Assembly (NCBI GenBank): GCA_024275095.1
Contig: JAJRZV010000102.1
Location: 1-46,502, forward strand
Source of the DNA: a bacterium
GTDB taxonomy: Bacteria > JAJRZV01
Direction: 5' to 3'
DNA length: 46,502 nt
Part shown: piece after piece, positions 1 to 46,502 of the stretch
Position numbering within the stretch: position 1 is the stretch's first letter
How the letters are laid out: each line of letters opens with the position of its first letter
The notes under the pieces: generated by a model
Databases searched by the model: none
Told to the model about the DNA's origin: nothing
Seen by the model: the letters and a program-made list of their open reading frames with translations, nothing else
Made by a program: the position numbers and the translations under genes

Positions 1-889
1 GGAACTTCCGGAGTGTGCTTTTGCCATACAGGAAGAAATACACGGCAGACGTAGAGGAAGTGATAAAAGCGCTGTTCATAGCGGGGATATCGCAGCGGAA
101 ACTGGCTCAGGTGCTTGAGATATTATACGGGTCTAAACTTTCAGCATCTACCATAAGCAGGATGGCAGAGGTGGGCTCAGAAGAGGTGGAAAAATGGAAG
201 AAGAGGCCTCTTGAGGAGAGATACGCAGTGATATTTCTTGATGCTACGTATTTTTCGCTGAGGAGGGCAAAAATATCAAAGGAGCCCATATATGTGGCTT
301 TAGGGATAAAAGAAGATGGCAGGAGAGAAATACTGGGGTGGTGGCTTGGAGGAAGTGAAGGAGAAAGTGCCGGGATATGGGATGAGATACTTGAGGAACT
401 TAAGGAAAGAGGTGTGAAACAGGTTCATCTTTTTGTAACCGATGGGCTCAAAGGGCTTAAGGAAGCCACCCAGAGGCATTTTCCTTCTTCCGGGTACCAG
501 AGATGCATAATGCATGCTGTGAGATACACATTAACCAGGGTAAGGTTATGTGACAGGGAAAAAGTGGCTCTTATGCTCAAGAGAATTTACAGGGCTGGAA
601 CAAGAGTTGAAGCAGAAAAAGCTTTTGAGAGATTCAAGATCAAATTTCAGCGCATTTATCCGCGTGAAGATTCATTTACACCACAAATCAACTTGAAAGA
701 CTGTTCAAAGAGGTCAAACGCAGACTCAAGGTTATGGAAATCCTGCCTGATGAAGAAAATGCTGATAAAATCCTCTTCCTCATATTCCTGGATGGGGTGA
801 GAAAATCTCAAAAAGAAAACTTCCAAGCTTTGAATTTGTTTTTTCTGATACTTTCCATTCTCTTGCCCACAAGACAATGTAATGATTAA
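1..889 (+). pseudogene. IS256 (mutator) family transposase, 5' end outside window, internal deletion and frameshift near 665
   Basis: Frame open from the window edge with IS256 motifs (VIFLDATY, ALGIKEDGRREILG, SEGESAGIW, FVTDGLKGL, QRCIMH). After RIYPR the conserved C-terminal motif RFIYTTNQLERLFKEVKRRLKV appears in a different frame starting at 668 (stop 887-889), and the segment normally in between is missing. Confidence 0.9.
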
Positions 890-1029
890 ATATTCAAAGA
901 CACAATTGAAGAAACACCATGTCATTTTCTCAGCAGTTCAGGTGGAATCCCATAAAAGAGATGAAAAATCTCCTCGCAACCTAAAATCAAGCCCCCGCAG
1001 TCTTCAAGTCGCAATCGAGCTTATTTCTC

Positions 1030-4000
1030 TCACTCAGTAACAAAGGTCGCGCTGAACGGGAATGACATTGGAGTCCCTCCGAGGTCAGTGACATCCGTTG
1101 ACACATAAATGGTGTACTCTGTGGAGTTTTTCAGGGAGTCAACGGGATCAAAGTAAACCTTTGAGCCCTGAACCGAGATGCAGCCGTAAACCTGATCTCC
1201 TGTGTCACTTTCGAACACCTGAACTGAACCTGTAACCGGGCTGGGACCGTCAACACTTCCTGTAACCGTTGATGGATCAACGGGCTCACTGAAGTATATG
1301 ACAATCTGCGGGCTCACGGACACGCCTGTTTCTCCATCTGCCGGAACACTCGCAGTAACCGAAGGCGGTGTGCTCTCGGTGGTAAAGGTGAAGGTGCTCC
1401 ACGTATCTAAGGAATTTCCAGCATAATCGGTGATAGTGGAGGAAAGGACAGCAGTGTAAGTTTCTCCGCCTTTAAAAGGTGCTGGCGGATAGTATATGAC
1501 AACAGTCCCCGATGTCACATAACTTCCACCTGTGAGCCTTGTGCTGTCACTGCGGAGGAGGTAGAACGATGTCTCGTTAACGCTTGCCGGGTCTATCCCG
1601 TCTCCGGGCGTCGCATCGCTGAAGTAAGCTTTTACAGGAACGGTTACAGAAACGTCAGCAGAACCATCAGCAGGATCACTTCCCGCAAAGACGGGAGCTG
1701 TTGTCTCAATGGTGAACGAGAACTGCGCTCCGCCGAAAGCGGTGGAGGCAAGGTCAGCAATTTTGTCGGTAAGGGTCATGCGGTAGGTCAGACCGCTTTT
1801 AAGATATTCCTTTGGTCTGAATATCACGGTGGTTCGGTAGTTTACGTGGTCAAACTCAAAGGAAATTTCTCCTGCAATGTATGTGGCTCCTCCACCGTAG
1901 TCAAGGAGTATTGTATCGTAGGAAGGATCAGGGGGATCAGATGCGCGGATGCTTTCGGGAATGATGTGCTCGTCAAAGGTTACTTTGATCTCCACATTAC
2001 CCGGGATACCACTTTCACCATCAGCGGGGCTCGTTGAAAAAATGCTGGGAGCCGCCTGATCCGTCTGTGATGCCGTCCGGAAGCCGAAGCTCTGCAGGGA
2101 GGGATAGGGATTTCCCGTGAAATCAAGAAGTCCCTGGGTGAGCACAATGAGAAAGTCAGTCTGTGTGTCCAACTCGGGAACCGGTGAGATTGAAATCAGC
2201 CTCCTGTTCCTTGAAATTGAGATAAGCCCGCCCACCTTTTCTCCTGTGCTCTGATTGTAGAGATAAAATGTGGTGTCATTGACCTGAAGGGGATCAAGAG
2301 GGCGTGAAAGCACCACTGCCACAGCCCAGTCAGTTGGTGCATTGAGAATCTGATAAGGGACAGCATCTGCAGTATTTGCCGGACTTGTTCTGAAGGAAAT
2401 GATGTAGTCGTCTTCAAGAAAGTTTCCCTGAGTGTCCCTGACCCCATTCATTCCGCCACGGAGGGTGAGCGTGTAAGATGCCTCAAAGGCGAACTCAACT
2501 CCCGGATAAAGGGTCAGTATTCTTTCGGAATAAACAGCCGTTGCTGGAATGGCACTGGTTTCATCGCTCACATAACCCTGATTGATGAAGACATTGTCAG
2601 GGACTCCGTTGCCGTTAGAGTCAACCAGGAGGCTAAGTGCATCCATATCCCTGGAGAATATCACGGTCACATGAGAATTTACGGGAACGTCCTGAGCATT
2701 TTTGAGGGGTGATACCTTTGTGTGGGTGTTTTCTGCGTATATTTCCTGGATGAGAGGAGGGTCTCCGGTGGTGAAGGAAAAGTTTGTATCAGGAATGGAT
2801 GCGGCTGCGTCCTCTGTGGTGATCTGAGAGGTGAGGTGAACTGTATAGGTGGTGTTGTAAAGAAGGGGATGGAGCTGGTTGAGACAGTTGTATCTTCCGG
2901 GGTCGGGAGTGAACACTGCTTCGTTTACCCCAGCCAAGCCGTCACCGCTGATGTCGCTGCACCCTGCGGTATTGTTGAAAGTGATGGTTCCGGGAAGTAC
3001 AACCGTTCTGGAGAATGAGTCCTGAAATGTCACATAAAACGAAGAAGACGTGATGGTGCTGGGGTCCATGCACTCGGCAAATATCACGGTGATTGAAGTG
3101 CTCACGCTCACCCCGGTCTGCCCTGACTGGGGATCTGTACTGAGGATAAGGTTTGAGACACGGGTGCGAAAGGTGGAGGTGAAATCAGCAGGAAGAATCT
3201 GACCCTGGAGTCCGGTAATGCCGGCAGAACCGCCCCTCACAAAAATTTTGTAGAGAGTATCAAATGAAAGCGGAGCCGGGAATGTTAAGATAGCGGTATA
3301 CGTCGTATGGTCATATGAGGCAAAAGCGGTCAGGGGAGCATCCCAGCTGGTACAGTCCTGATTGAGGCACGGTACCACGTAAAAATTGTCCGGGACTGCG
3401 TCACCATCGGCATCCCGTGTAACAGAATTTTCGTACACTCCTGCGTTGAACGTTACCTTCACCTGGGTCCACAGGGAGACACCAACTGCACCGCTTTCAG
3501 GTCTCACCTCCACCACTGAAAGCGGAGGTACTGGCATGGTGTGGAAAACAAATGAAAAGGGCTCTGCAAGATACCCTCCTTCAGGGGTGGCTATTTTGCT
3601 GCGGATAGAGGAACTGAGAGAAACAAGGTAATAGGAATTATACTCCAGGGAGCTTTGAGGAACGAGTGAAGCTTTTGTTTCGGGCACGTCTGGAGGCAGA
3701 AGAAGCGTGCATGTGAGAGGATCTGGAGAAAGAAAGGACGTACATGAGGCATCTGCACACTTTCTGAGGATAAAAGAAGCTCCCGCATCATTTGTGGTGA
3801 AGGATCCGGAATCAATAGCCTGATCAAATATCACCTCAATGCTAGTGGTAACATCAACGTTTTCTCCGTTCGGGGAGGGCTTCACTGCTACAATGCGAAG
3901 AGGAGGAGGGTCAGATGTTTTGAAGTTGAGCACATATCTTTCAGAGAGAAACCCCCCCTCTGCAGTTGCAATGGTGCTTTCCACTCCCTGCTCCAGAATA

Positions 4001-5001
4001 ATCGTATACGTAGTGGATGCATCAAAGTCTGAGGAAGGATTGATAAAAACCCTTGTGGAATCAGCACTCAGGGTAATGACATAAGGAAAAGGAGGATCAA
4101 GGATTAACGTGGTTCCTTCAATTAAGGTGGCAGGGTCCACAGGCAGAGAAAATGCAATTTCAATCGGGGACAGCTTCACTTTACCTGTTACAAGATCAAC
4201 CTCTCCCACATTATCAGCAAAGGGCGAAGGGCTTGAATAAATTATCTGGAGGGGTGGAGGATTTACAGTTTTAAAGGAAAAAGAAACGTCCTCAGTAAGG
4301 CTTCCCCCGCTTTCAGTTGCAATGGCACTTTTTATTGTTCGGGAAAGCCACACCGTGTACCAGGTGGATGCATTGAGTCCTCCGGAAGGAGAGAATGTAA
4401 GTTCAGTATAATTCTCCGTAAAGGCTATGGTACCGGAAACGTCTGCTGATGGATTTGAAGAAGGATAAACCCTGAAAGTCTCACCTGCGCGAACTGATTG
4501 AGGGTCAACAGGCTCAGAAAAGAGAACTTTCACGTTCAAGTTAACCTTTCCATCAGATCTCAGCGAGCCAGCTTCTGTGCTCTCAGGAGAAGGAGAAACT
4601 GAGATAATGAAAAGAGAAGGAGGATCAACTGTCCGGAAAGTAGCCCTCACCTCTGCGGGAAGCCTTTTTCCGCTTCTGCTTTTCACATTTCTTGTAATTA
4701 CAAATGTGTAGGAACGAGAATAGCTGAGAAGCACGTCCGGCTGATAAAGCGCTGTGAAGGTTTCTGGATTATATGAAATGGAACCGGGAACAGGCTCGCC
4801 CGTCTGAGAGTCCAAGAGAAAAATGTTTTCAGGTGTGAGTGTTCCTTCATCCACAGCCTCAGAAAAAATAGCCTCTATCTGCACATCCCTTGCCACATTT
4901 CCACTTCCACCAGAAGGACTGATGCTTACCACCGTAAAGTGATATCTCACTTCAGTACATCCAAATAAAATCAAAAGGAGAAAACTTACGACTTTTCGCA
5001 T
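1030..5001 (-). CDS. Large surface lipoprotein with about 11 tandem Ig-like (Big_5/SbsA-like) domains
   Basis: Lipobox LLILFG-C. Repeating ~110-130 aa units that start S-x-S-P-x-x-G, contain I-x-V-x-F-S-E-x-V-D and end F-S-F-x-T. Confidence 0.85.
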   Translation of the reverse strand: MRKVVSFLLLILFGCTEVRYHFTVVSISPSGGSGNVARDVQIEAIFSEAVDEGTLTPENIFLLDSQTGEPVPGSISYNPETFTALYQPDVLLSYSRSYTFVITRNVKSRSGKRLPAEVRATFRTVDPPSLFIISVSPSPESTEAGSLRSDGKVNLNVKVLFSEPVDPQSVRAGETFRVYPSSNPSADVSGTIAFTENYTELTFSPSGGLNASTWYTVWLSRTIKSAIATESGGSLTEDVSFSFKTVNPPPLQIIYSSPSPFADNVGEVDLVTGKVKLSPIEIAFSLPVDPATLIEGTTLILDPPFPYVITLSADSTRVFINPSSDFDASTTYTIILEQGVESTIATAEGGFLSERYVLNFKTSDPPPLRIVAVKPSPNGENVDVTTSIEVIFDQAIDSGSFTTNDAGASFILRKCADASCTSFLSPDPLTCTLLLPPDVPETKASLVPQSSLEYNSYYLVSLSSSIRSKIATPEGGYLAEPFSFVFHTMPVPPLSVVEVRPESGAVGVSLWTQVKVTFNAGVYENSVTRDADGDAVPDNFYVVPCLNQDCTSWDAPLTAFASYDHTTYTAILTFPAPLSFDTLYKIFVRGGSAGITGLQGQILPADFTSTFRTRVSNLILSTDPQSGQTGVSVSTSITVIFAECMDPSTITSSSFYVTFQDSFSRTVVLPGTITFNNTAGCSDISGDGLAGVNEAVFTPDPGRYNCLNQLHPLLYNTTYTVHLTSQITTEDAAASIPDTNFSFTTGDPPLIQEIYAENTHTKVSPLKNAQDVPVNSHVTVIFSRDMDALSLLVDSNGNGVPDNVFINQGYVSDETSAIPATAVYSERILTLYPGVEFAFEASYTLTLRGGMNGVRDTQGNFLEDDYIISFRTSPANTADAVPYQILNAPTDWAVAVVLSRPLDPLQVNDTTFYLYNQSTGEKVGGLISISRNRRLISISPVPELDTQTDFLIVLTQGLLDFTGNPYPSLQSFGFRTASQTDQAAPSIFSTSPADGESGIPGNVEIKVTFDEHIIPESIRASDPPDPSYDTILLDYGGGATYIAGEISFEFDHVNYRTTVIFRPKEYLKSGLTYRMTLTDKIADLASTAFGGAQFSFTIETTAPVFAGSDPADGSADVSVTVPVKAYFSDATPGDGIDPASVNETSFYLLRSDSTRLTGGSYVTSGTVVIYYPPAPFKGGETYTAVLSSTITDYAGNSLDTWSTFTFTTESTPPSVTASVPADGETGVSVSPQIVIYFSEPVDPSTVTGSVDGPSPVTGSVQVFESDTGDQVYGCISVQGSKVYFDPVDSLKNSTEYTIYVSTDVTDLGGTPMSFPFSATFVTE

Positions 5002-5146
5002 GGTGTCCCTCCTTCAACAGATTTCACTCTATAGCTTCAACGGGAAAAAGAAGGGAAAGGTTACAGATAAAATTTATTTCATCAACGACGGGGGGAAATT
5101 TTTGGGATTTTCTTCTGCGGCACCTTTGTGGGAACGTATTGAAATG

Positions 5147-5525
5147 GGGGTCGGGTCTCAACATTGGACATTCGGGGTTCAATGCTGGGGGGATGGGGGA
5201 GGTAGGGTATGTGGAATGGGGATTGCTTTGGTCATCCCCACGCTGTGTGGGATTCGCTTGCAAGGACTGGTGCCCCGGAGATTGCTTCGCCGCTCGCCCG
5301 CCAGAGGCGTGCTCACTCCTCCCAATGATACAAGAAACCGTCATTATGAGCGCTGCTATGGCAGTGCGAAGCAATCTCGGGGACTGCTTTGTGTTCCGCC
5401 GAAGGCGTAACTTCTCACAGTGACTGGTGCAGAACGCGACCGCTTCGGTCGACTTGTTGTTTCGCAGGACTCCTCGCAGTGACCGGCAAGGGGGGTTTTG
5501 CTTCGCATGACTTCCTCGCAATGAC
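5147..5525. repeat. Composite REP-like palindromic repeat array, copy 1
   Basis: Leader GGGGTCGGGTCTCAACATTGGAC...GTTCAATGCTG followed by about 6 degenerate GATTGCTTCG...CTCGCAATGAC units, one inverted at 5340-5378. Confidence 0.8.
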
Positions 5526-5845
5526 TGGCATGAGAGTGACTGGTTCTTGGTTTGCGGTTTGGAGTGTGGCACTCCTTCCTGGATTCTCCCTTCTCAAGGG
5601 GGAGATGGAGGGGAAGCTCTCATCAAAGGTGGAAAAGAAAGGAAGGATGTTCACCTGTCGAGGGTAGAGTTTCAAAAAAAAGGGACTTTTTGGCCGATGT
5701 CACTGTGATATTTTGTTTCTCGGGAAAGATAACCTCAAAAGCGTGGAACCTCCACCATGCCCCCTCCACCCCCTGAGGGAAAATCAAGAAGGGGGAATGC
5801 AGAAAGATTATTGCTTTTTCAGCTCAAACGGGAAATACTATTTTC

Positions 5846-6400
5846 ATGCATGCCGAATCCAGGAGCTCATGCGTTAAAAGTGTAATTGTTGTTACATTTA
5901 TCGCATTTGTTGTTTGTTCCTGGAGCGCATTTGCAGGAGAAAAGTTCTATCGCTACAAGGATGCAGACGGGAATGAAATTATAGTAAATGACCCTTCCAT
6001 TATTCCTGAGCAGTATCGCAAAAGTACCAAACCATATGTGCCGCCGCCGTTAGCGCTGGGTAAAGATGACTCGAAATCCGTTGTTATATTTAATGTGAAA
6101 AAACGTAAAGATTTGGCGAATCTTCTGAACAAACTAAGGACGATTTTACAAAATGCTTCTTCCAGGTCCGGAAATAAATCTAAACGTGAGAACCGGAACA
6201 GCCTGCAGGCAGGACAGGTTCTCTCCTTTTATGAGGGCAATATGTACGGCTTTATCAATGTAAACAAACTTTCAATGTTTCTTGAACAGCACCCTGAGAT
6301 TAAGAGAAAAGTAATTGAAATACTTCGACGCTTACTACCACCTGAAGCTAAACGTCATCCTCTATTTGCTGAATTATTGAATGAAAAGCCTGACAGGTAG
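5846..6400 (+). CDS. Exported protein with DUF4124-like N-terminal motif
   Basis: Signal-peptide-like N-terminus ending AFA, followed by FYRYKDADG...NDPSIIPEQYR. Confidence 0.65.
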   Translation: MHAESRSSCVKSVIVVTFIAFVVCSWSAFAGEKFYRYKDADGNEIIVNDPSIIPEQYRKSTKPYVPPPLALGKDDSKSVVIFNVKKRKDLANLLNKLRTILQNASSRSGNKSKRENRNSLQAGQVLSFYEGNMYGFINVNKLSMFLEQHPEIKRKVIEILRRLLPPEAKRHPLFAELLNEKPDR

Positions 6401-6523
6401 AAAATAGCGTCAGTATCTGAAGCCTGGAAGATAGAAAAGAAATACGTGTGAGAGATAAATGTATTCGTACGTGCCTTTCACAGCATTTTTTTTGATGTAC
6501 CTTTTGATAATCCTTAAGAGCAC

Positions 6524-8773
6524 ATGATGAGTAAGGAGACAGGATTAAAACTCAGTCGGAATATGAGTCTTTTTTCCGTCACCATGATCGGTGTCGGTGC
6601 CATGATTGGAGCGGGAATATTTGTGCTCACGGGAATCGCCGCTGGTCTTGCCGGCCCTGCAATAATACTGGTTTTTATATTTAACGGGATAGTCGCGTTT
6701 TTTACGGCCTCAACATACGCAGAACTGGGAGCTTCTCTTCCTGAGGCAGGCGGCGGATATTTGTGGGTCAAGAACAGCTTACCTCATCCTTCCGGTTTTC
6801 TTTCGGGGTGGATGTCCTGGATGGCGCACTCCGTAGCGTGCTCGCTGTATGCCGCCGGGTTCAGCGCATATTTCATACAATTCTTGAATTCCGTTAACAT
6901 AAAGGTGCCTCTTCCTTACGTTGTACAGAAGAGTCTTGTCGGTTTGTTCATCGTGTTTCTTTTTTCTTACATCAACTACCGGGGCGCCAAGGAGACAGGC
7001 AGAGCAGAAAGCGTGGTTACTGTGATGAAGGTGCTCATATTGCTGGTGTTCGGTGCCATGGGATTGGCTCTTATATTTAAGGAACCTGTCAGGCTGGGGC
7101 ACTTTTCCCCATTTTTTTCTGAAGGAACAAAGGGAATTCTCATAGCCATGGGTTTAACGTATATCGCATTCGAGGGATATGAAATTATTGCCCAGAGTGG
7201 TGAAGAAATTGTAAACCCCAAAAAGAACATTCCAAAAGCTATTTTTTACTCCCTTCTGATTGTGGTGCCCATTTACGTGCTGGTCGCTTTTGTTGCTCTC
7301 GGTGTGTCAAATCCTGTGGCGGGCCAGACAGCCTGGGCATATCTTGCTGTAAAGAAAGAAGTCGCAATACTGGAAGCTGCTACGAATATCAGCCAGTTTG
7401 GAGGGATAATTGTTATGCTCGGAGGTCTGCTTTCTACAGTATCCGCGCTGAATGCTACCATTTACAGCTCATCGAGGGTCGCCTTCGCTATGGGAAGGGA
7501 TTATAATTTCCCCGAATTTTTCGCTACTATCCACAAGAAATATAAAACTCCCACAGGGTCTATAATTGCATCTTCTGTGCTGATTTCCGCGATGTTTCTT
7601 TTTCTTCCCATTGAAGATATTGCTGCAAGTGCAGATGTGATGTTTTTATTTCTGTTTATACTGGTTAATTTTTCTCTTATTCACATCCGGAGAAACAACC
7701 CACGTGTCATAAAAGGTTACCGCTCTCCATTGTTTCCTCTTTTCCCGGTGCTCGGTATTCTTACTCAGATGGTACTGATCATGGTGCTTTTCTGGTACAG
7801 TCCCAAGGCATTTCTGACAACCTTCCTGTGGATTGGAATGGGTGTGTCTGTGTTCTATGGCTACTCGCGCTTTCATGAGAAAGAAGAGGTTGGTCCGCGC
7901 GTGATCATAGAGGAGAGGGAAATAGAGAAAAAAGAATACACAGTCGTTGTTGCTATTAAGGACACTTATGACATGATGCAACTTATGAATATAGCAGTTC
8001 CCATTGCAAAAGGAGAAAATGGTGATATTGTTGTCACCAGCATAATCCACTTGCCAGATCAAACCCCTCTCCACGCAGGCAAGCGGTTCATTGAAAGCAG
8101 AAGAAAGTTACTCAAGCTCGCAGATAACCTGGGGGAGAAACAAGGGGTGCCTGTGAACATCAACATTATCGCTTCTCACCGGGTGGACCAGGGGATTGTC
8201 AGTAGCGTAGAAGAATACAAGGCCGACGCTCTCATTCTCGGTATGAGTGAACGAGAGCGGAGAGGTAAGATACTCGGACGTGTACTGGAACCCACTGTAT
8301 ATAACAGCCCGGGTGATGTGGGAATTTTACAACTCAGTAACAACGCGAGGCCTCCTGTAAAGCTCCTGGTACCCACGGCAGGGGGACCAAATGCCCGTCT
8401 TGCGTTTAAATGGGCATATTACATTGCCACGCATTATAACGGCCGGGTTTCTTTGTTATACGTAGCAAAAGATCAGTCCGAGCAGCGAACTGCAGAACGC
8501 TGGCTTGCTGAAACAAAGAAAGCAATCGAATTCGACCCCGGGTATGTGGAAGAAAAGATTTTGTATCGAAAAAATATAGCCCAGGTCCTCCTGACGGAAA
8601 GTAACTCTTACGACCTTGTAGTCATTGGTGCAAGCAATGAACCTATATACCGAAGAATACGTCTCGGTACCATTCCAGAAAAGCTGGCACGACACGCGCG
8701 CCCTCCTGTTCTTATTGTAAAAAAATATGAAGGACCGATTTTATCCTGGATAAGAAGATTCGTGAGAATTTAG
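6524..8773 (+). CDS. APC-family amino acid permease fused to two C-terminal universal stress protein (USP)-like domains
   Basis: GVGAMIGAGIF, YAELGASLPEAGGGY, AFEGYE and SSSRVAFAMGRD motifs with about 12 TM segments. C-terminal LLVPTAGGPNA...DLVVIGAS...GTIPEKLA...PVLIVK. Confidence 0.9.
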   Translation: MMSKETGLKLSRNMSLFSVTMIGVGAMIGAGIFVLTGIAAGLAGPAIILVFIFNGIVAFFTASTYAELGASLPEAGGGYLWVKNSLPHPSGFLSGWMSWMAHSVACSLYAAGFSAYFIQFLNSVNIKVPLPYVVQKSLVGLFIVFLFSYINYRGAKETGRAESVVTVMKVLILLVFGAMGLALIFKEPVRLGHFSPFFSEGTKGILIAMGLTYIAFEGYEIIAQSGEEIVNPKKNIPKAIFYSLLIVVPIYVLVAFVALGVSNPVAGQTAWAYLAVKKEVAILEAATNISQFGGIIVMLGGLLSTVSALNATIYSSSRVAFAMGRDYNFPEFFATIHKKYKTPTGSIIASSVLISAMFLFLPIEDIAASADVMFLFLFILVNFSLIHIRRNNPRVIKGYRSPLFPLFPVLGILTQMVLIMVLFWYSPKAFLTTFLWIGMGVSVFYGYSRFHEKEEVGPRVIIEEREIEKKEYTVVVAIKDTYDMMQLMNIAVPIAKGENGDIVVTSIIHLPDQTPLHAGKRFIESRRKLLKLADNLGEKQGVPVNINIIASHRVDQGIVSSVEEYKADALILGMSERERRGKILGRVLEPTVYNSPGDVGILQLSNNARPPVKLLVPTAGGPNARLAFKWAYYIATHYNGRVSLLYVAKDQSEQRTAERWLAETKKAIEFDPGYVEEKILYRKNIAQVLLTESNSYDLVVIGASNEPIYRRIRLGTIPEKLARHARPPVLIVKKYEGPILSWIRRFVRI

Positions 8774-9103
8774 AAAAAAAACGTAAATGTCTTTCTATTT
8801 TTAACAGGATTTCCGCAGCATATGAATGACACGACCCATGATGTATCATGACCCATTTTCTACAGTTGCATTCCAAAAGTTTTTATAAATCAATGTGTTA
8901 TGAGCACACGATTTTCTTTTGGCACCACAGTTCTCTGTCCGGGAAAGAAAGGGTGTTTATTTAGCTTTCTTTCTCCGGTCAGCGGAAGCCTCAAAAGATA
9001 TCGCCTGTCTTTTAATCTCACTTCCACCTGCTCCACGGAAACAACTTGGGGGATTTTAAACCGGGGAAGGCATTCACGGCTGCAAAAGGGCAACAAGATA
9101 CAA

Positions 9104-9847
9104 TTACGGCAGATATAAAAGCGGGTTTACCGGAATTTTACCCCTGCGAATTTCAAAATGCAGATGAGGACCGGTAATCCGGCCGGTCTGGCCCACGCGG
9201 CCGATAATATCACCCTGTTTTACAAAGTCACCTTCCTTCACCAAGTTTACCTGGTTGTGTGCATAAACAGTGAAAAAATTCCCGGTGTGTTTAATCACAA
9301 TTAAATTACCATATCCTTTGAGTTCATCTCCTGAATACACCACGCGTCCATCAGCAGCGGCCCTGATGGGAGTGCCTTCTGGTGCTGAAATATCTATTCC
9401 ATCGTGGGGACGGCCATTACGCCTGCCAAATCCACTGGTAATGGTTCCCACGACGGGCCAGACAAATCTGCCCTTGCCTTTTGAAGGATGCTTTTGAATC
9501 TTTGAATTAGGAGACGAGGATGATGAGCGTGGCTGCGCCCTGGATAAGGAATACGTTTGTGAATGCTTGCTTTTCTCCGGGCTCGAAGCTGTTTCAGAGG
9601 TGTATGGCTTCACATCAAGCACGTGATCGGCACCCGGAATAAAAAGCACCTGGCCTTCTTTGATTTCTTCAGGATCATCAAGCCGGTTGGCAACAATAAT
9701 ATCTTCCATTTTTACCCCGTACGTTTTTGCAATACGGTAAAGGGTCTGCCCTTTTTTAACGGTATGGTATACCCCGTATGGTGTTCCACATGAATATAAG
9801 AATATAACCGCTGCTGCAACGAAAACTGCTTTCTTCATGTAAGCCAA
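9104..9847 (-). CDS. nlpD: LysM/M23 peptidase lipoprotein, NlpD-like
   Basis: Lipobox FLYS-C, LysM (YHTVKKGQTLYRIA), M23 motifs HDGID, YAHN and HLHFE; follows surE-pcm-yqaA. Start is TTG 9847 or ATG 9838. Confidence 0.85.
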   Translation of the reverse strand: MAYMKKAVFVAAAVIFLYSCGTPYGVYHTVKKGQTLYRIAKTYGVKMEDIIVANRLDDPEEIKEGQVLFIPGADHVLDVKPYTSETASSPEKSKHSQTYSLSRAQPRSSSSSPNSKIQKHPSKGKGRFVWPVVGTITSGFGRRNGRPHDGIDISAPEGTPIRAAADGRVVYSGDELKGYGNLIVIKHTGNFFTVYAHNQVNLVKEGDFVKQGDIIGRVGQTGRITGPHLHFEIRRGKIPVNPLLYLP

Positions 9848-9957
9848 CTCCCTCGTTGGGAAATTTTAGCAGCTCGGGACATAACAGGTCACATTAAACT
9901 GTCTGTTCACAACGCAAACCTCTACTTTTTATGTTCACGTGATATCATGAAAACGTC

Positions 9958-10599
9958 ATGATGTCCAAAAAGCAACTCGAGATGATACTTGCCCGGCTGG
10001 CTGTGTTTGAACGACCACGCCTTAAACTCGAACAATACAGTACAGACGCCGGTAACGCAGCGTTTCTTGTTCATCACGCGGCTGTGTGCGGCGATGTAAA
10101 GGATAAGATAATAGTTGATCTCGGCGCGGGCACAGGCATTCTCGCTCTGGGAACACTATTCTACTCTCCGGCGGAGGTTCATCTGGTTGACACAGACCGG
10201 GAAGCCCTGGACATTGCCCGGGAAAATCTGAAACAGCTTCAACAAGAATTCAGCCTTCCACATCAAAATGTGTTTTTTCACTGCGTGGACGTCCAGAAGT
10301 TCTACCGCAAGGGACATACGGTAATCATGAATCCACCTTTTGGAAAATTTCGAAAAGGAATAGACCGCCTGTTTCTTTCAAAAGCATTCTCAATTTCCGA
10401 TGTAATCCATACCTTTACAAACACAGGAAGCCAGCCCTTTGTAGAGGCATTTGCTCGAGAACACGGATTCTGCATCACTCATCATCAAGATCGTGAAATG
10501 ATGTTACCTCACTCGTTTAAGCACCACAGTCGCAGACTCTTCCGGCAAAAAGTTGACTATTACCGGCTTGAAAAAGTCATGAAAAAAGCATCATCTTAA
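9958..10599 (+). CDS. METTL5-family (archaeal/eukaryote-type) putative N6-adenine RNA methyltransferase
   Basis: N-terminal LEQYST, SAM motif I VDLGAGTGIL, motif IV IMNPPFG, DRLFL..A, and C-terminal P.SF.HH......VD. Confidence 0.8.
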   Translation: MMSKKQLEMILARLAVFERPRLKLEQYSTDAGNAAFLVHHAAVCGDVKDKIIVDLGAGTGILALGTLFYSPAEVHLVDTDREALDIARENLKQLQQEFSLPHQNVFFHCVDVQKFYRKGHTVIMNPPFGKFRKGIDRLFLSKAFSISDVIHTFTNTGSQPFVEAFAREHGFCITHHQDREMMLPHSFKHHSRRLFRQKVDYYRLEKVMKKASS

Positions 10600-11184
10600 C
10601 CGCCACAGCACAAAAACCACCACTATCACCATTGAAGCACCTATTACTACCTTTTCAAAGTTCTTTTCCACGAATTCACCTGCCTTTTCACCCCATATAG
10701 AAAAGGGCGTGGCCAGCAGAAAGTATCGTGAACCACGGCCCGTAAGGGATGCAGCAAGGAAAAGAAACACGTCCATTTTCACTGCTCCTGATGCAATGGT
10801 AAAAACCTTATATGGCAAAGGAGTAAAGGCCGCCAGAAACACAATATAAACACCGTGAGTGGAATACAGAGACTGAAAACGGGAAAACTCTTCGTGCAGG
10901 TGAAAAAAATCTATCACCCGGATTCCCACCGTGCCCATGAAATAATGCCCGATGATATACCCTAAGAAAGCACCTGACACCGATGCCATCGTGGTAATTC
11001 CAGCAAAAAAGAAAGCGCGCCTTGGGCGTGCCAGACACATGGGCAGAAGAAGCACCTCGGGAGGAATCGGGAAAAACGAAGCTTCGGCAAAGGCCACTGC
11101 CGCCAGCGTCACCGGGCTTGCCCGGCGCCCCAGGAAATCAACTGTCCAGTAATAAACTTTTCTCAGAAACAAAAAAGGCTTCAA
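10591..11184 (-). CDS. YqaA/DedA-family (VTT domain) membrane protein
   Basis: FAEASFFPIPPEVLL, AFTPLPYKVFTIASG and GRGSRY motifs. Confidence 0.9.
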   Translation of the reverse strand: MKPFLFLRKVYYWTVDFLGRRASPVTLAAVAFAEASFFPIPPEVLLLPMCLARPRRAFFFAGITTMASVSGAFLGYIIGHYFMGTVGIRVIDFFHLHEEFSRFQSLYSTHGVYIVFLAAFTPLPYKVFTIASGAVKMDVFLFLAASLTGRGSRYFLLATPFSIWGEKAGEFVEKNFEKVVIGASMVIVVVFVLWRLR

Positions 11185-11187
11185 TTT

Positions 11188-11856
11188 TTACTGGCTCCAC
11201 CCATGCTTTCCTATAAGTTTCACAAACACGCACCCCCCAAGGTTCTGTATAAACACCTGGCCTTCCCGTTTCTCAACAAGCAGAAGGTCCTGTCCCATAC
11301 GATCACCTACCGGAATAACCAGCCTGCCCCCATCGGCAAGCTGGTTAACGAGCGGTTGAGGGATTTCAGGAGCACCCGCTGTCACAATAATTCCGTCAAA
11401 TGGAGCCGCCTCTGGCCAGCCCAGCGTGCCGTCTCCTACTCTTATGTAAAACCTGGAATAACCCAGAGCCTCCAGCTGTTTCTTCGCCTTTTCCGCAAGC
11501 TCCTGGACACGTTCAATGGAATACACCTCAGCACCTGCCTCCAGCAACACGGCGGTCTGATACCCCGACCCCGTACCAATTTCCAGCACCTTCATTCCAG
11601 TGCGTGGCGCCAGAGCTTCTGTCATGAACGCAACCATGTATGGCTGGGATATGGTCTGTCCGTGACCTATTGGGAGCGGGTGGTCATCGTAAGCCTGTGA
11701 ACGCACGGACTCCGGCACAAACAAGTGGCGGGGAACATTTCTCATTGCTTTGAGCACAACAGGATTTGTTACACCACGATTTCTTATCTGAGTCTCCACC
11801 ATTTGATGGCGCAATCGTGCGTAATACTTCTCTTTATCAGAATTTTTCGAGCTCAT
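11188..11856 (-). CDS. pcm: Protein-L-isoaspartate O-methyltransferase
   Basis: VPRHLFV, GQTISQPY, VLEIGTGSGYQ and APFDGIIVTA motifs. ATG at 11856 chosen as start. Confidence 0.95.
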   Translation of the reverse strand: MSSKNSDKEKYYARLRHQMVETQIRNRGVTNPVVLKAMRNVPRHLFVPESVRSQAYDDHPLPIGHGQTISQPYMVAFMTEALAPRTGMKVLEIGTGSGYQTAVLLEAGAEVYSIERVQELAEKAKKQLEALGYSRFYIRVGDGTLGWPEAAPFDGIIVTAGAPEIPQPLVNQLADGGRLVIPVGDRMGQDLLLVEKREGQVFIQNLGGCVFVKLIGKHGWSQ

Positions 11857-12601
11857 TTTTCCAGTCCTCAAGTATCCGGAGTGATTCGCGGTGGGTAAGA
11901 TCCAGGTGGAGTGGAGTTACTGAAATATATCTCCTCAAAACCATTACGATATCTGAGTTTTCTATGTACTCAAACCCGAGTTCATCTCCCCCTATCCAGT
12001 AATATTTTCTGCCACGTGGGTCAACTTTTTCCACAATGGCTTCACCATACTTACGCCGCCCCTGGACTGTAAACGCTACACCTTTTATTTCTGAGACGCT
12101 ACTTACGGGAGGGACATTCACATTGAGAAATACTCCCTCAGATGGCATACCATGTCTGAAGACAATTTCAGCAAGGCGCCTGGCGAACTGCCCGGCAGGG
12201 GTATAATTCAGGTTTTCCCTTCCCGCAAGGGATATGGAAAAAGCAGGAATGCCAAGAAGTGTTGCTTCCATTGCCGCGGAGACAGTACCACTGTACGTCA
12301 CATCATCTCCAAGGTTGCCTCCCCTGTTGATACCAGAAGCAACAAGATCGGGACGAAATTTCAGGAGTCCATTCACCGCGATATTCACACAATCAGCAGG
12401 CGTTCCATCCACGGCAAATGTTCTTTCATCCACTTCTGTCACGCGTAAAGGCCGATGTAAAGTTATTGCGTGAGACGAGGCGGACTGCTCCCTGTCAGGA
12501 GCCACGATCCAGACTTCGCCCAGCTCTTCGAGCGATTCAGCGAGGCAGCGTAATCCTTCTGCATAAATACCATCGTCATTGGTTACCAGTATCCGCCTCA
12601 T
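11837..12601 (-). CDS. surE: 5'/3'-nucleotidase SurE
   Basis: ILVTNDDG, GTPADCV and SGINRGGNLGDDVTYSGTV motifs. ATG at 12601 preceded by CAGGAG. Confidence 0.95.
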   Translation of the reverse strand: MRRILVTNDDGIYAEGLRCLAESLEELGEVWIVAPDREQSASSHAITLHRPLRVTEVDERTFAVDGTPADCVNIAVNGLLKFRPDLVASGINRGGNLGDDVTYSGTVSAAMEATLLGIPAFSISLAGRENLNYTPAGQFARRLAEIVFRHGMPSEGVFLNVNVPPVSSVSEIKGVAFTVQGRRKYGEAIVEKVDPRGRKYYWIGGDELGFEYIENSDIVMVLRRYISVTPLHLDLTHRESLRILEDWKNELEKF

Positions 12602-12652
12602 CGGATGAACAGCTCCTGAAGTTTTCCGTGAAAATTCATGCATATAAAAAAA

Positions 12653-12728
12653 TGGTCGGGGTGAGCCGACTTGAACGGCCGACCTCTCGCACCCTAAGCG
12701 AGTGCGCTAACCCCTGCGCCACACCCCG
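12653..12728 (-). tRNA. tRNA-Pro with anticodon AGG
   Basis: 76-nt cloverleaf: CGGGGTG TG GCGC-AGGGGTTA-GCGC A CTCGC-TTAGGGT-GCGAG AGGTC GGCCG-TTCAAGT-CGGCT CACCCCG A CCA. C1-G72, A73 and G35/G36 are Pro identity elements. Anticodon at 12695-12693. Confidence 0.93.
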
Positions 12729-12820
12729 ACGCGGAAATTATTATAACAAACCCATCGCTTTTGGTTAATAGCTCCTCAACTGTTGTACCGATTACTGCCC
12801 GCAGAATGCTTACACAAAGC

Positions 12821-13195
12821 TTAATGCGAAATCTGAGCTTCAAGAGAGTCTATATTTTTTTCCACAACCCTCACCAGCTGCTCCAGCTTCTCCCGCACTT
12901 TTTTAAGGCGACCAGCAAGCGTTTGTCGCGAGTGTTTTTCACTTCCACCCCATTTCTCTTCCAGTTTCTTTCTGGCACCTTTAATTGTGAAATTTTCCTC
13001 ATAAAGGAGCTTTTTAATTTCCATTACAAGTTCCAGATCCTTCTTTTTGTAAAGTCGCCGGTTGGCCCGATCCTTTATCGGACGAAGCATGGGAAATTCA
13101 GTCTCCCAGTATCTGAGCACGTGAGCCTTTATTCCCGTAATGCGGGAGACCTCGCTGATGTTGTAGTACAGTTTATCTTTGGGAAACGCTTTCAT
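12821..13195 (-). CDS. MerR-family HTH regulator
   Basis: KLYYNISEVS...HVLRYWETEF...RRLY; conserved position after ihfA. ATG at 13195. Confidence 0.9.
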   Translation of the reverse strand: MKAFPKDKLYYNISEVSRITGIKAHVLRYWETEFPMLRPIKDRANRRLYKKKDLELVMEIKKLLYEENFTIKGARKKLEEKWGGSEKHSRQTLAGRLKKVREKLEQLVRVVEKNIDSLEAQISH

Positions 13196-13463
13196 TGAGT
13201 CGTTTTTTAAGAAGCGGACTTGTCCTGAAAACAAGGACGCGACGCTCAGAAATGGTCATGCTTTCATTTGTTTGAGGATTGCGTCCTCTGCGAGGTTTCT
13301 TGTGGCGCACTTCGAAAATGCCGAAACCTGATAGTTTCAATCTTCCTTCTTTTACAAGCACTTCTTTCATCGTTTCGAACACCAGATCCACAAGTTCCTG
13401 GCACTCTTTTTTGGAGAATCCGATTTTTTCATTAAGAATTTTAACCAGTTCTGCCTTCGTCAT
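13173..13463 (-). CDS. ihfA: Integration host factor subunit alpha
   Basis: MTKAEL...LSGFGIF...RRGRNPQT; directly downstream of pheT. Confidence 0.93.
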   Translation of the reverse strand: MTKAELVKILNEKIGFSKKECQELVDLVFETMKEVLVKEGRLKLSGFGIFEVRHKKPRRGRNPQTNESMTISERRVLVFRTSPLLKKRLNESVSQR

Positions 13464-13473
13464 CCCGTCCTCC

Positions 13474-15873
13474 TTATCTCAAAGAGGCATTAAATTCCTT
13501 TTGAGCCATTTTAATAATAGACTCAAAAATACTCGAAATTTCTTCGGAACTCAAGGTTTTTTTCAGGCTTCTGAACCAAATCTGAAAGGTCACGCTCATG
13601 CGTCCTTGAGGGATGGCACCACCCCTGTATATGTCATAAAGCCACACTTTCCATATATAAGGCGAAACCTCATATATCCGCCTGATCATTGCTTCCACGT
13701 TTTCGCTCTCGTCAATTACAAAAGAAAGATCGCGGATCGCAGGTGGAAAACGAGGCACCTCTCTTGCTGCGTAGTGGCGTGCCTCTACAAGAGTAAGTAC
13801 CTGTTCCATATCTATTTCAGCCACAACTACTCCAGACTCAAGCTCAAGCGAACTTGCAAATTGAGGATGTAGCTCTCCAAATACAGCCACAGGCCTGCCT
13901 TCCTCTGTTTCCATCCGTGCACTTTTGGCTGGATGAAAAAGATTCCCGTGCTGAAGCCTGGTATTTGTTCGCAGGGTTGAGGGAATAACACCAACGCTCA
14001 TGAGCACGCTCTCCACAACACCCTTCACAGTAAAGAAATCAACCTCATGCACCTCATCTGTCCAGGAAATGCCAGGATACCGACCCGAGAGAATCAATCC
14101 CAGGTGTTCACGTTCTTGGAATACTGAACCATCACTGTAAAAAACGCGACCAATCTCGAATAATGCAACATTGCGTCGCAAGTTACGATGATTTTTTGAA
14201 AGGGCTCTTACAAGACCCGAGATAAGATTCATTCTCAAACATGGCTCCTCTTTAGAAAGCGGATTTTCCAGAGTCACTGGAAATGAAATGCCATCTTCAT
14301 TGAAAAAGTAAAAATTTTCTCCTGGATTTTTGGAAGTAAAAATGTACGTCATGGTTTCAAAAAAACCGAGACTCGCAAAATGCTGTTTAACACGCCTGAA
14401 GCAGGTAATACGTGAAGGAAGGCGAAAAGCACCAATTTGAACAGGGCTGAGTGCTTCTGGAACAGCATCGTATCCTCTAATTCGCAAAAGTTCCTCAACC
14501 ACATCCGAGTCCATCTGGACGTCATGCCTGTATGACGGAGGTGAGACCTTAATCGCTTCCTCCTGGACTTCCACCTGGAAATTTAATCGTTTGAGAATAT
14601 CTTCCATCTCTTCGAGGGAGAATTTCACACCCGTTGAGCGCTGGACAAAATCTCTTGAAACAAGAATCGTCGGACGCTCAATGGGGTTTGGGAAATTATC
14701 CAATGGACGAGCGGCTTTTCCTCCACAAATTCTTTCCATCAGATGCGCGGCGCGCCTCAACCCTTTCTCCACTCCAGCAAGATCCACCTTTCTCTCGAAC
14801 CGAAAAGACGATTCAGAAGATATACGATATCGACGGGACGTACGCCTGACAGACGAGGGCTCGAACCACGCGCTCTCGAGAAAAATCTGGACGGTCCCCT
14901 CATCCACAGCCGAGGCCTCACCACCCATCACACCTGCAAGTGCTACCGGCCCTTTTTCGTCAGCAATAACGAGATCTTCCTCGGTCAGCTCCAGATGTGA
15001 ACCGTCAAGCAAAAGGAGTTTCTCACCGGGTCTGGCAAAGCGCACATGAATATCACCTTCCAGCCTTGTCAGATCAAATGCGTGCAAAGGTTGACCCAGT
15101 TCCATGAGCACATAGTTGGTAATATCCACTGTATTGAGAATAGGCCTGAGCCCCATCTTTATTAATCGAGCCTTCATCCACGCAGGTGACTCTCCGCACT
15201 TAATATCAGTAATAATCAGGCCCATGTATCTGCGACAGTAAAACCCGTTATCAATATGTACATCCTTGTGAATTTCTACAGGATGTTCTGTAAAGGAAAT
15301 ATCGGGTTCTTTAAAATCGCGTCCTATAACAGCCGCTATCTCCCGGGCCATGCCCAGATGACTGAGCACATCACCACGGTTGGGAGTTACTGCAATCTCG
15401 AAAAGCGTGTCTTTAAACTCAAGTGCTTCCACCATATCAGACCCGTCAGGAGTACCGTCATTAAGCCTCATAACCCCGGGAGACTTTTCCTCAAGCCCCA
15501 GTTCTTCAGGAGAACACAACATGCCCTCTGATAAAACATCGCGGATCTTGCGGGCCTCTATTGCTGCTCCACCTTTGATGCGTGCACCAGGAGGTGCAAA
15601 CGGGCAGACATCGCCCTCTGATACGGAAAGGTCACCACAAATAATTTCGTATTCTTTTGGTCCAGCCTTTACTTTGAGCACGTGTAGCTTATCCGCCTGC
15701 GGATGGGGCGCTACTGAAAGCACCTTTGCCGCGATTACGCCTTCTATACCATCTCCCAGCACTTCATAACCCTCTACCTCAAAGCCTGCCATGGTCAAAG
15801 CGCGTGCCAGTTCTTCATCCTCCATGTCAGAAATATCCACGAAATCACATATCCAGCGGCGGCTGATCTTCAT
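13474..15873 (-). CDS. pheT: Phenylalanine-tRNA ligase beta subunit
   Basis: TPNRGDVLSH, TNYVLMELGQPLHAFD and RDLSF motifs; 799 aa. Confidence 0.97.
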   Translation of the reverse strand: MKISRRWICDFVDISDMEDEELARALTMAGFEVEGYEVLGDGIEGVIAAKVLSVAPHPQADKLHVLKVKAGPKEYEIICGDLSVSEGDVCPFAPPGARIKGGAAIEARKIRDVLSEGMLCSPEELGLEEKSPGVMRLNDGTPDGSDMVEALEFKDTLFEIAVTPNRGDVLSHLGMAREIAAVIGRDFKEPDISFTEHPVEIHKDVHIDNGFYCRRYMGLIITDIKCGESPAWMKARLIKMGLRPILNTVDITNYVLMELGQPLHAFDLTRLEGDIHVRFARPGEKLLLLDGSHLELTEEDLVIADEKGPVALAGVMGGEASAVDEGTVQIFLESAWFEPSSVRRTSRRYRISSESSFRFERKVDLAGVEKGLRRAAHLMERICGGKAARPLDNFPNPIERPTILVSRDFVQRSTGVKFSLEEMEDILKRLNFQVEVQEEAIKVSPPSYRHDVQMDSDVVEELLRIRGYDAVPEALSPVQIGAFRLPSRITCFRRVKQHFASLGFFETMTYIFTSKNPGENFYFFNEDGISFPVTLENPLSKEEPCLRMNLISGLVRALSKNHRNLRRNVALFEIGRVFYSDGSVFQEREHLGLILSGRYPGISWTDEVHEVDFFTVKGVVESVLMSVGVIPSTLRTNTRLQHGNLFHPAKSARMETEEGRPVAVFGELHPQFASSLELESGVVVAEIDMEQVLTLVEARHYAAREVPRFPPAIRDLSFVIDESENVEAMIRRIYEVSPYIWKVWLYDIYRGGAIPQGRMSVTFQIWFRSLKKTLSSEEISSIFESIIKMAQKEFNASLR

Positions 15874-16898
15874 CGAAACTGTTCCAGAAAGTCAAGATTT
15901 CCTTCGTAAAATAACCGAATATCAGAAATGGAATACTTCAGCATGGTAAGACGTTCCACACCCACACCAAAGGCAAAGCCGGAAAATTTCTCGGGATCAA
16001 GATGCACATTTTTCAACACTTCTGGATGAATCATGCCGCAACCCATCACCTCAATCCAGCCTTCTCCGCATATACGGCAACCTTCGCCACCGCAAAAAAC
16101 GCATCCAATATCTACTTCTGCACTGGGTTCAGTGAAAGGGAAGTAACTTGGCCTGAATCGTACGGGAATATCCAGGAGAAAGAATGTTCTGAGAAACTCG
16201 GATATCACCCCTTTTAAATGCGCAAAGGAGATGTCCACATCCACAGCAAAACCCTCTACCTGATGAAACATGGGGCTGTGTGACACATCGAAATCCCGGC
16301 GGTACACCCGACCGGGAGCTATTACCTTCAGAGGCGGCGTTTTTACCTCCATTACGCGTATCTGAACAGGAGAAGTATGCGTCCGCAAGAGAAACCTGCC
16401 CCCTTCAATGTAAAATGTGTCCTGCATATCTCTCGCGGGATGGTCCTTGGGGATATTGAGGCCTTCAAAATTGTGATAGTCATCTTCAATTTCCGGGCCT
16501 TCCTCCACTTCAAACCCCATGGAAAGGAAAATATCTATTATCTCGTCCATTACCCTGGAGATGGGATGTACCGCACCCACAGGAAAGGGTCTTCCAGGAA
16601 GGTGAACATTGACCTTTTCTTCCAGGAGTTTACGTTGAACCTTTTCTTCTTGAAGCTCCCGAAGCCTTCGCGTAATTCCGTTCGTAACCTTTTCTTTGAG
16701 TTGATTAACTGCCCTACCGTAATCTTTTCTTTTAGCAGGATCTATCTGTGGTATGGCTTTGAGAAGCCCTGTAACAAGGCCTTCCTTGCGACCCAAATAC
16801 TTAACTTTCAGACGTTCAAGCTCACTTTCGTGCGATGCATTCTTTATATCGTGCTCAAACTCTTCCTCAATGCGTTTGATGGCCTCGTATTCATCCAC
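15870..16898 (-). CDS. pheS: Phenylalanine-tRNA ligase alpha subunit
   Basis: HPARDMQDTFY, LRTHTSPVQ and FRPSYFPFTEPS motifs. Confidence 0.97.
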   Translation of the reverse strand: MDEYEAIKRIEEEFEHDIKNASHESELERLKVKYLGRKEGLVTGLLKAIPQIDPAKRKDYGRAVNQLKEKVTNGITRRLRELQEEKVQRKLLEEKVNVHLPGRPFPVGAVHPISRVMDEIIDIFLSMGFEVEEGPEIEDDYHNFEGLNIPKDHPARDMQDTFYIEGGRFLLRTHTSPVQIRVMEVKTPPLKVIAPGRVYRRDFDVSHSPMFHQVEGFAVDVDISFAHLKGVISEFLRTFFLLDIPVRFRPSYFPFTEPSAEVDIGCVFCGGEGCRICGEGWIEVMGCGMIHPEVLKNVHLDPEKFSGFAFGVGVERLTMLKYSISDIRLFYEGNLDFLEQFR

Positions 16899-16914
16899 CT
16901 CAAAGCTCCCCTGT

Positions 16915-17268
16915 TCAGGCCTGCGAACGAGCCAGCTCTACCACCTGTTTGAATCCCTCCGGGTCGTAAACAGCCATCTGGGCAAGAGTTTTTCTGTTAA
17001 GTTCAACGCCAGCTTTTTTAAGAGCGCCCATAAACTGGCTGTAGGTGAGGCCGTACTCCCTTACCGCCGCGTTAATCCGGATAATCCACAGCCTGCGAAA
17101 ATCGCGTTTTCGCAGCTTTCTACCAACATACGCGTATTGCATGGAGCGTTCCACCTGCTCTTTAGCCCGCCTGAAAACATTTTTCTTCTGGCCATAGTAG
17201 CCTTTCGCCATTTTTATGATTTTTTTATGTCTGCGTCGTGTCTTAAAACCACCTTTTGCTCTCGGCAT
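16915..17268 (-). CDS. rplT: 50S ribosomal protein L20
   Basis: MPRAKGG...[16 protein letters not shown]. Confidence 0.97.
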
Positions 17269-17295
17269 GGTAATTTACCTCCAACAAATGTGTTT

Positions 17296-17496
17296 TTATC
17301 CCGAATACGGAAGAGCGGACCGAATTTTGGGGTCCCAGCTTCCGTTGACAGGTTTCCACTTACTCAAGCGTTTTTTGCGCTTCCTGCGCTTCTTTGTAAG
17401 AATGTGACTTTTACCCGATTGCATCCGCATAAACCTGCCACTGCCTGTTACTTTGATGCGTTTTTTCACTGCACGGCGTGTCTTGAGCTTGGGCAT
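17296..17496 (-). CDS. rpmI: 50S ribosomal protein L35
   Basis: MPKLKT...SHILTKK; lies between infC and rplT. Confidence 0.95.
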   Translation of the reverse strand: MPKLKTRRAVKKRIKVTGSGRFMRMQSGKSHILTKKRRKRKKRLSKWKPVNGSWDPKIRSALPYSG

Positions 17497-17498
17497 GT

Positions 17499-18020
17499 TC
17501 AACCTCCCTTTTTGGTAGGCGAAAGAACAAAAGTAATCGTTCGCCCTTCAAATGAAGGTTCTTTCTCTACACGAGCAAGGTCTCGAACCTCCTCTATTAC
17601 TCTGTCAATCACCCTGTTTGCCATCTCTTTGTGTGCCAGTTCACGCCCCCTGAAGAATATGGTTACCTTTACCTTGTCGCCATCGGAGAGAAACTTTCTA
17701 ATATGTTTGATTTTAAATTGCAAGTCATGTTCATCAGTTTTGGGCCTGAATTTCATCTCCTTAACAAGAACTCTGTGCTGTCTTTTCTTAGCCTCCTTCA
17801 GCTTCTTTTTCATTTCGTACTTAAACTTCCCGTAGTCCATAATTTTACACACTGGTGGGTTGGCCATTGGTGCCACCTCCACCAGATCAAGACCGTAATC
17901 ATCAGCCATTTTAAGAGCCTCTGTTAGTGGCATGATACCCAGCTGTTTTCCCTCCGGATTCACAACCCTCACCTCTTTCGCCCTGATCTCCTCATTGATG
18001 CGATATTCTTTGAGTTCCAT
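17499..18020 (-). CDS. infC: Translation initiation factor IF-3
   Basis: INEEIRA, DLVEVAP, PPVCKIMDYGKFKYE and FRGRE motifs. Confidence 0.97.
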   Translation of the reverse strand: MELKEYRINEEIRAKEVRVVNPEGKQLGIMPLTEALKMADDYGLDLVEVAPMANPPVCKIMDYGKFKYEMKKKLKEAKKRQHRVLVKEMKFRPKTDEHDLQFKIKHIRKFLSDGDKVKVTIFFRGRELAHKEMANRVIDRVIEEVRDLARVEKEPSFEGRTITFVLSPTKKGG

Positions 18021-18023
18021 TAT

Positions 18024-19979
18024 TTATTGCTCCTGTGGTGTGATAATCTCGGGAATTTTCGCTTCCTTCAGTACCTTTTCTTTAAATTCGGCATAACTCT
18101 GTGTCTCCACACCTTTACCTCCTTTTTTTCTTACTGCAACGGTTCCGCTTTCCACCTCGCGGGGACCAATTACAATGACATAAGGAATCTTCTGGGTCTC
18201 TGCTTCCCTGACTCTGTATGAAAGCGTCTCATTGCGTGCATCAAGATGGACACGCAGTCCTGCGGCTTTGAGGTCGTTTGTAATCTCCTGTGCTCTTGGT
18301 ACAACGTCATCTTTAAGCGGAATGGTTCGCACCTGTTCAGGCGCGAGCCATACAGGGAAATTTCCTGCGTAGTGTTCCACCAGTATTCCAAAAAAACGCT
18401 CCAGTGATCCGAACAGCGCCCTGTGAATCATGATGGGGCGTTTCATGGTATTGTCAGGAGCAGCATAGTGAAGGTCAAACCGCTCCGGCAGGTTAAAGTC
18501 CACCTGAATGGTAGTGGTCTGCCAGGCACGTCCTATTGCATCCTTTACCTTCACGTCTATCTTGGGCCCGTAAAATACTCCCTCACCAGGGTCAACTGAA
18601 TACTTGAACCCTGCGTTCTCGAGGGCAGCAGCGAGAATTTTTTCTGCGAGGTCCCAGCTTTCCGGAGAACCAACAAACTTTGAGGGGCGTGTCGAAAGAT
18701 ATACTTCGAATTCCTGAAATCCAAAAACATTCATAAACCCCTTCATAAGAAAGAGAATGTCCCGAATCTCCTTTTCCAGCTGGTCTTCGGTAAGAAACAC
18801 GTGGGCATCATCCTGGGTAAACCCCCTTACCCTGAGAAGTCCATGAAGTACGCCAGAACGTTCGAATCTGTAAACCGTGCCAAGCTCTGCAAATCTGAGC
18901 GGAAGGTCACGGTAAGATCGTACACGTGAACGATAAATAAGAATGTGAAATGGACAGTTCATAGGCTTGAGCTGATACGTTACTTCACCCATTTCCATGG
19001 GAGAAAACATGTTCTCACGGTAATAATCCAGATGGCCGCTGGTGGCCCAGAGGTCAATCCGTGCAATGTGAGGAGTATAGATAAGGTGATATCCTCTTTT
19101 AATGTGTTCTTCTTTCCACAAATCTTCGATAATTTTTCTGACCACAGAACCTCGTGGATGCCAGAATACAAGACCCGCACCTGCCTCGTCCTGAATGGAA
19201 AAAAGGTCCAGTTCTCTCCCGAGCACCCGATGGTCACGTCGTTTCGCCTCTTCCAGAAAATCCAGGTATTTTTTTAAGTCCTCATGTGTTGAAAAGGCCG
19301 TGCCGTAAATACGCTGTAGCATATCCCTCTTTTCATCACCGCGCCAGTAGGCACCTGAAGAAGAAAGAAGCTTGAAAGCCTTGATAAATCCTGTAGATGG
19401 AACATGTGGACCACGACACAGGTCCACAAAACCATTATGTTTGTAAATGGAAACCTCTGCATCTTCCAGTTCCCGGATAATTTCCACCTTGAACCGTTCT
19501 CCCCGCTCTTCAAAGAATCGTATGGCTTCCTCTTTTTTCATCGTCTGTCGTTCAAATGAATAGTCCGCCTTTACAATTTCATGCATTCGCTTCTCGATCT
19601 TTTCCAGATCTTCCGGTGAAAAAGGGCGGGCTACCAGAAAATCGTAATAGAAGCCCTCTTCTGTAGCGGGTCCGATACCCAACCGTGCATCAGGATAAAG
19701 CTCTTGAACGGCCTGAGCAAGCACATGAGAGGCGCTGTGGCGCATAATACGGAGTCCGTCAGGAGACGAAATCGTCACAAATTCCACTTCGCACGGACCG
19801 GTTATCAAATGAAACAAATCCACCAGCTCTTTTGAATCCACTCGTGCACCAACAATGGGTTCGTTTTCTTTCAGCTGGGCTACCACCATTTGAAGGAGTT
19901 CTCTCACCGTAACAGGACGTGAGAGAGCTATTTCCTGAGAGCTTTCTTTCAGTTTAACTGTGAAATGATGTGAATTCAT
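18024..19979 (-). CDS. thrS: Threonine-tRNA ligase
   Basis: RHSASH, DLCRGPH, KPMNCP, RVRGFTQDDAH and HRALFGSLERF motifs. Confidence 0.97.
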   Translation of the reverse strand: MNSHHFTVKLKESSQEIALSRPVTVRELLQMVVAQLKENEPIVGARVDSKELVDLFHLITGPCEVEFVTISSPDGLRIMRHSASHVLAQAVQELYPDARLGIGPATEEGFYYDFLVARPFSPEDLEKIEKRMHEIVKADYSFERQTMKKEEAIRFFEERGERFKVEIIRELEDAEVSIYKHNGFVDLCRGPHVPSTGFIKAFKLLSSSGAYWRGDEKRDMLQRIYGTAFSTHEDLKKYLDFLEEAKRRDHRVLGRELDLFSIQDEAGAGLVFWHPRGSVVRKIIEDLWKEEHIKRGYHLIYTPHIARIDLWATSGHLDYYRENMFSPMEMGEVTYQLKPMNCPFHILIYRSRVRSYRDLPLRFAELGTVYRFERSGVLHGLLRVRGFTQDDAHVFLTEDQLEKEIRDILFLMKGFMNVFGFQEFEVYLSTRPSKFVGSPESWDLAEKILAAALENAGFKYSVDPGEGVFYGPKIDVKVKDAIGRAWQTTTIQVDFNLPERFDLHYAAPDNTMKRPIMIHRALFGSLERFFGILVEHYAGNFPVWLAPEQVRTIPLKDDVVPRAQEITNDLKAAGLRVHLDARNETLSYRVREAETQKIPYVIVIGPREVESGTVAVRKKGGKGVETQSYAEFKEKVLKEAKIPEIITPQEQ

Positions 19980-20110
19980 TCAGGCAGACTTATCATTGAG
20001 AATTAAAATTGGTGGGTAAAAAATCGGAAATTTTTTGTGGTGTACCAGAACAGTGATTTTCGACGTGCGTTCTCACCCGCATACACCATAAACCCGTTTA
20101 AAAACGTACA

Positions 20111-20182
20111 TAGGCACGGGCGGGTTCGAACCGCCGACCTCTGCCGTGTGAGAGCAGCGCTCTCCCCCTGAGCTACGTGCCT
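20111..20182 (-). tRNA. tRNA-Val (CAC), CCA not encoded
   Basis: AGGCACG TA GCTC-AGGGGGA-GAGC G CTGCT-CTCACAC-GGCAG AGGTC GGCGG-TTCGAAC-CCGCC CGTGCCT A. Confidence 0.93.
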
Positions 20183-20211
20183 ATATAAATTCATCTTCAT
20201 GGTGAAAATAT

Positions 20212-20240
20212 ATTATTGAATGCGCTCTTTCTTATGTCAA
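20212..20240 (-). promoter_or_regulatory. Sigma70-type promoter for tRNA-Val/thrS operon
   Basis: TTGACA (20240-20235), 17-nt spacer, AATAAT (20217-20212). Confidence 0.6.
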
Positions 20241-20331
20241 GAAAGAGAAAATGCACTGAATTCAGTGCCCACGTGAAATGCGAGCACATTTTACACACCA
20301 CTGTGATTCGTGGGCATTAATCACAACCCGC

Positions 20332-21405
20332 TTACACAAAAGGTATTGCAGTAACAGTTGCTTCAAAAGCCTTGCCGCGCACAATGATTTCGACAGTTGA
20401 GCCTTCCTCAACTTCAGCCGGTATAAATGCAAGGGCAATTCCTTTTTTCAGAACAGGAGAATATCCGCCGCTTGTTACAATTCCGTCTCCCCTGGGGGTC
20501 TTCACCGTGTAACCTTCACGCGGCACGCCCCTATCCTTCATTGCAAGTCCTCTGATCCGGTAGCTTGTCCCTTCGGCAAGATGCTGCATTATAATATCCT
20601 TTCCTACAAAGTTTTTGTTTGTATCCACGAACCTCTCCAAGGAGCACTCCACGGGGGAGCGTTCCTCCGTAAGCTCATGGCCGTAAAGAGGGAATCCCTT
20701 CTCCAATCGCAAAGTATCTCTCGCTCCCAATCCACAGGGTACCAGCTCCCATTTCTTTCCGGCATTCATCAATTCATTCCACAAATCCGTGGCAACAGAT
20801 GCATCCACAAAAATTTCAAAACCATCTTCTCCGGTATAACCGGTACGCGCGATCATAACGTCTGTTCCTTTATAGGAGACTCTTGTAAACCACCATCTTT
20901 TCACCTTGCCGACATTGTTATTCACAACAGATGAAACGATTTCCCATGCATTTGGCCCCTGCACAGAAATAATACATATCCGATCACGCAGAAACTCGAG
21001 TTTGTCACCGGGTCTCAGATGTTCACTGAAATAATCCTTTATCTTGTAAGCATTTGAGGCATTAACAACGCAGAAAAACGTATCCACTGACTCACGATAC
21101 ACAATAATATCATCCCTGACTCCACCACTTTCATTCATTACCAAAGTGTACCGCGCCCTGCCACATTCCACATCTACGTTGTTCGATGTAAGAAACTGAA
21201 GCATCGCAAGCACACCCGGGCCTTTCAATTTCATGGGAGCCATGTGGGAAACATCAAAAATTCCTGCGCTCTTCCTCACAGCAAGGTGTTCTTCGATTAC
21301 TGAAGAATACTGAACGGGCATTTCATACCCGGCAAAAGGTACAAACCTGGCACCCAATTCACAGTGCTTTTCGTAAAGAGGTGTTTTCAAAACTTCCTGA
21401 GACAT
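20332..21405 (-). CDS. gcvT: Glycine cleavage system aminomethyltransferase T
   Basis: FAGYEMPVQY, FDVSHM, RTGYTGEDGFE and GLGARDTLRLE motifs. Confidence 0.95.
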   Translation of the reverse strand: MSQEVLKTPLYEKHCELGARFVPFAGYEMPVQYSSVIEEHLAVRKSAGIFDVSHMAPMKLKGPGVLAMLQFLTSNNVDVECGRARYTLVMNESGGVRDDIIVYRESVDTFFCVVNASNAYKIKDYFSEHLRPGDKLEFLRDRICIISVQGPNAWEIVSSVVNNNVGKVKRWWFTRVSYKGTDVMIARTGYTGEDGFEIFVDASVATDLWNELMNAGKKWELVPCGLGARDTLRLEKGFPLYGHELTEERSPVECSLERFVDTNKNFVGKDIIMQHLAEGTSYRIRGLAMKDRGVPREGYTVKTPRGDGIVTSGGYSPVLKKGIALAFIPAEVEEGSTVEIIVRGKAFEATVTAIPFV

Positions 21406-21977
21406 TGTAAATACCTCCTGGCCGCGTCCACCGCCTCACTGTAGCGTCCTTTAATAATCACACCGTGAAACCTTTTTATAATCTCAGGCAGTGTATCTAA
21501 ATCAAATAACCTTTTCGCTTCAATTTCAAGAAATACAGGTGAGACATGTGATGCGTGATGGGATTCACCGGTTGTAACAGTAAAATTCCAGGGATGTGCT
21601 TCAGCGACATTTATACTTCTTACACCTACAACCACATCTTTCTGCGAAAAGGCCAGCTCAGATAACCCCTGGGCCTCAGCATCGAGAAGAAAAACTCTTA
21701 CACCTGAATATAAAAGCGAATTAATAATGCGTTCTACACGCTCTTCGCTTCCAAGCTCAAGGATTACAGGCACTCCCTCCCATGCAAGAAGAATTGCACA
21801 TATTTCAGGAAGCAGCGCATTCCTTCCACCATCAGCGACAAGCACCGGGCCGTAATGCCTTGCCCATTCCGTTGCGCGCATAATCCACTGATAGAATTCC
21901 GCTTGAAGCGGGGTTACGAGACGCCAGATACACACTCCTTTTTTGTAAATGAAATCCGTAAAAAAGTGGTGCCTCAC
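21387..21977 (-). CDS. Hypothetical protein, possibly a degenerate MetF-like barrel
   Basis: ORF fills the gap exactly, overlapping the folD stop (GTGA) and the gcvT start. Confidence 0.6.
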   Translation of the reverse strand: MRHHFFTDFIYKKGVCIWRLVTPLQAEFYQWIMRATEWARHYGPVLVADGGRNALLPEICAILLAWEGVPVILELGSEERVERIINSLLYSGVRVFLLDAEAQGLSELAFSQKDVVVGVRSINVAEAHPWNFTVTTGESHHASHVSPVFLEIEAKRLFDLDTLPEIIKRFHGVIIKGRYSEAVDAARRYLQCLRKF

Positions 21978-22831
21978 GCCCGGGTCTGAATATACGCCGC
22001 CTGAAGGGTATTCTTCAACAACATGGCTACCGTCATGGGACCAACACCACCTGGCACGGGAGTAATGTATGAGGCTTTCTCTTTCACTTCCTCAAACTCA
22101 ACATCCCCTGTGAGTTTCCCGTCTTCCCTTCTGTTCATGCCCACATCTATCACACATGCACCTGGTTTAACCCAATCACCCCTGACAAGTCCCGCTCTGC
22201 CTGCAGCAGCAATAACAATATCTGCCTCGGCAGCAATTTCACTTATATTGGGAGTTTTGGAATGGCACACCGTTACAGTGGCGTCGTGCTTGATAAGCAA
22301 CAGAGCCATGGGACGCCCAACAATAATACTTCTGCCAATCACGACAGCTCTTTTGCCGCGCACCCCGACCTTATATTCCTCAAACATCCGCATAATCCCA
22401 AGCGGAGTACACGGCACAAAACGCGGTGTTCCTATTGAAAGCAATCCTATGTTTTCCGGATGAAAGCCATCAACATCTTTAAGCGGATTTATCATGTTAA
22501 TGAACTTGTGAGAATCCAGATGTTCCGGCAAAGGAAGCTGGAGCAAAATGCCGTGTACATTTTCGTCATTGTTGAGTTCTTGTATCAGTGACTCCAGTTC
22601 TTCCGACGAAATCGAAGACGACAAACGATGAATTGTGGACTGGATTCCGACCTCTTCGCACGAGCGTTTTTTATTTCTCACGTAGAGCTGAGAGGCAGGG
22701 TCATCACCCACAAGAATTACATTTAGTGCAGGTGCATACCCATGGCGCTGCGTAAATTCTTCCACTTCACGCTTTACCTCTGCCCTCACGCGAGAAGCTA
22801 AACTTTTCCCGTCTATGATTGTAGCCATCAC
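21974..22831 (-). CDS. folD: Methylenetetrahydrofolate dehydrogenase/cyclohydrolase
   Basis: GILLQLPLP, KDVDGFHP, PCTPLG and TPVPGGVGPMT motifs. Confidence 0.97.
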   Translation of the reverse strand: MMATIIDGKSLASRVRAEVKREVEEFTQRHGYAPALNVILVGDDPASQLYVRNKKRSCEEVGIQSTIHRLSSSISSEELESLIQELNNDENVHGILLQLPLPEHLDSHKFINMINPLKDVDGFHPENIGLLSIGTPRFVPCTPLGIMRMFEEYKVGVRGKRAVVIGRSIIVGRPMALLLIKHDATVTVCHSKTPNISEIAAEADIVIAAAGRAGLVRGDWVKPGACVIDVGMNRREDGKLTGDVEFEEVKEKASYITPVPGGVGPMTVAMLLKNTLQAAYIQTRA

Positions 22832-22864
22832 TCAGCGTGTATATGGACGAATTCGGGCCACTGA

Positions 22865-23047
22865 TTATCCGTTCTTTCTCTTTCTACCGCGACGTTTTTT
22901 CCTTTCCACCGGACCGAAGATGCGGTTCACCATGATTTCCGGATCAATCATCTCACCACAGTTGAGGCAGTGCCAGCCTGCGAAGATGTCCGTCATCTCC
23001 TGGTACCGCTCCCACATCATCTTTCCACCACACTTTGGGCACTTCAT
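22865..23047 (-). CDS. Small zinc-ribbon protein with basic tail
   Basis: CPKC...CLNC, preceded by a strong G-rich SD (AGGGGGG). Confidence 0.75.
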   Translation of the reverse strand: MKCPKCGGKMMWERYQEMTDIFAGWHCLNCGEMIDPEIMVNRIFGPVERKKRRGRKRKNG

Positions 23048-23094
23048 TTCAGATCCCCCCTGTTCTTAATAATGTATCACTCAATACGCTTAAC

Positions 23095-23367
23095 TCATTT
23101 TTTTGTTTCACCGGCCGCTCCCTTGGTAGACTTTTCTGCTGAATTTTGCACACTTTTTGAGCCCTCACCACCAGATTTTTCACTTTTAGAAGAATAACCA
23201 TCTGCATACCATCCTCCGCCTTTAAGCACAAAATGAGTCATAGAAATGAGTTTTTTAATGGACCTGCTCCCACACCGGGGGCATGTGTGTAAAGGTTCTT
23301 CTGTAATTCTCTGTTCCACCTCCATTACCTGGTTACATCCACTGCAGTAATATTCGTACACCGGCAT
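23095..23367 (-). CDS. FmdB-family zinc-ribbon protein
   Basis: MPVYEYYCSGC...CPRCG...FVLKGGGWYADGY; ATG at 23367. Confidence 0.9.
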   Translation of the reverse strand: MPVYEYYCSGCNQVMEVEQRITEEPLHTCPRCGSRSIKKLISMTHFVLKGGGWYADGYSSKSEKSGGEGSKSVQNSAEKSTKGAAGETKK

Positions 23368-23432
23368 GATTTCACCCCCTTCTGTGAGGATGTCCGCCCA
23401 AATATTAGTCACCTCAACCATCTTCGGCAACC

Positions 23433-23681
23433 CTAACCTTTCTTAATCCTAATCTTTTTCACTTTAGCAGTAACACCGGAAATAATCTCCACGCACGAGA
23501 GGGACACATCAAAATATTCAGCTAATATACCTCTCACCTCCCGATTTGCTTTTCCTTTTTCCGGTGGTGAACTAACCTTAACAATGTAATCCTTATCTCC
23601 CATCTTCTTTACCTCTCTTTTTCTGGCCCTGGGAATAACTTTAACGTTTATAATAAACGAGTCCTTTTCGTCCTCTTTCAG
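23433..23681 (-). CDS. yggU: DUF167/YggU-family protein (absent from the ORF track; non-canonical start)
   Basis: Manual translation: (L)KEDEKDSFIINVKVIPRARKREVKKMGDKDYIVKVSSPPEKGKANREVRGILAEYFDVSLSCVEIISGVTAKVKKIRIKKG*. Follows divIVA. Confidence 0.85.
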   Translation of the reverse strand: MKEDEKDSFIINVKVIPRARKREVKKMGDKDYIVKVSSPPEKGKANREVRGILAEYFDVSLSCVEIISGVTAKVKKIRIKKG

Positions 23682-24184
23682 GATTCCTCCCCTTTTCGGC
23701 TGATGAATTCAATTCTTTCCTCTATATTTGTACCCTCTGGTTCCTCATCAACTTCGAGTAGTTTCAGATGCGTCGTGAGAATGGATTTCAATTCCTGTAC
23801 AAGCTTTATCTTCTGCCTTCGCAGTTCCTTGATTTCATCGAAAATTTCAATAGACCGAAGCTGAGCCGTGTTCACAATCTCCTGAGCCTTCATCTTCGCC
23901 TCAGCGAGAATGATCTCGGCCTCCTTTCTGGCATTCTGTTCAATTTCCTCCCGCACTTTCTGGACTGTAATCATGGTGTCCTTCAATATTTCTTCTTTCT
24001 CCTTCAATGATGCGAGTTCTGCGCTTACCCTCTGGAGTTCTTCTTTCAGCTGGTGGTTCTCTCTAATTGCAGCTTCATATTCGTTACGCACGAGTTCGAG
24101 AAATGCATCAACCTCACCAGGGTCATAACCCCAGAATCTTTTCCTGAACACATGATGTAAAATATCGAGCGGTGTCAACTTCAT
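23678..24184 (-). CDS. divIVA: DivIVA-domain protein
   Basis: MKLTPLDI...F....WGYDPGEVDAFL followed by a coiled coil. Confidence 0.9.
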   Translation of the reverse strand: MKLTPLDILHHVFRKRFWGYDPGEVDAFLELVRNEYEAAIRENHQLKEELQRVSAELASLKEKEEILKDTMITVQKVREEIEQNARKEAEIILAEAKMKAQEIVNTAQLRSIEIFDEIKELRRQKIKLVQELKSILTTHLKLLEVDEEPEGTNIEERIEFISRKGEES

Positions 24185-24193
24185 AACATATAA

Positions 24194-24222
24194 AATTTAA
24201 TAAAAATGAAAATTCATGTCAA
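24194..24222 (-). promoter_or_regulatory. Sigma70-type promoter immediately upstream of divIVA
   Basis: TTGACA (24222-24217), 17-nt spacer, TAAATT (24199-24194). Confidence 0.55.
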
Positions 24223-24279
24223 GAAGAAAAAGAATTCAAGAAATAACAACCTGCTAAACTCAGAAGTTTATCTGTTTTT

Positions 24280-24855
24280 TTAGAATCCCATATTAAATTT
24301 AATTCCTCCCAGAAGGTTAAAAAATGTCATATCCGCCTCTCCGCGCCATGTATGAACTACCATTTCACCAGTAAGAGCCACTGTACGGGTCAGCCAGTAG
24401 TCAACACCACCTGAAAAAATCCAGTCGAAGCTCAGGCCTGTACCTGTTGCACACTGTGTAATTCCCCACCCAACGTCAACACATACCCTCTGTATCCCCA
24501 GAGCGAGGCCAAAACCTGTCCTCAAAAACATGCTCAGGTTTCTTATGTTCTTGGGTACCACTGCATATTTGACATTAAGAATGTCAATGTTTAAAGCCCA
24601 TATCCCTCCCTCGTACCATCCAGACGAAAAGTTGAAACCCAGGGCGAGATTTTTCAGGATGAAATATTCCGGGTATACATTAGAAAACATAAATCCTGCT
24701 GGCATGAGAAATCCAGGACCTACAGAAAAGCCAATCTGTAACTCCCGATTGAGCCTGGGCGCATTATCAGCATGGGCAAACGGGGTGGCAACTGTCCCGC
24801 CAAGTAATGCTGCTGCAATCCCAATCGTTATTCCCATTTTTTTCAAATCCACCAT
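24280..24855 (-). CDS. Putative small outer-membrane beta-barrel protein
   Basis: Signal peptide ending AHA, alternating Gly/aromatic beta-strand patterns (GGVDYWL, GGIKFN), C-terminal Phe. Confidence 0.6.
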   Translation of the reverse strand: MVDLKKMGITIGIAAALLGGTVATPFAHADNAPRLNRELQIGFSVGPGFLMPAGFMFSNVYPEYFILKNLALGFNFSSGWYEGGIWALNIDILNVKYAVVPKNIRNLSMFLRTGFGLALGIQRVCVDVGWGITQCATGTGLSFDWIFSGGVDYWLTRTVALTGEMVVHTWRGEADMTFFNLLGGIKFNMGF

Positions 24856-25042
24856 TACAACCTCCCTTCGATTAATTGTGATAATTCATTCTATGTTAAC
24901 AAAGTTGTACTTTCATTAAAAATCAGGAGTCCAGCCGGGTTATGGTGTAATTGTAAACGGTCTCCCTCTTAAATTTTTATGAAAATTTCTTGATTTTAAT
25001 CCTCAGTAGCATATATCCTTTGCGCCCAAAAGGAGGGATAAC

Positions 25043-25960
25043 GTGGCTTATGCACACACAGATGATGGTGTAAAACTCTACTATGAAAAACATGGCAGAG
25101 GTGAGCCGACAATTGTATGCTGCAATGGCATAGGCGTTTCTACATTCTTTTGGAAATACATTATTCAGCATTTCTCTCGTCAGGGTTCTGTCATCGTGTG
25201 GGATTACCGAGGTCACGGGCGCTCTTCATATCCACCAGACCTGAACAATCTCACCATGGAGCGAAATGCTCGAGACGTGGCCGCCGTAATGGATGCAGCC
25301 GGGGTGAAAAAGGCTGTGCTTATAGGGCACAGCATGGGCACTCAGGTAATTTATGAATTTTACCGGCTTTTCCCTCAGCGAACCCTTGCCCTTGTCCCGG
25401 TTCTTGGTACCTATAAACATCCAGCCGACACTTTCTTCAACACATCGCTCTCAAAATATGTACTGTTTTTCGTTGCAGACTTTGCAGAAAAACACCCCAG
25501 AATCACACGAAAGGTCTGGGATTTTATGTTCACTCCGTGGCTGGGGTTTCATGCAGCACGTCTTTTCATTATTCATCCCACACTTTGTTCTTTTGAAGAC
25601 ATGAAGCCCTATTTTTACCATCTTCGAGAACTTAAAATGGAAGTATTCTTCAATATGGCTCGAAAAATGCAGGAACACAGTGCAGAAAAGGTGTTGCCGA
25701 AAATAAAAGTGCCCACTCTCATCATAGGAGGAGAAAAAGATGTGTTCACGCCCTCCTATCTTTCTTATGAAATGAACCGCCTTATCCCCAATTCCCGACT
25801 TCTCATGATAAAACAGGGAAGTCACGCGGCACTGGTGGAGCAACCAGACCTTATTAACTGCGAGCTTGATCGTTTTCTAAGAGAAAACGGTATCCTCCCG
25901 CCGCTTGGAAAAAAAGCAAGACCTGTAAGAAAAAAGAAGACGCAAAAGAAACCCTCATGA
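25043..25960 (+). CDS. Alpha/beta fold hydrolase
   Basis: WDYRGHGRS, nucleophile elbow GHSMG, GEKD and GSHA. Confidence 0.9.
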   Translation: MAYAHTDDGVKLYYEKHGRGEPTIVCCNGIGVSTFFWKYIIQHFSRQGSVIVWDYRGHGRSSYPPDLNNLTMERNARDVAAVMDAAGVKKAVLIGHSMGTQVIYEFYRLFPQRTLALVPVLGTYKHPADTFFNTSLSKYVLFFVADFAEKHPRITRKVWDFMFTPWLGFHAARLFIIHPTLCSFEDMKPYFYHLRELKMEVFFNMARKMQEHSAEKVLPKIKVPTLIIGGEKDVFTPSYLSYEMNRLIPNSRLLMIKQGSHAALVEQPDLINCELDRFLRENGILPPLGKKARPVRKKKTQKKPS

Positions 25961-26000
25961 TCGCGCTCATTACTTTTTAGTCCGCGCACATTGATTAACA

Positions 26001-27368
26001 ATGAACTTTTTAAAAAAAATCTTGAGTCGCCGGAGAAAGAAACGCCTGCTTGTTATCGGTCTCGACGGTGTGCCCCCGGAGATGGCGTATGATGACCCGG
26101 GTCTTCACCTTCCACACCTGAGAAATCTCTTCGCATCAAGTGCAACCTATCGCATGAAGACCATCATACCACCCATTACAGTACCTGCGTGGGCATGTAT
26201 GGTTACAGGAAAAACGCCCGGTGAACTTGGTATATACGGGTTCCGTAACCGGCGTGCCGGTGCCTACCAGCTCGACATTGTTACATCACTGGATATTCAC
26301 CACTCCGCAATATGGGATGTTCTGGGCCGAAAAGGTAAAAACGTGTGCGTTATCGGTGTGCCCCCATCCTATCCACCACGCCCTGTCAATGGAATCATGC
26401 TCGGATGCTTTCTCACTCCTGATTCAGACAGCCCATATGCCTACCCTCCAGAGATAAAATCTGAAATCGAAGCGAACGTAGGACCTTTTCAGTTTGACGT
26501 AAGAAAATTTCGAACCGATGATAAAGAAAATCTGCTTCAACAAATTTATGATTTAACAGAATACAGGTTCCGTCTCTACCGGTATTTCATCAGACGCAGT
26601 GAGTGGGATTTCCTGATGTTCGTCGATATGGGACCTGACCGCATGCACCACGGATTCTGGAAATTTTACGACCCGCATCACATCCGTTATCAAAAAGACC
26701 ATCCGCTTAACTCTGCAATGCACAGGTACTACGCTGAACTGGACAAAAAAATAGGTGAACTTCTCGAAGATGTGGACGATACCACCACAGTGGTCGTCGT
26801 ATCTGACCACGGCGCGAAACGCATGGACGGTGGCATTTGTATCAACGAATGGCTCATGAAACACGGCTATCTTCACCTCACGCGTGCGCCGGATGGCATA
26901 GAACGAGTGGATGATATCGGGATTGACTGGTCACGAACAATTGCCTGGGGAGAGGGAGGATATTATGGACGCATATTCCTCAATATCAAAGGACGTGAAA
27001 AAAACGGCGTCCTCAGTCCCAAGGATGCCGAAAAGGTGAAACGTGAAATTATCGAAGGACTGGAAGAGCTCGGCGACGAGAATGGTCAACCGATAGGAAC
27101 AAAAGTGTACAAACCCGAGGATATCTATCCTGAAGCTGCAGGTACTCCTCCCGACCTCATCGCAATCTTCGGGGATCTGCACTGGCGTTCCATTGGAAGT
27201 GTAGGGTATGGTTCATTCTGGACCCGCGAAAACGATACCGGACCTGATGATGCCAACCATTCATGGCATGGAATTTTCAGCGTCACCGCTGACACCAGCA
27301 ATCGAGGAGATGCAGGAGAAATATCCATCCTGGATATACACAAGATATTACTTTCTCATCTGGAATAA
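26001..27368 (+). CDS. Alkaline phosphatase superfamily (type I phosphodiesterase/NPP-like) protein
   Basis: [14 protein letters not shown]...TGK.PG, DRMHH, VSDHG and DANH motifs. Confidence 0.85.
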
Positions 27369-27379
27369 AGGAGGGAACG

Positions 27380-27907
27380 ATGGCTCACAAAGGTTTTACC
27401 GTCTGGTTTACAGGGCTTCCCTGTTCCGGTAAAAGCACCCTTGCCCGGCTTCTGGAAAAAGAACTTCGAGCACGAGGTAAATACGTGGAGGTGCTGGACG
27501 GAGACGAAGTGCGGCAGAGACTCTCCAGGGGACTGGGGTTCTCAAAAGAAGACCGTGATGAAAATATCCGGCGTATTTCTTACGTGTGCAAGCTTCTCAG
27601 CCGCAACGGCGTGGTTGCCATTGCCGCCGCTATTTCTCCTTACAAAGCTGTCCGGGAAGAGGCACGTGCTGAAATCGAGAACTTTGTAGAGGTTTACGTA
27701 AAGTGTCCGGTGGAAGTATGTGCTGAAAGAGACGTGAAAGGGCTGTACAAGAAAGCACTTCGAGGTGAAATAAAAAATTTCACCGGAGTTTCAGATCCCT
27801 ATGAACCACCAGACAATCCAGAAGTAATTGTTGAAACAGACAAGGAAACAACAGAGGAAAGCGTCAACAAGATCCTTTCTAAATTGAAAGAGATGGGGCT
27901 TTTATAA
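27380..27907 (+). CDS. cysC: Adenylyl-sulfate kinase
   Basis: [31 protein letters not shown] and [11 protein letters not shown] motifs. Confidence 0.95.
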
Positions 27908-28032
27908 TCCACAACAACTGGCGATTTCTTCGTCAGCGCTGCTAGTAATGATGATTTTGCTTGAGAAAAACACATTCTGTTGTAATATTTTTGAGTAGCG
28001 TTCATAGAAAAATGAAGGAAAGAAGGAAAACA

Positions 28033-29043
28033 ATGTGGTTGATACGGTGGGTATGTATGATTGTGGCGTGTGTCTTCTTTCCGACAGGCACTTCTTCAGC
28101 TGGTGAAAAGATTCTCATCAAATTAGCGGGTCTTGCACCTGAGGGGTCCGTGTACATGGATGTTGCGCATCAATTTGAAAAAGCAGTGGAAAAGCGCACA
28201 GGCGGGCGTGTGGACATCCGATGGTACAGCGGCGGAGTACTTGGAGATGAAAAGGACCTCATAAGGCTTATCAAAATCGGGCAGATTCACGGAGCAGCGA
28301 TTACAGGCATGGGAGCTGGTTACATTGACATGTCCCTGAGAGCGCTTGAAATCCCCTTTCTGGTGAGAAGTTACCAGGAAGCAGATTCTCTCCTGCAAAA
28401 ACTTTTACCCATCATACGCAAGCGTGCAGAAAAGCGGGGTTTTGTGGTACTCGATCCGTCCGAGGCAGGTTTCGTTTATATCTTTACCGTAAAGCGACCT
28501 TTCAGAACGTTCAATGACCTGAGAGGTTGTCGCTTGTGGATATGGGGGGATGACCCATTTGCCGTGGAACTGGGCAAGCAGTTTGACGGCGTGATTCCTG
28601 TACTTCTTCCACTGACGGATCTTTTGATGGCGCTTTCAGCCGGGATCGTGGATTGCGTGTATTTCACCCCCATGGCTGTTATCGCTTTTCAACTGCACAC
28701 CCGATTGAAATACATGACCGAACTTCCCGTCACCTACGGGAGTGGATGGTTCGTCGTCAGCAAGTCGTTCTTATACTCCCTGCCGGCCGACATCAGGGAG
28801 GCCTTTATTACAGAATCTCACAAATATTTCGGCAATATTAAACAGCAGATTCGCAAGGACAACGCGCGTGCGCTTGCAGGTCTTAAAGACATCGGTATAA
28901 AAATCATTCAACCGAACCCTGACATCAAACCCCAACTCCAAAGCCTGCGGACTACAGCGTTCAACCACTTCGGCAAAAAATTCATGCCTCCGGAAATCGT
29001 TGAGGCCGTAAAAAAGGCAATGCCCGAGCTCGCCGCTGAATAA
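28033..29043 (+). CDS. dctP: TRAP transporter substrate-binding protein (DctP family)
   Basis: Signal peptide, IKLAGLAPEGS, GGVLGDE...GQIHG and DLRG.RLWIW motifs; ATG at 28033. Confidence 0.8.
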   Translation: MWLIRWVCMIVACVFFPTGTSSAGEKILIKLAGLAPEGSVYMDVAHQFEKAVEKRTGGRVDIRWYSGGVLGDEKDLIRLIKIGQIHGAAITGMGAGYIDMSLRALEIPFLVRSYQEADSLLQKLLPIIRKRAEKRGFVVLDPSEAGFVYIFTVKRPFRTFNDLRGCRLWIWGDDPFAVELGKQFDGVIPVLLPLTDLLMALSAGIVDCVYFTPMAVIAFQLHTRLKYMTELPVTYGSGWFVVSKSFLYSLPADIREAFITESHKYFGNIKQQIRKDNARALAGLKDIGIKIIQPNPDIKPQLQSLRTTAFNHFGKKFMPPEIVEAVKKAMPELAAE

Positions 29044-29141
29044 AAACACCATATCACAAATACGCTCAGTGCCTTAAAGCACATCAACGTGCTCGCTGGA
29101 TTGAACCGGCCTGAACCTATATCATTATCACAACTTCAAAA

Positions 29142-30044
29142 GTGAAAAGAGCAGTGAACAAGCCTAACTCACAGGTGAACAAAAGCGTTGAGGATCCAGA
29201 ACTGGATACCACTATTGTGGATGTACACGTCCACATTTTTCCAGACAGGTTTTTCGATCGCATATGGAAGTACTTTGAAAAACATTACTGGCCTGTAGCG
29301 TATAAAAAATATGCTCACGATCTGGCAAAGATTCTGCGCACGCGTGTGAGTCGATACACAACGTTGTGTTACGCGCATAAACCTTCTGTTGCGAGAGAGC
29401 TTAACGAATTTGTACTAAACTACGCACAAAAGCATCCAGAGGCCATTCCAGTGGGTACGTTCCACCTCGAGGACAAAGACCTGGAGAGTTACGTAGAGGA
29501 AGCTGTATCACGGGGAATAAAAGGGTTTAAGGTACACCTCGAAGTACAGAACTTTGACCCTGCACATCCACGACTGCGTTACGTTTATAAATTGATGGCA
29601 GAAGCCGGGTGTGTGCTTCACATCCACTCTGCGCGAACCCCTGTCCCATGCGAATGGACAGGGGTTGCTCATTTTCGACGTGTTGTGAAGATGGCTCCTG
29701 ACCTGAAAATCGTTGTGGCACACGGAGGGTATCCCGAATTTGAAGAATACCTTATACTCGCCAGAGACCATCCTGTATATTTTGACCTGGCCATGGTGGG
29801 GGTGGATTTTCCTCTTATATGGGATATCCCTGAGACTCAAATAGAAACTATTGCGCGATTCCCCGACAAATTTGCTTTCGGCTCAGACTTTCCCAACATC
29901 CCTTATCAGTGGGAAAAGCAGGTGGAAACCGTTCGATCGTGGAATCTGGGAGCAGAAGCAGAGTCTTTTATTTTCTGGCGCACGGCCGCTACAATTTACG
30001 GCCTGCCAAGTGGAAAAAGGATGGAGTCAAGAATCAACCAATGA
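29142..30044 (+). CDS. Amidohydrolase-family protein
   Basis: DVHVH, GFKVH, IVVAHGG and FGSDFP motifs. Confidence 0.88.
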   Translation: MKRAVNKPNSQVNKSVEDPELDTTIVDVHVHIFPDRFFDRIWKYFEKHYWPVAYKKYAHDLAKILRTRVSRYTTLCYAHKPSVARELNEFVLNYAQKHPEAIPVGTFHLEDKDLESYVEEAVSRGIKGFKVHLEVQNFDPAHPRLRYVYKLMAEAGCVLHIHSARTPVPCEWTGVAHFRRVVKMAPDLKIVVAHGGYPEFEEYLILARDHPVYFDLAMVGVDFPLIWDIPETQIETIARFPDKFAFGSDFPNIPYQWEKQVETVRSWNLGAEAESFIFWRTAATIYGLPSGKRMESRINQ

Positions 30045-30781
30045 CACTTTTAGCATTTATTGTGCTCTTCTCTTTTCTCGCCAGCATTGGAGCTGTTACA
30101 GTAGCTGCGGTTTTGCTCCTGCTCGGCCAGGAGAAACGGGCACGGGTCGTACCTGCTTTAACAAGTTTTGCAGCGGGTGTACTCCTGGCCTCTGCTACTG
30201 TTGGGCTCTTGCCCGAAGCTGCCAGCAAAGCGGGAATTCATTATGTTATGGAGACGCTTCTTGCAGGACTTTTCTTGTTTTTTGCCCTGGAAAAATTGTT
30301 GCTGTGGCGTCACTGCCACGATGAGGAGTGCGAAACACACGGAGAAATGTCGGGAGTACTCGTTCTAATAGGAGACGCGTTCCACAATTTCGTGGATGGT
30401 GTGATCCTTTCATTGGCGTTTCTCTCGGGAAAGGAGATAGGCTACATGGTGGCTGCGGCTGTCATCGCTCACGAGGTTCCACAGGAAATAGGCGATTTTG
30501 CGGTACTGCTTCACTCTGGACTGCCTCCACGAAAAGCTTATGGACTTAATGTACTCTCAAGTACAACCACTTTTGCCGGGGCGCTGCTGGGATACTTTTT
30601 TCTCCCTCTTATAACACCCCTGCTTCCCTACGTGATGGCTCTGGCTGCTGCGAGTTTTCTATACGTGGCCATGGCCGATATTATCCCTGTCCTGCATCGT
30701 GAAACATCGACACATGCTGTGCTCATACAGCTAATGCTCATGCTCACCGGAGCCATTACAATCATCGCTATACACCATTGA
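30041..30781 (+). CDS. ZIP-family metal transporter
   Basis: GDAFHNFVDG and HEVPQEIGDF motifs; ATGA overlap with the upstream stop. Confidence 0.92.
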   Translation: MTLLAFIVLFSFLASIGAVTVAAVLLLLGQEKRARVVPALTSFAAGVLLASATVGLLPEAASKAGIHYVMETLLAGLFLFFALEKLLLWRHCHDEECETHGEMSGVLVLIGDAFHNFVDGVILSLAFLSGKEIGYMVAAAVIAHEVPQEIGDFAVLLHSGLPPRKAYGLNVLSSTTTFAGALLGYFFLPLITPLLPYVMALAAASFLYVAMADIIPVLHRETSTHAVLIQLMLMLTGAITIIAIHH

Positions 30782-30838
30782 ATTCACTGAAAAACTGAAT
30801 GTTCCCCCATTGCAGCAGCTACTGAAAATACTTGATTA

Positions 30839-30856
30839 TGAGTGAACGTTCATTCA
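30839..30856. promoter_or_regulatory. Palindromic operator (FadR/TetR-type box) upstream of fadN
   Basis: TGAGTGAACGTTCATTCA, 18 bp with one mismatch, between TTGATT (30832) and CAAAAT (30855). Confidence 0.65.
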
Positions 30857-30936
30857 AAATAAATCCCTGCCAGCGGTAAAATACGGGCCTGCAAAAACGC
30901 GGCAGGCCGAAAAAAACAGAAAGGAGGGGTGTTGCC

Positions 30937-33339
30937 ATGAGGGATATCAAAAAAGTGGCTGTCCTGGGAGCAGGGGTCATGGGAAGCGGCATCGCCGCTC
31001 ATCTGGCAAATGCGGGGGTTAAAGTACTTCTTCTGGATATTGTACCCCCTGACCTCAAACCCGAAGAAAAAGAAGACCGTAACGCCAGAAATCGCTTTGC
31101 CATGAACGGACTCCAGAACGCGTTAAAAGCGAAACCCGCAGCCTTCTACGTGAAAGACAATGCCGAATTGATTGAAGTAGGAAATTTTGAAGATGATCTG
31201 GAAAAAATCAAAGACTGTGACTGGGTAATCGAAGCCGTCATCGAAAACCTGGAAATCAAGCGGAAGCTCTTCGAGCAGGTGGACAAACATCGGGGGGAAA
31301 ACACCATCGTCACATCCAACACCTCCGGCCTCTCCCTGGAAAAGATGATCGAAGGCAGAACCGAGGGGTTTCGCAAGCACTTCTTCATCACGCACTTTTT
31401 TAATCCCGTACGCTACATGAAGCTCCTGGAGATTATCCCCGGAAAGGACACCGATCCTGAACTGGTTGACTTCATCGTTAACTTTGCCACCTGGAAACTG
31501 GGCAAAGGTATTGTTTACGGCAAGGACACACCCAACTTTATTGCCAACCGCATTGGTGTTTATGGAATGATGAAAACCATCCACCTCATGGTGGAGATGG
31601 GCTACGAAGTAGACGAGGTTGATGCCATTGTAGGACCGGCACTGGGAAGGCCGCGTTCGGCAGCATTCGGCACGGCAGATTTAGTCGGTCTCGACACGTT
31701 TCTGCATGTTGCACATACTGTATATGAGAATTGTCCTGACGATGAAGAAAGGGATGTGTTCAAAGAACCGGATTTCCTCAAGCACATGGTCGAGAACCAA
31801 CTGCTCGGTCGTAAAAGCGGCGCAGGGTTTTACAAGCGCGAAAAGGACCCGGATACCGGCGAAAAGAAAAAACTTGTATTCGATTACAAAAATCTTTCTT
31901 ACAGGGAAGCGAAGAAATACGACTATGAGTCTCTCAAAGCAGCAAAGGGCATTCACGATGTTGATGAGCGGGTACGCAAGGTTGTGTTCGCCGAAGACAG
32001 AGCGGGACTCTTCGCATGGAAGGTAATGGCGCACACACTTATTTACGCTGCCAACCGTCTTGGCGAAATTGCTGATGATATTGTGAACATTGATAATGCC
32101 ATGAAATGGGGATTTAACTGGACCCGGGGGCCTTTTGAAACGTGGAATGCTCTCGGAGTTAAAAAAGTTGTCGAGCGCATGGAACAGGAAGGGATGAATG
32201 TTCCTGGCTGGGTAAAGGAAATGCTTGATGCTGGCCATGAAGCATTTTACGTGGAAAAGGACGGGGTCCTTCACTACTGGGACCCTCAAAGCAAATCTTA
32301 CAAGCCTGTCCCCAGGCCCAAGGAACTCATTATTCTCAAAGACCTCAAGAAGGACAAGAAACGAATCGTGGCGAGCAATATGAGTGCATCACTGGTGGAT
32401 ATTGGCGATGATGTGCTCTGTCTCGAATTTCACAGTTATCTGGTACCCAACATGAATCCCATTGACGACGACATGGTGGACATGATGGATAAAGGTGTTG
32501 AAGAAGCAGAAAGGAACTTCAAGGGTCTCGTCATACACAACCAGTCAGAAAACTTCAGTGCCGGTGCCAATGTAATGCTGCTCCTCATGTCAGCCCGCAA
32601 TAAAGACTGGGACAAAATCAACGACATCGTCAGCCGCTTCCAGATGGCAAATCTGAAACTTCGTAGGAGCAAGGTGCCTGTTGTCGCTGCTCCTTTTGGA
32701 TTCACACTGGGTGGCGGAGCTGAGGTGGTGATGGGTGCTGATAGAGTATGTGCGGCAGCGGAAACGTACATGGGTCTTGTGGAGGTGGGTGTGGGTCTCA
32801 TCCCGGGTGGCGGAGGGACATTAGACCTTCTCATAAGAAATCTTGAAGGAATAGACGAGCCAATCCTTTCAAACCTGCCTTTTATACGTAACGCTTTTGA
32901 AACCATAGCCATGGCAAAGGTGGCAAGCAGTGGTGAAGAAGCAAAGAAAATGAAGTTTCTGCGGTCAAACGACAAAATCGTACCCAACCGCGACCTGCAA
33001 CTTCACGTGGCCAAGCAGATGGTCATTGGAATGTACAACGAGGGTTATGAGCCTCCGAAGTCCGTGAAATTACACCTGCCGGGTCTGGACGGCGTGGCTA
33101 CGTTCAAGGTCGTTCTGCGCAACCTCAGGCAAACGCATCAGATCACGGAATATGAGGAAAAAATCGGTGAGAAACTGGCTTATGTACTGTGCGGTGGTGA
33201 TACACATATCAGCCATCCACTCAGTGAAGAGTACATCCTTGAACTGGAAAGAGAGGCATTCGTCAGCCTCTGCGGTGAAGAAAAAACCCAGGAGAGAATG
33301 GAATACTTCCTCAAGCACAATAAACCACTGAGGAATTAA
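30937..33339 (+). CDS. fadN: 3-hydroxyacyl-CoA dehydrogenase/enoyl-CoA hydratase, FadN-type
   Basis: VLGAGVMG, SNTSG, HFFNPVRY, NFSAGAN, LGGGAE and GLVEVGVGLIP motifs; C-terminal KPLRN. Confidence 0.9.
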   Translation: MRDIKKVAVLGAGVMGSGIAAHLANAGVKVLLLDIVPPDLKPEEKEDRNARNRFAMNGLQNALKAKPAAFYVKDNAELIEVGNFEDDLEKIKDCDWVIEAVIENLEIKRKLFEQVDKHRGENTIVTSNTSGLSLEKMIEGRTEGFRKHFFITHFFNPVRYMKLLEIIPGKDTDPELVDFIVNFATWKLGKGIVYGKDTPNFIANRIGVYGMMKTIHLMVEMGYEVDEVDAIVGPALGRPRSAAFGTADLVGLDTFLHVAHTVYENCPDDEERDVFKEPDFLKHMVENQLLGRKSGAGFYKREKDPDTGEKKKLVFDYKNLSYREAKKYDYESLKAAKGIHDVDERVRKVVFAEDRAGLFAWKVMAHTLIYAANRLGEIADDIVNIDNAMKWGFNWTRGPFETWNALGVKKVVERMEQEGMNVPGWVKEMLDAGHEAFYVEKDGVLHYWDPQSKSYKPVPRPKELIILKDLKKDKKRIVASNMSASLVDIGDDVLCLEFHSYLVPNMNPIDDDMVDMMDKGVEEAERNFKGLVIHNQSENFSAGANVMLLLMSARNKDWDKINDIVSRFQMANLKLRRSKVPVVAAPFGFTLGGGAEVVMGADRVCAAAETYMGLVEVGVGLIPGGGGTLDLLIRNLEGIDEPILSNLPFIRNAFETIAMAKVASSGEEAKKMKFLRSNDKIVPNRDLQLHVAKQMVIGMYNEGYEPPKSVKLHLPGLDGVATFKVVLRNLRQTHQITEYEEKIGEKLAYVLCGGDTHISHPLSEEYILELEREAFVSLCGEEKTQERMEYFLKHNKPLRN

Positions 33340-33390
33340 TGGAATGAAATCTGGAAGGTTTAACAGAACAATTAGTGAGGAGGTGCCACA

Positions 33391-34557
33391 ATGAAAAATG
33401 CGGTCATCGTTGCGGCTGCCAGAAGCCCCATTGCCAGGGCTCGCAGGGGCAGCCTTAAAGATACGCGGCCAGAGGACTTTGCAGCTCAGGTTCTGCAGGG
33501 TCTCATGAAAAAAGTAGAGGGTAAGGTTGAGTACGCAGATGTGGACGACATCATCATGGGCTGTGCATTTCCCGAGGGTGAGCAGGGGATGAACGTGGCG
33601 CGTATTATTGCTTTGCACGCGGGTTTTCCCGATTCTGTTCCAGCCGAAACCATCAATCGGTTTTGCAGTTCAGGATCTCAAAGTATCGCTCACGCGGCTG
33701 ACAGTATCAAAGCCGGTAACGCTGATATCGTTATTGCAGGTGGAGTAGAGTCCATGACCATGGTGCCCATGGGTGGACTCAAGCCCATATCCAACTGGAA
33801 TGTTCTTGAAAAAGTACCTGACATGTACGTGTACATGGGTACAACCGCCGAGGAAGTTGCACGACGGTTTAACATCTCACGCGAGGAACAAGATCGGTTT
33901 GCGTATGAAAGTCACATGAAAGCCATCAAAGCTATTGACGAAGGTAAATTCAAAGACGAAATTATTCCCATTAAAACACGCGTGTTCAAAAACGGGAAAT
34001 GGGAAGAGATTGTGTTCGATACAGATGAATGTCCCAGACGTGACACAAGCCTTGAAAGTCTTGCCAAACTGAGGCCGGCATTCGACCCTACCGGAACCGT
34101 AACCGCAGGCAACTCATCACCTCTCAACGATGGTGCTGCATTCGTAATGCTGATGAGTGAAGAAGAAGCAAAAAAACGCGGGCTGGAAATTCTTGCCTAT
34201 GTGCGCAACTGGGCGGTTGCTGGCGTAGATCCGCTTATCATGGGTATCGGTCCTGTAAAAGCAGTGCCCAAACTGCTGGAGAGAACAGGACTCTCACTGG
34301 AAGATATAGACCTTTTTGAACTCAACGAGGCCTTTGCTTCTCAGTCAGTGTACTGTGTAAAAGAACTCGGGCTTGACCCTGCAAAAGTGAATGTTAACGG
34401 TGGTGCTATTGCATTGGGCCATCCACTCGGGTGTACAGGAGCTTATCTCACGGCTAAACTCGTATACGAAATGAAAAGAAGAAATGCCAAGCGCGGCATT
34501 GTAACAATGTGTATAGGTGGAGGCATGGGCTTCGCCATCCTTTACGAAAGGGAGTGA
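33391..34557 (+). CDS. fadA: Acetyl-CoA C-acyltransferase (thiolase)
   Basis: NRFCSSG, NEAFA, GHPLG and MCIGGG motifs. Confidence 0.92.
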
Positions 34558-34602
34558 TAGCACAGTAAGCACATCCTGGATATCAAACAAGGCCTGTTTC
34601 TG

Positions 34603-34631
34603 AGCCGGCACCGCACGGTGTCGGCTTTTTT
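34603..34631 (+). terminator. Rho-independent terminator after fadA
   Basis: AGCCGGCACC-GCAC-GGTGTCGGCT followed by a T-run. Confidence 0.85.
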
Positions 34632-34660
34632 ATTTACTATTCACAATGCTGTTGAAGAGG

Positions 34661-34716
34661 TTGACATATTCATTAAAATTTTATATCCTAATAATTAGTA
34701 ATCCTAATTATTAGGA
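34661..34716 (+). promoter_or_regulatory. Sigma70 promoter with overlapping 13-bp inverted-repeat operator
   Basis: TTGACA (34661), 17-nt spacer, TATCCT (34684); TCCTAATAATTAG-N5-CTAATTATTAGGA at 34686-34716. Confidence 0.7.
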
Positions 34717-34743
34717 CCGGGAAAATTACCACGGGAGGTTGCA

Positions 34744-35520
34744 TTGAAAGTAAAAAGGCAAATCATCGTGATTGATGAAGAAAAGTGCGATGGGTGCGGA
34801 CTCTGTATTCCAGCTTGTCATGAGGGCGCTCTCGCAATAGTGGAAACTCCGAATGGTCCCAAGGCCCGACTCGTTAAAGAAAATTTCTGCGATGGTCTTG
34901 GAGCATGTATCGGTGAATGTCCACGAGGCGCTATAAAGCTGGAGGAAAGAGAAGCTGAGCCGTTCGACGAAAAATCGGTGTTGCAGCAGCACAACACCTT
35001 TTCTGAAACACCGCTTCACGAACACTCACATGCTGAAGTTGCGGCGGAAGGCATTCAGCATCAGGCAATGGCCTGTCCGTCAGCAAGAGTTATGACCATG
35101 GAAGAGAAAAAGCCGGCACAGATTCGCTACACAACAATACAATCAGCACTGAGGCAGTGGCCCATTCAGCTACACCTCGTTCCGCCTACTGCTCCCTATT
35201 TTCAGAATGCTGATGTTATGCTCGTTGCTGATTGCGTTCCTTTTGCATATCCCAATTTTCACAGCGATTTCCTGAAGGATTACACCATTGCAATTGCCTG
35301 TCCAAAGCTCGATTACACGGATCCTTACGTAGATAAAATAGTCAAAATGATAGAACTTGGTAACATCAAAAGCCTTGCAGTGGCGATCATGGAAGTACCG
35401 TGTTGCATGGGACTTTTCCAGATGGCCCGGATGGCAGTAGAAGCCTCACACAGGAAAATACCATTGAGATTCGTGAGGGTCAGCATAAAAGGAGAGGTGC
35501 TGGAGGACCTTCAGGTGTGA
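34744..35520 (+). CDS. 4Fe-4S dicluster protein with Cys-rich C-terminal domain
   Basis: CDGCGLCIPAC, CDGLGACIGECP, LRQWPIQL, ADC, CPKLD and MEVPCC motifs; TTG start after GGAGG. Confidence 0.88.
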   Translation: MKVKRQIIVIDEEKCDGCGLCIPACHEGALAIVETPNGPKARLVKENFCDGLGACIGECPRGAIKLEEREAEPFDEKSVLQQHNTFSETPLHEHSHAEVAAEGIQHQAMACPSARVMTMEEKKPAQIRYTTIQSALRQWPIQLHLVPPTAPYFQNADVMLVADCVPFAYPNFHSDFLKDYTIAIACPKLDYTDPYVDKIVKMIELGNIKSLAVAIMEVPCCMGLFQMARMAVEASHRKIPLRFVRVSIKGEVLEDLQV

Positions 35521-36383
35521 ATTGCAGTTCAACATTGTACAGACCATCGGATTGTCCTGTGAACAGAAAATTTACGGGGCTTCTTCCATCTTTCAAAAAC
35601 ATTTTTCCTGCCCAGCACGGGGCATGGGCCGTGTTTGTTTCGGGGTTGATTATCGGTTTTGCCGGTGGCGGCGGCTTTGGAATTAAAGGAGCACTGTTTG
35701 CCATTGCTGCAATAAACGGGTTTCTTTTCAGGCATGCAGCTGGTCGCGCACTTAAAGAACATTTAACTACTGGAGCACTTGCCCCAGATAAAATGGTATG
35801 GACTGTTATTTTTTTATCTCTCTTCAGCATTACCGGGGCTGTGCTTCTGTTTTACTACCAGCTATGGATGCTCATAACATTTGGGTTCCTTGCAGGATTG
35901 TTGATTCTGCTGACGCTCTACATGGAACTTAAGCGAAAACATCTTTCCGCATCAGGTGAACTTCTCGGCATGCTCAGCCTCAGCATTGTCATTCCCGCCT
36001 CATACTATGTAACCAACGAGACAGTAGATACCACCTCCTGTACTCTGTGGTTGTCCGCCCTTTTTCTATACGCAGGTAGTGTTTTTCATGTGAGATACCT
36101 GGTGCGTGGAAGAAATGTTTTGAACGCAGACCTGTCTGCCAGAACAAAGGCAGCGAAAGAAACATTGCTATTGCATACAGGAGGATTGGCCACTGCTGTA
36201 ATTCTATCTGCAGGGAATATAATCCCACCTCTCGTACCTGTTGCGTTTATTCTACCGGTAGCCAGAGCCTACATTGCCGTGTTCAAACGATGGAAAAAAG
36301 TACCTCCTTTGAAACACATCGGATATTCCGAACTGTTCCACACAATAGTGTTCACTGTATTAATCCTTATTACAGCAACATAA
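35517..36383 (+). CDS. YwiC-like membrane protein
   Basis: PAQHGAW motif, multiple TM segments, C-terminal IGYSE. GTG 35517 overlaps the upstream stop; exact start uncertain. Confidence 0.75.
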   Translation: MNCSSTLYRPSDCPVNRKFTGLLPSFKNIFPAQHGAWAVFVSGLIIGFAGGGGFGIKGALFAIAAINGFLFRHAAGRALKEHLTTGALAPDKMVWTVIFLSLFSITGAVLLFYYQLWMLITFGFLAGLLILLTLYMELKRKHLSASGELLGMLSLSIVIPASYYVTNETVDTTSCTLWLSALFLYAGSVFHVRYLVRGRNVLNADLSARTKAAKETLLLHTGGLATAVILSAGNIIPPLVPVAFILPVARAYIAVFKRWKKVPPLKHIGYSELFHTIVFTVLILITAT

Positions 36384-36385
36384 AC

Positions 36386-36616
36386 GGGGTCTGGTCTCAG
36401 CATTGAACATTCGGAGTTCAATGCTGAGGTTTTACGGGTGTGGGACACGTGGGGGCATTGCTTCGGTCGCTCGCTTTTGCTCGCTCCTCGCAATGACAGA
36501 TGGGGCGGTGTCACTGCGAGCCGAAGGCAAAGCATTCTCCCGGTGCATGTGGTGGTGCGTCAATGGGGGCGTTTGGACCCGAGACTGCTTCGGTCGTTTC
36601 GTTCCTTCATAATGAC
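36386..36616. repeat. Composite REP-like palindromic repeat array, copy 2
   Basis: Same leader as at 5147 (39/44 identical) with a 13-bp stem CTCAGCATTGAAC/GTTCAATGCTGAG, then 3 ATTGCTTCG...CTCGCAATGAC-type units, the middle one inverted. Confidence 0.8.
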
Positions 36617-36789
36617 TTATAGGGTAAGAGAAAAAAGAAGGCCCCGTTAAAAGGGAATGGAGAAAAAATCCCTGGCGCAAGAAAAAAAGGAGAAATTTCT
36701 GTCAAAAGGAAGGCGATATGATGGTTCCGGGGATGTTATAATATTGGCCCTTCCATTGCAGGAGGTAGAGGAGCCGAAGCAGGGGGGGA

Positions 36790-37728
36790 ATGAAAGAAAT
36801 GCTTCAGAAAAAGTTAGACACGGGCATCTTTTACCTGGAGCCGGGAGAGACTCCCATTCACATAACCAGTGCCGGGCTTATGCTCTGTGGTCGAAAGAAA
36901 ATTTTCATTGATATAAGCATGGAAGGTGAGCTTTCGGAACAGCTCGTGCTCCGGGAAAATCCCGACATTCTTATCGCTTCGCATTATCACCTGGACCACA
37001 GCCTTTGGCTCAGGAGGGTCGAAAAAGACAACAGAGAGGTGTGGGCTCCGCACAAAGAGGAAGGTTACTTCAGTGACATAGAGCATTTTCTTGACGGTAC
37101 CGTGGGTTATGAAAGTCAGCTCAGGGACCAGTTCAGAACGGTATTAAAGTTCTTTCTTAAATGGGAACCCGTGGAAGGGTTCAGAACATTTTCTGAGGAG
37201 AAGGTTGACCTTGGCGACTTCACTCTCCACATCATACCCTCTCCAGGTCATTCCCCCGGACACAGTGCCTTTTATATACCGGAGAGAAAAATTCTGTTTT
37301 GCTGTGATATCGGAGTCGGGCAGTACGGGCCGTGGTACGGGTGGAGGGACAGCAGCATTCTTGAACATGTGGACTCTGTACTCAGGCTCAGAACGATCGA
37401 GGCCCAAGCGCTTGTAAGCAGTCACGATGGCATATTTACGAATCCCTATGAAAAACTTACAGACCTTCTTAGAGAATTTTTCATAAGAGAGGCAAAAATT
37501 TCAGAGGCCCTTGAGAAAGGGATATCACGCGAAAAACTGGTGGAGGATGGAATTTACTTTAAAAGCAAGCACAAAGTTTCTGAACCTCAACGGACTTTCA
37601 TTACTGTTCAGGATGAAAACATGCTCAATCATCACATGAAGGTGATACAGGAAGGCGGACTCAGGACATTTTTCCCTGACATCTGGCAGGAGTTTGAAAA
37701 AGATATAAAGAACAGCGTGTCTACATGA
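36790..37728 (+). CDS. MBL-fold metallo-hydrolase
   Basis: SHYHLDH, PGHSPGH, CCD and SSH motifs. Confidence 0.88.
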   Translation: MKEMLQKKLDTGIFYLEPGETPIHITSAGLMLCGRKKIFIDISMEGELSEQLVLRENPDILIASHYHLDHSLWLRRVEKDNREVWAPHKEEGYFSDIEHFLDGTVGYESQLRDQFRTVLKFFLKWEPVEGFRTFSEEKVDLGDFTLHIIPSPGHSPGHSAFYIPERKILFCCDIGVGQYGPWYGWRDSSILEHVDSVLRLRTIEAQALVSSHDGIFTNPYEKLTDLLREFFIREAKISEALEKGISREKLVEDGIYFKSKHKVSEPQRTFITVQDENMLNHHMKVIQEGGLRTFFPDIWQEFEKDIKNSVST

Positions 37729-37762
37729 CAGACGTAGGGGTTACTGCATCCGGGTTTCAGCA

Positions 37763-38848
37763 TTATCGGTGCAGTATTTTGACTTTTATATCCCAGGCCT
37801 CTGAAGGACATTGCTCATGACAGCAAAAACACGATATGCACTGCCTGTAGTCAAGCCGTGGATATTTGTCATGCATGGTCAGGGCAGAAACAGGACATGC
37901 CTTTACACAAATTTCGCATCCAGTACAGTATTTTTTTATGAGCACGGGCACACGCCTGCTCACAAAAAAGAATCCCACACTGTTAACAATACGCTGAATA
38001 ATTCCACCTGGTGCTGCGGCTGTAACAGGAAGTTTGAAGTCAAGAATAGAATGGAGCGGACCTTCCACTGAAAAATCATCTGCTTTACCCAGTTTCAGTT
38101 CTTCCGCGCGTCGAATCATGGGTAGTTCGTGGGGTTTCAGCCCTACCATCCGGGCCATTACAGCATCGAGAGCCACCACATCGTTTGATGCCATGAGCAG
38201 GCCCATGTTGCGCGGAGATCCCCCGGAGGGACCATTTCCTTCCATACCGATAATGGCATCCATAATTGTAAAGTCAGGAGGACGCACAGCACATACTTCA
38301 GCCATAAATTCAGAGAAATCTTTTGCGCTGGCATACCTGCGGTGAGCATTTGCTTTTTCACCACCTATGATAATACCGAACATGTTTTTGATGCCGCCTG
38401 TAATCATTGTAAGTGTATGAGTTTTAAACTTCGGAACATTTATAAGTACATCCGCATCCAGCACATCACGTGAGACCAGTATGTATCTATCCCTGATTTT
38501 TATTTGTACACCTTCTTTCGAAATGTTTTTATATGCATCTTTTGCTGCAGGCCCTATGCCAGAGACACGGGCCACTTTATCACTGATGGCGTATCCACCA
38601 ACTCCGGGATTATCACCTACAATAATTTGTGAAGCCCCTCTTTTTTTAAGGGCTTCAACCAGGGCGCTGATGATGGATGGATGGGTTGTGGCGGCTTTTT
38701 CAGGCTTGAAAAGCCCCAGCATGTTGGGCTTCACGAGAACCTTTCTTCCCTCTACGTTGATGTTGCCGGCGTCCAGCAACTCGTTGATGGCGGTGTTTAC
38801 GGTGGAAGAGGCGTAACTTATCGCTGATTTGATAACAACTCTGGACAA
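37763..38848 (-). CDS. DUF362 domain protein with C-terminal 4Fe-4S dicluster
   Basis: VLVKPN, TTHP, PKFKTH, KNMFG, MEGNGP, CTGCEIC and CISCFCC motifs. Confidence 0.88.
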   Translation of the reverse strand: MSRVVIKSAISYASSTVNTAINELLDAGNINVEGRKVLVKPNMLGLFKPEKAATTHPSIISALVEALKKRGASQIIVGDNPGVGGYAISDKVARVSGIGPAAKDAYKNISKEGVQIKIRDRYILVSRDVLDADVLINVPKFKTHTLTMITGGIKNMFGIIIGGEKANAHRRYASAKDFSEFMAEVCAVRPPDFTIMDAIIGMEGNGPSGGSPRNMGLLMASNDVVALDAVMARMVGLKPHELPMIRRAEELKLGKADDFSVEGPLHSILDFKLPVTAAAPGGIIQRIVNSVGFFFVSRRVPVLIKKYCTGCEICVKACPVSALTMHDKYPRLDYRQCISCFCCHEQCPSEAWDIKVKILHR

Positions 38849-38858
38849 TGCTTCCCCG

Positions 38859-39383
38859 TCAGAACTCGATCCCCTTTCGAGCGCTCACACCTTTTCGATA
38901 ATAGTGCTTGCGTTCGATCATCTCCGTTACGAGGTCGGCAGCTTTTATGAACGCGTCAGGGGCATAGCGACCGGTAAAAACAATTTCAGTCCCTGGCGGA
39001 CGTTTTTGAACAATATCCATCACTTCCTCAGCACTGAGAAGTCCGAAGTGAACTGTTACGTTAATTTCGTCGAACACGACAATGTCGTATTCTCCTTTTT
39101 CCACAACCTCCTGCATCCTTGCAAGGCCCTTCCGGGCCATTTCAAAATCAATCGGTCGAGGTTTTTCAGGATGTACAAATTCTTTAAGCCCGAACTGTTC
39201 GACAATGATGAGTGGGTGCAGTTTGTTTATTGCATGAAGTTCACCGTAGTCCTGACCTTTCATGAATTGGCCGATAAATGTTCTGTACCCTCGGCCTGCA
39301 GCCCTCAGTGCAAGGCCAAAAGCAGCGGTGGTTTTGCCTTTGCCGTTGCCAGTATATACCTGGATAAGTCCTTTTTCTTTCAT
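38859..39383 (-). CDS. cobO: Cob(I)alamin/corrinoid adenosyltransferase (CobO/BtuR/CobA type)
   Basis: YTGNGKGKTTAA, QFMKG, DEIN, TGR and ADLVTEM motifs; ATG at 39383. Confidence 0.92.
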   Translation of the reverse strand: MKEKGLIQVYTGNGKGKTTAAFGLALRAAGRGYRTFIGQFMKGQDYGELHAINKLHPLIIVEQFGLKEFVHPEKPRPIDFEMARKGLARMQEVVEKGEYDIVVFDEINVTVHFGLLSAEEVMDIVQKRPPGTEIVFTGRYAPDAFIKAADLVTEMIERKHYYRKGVSARKGIEF

Positions 39384-40051
39384 GGTAAAAGCACCTCCAG
39401 CGGGCATTTTGAAGCTTTCTTTTCCTGGATTTGACACAGGGGGTTGCTTTTTTTGCAGAATTCTTTTGCCGTACGAACCAGCAGTGCGTGATATTCAGCA
39501 TAAGTGCCGTGAGATGGTGTAAGACCCTGCGAGGCAACTTCCTGAAGTTCGTCATAAGAGCACGGGCCGTCGAGTGCACCATGCCTGGAGAGTATGCGGA
39601 AGGTATAAGCATCCACCACGAGTACCGGCATGTTGAGAGCGTAGCAGAGAATCGTGTCTGCTGTTTCCGGCCCTATTCCATGTACGGAAAGCAACAACTC
39701 GCGCGCTTCTGCAACATGATATTCCCGCAGTTTTTCGATAGAGCCTTCCAGATTTTTCGAAATGAACTCGCAGAATGCTTTCAGTTTTTTTGTTTTGGAC
39801 ACCGGGAATCCTGAAGGTTTGATAAGTTCTGCTATTTGCTCATCAGGGGCGTTTAGAATCTTCCGGGGAGTTAGAATTCCAGCGTTTTTGAGGTTGTTTA
39901 CAGACTTTTCTGCATTTTGCCACACCGTTCGCTGTGTGAGTATGGCACCAAAGGCAATTTCCAGAGGGGTCTCATCCTGCCACCAGTGCTGTTTTCCGTA
40001 ATGCCTGAGCAGGAGTTTAAAAGCCTGCTTATTAAATTCGGCAGCATTCAT
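39380..40051 (-). CDS. Endonuclease III-related HhH-GPD protein
   Basis: GAILTQRTVW, GIGPETAD.ILCYA and VVDAYT.R motifs, C-terminal Cys residues. Confidence 0.85.
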   Translation of the reverse strand: MNAAEFNKQAFKLLLRHYGKQHWWQDETPLEIAFGAILTQRTVWQNAEKSVNNLKNAGILTPRKILNAPDEQIAELIKPSGFPVSKTKKLKAFCEFISKNLEGSIEKLREYHVAEARELLLSVHGIGPETADTILCYALNMPVLVVDAYTFRILSRHGALDGPCSYDELQEVASQGLTPSHGTYAEYHALLVRTAKEFCKKSNPLCQIQEKKASKCPLEVLLP

Positions 40052-40824
40052 TTTACAATCCGTTTTTTCATTCTCCACGCTGCAATGAACGCTGCAGGAA
40101 TTGATACTCCGGCGAGAATAAGAGTTTTCAATACAATGGAGTACATAGAACCGTGAAGAGCTGAAGCCCGTGTGACATCAACAGCGTGGGTAATGGGCAA
40201 ACACTGCGCAGCGATTCTGAACACACGCGGCAGTTGCTCTACAGGAAAGAAGGCACCGCTGAAAAAGAATGCGGGTGTAACGATGACGGTGAAATAGTAG
40301 GAAAAGAAATCGAAATTTTTTGCAACAGATGTGGCTATAAGCGACAGCGAAGCAAAGAACAGACTCATAAAAAATAACGCGGGTAGTGCCAGAAGCACAG
40401 TAAAAGTATTAATGGCACCGAACACAGCAAATACCATCATCATGACCATGGCCATAATGCATGATTTAAGTGCACCCCAGAGTGCATCAGCAAATGCGAT
40501 TTCTTCGGGCATAACAGGAGTTGACGCGATGGCATCATACGCGCGGATCATTTCTAACCTGCTGAAAGATCCAAACGTGCACTCGTAGCAGGCCACGTTC
40601 ATGGCACCCACGGCGACGAGTCCCGGTGCCAGAAATAAAACATAATCGTGCCCCTGTATTCCGCCGATAAGTTTTTTGAAACCAAATCCGAAAGCCAGCA
40701 AAAACACCAGTGGTTCCCCGATTGCCCAGGCAAGAGCACTTGGCCAGGTTTTTAACCACACCAGCAGATGCCGCCTTACGACTAAAAGAGTAAGGGTTGA
40801 TATATTAAGAACGTCTTTTCTCAT
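40048..40824 (-). CDS. ABC-2 type permease, NodJ-like
   Basis: EP...LLAFGFG, FLAPGL and FFSGAFFPV..LP motifs. Confidence 0.85.
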   Translation of the reverse strand: MRKDVLNISTLTLLVVRRHLLVWLKTWPSALAWAIGEPLVFLLAFGFGFKKLIGGIQGHDYVLFLAPGLVAVGAMNVACYECTFGSFSRLEMIRAYDAIASTPVMPEEIAFADALWGALKSCIMAMVMMMVFAVFGAINTFTVLLALPALFFMSLFFASLSLIATSVAKNFDFFSYYFTVIVTPAFFFSGAFFPVEQLPRVFRIAAQCLPITHAVDVTRASALHGSMYSIVLKTLILAGVSIPAAFIAAWRMKKRIVK

Positions 40825-40828
40825 TTTC

Positions 40829-41788
40829 TCACTCCCTGATTTCCCGTCCGGTGAGCTTGATAAATACATCTTCCAGCGTGGCCTTGCGTAGACGAATGTT
40901 GTTCAACCCCATGCGCGCGAGTTCCCCGAGCAGATTTTCTCCTTCGTCAGCGTAATAAAGCGTTTTTTCAGCTGTTTGTTCAATATCAGCATTGAATTTT
41001 CTGGCCAGCTCTGTCATGCTTTTTTCTTCCTTTCCATCTCCGCGCAACATCTCTATCACAAACCTTTTTACGTGCTTTTTTATAAGTACTTCCGGGGAAC
41101 CTTCTGTGAGTATTTTGCCTCTGTCTAAAATAATCACTCTGTCAGCAAAACGGCTTGCTTCCTCGATGTAATGGGTGGTGAGTATCATGGTGAGTCCTGA
41201 TGCCTTGAAGGTCTCCAGTCGTTCCCATATAAAATGCCGTGCTTGAGGATCAAGGCCCGTTGTTGGTTCGTCGAGTATCAGCATTTGGGGTTGATTGATG
41301 AAAGCCCGTGCGATGGTCAGGCGGCGTTTCAACCCACCGGATAGATCTGCAATTTTCCATCGCTGAAAGCGCATAAGGCCAAAATCCTCCAGCAGTTTTG
41401 TGACACGCGCCTGTGCAGTGTTTTTGGGTATTCGAAAGTACGAAGCATAAACCATGAGGTTTTGCATTACTGAAAGATCTGGATCAAGACTGTTCTCCTG
41501 GGGAATGACACCGAGCACGCTTTTAATTTTTCTCCCATCTCGTAATGGGTCAAGACCCATGACCTCCAGATAGCCAGACGTGGGAGGATATACACAGGAG
41601 ATCATTTTTATAAGTGTGGTTTTCCCTGCTCCGTTGGGTCCGAGGAGCGCAAGGCATTCACCCTTTTTCACGTGGAAAGAGACCCGGTCGACAGCGACGA
41701 ACCGCCCGTATTGTTTGGTCAGGTTCTCCGCTATGACAGGGTGACCTTGTACTTTTTCAGCCCCTGAGGTGGCGGGGTTTAATTTCAT
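40829..41788 (-). CDS. ABC transporter ATP-binding protein, NodI-like
   Basis: [18 protein letters not shown] and [14 protein letters not shown] motifs; start approximate. Confidence 0.9.
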
Positions 41789-42173
41789 TTTTGACGAATT
41801 CCACGATTTTGCTGAGGGGCGTACCAGGCAAAAACACTTCAAGCACTCCCTGTTCTTTGAGAAAGGGGATGTCCTCCTCAGGAATGATCCCTCCTGCAAA
41901 CACCGGTATATCTCCTGCCCCGCGTTCTCGAAGCAGTTGAATGATTCTGGGGATGTGTGTGTTATGCGCTCCTGAATGAATGCTTACGCCAATGGCGTCG
42001 ACATCCTCCTGAATAGCTGCTTCAACAATCATTTCTGGGGTCTGGTGCAATCCTGTGTAGATTACCTCGAATCCCGCATCGCGCAGGGCCCTGGCGATAA
42101 CTTTTGCACCTCTATCATGTCCATCAAGTCCAGGTTTGGCGATAAGAATTCTTACTACGGAATGATCACTCAT
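41757..42173 (-). CDS. icmB: Cobalamin-binding small subunit of acyl-CoA mutase (IcmB-like)
   Basis: [19 protein letters not shown] and GGIIP motifs. Confidence 0.8.
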
Positions 42174-42194
42174 GGTTAACCTCCTCTCTCAAGT

Positions 42195-43790
42195 TCAGAT
42201 GTACGCAGGATCAGTGTATGCACCATAGACCTCTTTAAGCGTTTCAATGATTTCTCCTTCTGTCACGTAGTTTCTTACACAATCAAGTATATATGGAATG
42301 AGATTCTTATCTTCTTCTGCGGCCCGACGCAGACTGCGTAGACATCGCGATACAGCGGTATCGTTTCTTTCTCTTTTTACCTGATTGAGCCGCGCTACCT
42401 GCTGTTTTTCTACTTCAGGATCAATGCGTAAAATCGGTATGGATCTGTCTTCGTCTATAACGTATTTGTTAACCCCAACGATGGTCCTTTCCCCCCGCTC
42501 AAATTCCAGTTGCTGTTTGTAGGCAGCATCGGATATTTCCTTTTGAGGATAGCCGTCTTCAATAGCAGCGAGCATCCCTCCCATGTTTTCGATTTTTTCG
42601 ATGTACTGCCATGCCTTTTCTTCCATTTCACTGGTGAGCTTTTCCACAAAATATGAACCACCCAGCGGATCTACAACATCTGCCACTCCGGATTCTTCTG
42701 CCAGGATTTGCTGAGTTCGCAGCGCCACGCGTACAGCTTCCTCGGTGGGCAGGGCGTAGGTTTCATCCATGGAGTTGGTATGTAGTGACTGGGTGCCACC
42801 AAGCACTGCAGCAAGAGCCTGGATGGTTACTCGCACAATATTATTCATTGGTTGCTGGGCCGTGAGGGTGCACCCGGCTGTTTGGGTGTGGAACCTGAGC
42901 CACATACTTCTTTCTTTTTTCGCTCCAAATTTTTCTTTCATAATTCTGGCCCACATTCTGCGGGCGGCCCGGAATTTCGCTATTTCTTCAAAAAAATTAT
43001 TGTGACAGTCGAAGAAAAAGCTCAGTCGCGGAGCAAATTCGTCAACGTCCAGTCCCCGACGGATTCCTTGTCTTACGTATTCAATCCCATCTGCGAGTGT
43101 AAAAGCCAGCTCCTGCACGGCTGTAGCACCTGCTTCCCGGATGTGGTAACCGCTGATGGAGATGGTGTTCCACTTGGGGAGATGCTTGGTGCAAAATTCC
43201 ACGATGTCTATAACAATTTTTACCGATGGCTCCGGAGGAAATATCCAGGATTTCTGAGCAATGAACTCTTTAAGCATGTCATTTTGTGTGGTACCCCCGA
43301 TGCAGTCATAAGGAACACCCTGCTTTTCGGCTGCTGCCACGTAAAGTGCCAGCAGGACGGCAGCCGGCCCGTTAATCGTCATGCTTGTGGTGATTGCGCC
43401 CATATCAATACCGTCAAAGATAATTTCCATGTCCCGGAGAGTATCCACTGCCACCCCGCACTTGCCGACCTCTCCACTGGCAAGGGGAGAGTCCGAGTCC
43501 ACACCCATGAGCGTTGGCATATCGAAGGCCATGGAAAGGCCTGTCTGGCCGTTTTCCAGCAGATACTTATACCGACGGTTTGTGTCCTCAGGTGTTCCAA
43601 AGCCGCTGAACTGTCTCATTGTCCAGAGGCGTCCCCTGTACATATTGGAATGAATGCCTCGAGTAAAGGGGAAACGCCCGGGAGCGTTGAGGTCTTTCTC
43701 GTAGTCCAGGTCGGCCACATCTTCAGGACTGTAGTGCTCTTTCAGTGGAATCCAGGAAAGGGTGGTGAAAACCTTTTTTCGTTCACTCAT
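42195..43790 (-). CDS. icmA: Acyl-CoA mutase large subunit with isobutyryl-CoA mutase signature (IcmA-like)
   Basis: [10 protein letters not shown] (Phe), [12 protein letters not shown] (Gln), [11 protein letters not shown] and GGTQSLHTN motifs. Confidence 0.8.
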
Positions 43791-43916
43791 GCCACCACTC
43801 CTCGTGATTTTTACAGATTTTCTAAATAAATATTAACCCAACGGTCGACGAAATGGCCACGATTGTGTGCAATGAGGTGAATTTTATGATTGCAGGAGAT
43901 ATAAATGTTTTATGCC

Positions 43917-44759
43917 TTATTCAGCCTTCCCGGAAATGTCCACCAGTTCTTTAATGTTGAGAGTGATTTCAAGCTGATACTTTTTCCCTGTATCTGAAAG
44001 CGAAAAAATAATGGGCAGTGAAAGTGAGCCATCTGGCAGGATGCTGGGAGGCCCGGTGTCTTCTATAACAGCACGGGTGTTGGAAGAGGCCTGAGCCTTG
44101 GCTGCTGAAGTTGTATTATTCCGCTGGGCAGCCGCTTCTTCGCGTCTCATCTGTCTGACACGCTCTTCAAGGTCTTTGGCAGTGCGAAGCTTCTGTACGA
44201 CCAGTTTTGTGATACTGGTGAGGGTTTCAAGTACGCCCACTCCTTTTGTTGCAATGGCTTCAAAATACGGTACCCTGTTCTGATTCAGATGGTTGTTGAG
44301 TACATCCACGGGCAGCGCATTGTCCAGGTCGCGTTTGTTGTACTGAAATACGTGTGGAATTTTATCCAGCGAGAGCTTGTGGAAACCGAGGTTTTTATGA
44401 AGGTCCTTGAGACTGTCTATGTTTTCCTGAAGTTTATCCTCGGCTGAATCCGCCACGAACACCACGCCGTCAACGTTTTTCAATACGAGACGTCGGGTCG
44501 CACTGTAAAAGATCTGTCCCGGTACTGTATAAAGCTGGAAGCGAATACGCAGTCCCTTGATTTCTCCCAGCTCTATGGGGAGAAAATCGAAAAACAGAGT
44601 ACGCTCTGTTTGTGTGGAGAGCGTCATAAGTTTCCCTTTGTGTTCTGGTTTCAGCTTGCGATATATAAACTGAATGTTTGTTGTTTTGCCCGAGAGAGCC
44701 GGCCCGTAATATACAATTTTTGCATTAACTTCTTTAGCCTTTTCATTAATAAGCGCCAT
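43917..44759 (-). CDS. MglA-family small GTPase with C-terminal extension
   Basis: KIVYYGPALSGKTTN, TERTLFFDFLP, LYTVPGQ, FVADS and QYNKRD motifs. Confidence 0.9.
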   Translation of the reverse strand: MALINEKAKEVNAKIVYYGPALSGKTTNIQFIYRKLKPEHKGKLMTLSTQTERTLFFDFLPIELGEIKGLRIRFQLYTVPGQIFYSATRRLVLKNVDGVVFVADSAEDKLQENIDSLKDLHKNLGFHKLSLDKIPHVFQYNKRDLDNALPVDVLNNHLNQNRVPYFEAIATKGVGVLETLTSITKLVVQKLRTAKDLEERVRQMRREEAAAQRNNTTSAAKAQASSNTRAVIEDTGPPSILPDGSLSLPIIFSLSDTGKKYQLEITLNIKELVDISGKAE

Positions 44760-44762
44760 TTT

Positions 44763-45872
44763 TCACGCCTTCCTGGATTTTTTTTGTTCTTTCTGTTGAA
44801 GGATCTTTTTTGCCTGGTTAAGTACAGCAGAAGGGAGATTACGATTTTTCTTCACGCTTTTCAAATCTTTTTCCATCAGTGTGGGCAGTAATTTCATGGA
44901 GATGTGAATGGGTGTTTTTGGATTGTTAACAAGGGCAAGTTTGATACTGTAGCTTTTGACCCATTTTTTGTTGGAAGCAATGTACTGGAGCACTTCCGGA
45001 ATCACACTTCGCGAAGCAGCAATGGAAACAATTTCGTCTTCACGGAGCCGCGGATTGCGCAGTACTGAAAGTGCCACGATCTTGTTGGAGTCCTTGATAA
45101 GGATGGAGCGTGCATCTTCGCCACCTGTTTCTGCAAGTCTTATTTTCTCAGGCATGCTCATACGCAGCAAGCGTTTGTATATTGGTTCGTCTTTTTCCTT
45201 GGGTTTGGCTTCCGGTTTCTTTACAGTACCTGGCGCAGATTCCTTCTTTTGCGGAGGTAATTCTTCAACCTCCACCTCTTCAGCGACATCTGTTACTTCT
45301 ACATCCATGGTAGCAGGTTCTGGTGCAGCACCGGCTTCGACTTCTTTTTCTGGTTCTTCAGCAGGTACGGGTTGAACGGATATCCCTGTTAATTCACATA
45401 TGTAGTCTTTGACATGTTGAGGTGTTCCTGGTGCGTGCAGAATAAGCTGTGCAAGCTGAGAATCCTGGAGCACATCCCTTTGGCGTTTTGAAACTGCCTC
45501 CAGCAGGCCCGGAGAATGACCGTATCGCAGTACCGCCATGCGAAGCCCTGATGTGCTCAACATTCCCCGAGCGACGGCCTCTTCCACCACATCCGCCGGA
45601 GGAACCTTCAGCTTGATAAGCATCTCCATAATTTCATTCCCTAAGGATTGCAGGTACTTTTTCCACTCTTCTCTTTTTATGGAGGAGAGGCCTGCTAACG
45701 CTTTTTTTCTTACATTTTCATCAGGGTCACTCGATGCGAGTAACGCTCTTATCCCTGTAATTTCCGTAAAAGTTCCGGGCACCAGTCCATCCGCGGCCAT
45801 CAGGCGCGCTCTGAGGGGAGCGGATGGTTCAACAAATTTACCGAATCGTGTTTTTATTTCTTTCAGCTTCAC
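44763..45872 (-). CDS. Conserved hypothetical helical-repeat protein
   Basis: 369 aa with an acidic/Pro linker and C-terminal KIRLA...R.ILIKD.NK.V...VL.NPRL...LALVNNPKTP. Confidence 0.7.
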   Translation of the reverse strand: MKLKEIKTRFGKFVEPSAPLRARLMAADGLVPGTFTEITGIRALLASSDPDENVRKKALAGLSSIKREEWKKYLQSLGNEIMEMLIKLKVPPADVVEEAVARGMLSTSGLRMAVLRYGHSPGLLEAVSKRQRDVLQDSQLAQLILHAPGTPQHVKDYICELTGISVQPVPAEEPEKEVEAGAAPEPATMDVEVTDVAEEVEVEELPPQKKESAPGTVKKPEAKPKEKDEPIYKRLLRMSMPEKIRLAETGGEDARSILIKDSNKIVALSVLRNPRLREDEIVSIAASRSVIPEVLQYIASNKKWVKSYSIKLALVNNPKTPIHISMKLLPTLMEKDLKSVKKNRNLPSAVLNQAKKILQQKEQKKSRKA

Positions 45873-45898
45873 CGCGTTGCTGTTGTGTTTTTTACCTT

Positions 45899-46502
45899 TT
45901 AAAGATTTTTTACCTTCCCGCTGAAACCCTTGGACTTAAAAGTTCTAAGTGCTTTTAGAGCCTCATTACGGGTAATGAATTTTCCAGCTTCAATGGTATA
46001 GGTTGTTTCCGTTTTTGTCTTCACATCAATCCGCGTGTTGAAACCCTTTGCCTTCAATTTGTTTTTAAAAGCAGTTGCATCTGCCAGTGATTTAAATGAA
46101 CGAAGTATGATAACGTATTTACCACCTGATTTTTTCACCTGTGCGCCTTTTACACCACCCACAAGTTCTACCTTGAGCTTGGCTGCATTGGCCCTTCCCA
46201 TGCTGGGAAATGTCTCGGCAAGAAGCACCGAAAATTCCTCTTTCTTTACTGTCGCTGTTTTCACCTTTGTTTTAAGACCGAGGGATTTTGCAATATTAAG
46301 CACCCTGTTTTCCGCAGTTCCCCCTTTAACCGGACCTATTGTCAGGGTGAATTTAGGAGTCGGGGGAGATGCAGGTCGGGGTTTCGGTGCTGGTGCAGAG
46401 GCCACCTTTTGCGGCTTGGGTTGTGGAAGAGCAGGTTTTTTCTCAACCTGAGGTGGTGGAGAGGCCTGTGGTTGGGGCATTTCTGCCTTTGCCGTTTTCT
46501 GA
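45899..46502 (-). CDS. SPOR-domain protein, 5' end outside window
   Basis: Pro/Lys-rich linker followed by SPOR-like half repeats (F.S...A......L...G). Confidence 0.7.
   Translation of the reverse strand, partial: QKTAKAEMPQPQASPPPQVEKKPALPQPKPQKVASAPAPKPRPASPPTPKFTLTIGPVKGGTAENRVLNIAKSLGLKTKVKTATVKKEEFSVLLAETFPSMGRANAAKLKVELVGGVKGAQVKKSGGKYVIILRSFKSLADATAFKNKLKAKGFNTRIDVKTKTETTYTIEAGKFITRNEALKALRTFKSKGFSGKVKNL

What the first reader, a model, noticed from the sequence alone, without database searches (positions are those of the whole stretch)
12653..12728. tRNA-Pro with anticodon AGG (A34), suggesting expanded inosine wobble decoding in a bacterium
Seen: an intact 76-nt cloverleaf with Pro identity elements, encoded CCA and anticodon loop UU-AGG-GU. 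Established: bacteria nearly always restrict A34 to tRNA-Arg(ACG), deaminated to inosine by TadA, with only sporadic exceptions such as tRNA-Leu(AAG) in some Firmicutes. tRNA-Pro(IGG) is the eukaryotic solution, and the ihfA-merR locus usually carries tRNA-Pro(GGG). Seen: CCC codons are common here (several near the fadN start). Inference: the GGG isoacceptor was replaced in place by AGG, which would need a TadA with broadened specificity (I34 reads CCU/CCC/CCA) or unmodified-A34 wobbling. This is the best candidate for an undescribed system in the window.
Basis: partly seen in the sequence, partly recalled or inferred. Interest (0 to 1): 0.82.

Follow-up and report, generated by a model that had tools for sequence, protein, structure and literature searches.

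The report
Proline tRNA with rare AGG anticodon
A normal-looking proline tRNA gene has A instead of the usual G at the first anticodon position; the same rare variant occurs in more than a hundred other bacterial species and probably works without special editing, and in this error-prone assembly the single base still needs checking against reads.

Summary
Window 12653..12728 (- strand) encodes an intact tRNA-Pro with anticodon AGG; A34 is base 12695. It sits in the conserved pheST-ihfA-merR-tRNA-Pro-surE slot. That slot holds tRNA-Pro(GGG) in 5 of 5 syntenic loci from other phyla. The assembly has no true Pro(GGG), so an in-place G34-to-A change is supported.

The inosine reading is not supported. 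TadA is single-copy and canonical. The tRNA-Arg(ACG) loop is the canonical CUACGAA. The Pro loop UUAGGGU departs from the published TadA motif at positions 35, 37 and 38. In published work, engineered G34A proline tRNAs in Salmonella and E. coli stay unmodified, are tolerated and read CCU and CCC.

The anticodon is not unique. This scan also reported a bacterial Pro(AGG) earlier on other DNA (e1-2255800).

Caveat: the genome is the only held member of its phylum, and no reads or close relatives could be fetched. The assembly carries in-frame stops in essential genes (dnaE, lon, prfB, sufB, trmD), so one base cannot be trusted blindly. I put about 0.7 on A34 being real.

Verdict: a new member of a known oddity, of modest interest.

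The parts
12653..12728 (-). tRNA-Pro gene, anticodon AGG, 76 nt with encoded CCA
   Evidence: ARAGORN. Rfam RF00005 at 56.5 bits. Sequence. Cloverleaf MFE fold.
12693..12695 (-). Anticodon A34-G35-G36. A34 is base 12695, which reads T on the + strand.
   Evidence: The nearest tRNA homologues from other phyla have the same anticodon stem-loop with G at this one position.
12740..12768 (-). Sigma-70-like promoter match TTAACC-17-TATAAT with TG before the -10. The -10 ends 12 nt before the mature 5' end.
   Evidence: Consensus scan, 10 of 12 matches. One site was found against a mean of 1.0 in shuffles, so it is only suggestive.
12646..12670 (-). Terminator-like feature: a hairpin made of the 3' half of the T arm and acceptor stem, followed by a run of seven T directly after CCA
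   Evidence: Consensus scan and sequence. Suggestive only.
12821..13198 (-). MerR-family regulator gene directly upstream of the tRNA
   Evidence: Pfam MerR_1, 9.3e-20. Homologues lie upstream of tRNA-Pro(GGG) in L003, L004, L008, L025 and L026.
13173..13463 (-). IHF/HU-type DNA-binding protein gene (ihfA-like)
   Evidence: Pfam Bac_DNA_binding, 1.4e-29.
13474..16898 (-). pheS (15870..16898) and pheT (13474..15873)
   Evidence: Pfam tRNA-synt_2d, B3_4, tRNA_synthFbeta and FDX-ACB.
11188..12601 (-). surE (11837..12601) and pcm (11188..11871), downstream of the tRNA
   Evidence: Pfam SurE 2.5e-63 and PCMT 8.3e-67. The order tRNA-Pro, surE, pcm is the same in L004.

Best explanation
This is a genuine elongator tRNA-Pro gene, the orthologue of the tRNA-Pro(GGG) that many phyla keep downstream of pheST-ihfA-merR. 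Its wobble base has changed in place from G to A.

It is most likely transcribed from its own promoter. ProRS should charge it, because G35, G36, G37, A73 and C1-G72 are intact. It most likely keeps A34 unmodified. It would then read CCU by a Watson-Crick pair and CCC by an A-C wobble made tolerable by the two strong G-C pairs of the proline box. In that way it takes over the work of the missing GGG isoacceptor, while tRNA-Pro(UGG) and tRNA-Pro(CGG) read CCA and CCG.

Shown: gene integrity, its position, the single-base difference from GGG homologues, the absence of a GGG gene, and the presence of UGG and CGG genes and of one canonical TadA.

Inferred: expression, charging, the unmodified state and the decoding pattern. 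These rest on published work with engineered G34A proline tRNAs.
For: - Intact tRNA.
- The closest tRNA matches in 40 genomes of other phyla (89%, 86% and 85% identity) are all Pro(GGG). Their anticodon stem-loop is identical apart from position 34.
- In 5 of 5 loci where a homologous merR lies next to a tRNA-Pro, the anticodon is GGG. L004 shares the whole order pheT-ihfA-merR-tRNA-surE-pcm.
- Whole-genome ARAGORN gives Pro AGG, CGG and UGG. The only other A34 tRNA is Arg(ACG).
- CCU plus CCC make up 62% of proline codons, so a CCY reader is needed.
- Recurrence elsewhere: 118 of 120 scanned loci carry Pro(AGG), as 66 distinct sequences. Eight anticodon-arm types with 4 to 26 members cover 106 of the 118, and three carriers are cultured isolates.
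- In 5 such genomes a loose pattern found 5 AGG, 7 UGG, 2 CGG and 0 GGG matches.
- Literature on Salmonella: tRNA-Pro(AGG) reads CCC almost as well as the GGG form and is not deaminated by TadA (PMC3711424, introduction passages).
- Literature on E. coli: the proL G34A strain grows like wild type, and the 4-fold-box ANN tRNAs that were tested stay unmodified (bioRxiv 10.64898/2026.05.15.725136, passages and section 14).
- An orthogonal AGG tRNA reassigns CCU 12.9% and CCC 10.3% with no inosine detected (PMC11066159, passages).
Against: - The single base could not be verified, and conservation cannot be tested. The genome is the only held member of its phylum. Two metagenome scans found nothing.
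- The assembly has demonstrable base-level faults. In 18 random 20-kb regions, 6 of 119 candidate in-frame stops are spanned by one Pfam domain: lon, an ABC permease, a hydrogenase small subunit, RF2, dnaE and sufB. More lie in trmD, a DUF4143 gene and probably rplC.
- There is no proline-specific codon-usage signal. The shift toward U-ending codons in 40 highly expressed ORFs is the same in every box. Pro C/(C+U) goes from 0.48 to 0.40, Ala from 0.51 to 0.40 and Gly from 0.43 to 0.30.
- The genome is 47.8% G+C, unlike the AT-rich genera in which A34 tRNAs are reported as fixed.
- The promoter and terminator matches are no more frequent than in shuffles.
Confidence: 0.55

Rival explanations
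1. The A at position 34 is not the organism's normal allele. It is an assembly or consensus error, or a minority variant taken into the contig, and the real gene is an ordinary tRNA-Pro(GGG).
For: - The gene differs from widespread GGG homologues in its anticodon arm at this one base only.
- The assembly carries in-frame stops inside essential genes. Six of 119 candidates in a random 360-kb sample are spanned by one Pfam domain. Alignments to solved structures run continuously across the stop for the five cases I checked: the hydrogenase small subunit, SufB, Lon, DnaE and RF2. Further cases are trmD, a DUF4143 gene and probably rplC.
- A random substitution gives a stop with probability 0.0395. 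With a guessed one-in-three detection rate, my rough estimate is about 1e-3 substitutions per base, uncertain several-fold. That is the same order as the natural frequency of Pro(AGG), which is at least 118 of 185,579 species.
- Eighteen contig-end overlaps (5,991 bp) show 39 mismatches.
- No codon-usage trace of a long-standing A34 was found.
Against: - The nine in-frame stops are 7 TAA, 1 TAG and 1 TGA. That fits G>T/C>A changes (likelihood 0.054) or A>T/T>A changes (0.044). It does not fit the C>T/G>A class to which the tRNA change belongs (below 1e-4), so this class is not the main visible error type.
- None of 29 candidate stops in the 46.5-kb window itself is spanned by a domain.
- pheS, pheT, surE and pcm next to the tRNA are intact.
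- All anticodon and T stems of the 44 tRNA genes checked (the false call inside pheT left out) pair correctly.
- An error would have to hit exactly this base, whereas natural G34-to-A replacement of this tRNA is documented in many clades.
Confidence: 0.27
2. One reading: A34 is deaminated to inosine by this organism's TadA. The tRNA would then act as tRNA-Pro(IGG) and read CCU, CCC and CCA, as in eukaryotes.
For: - A TadA gene is present.
- TadA enzymes of Oenococcus and Streptococcus have broadened to tRNA-Leu(AAG) (PMC11472039 and PMC13249217, passages).
- According to PMC11472039, position C35 makes only one hydrogen bond to TadA in the S. aureus complex, so that position may evolve.
Against: - TadA is single-copy and close to E. 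coli TadA. The alignment keeps the HAE and PCxxC motifs and the C-terminal FF..RR helix. At 158 aa it lacks the C-terminal extension noted for S. pyogenes TadA.
- The Pro loop UUAGGGU differs from YUACGAA at positions 35, 37 and 38. The broadened S. pyogenes motif is YUAMGRA and still excludes G35 and U38.
- PMC11066159 reports that every tested change at positions 32, 37 or 38 blocked E. coli TadA, and that an AGG tRNA carried no inosine.
- Both tRNA-Pro(UGG) and tRNA-Pro(CGG) are retained.
Confidence: 0.08
3. The A34 allele is real but the gene is a decaying or poorly used copy. CCY codons would then be read mainly by tRNA-Pro(UGG) through four-way wobble.
For: Deleting proL (the GGG tRNA) in E. 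coli does not impair growth (bioRxiv 10.64898/2026.05.15.725136, passage), so this isoacceptor is dispensable where a UGG tRNA exists. G000 has a UGG tRNA.
Against: - The gene shows no other defect: a perfect cloverleaf, conserved T loop, encoded CCA and a promoter-like site.
- No true CmoB was found. Only partial methyltransferase-domain matches appeared, the best at 30.6 bits over profile positions 113-214 of 315. The modification known to help U34 read all four proline codons in enterobacteria (recalled) is therefore not evident.
- CCU plus CCC are 62% of proline codons.
Confidence: 0.05

Closest known systems
Engineered or mutant bacterial tRNA-Pro(AGG): Salmonella proL G34A (Chen et al. 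2002, seen only as cited in PMC3711424 and PMC11066159) and E. coli proL G34A (bioRxiv 10.64898/2026.05.15.725136)
   Same: The change is the same: G34 to A in the GGG isoacceptor, with the rest of the tRNA untouched, in a bacterium with a canonical TadA. Those tRNAs are expressed, stay unmodified at A34, read CCU and CCC, and carry no measurable growth cost.
   Different: Those are laboratory constructs in enterobacteria. This is a natural allele in an uncultured lineage. Nothing about its expression or modification has been measured.
Natural tRNA-Pro(AGG) genes in other bacteria. Examples are the cultured Chryseotalea sanaruensis (L115), Stecheria intestinalis (L076) and Anaerotignum sp. MSJ-24 (L143), plus many MAGs titled Cytophagales, Christensenellaceae/Borkfalkiaceae and Bacteroidales.
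   Same: They have the same anticodon in a standard bacterial tRNA-Pro body. GGG was absent and UGG and/or CGG present in the genomes I checked. One MAG titled uncultured Cytophagales (L127) has the very same anticodon arm as the window.
   Different: These tRNAs are 86% identical or less to the window's. None of their 300-bp flanks matches the window's merR, ihfA, surE, pcm or pheT. In several of those clades the anticodon is shared by many species. Here no relative exists to test fixation. Of the 118, 112 have A38, while the window has U38.
tRNA-Leu(AAG) of Lactobacillales (Streptococcus, Oenococcus) and tRNA-Thr(AGU) of Leuconostocaceae and Mycoplasma
   Same: An A34 tRNA stands in for the missing G34 isoacceptor of a four-fold codon box, and the other isoacceptors are kept (PMC8007984).
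   Different: Leu(AAG) is shown to be deaminated by a TadA of broadened specificity. Those genera are AT-rich, at 60-70% A+T. G000 is 47.8% G+C, its TadA looks canonical, and G35 has not been reported as accepted by any TadA in the papers I read.
Eukaryotic tRNA-Pro(AGG) converted to IGG by ADAT2/ADAT3
   Same: The encoded anticodon is the same, and it replaces the GGG isoacceptor.
   Different: Eukaryotes use a heterodimeric deaminase that tolerates many loop sequences and needs the whole tRNA (PMC11472039, passages). No ADAT3-like partner or second deaminase of the TadA type is evident in G000. The other two PF14437 matches are a dCMP-deaminase-like ORF and a 373-aa ORF that I take to be RibD. 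I named both from their sequence and length, not from a family search.

Membership tests
Bacterial elongator tRNA-Pro | Cloverleaf that matches the tRNA covariance model above the curated threshold | tested here: met
   RF00005 at 56.5 bits against a gathering score of 29. ARAGORN calls tRNA-Pro.
Bacterial elongator tRNA-Pro | ProRS identity set: G35, G36, A73 and G72 (C1-G72 pair), with G37 as the TrmD substrate. The identity set is recalled from the literature and comes from no call. | tested here: met
   All are present in the sequence. They are invariant in the alignment with 8 other Pro tRNAs. A trmD gene is present at 212 bits, though with one in-frame TAA in the assembly.
Bacterial elongator tRNA-Pro | Expressed and aminoacylated with proline | not testable with these tools
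   No sequencing run could be listed.
A34-for-G34 replacement tRNAs of four-fold codon boxes (Leu-AAG / Thr-AGU type) | ANN anticodon in a four-fold box, with the cognate GNN gene absent and the other isoacceptors kept | tested here: met
   Pro AGG, UGG and CGG are present. No true GGG exists in the 97%-complete assembly. The ARAGORN 'ggg' call lies inside pheT and has no Rfam match.
A34-for-G34 replacement tRNAs of four-fold codon boxes (Leu-AAG / Thr-AGU type) | Same gene slot as the GNN orthologue (replacement in place) | tested here: met
   Five of 5 merR-adjacent tRNA-Pro genes in other phyla are GGG. L004 shares the full gene order.
A34-for-G34 replacement tRNAs of four-fold codon boxes (Leu-AAG / Thr-AGU type) | Anticodon conserved across related species (fixed in a lineage) | not testable with these tools
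   G000 is the only held genome of its phylum. The nearest SurE relatives, at 71% identity, lie only in a collection whose contigs could not be fetched. Metagenome scans gave 0 hits.
A34-for-G34 replacement tRNAs of four-fold codon boxes (Leu-AAG / Thr-AGU type) | AT-rich genome or preference for the U-ending codon of that box, as reported for genera with fixed ANN tRNAs | tested here: not met
   The genome is 47.8% G+C. CCU is 0.32 and CCC 0.30. The shift toward U in highly expressed genes is not specific to proline.
TadA substrates (tRNAs carrying I34 in bacteria) | A34 in a 7-nt anticodon loop on a 5-bp stem, with a TadA gene in the genome | tested here: met
   TadA is NF008113 at 195.2 bits against a cut-off of 150.
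TadA substrates (tRNAs carrying I34 in bacteria) | Loop matching the TadA recognition motif: core UACG and extended YUACGAA, or YUAMGRA for the broadened S. pyogenes enzyme (PMC11472039) | tested here: not met
   The Pro loop is UUAGGGU, with G35, G37 and U38. The genome's Arg(ACG) loop is CUACGAA (motif).
TadA substrates (tRNAs carrying I34 in bacteria) | Demonstrated A-to-I conversion at position 34 | not testable with these tools
   This needs tRNA sequencing or an in vitro assay.

The most novel reading that the evidence does not exclude
In this deep-branching lineage an outwardly canonical TadA does accept G35 and deaminates tRNA-Pro(AGG). That would give the first bacterial tRNA-Pro(IGG), an independent bacterial step toward the eukaryotic I34 decoding scheme. 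The many other Pro(AGG) clades found here, some with a neighbouring tRNA-Leu(AAG), would then be further cases.
Probability: 0.07. Interest if true: 0.75.

Novelty: new member of a known kind. Interest (0 to 1): 0.3.

Why it matters
Why bacteria avoid A-starting anticodons is an open puzzle. Recent laboratory work finds no clear cost of such tRNAs in four-fold codon boxes.

A natural proline tRNA with A34 in a moderately GC-rich, deep-branching bacterium would be one more data point. It would suggest that G34-to-A replacement happens and persists outside AT-rich Firmicutes.

The more useful result here is the wider one. Proline AGG tRNAs recur in at least 118 species and stand in for the GGG tRNA in the five genomes I checked. 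They also occur in cultured strains, namely Chryseotalea sanaruensis, Stecheria intestinalis and Anaerotignum sp. MSJ-24. In those strains the A-versus-inosine question can be settled by ordinary tRNA sequencing.

For this window alone the value is limited, because the call rests on one base of an assembly with visible base errors.

Tried and rejected
- **Raw reads.** No sequencing run could be listed for window 12200-13400, so base 12695 could not be checked and read laying was not used.
- **Relatives.** Two exact-pattern scans of metagenome contigs with R at position 34 found 0 matches. One used the D-loop plus anticodon arm, the other the anticodon arm through the acceptor 3' half. The phylum-level genome search held only G000.
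- **Codon-usage test.** I looked for a long-standing A34 by comparing 40 highly expressed ORFs with 1906 long ORFs. There was no proline-specific signal, so the test is uninformative in both directions.
- **tRNA stem check as an error gauge.** I found no mismatches in the anticodon and T stems of the 44 tRNA genes checked (the false call inside pheT left out). The acceptor-stem counts of that script were artefacts of ARAGORN start offsets and were discarded.
- **Flanks of the other AGG loci.** tblastn of the window's MerR, IhfA, SurE, Pcm and PheT against the 300-bp flanks of the 120 AGG loci gave no hits. The flanks are short.
- **CmoB search.** I looked for CmoB to judge four-way reading by the UGG tRNA. 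Only partial methyltransferase matches appeared.
- **Residue-level reading of TadA contacts with position 35.** The papers held gave only general statements, so I make no residue-level claim.
- **Code change as an explanation of the in-frame stops.** I rejected this. All three stop codons occur in frame (7 TAA, 1 TAG, 1 TGA). TAA also ends 703 of 1906 long ORFs. No suppressor tRNA was found.
- **Papers not available.** Rafels-Ybern et al. 2018 (PMC6103674) is not held. Rafels-Ybern 2019 and Chen 2002 were seen only as cited. Figure 4 and the supplements of the bioRxiv survey, which may list Pro(AGG) counts by phylum, could not be seen.
- **Novelty search.** In searches I saw no paper describing natural bacterial Pro(AGG) clades. 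The only related statement is that survey's remark that all ANN anticodons occur in GtRNAdb.
Full report
**1. The observation**

ARAGORN finds a 76-nt tRNA-Pro with anticodon AGG at 12653..12728 on the - strand. The Rfam tRNA model scores it 56.5 bits against a gathering score of 29, E 7.3e-11, when 12400..15200 is scanned. The whole-window gathering scan listed only the tRNA-Val at 20111..20182, so the speed filters lost this gene.

The sequence has these features:
- a C1-G72 acceptor stem;
- A73 and an encoded CCA;
- a D arm GCGC/GCGC;
- the anticodon arm CUCGC-UUAGGGU-GCGAG;
- a five-base variable region and a T arm with loop UUCAAGU.

The anticodon and T stems pair fully. The lowest-energy fold is the cloverleaf, although 14 of 200 shuffles fold as well, so the fold energy alone proves nothing. 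On the + strand 12693..12695 reads CCT, so A34 is base 12695.

**2. Surroundings**

All on the - strand, the order is pheS (15870..16898), pheT (13474..15873), an IHF/HU-type gene (13173..13463), a MerR-family gene (12821..13198), the tRNA, surE (11837..12601) and pcm (11188..11871).

A promoter-like site, TTAACC-17-TATAAT with an upstream TG, ends 12 nt before the mature 5' end. A run of seven T follows the CCA. Such matches are as frequent in shuffled sequence, so they are only suggestive.

A second ARAGORN call, an 85-nt 'tRNA-Pro(ggg)' at 14846..14930, lies inside the pheT reading frame and has no Rfam match. I treat it as false.

**3. The genome's tRNA set**

The window is contig C69 of a 2.45-Mb assembly with 136 contigs, 47.8% G+C, 97% completeness and 0.94% contamination. 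ARAGORN on the whole assembly gives 45 calls.
- The proline tRNAs are AGG (this gene), CGG (C61) and UGG (C13), plus the false call.
- The only other A-starting anticodon is Arg(ACG).
- No genuine Pro(GGG) is present.
- Asn, Ile and Ala(UGC) tRNAs are missing. I take this to reflect unassembled rRNA-operon regions, so absence from this assembly is not proof of absence.

**4. Replacement in place**

In 40 genomes of other phyla the best matches to this tRNA (89%, 86% and 85% identity) are all Pro(GGG). In the alignment their anticodon stem-loop is identical to the window's except at position 34.

I compared the window's flanking proteins with those loci. A homologous merR gene lies directly upstream of a tRNA-Pro in five of them: L003, L004, L008, L025 and L026. 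All five are GGG. L004 has the whole order pheT-ihfA-merR-tRNA-surE-pcm.

**5. How unusual is it?**

I scanned one genome per species (185,579 species) with a generic pattern. It specified the tRNA-Pro D arm, the loop bases UAGGG, the variable-region GGUC and the T-loop consensus.
ARAGORN calls tRNA-Pro(AGG) in 118 of the 120. The other two, titled Candidatus Nanosyncoccus and Candidatus Saccharibacteria, are called GGG.
- The 118 comprise 66 distinct sequences. Eight anticodon-arm types with 4 to 26 members account for 106 of them.
- Record titles point to many MAGs named Clostridia, Christensenellaceae/Christensenella, Borkfalkiaceae, Scatosoma or Coproplasma. Others are rumen and gut Bacteroidales and Cytophagales families (Cyclobacteriaceae, Chryseolinea, Ohtaekwangia, Roseivirgaceae, Microscillaceae). 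There are also Succinivibrio and Enterobacterales MAGs.
- Three carriers are cultured isolates: Stecheria intestinalis, Chryseotalea sanaruensis and Anaerotignum sp. MSJ-24.
- In five of these genomes a looser pattern found 5 AGG, 7 UGG, 2 CGG and 0 GGG proline tRNAs. AGG therefore stands in for GGG and not for the other isoacceptors, as in G000.
- Two loci (L087, L143) also carry tRNA-Leu(AAG) next to Pro(AGG).

A recent preprint surveying GtRNAdb reports 695 non-ACG ANN tRNA genes in 4047 bacteria. They cover every ANN anticodon, mostly in four-fold boxes (bioRxiv 10.64898/2026.05.15.725136, section 14). This scan had already reported a conserved bacterial Pro(AGG) in a Verrucomicrobia-phylum genome (e1-2255800). 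The kind is therefore known, and this window is one more example.

**6. Mechanism**

The published experiments I could read are consistent with one another.
- A Salmonella tRNA-Pro with G34 changed to A reads CCC almost as efficiently as the GGG form. TadA deaminates no A34 tRNA other than Arg(ACG) (PMC3711424, introduction passages).
- An E. coli proL G34A strain grows like the wild type. The four-fold-box ANN tRNAs that were tested are mature and unmodified at A34 (bioRxiv preprint, passages).
- An orthogonal tRNA with anticodon AGG reassigns CCU 12.9%, CCC 10.3%, CCA 0.92% and CCG 1.0%, with no inosine detected (PMC11066159, passages).

E. coli-type TadA edits the core UACG within YUACGAA. 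The broadened S. pyogenes enzyme accepts YUAMGRA (PMC11472039, passages).

In G000 the tRNA-Arg(ACG) loop is CUACGAA and the Pro(AGG) loop is UUAGGGU, which deviates at positions 35, 37 and 38.

G000 has one TadA:
- 158 aa, matching NF008113 at 195.2 bits against a cut-off of 150;
- E 3.5e-45 to E. coli TadA 1Z3A;
- HAE and PCxxC motifs and the C-terminal FF..RR helix kept in the alignment.

The other two deaminase-domain matches are a dCMP-deaminase-like ORF and a 373-aa ORF that I take to be RibD. I named both from sequence and length only.

Nothing points to a broadened enzyme, though sequence alone cannot exclude one. I therefore favour an unmodified A34 that reads CCU and CCC. These two codons make up 62% of proline codons: CCU 0.32, CCC 0.30, CCG 0.22 and CCA 0.16 in 1906 long ORFs. 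The UGG and CGG tRNAs would serve CCA and CCG. TrmD, which methylates G37, is present. No true CmoB was found.

**7. A test that gave no signal**

If A34 were old, highly expressed genes might favour CCU more than other boxes favour their U-ending codon. I took 40 ORFs of the ribosomal-protein, rpoBC and fusA clusters (9445 codons). The C/(C+U) ratio falls from 0.48 to 0.40 for Pro. It falls by a similar amount in every other box: Thr 0.65 to 0.55, Ala 0.51 to 0.40, Gly 0.43 to 0.30 and the Arg four-codon box 0.53 to 0.39. There is no proline-specific trace. Since A34 in tRNA-Pro is reported to read U and C about equally, this argues neither way.

**8. Can the base be trusted?**

No sequencing run could be listed. 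G000 is the only held genome of its phylum. Two metagenome scans allowing A or G at position 34 found nothing. The nearest SurE relatives, at 71% identity, lie in a collection I could not fetch from.

While collecting highly expressed genes I noticed in-frame TAA stops in rplC and trmD. To measure this without bias I took 18 random 20-kb regions (360 kb). I read every stop with at least 45 open codons on both sides and a positive coding score as X, then scanned against Pfam.
- In 6 of 119 candidates one domain spans the stop: Lon N-domain (TAG), an ABC permease (TAA), a [NiFe]-hydrogenase small subunit (TAA), RF2 (TAA), the DnaE finger (TAA) and SufB (TGA).
- Alignments to solved structures run straight across the stop for five of these. 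X aligns with E in the hydrogenase, R in SufB, M in Lon, R in DnaE and D in RF2.
- A DUF4143 gene and trmD on C29 are further cases.
- All three stop codons occur in frame. TAA also ends 703 of 1906 long ORFs, and no suppressor tRNA exists. This is therefore not a code change but base-level faults, or minority variants, in the consensus.

A random substitution creates a stop with probability 0.0395. With a guessed detection rate of about one in three, six cases in about 320 kb of coding sequence imply roughly 1e-3 substitutions per base. This is my own rough figure and is uncertain several-fold.

Two further results weaken the error reading for this particular base.
- The nine stops are 7 TAA, 1 TAG and 1 TGA. 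That fits G>T/C>A (likelihood 0.054) or A>T/T>A (0.044). It does not fit the C>T/G>A class to which the tRNA change belongs (below 1e-4).
- The window itself shows 0 of 29 candidate stops spanned by a domain.

Contig ends overlap in 18 pairs (5,991 bp) with 39 mismatches, 20 transitions and 19 transversions. Each mismatch lies 100 bases or more inside the overlap. I read this as assembly-graph branch points at variant sites.

**9. Weighing**

A random species carries Pro(AGG) with a frequency of at least 6e-4 (118 of 185,579, from a truncated scan). An error making exactly G34 into A would occur at somewhere between 1e-4 and 5e-4, depending on the share of transitions. These are my own rough estimates. 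I therefore put about 0.7 on A34 being the organism's real allele. Given that it is real, I put about 0.8 on unmodified A34 decoding and about 0.1 on inosine.

**10. Verdict**

The 'replacement in place' inference is supported, and the inosine and 'undescribed system' interpretation is not. This is a new member of a known kind. Its interest is modest, and is further limited by the unverifiable base.

The by-products may be worth more than the window's own gene:
- clade-level Pro(AGG) in several bacterial orders, including cultured strains;
- two lineages that pair Pro(AGG) with Leu(AAG);
- the poor base quality of this species-representative assembly.

Noticed in passing
G000 outside the window: C11:754-756 (rplC); C29:3214-3216 (trmD); L171:14700-15191:+ (lon); L175:7987-8589:- (ABC permease); L177:4331-4933:+ (hydrogenase small subunit); L182:8193-8741:+ (RF2); L182:1417-2019:- (dnaE); L184:189-791:+ (sufB); L186:11906-12424:- (DUF4143): In-frame stop codons (7 TAA, 1 TAG, 1 TGA) interrupt essential, conserved genes of this 97%-complete assembly. 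In a random 360-kb sample, 6 of 119 candidates are spanned by a single Pfam domain. Five of these were checked against solved structures, and the alignments run across the stop. The cause is most likely base-level consensus errors or minority variants, roughly 1e-3 per base by my estimate. Any single-base finding in this genome needs read support.
   Followed up: yes
L087 (MAG titled uncultured Clostridiales) and L143 (Anaerotignum sp. MSJ-24, contig NZ_JAHLPX010000004.1:1104-1745): tRNA-Pro(AGG) lies beside tRNA-Leu(AAG) and tRNA-Gln(CUG). These lineages therefore have two non-Arg A34 tRNAs in one cluster. One is a cultured strain, which makes it a good place to test whether a bacterial TadA has broadened beyond Leu.
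   Followed up: no
L029-L148 (genome-contig scan): tRNA-Pro(AGG) is shared by many species within a few clades, to judge from record titles. These include Cyclobacteriaceae and other Cytophagales, Christensenellaceae/Borkfalkiaceae/Scatosoma, and rumen Bacteroidales. Identical anticodon arms occur in up to 26 species. In my five literature searches I saw no paper describing these clades.
   Followed up: partly
window 14846..14930 (-): ARAGORN reports an 85-nt 'tRNA-Pro(ggg)' inside the pheT coding sequence. It has no Rfam match and is a false positive. In an automated tally it could wrongly suggest that a GGG isoacceptor exists.
   Followed up: yes
window 12653..12728: The Rfam gathering-threshold scan of the whole 46.5-kb window missed this 56.5-bit tRNA, while a scan of 2.8 kb found it. 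This is a filter effect worth remembering when the default scan is taken to show that a gene is absent.
   Followed up: yes
G000 contig ends, e.g. C21:1-401 vs C68:9803-10203; C34:1-381 vs C124:28669-29049: Eighteen pairs of contig ends overlap by 261-401 bp at 99.0-99.6% identity, with 39 mismatches in 5,991 bp. Each mismatch lies 100 bases or more inside the overlap. Many contig breaks therefore look like graph branches at variant sites, pointing to strain mixture or errors, and neighbouring contigs could be joined.
   Followed up: partly
G000 as a whole: The genome is the only member of its phylum among the held species genomes. The nearest SurE homologues in 5.8 billion proteins are only 71% identical. 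This is a very poorly sampled lineage.
   Followed up: partly
G000 tRNA genes (whole genome): Only 9 of 45 predicted tRNA genes end in CCA. tRNA-Pro(AGG) encodes CCA, while the genome's Pro(UGG) and Pro(CGG) genes do not. Their acceptor and T arms are otherwise nearly identical to it.
   Followed up: no
G000 C53:13-99 and C113:13-99: The first 29 codons of an EF-Tu gene sit at the ends of two contigs, next to fusA on C53 and next to tRNA-Thr/Gly on C113. I infer that two tuf copies collapsed in assembly and broke the contigs.
   Followed up: no
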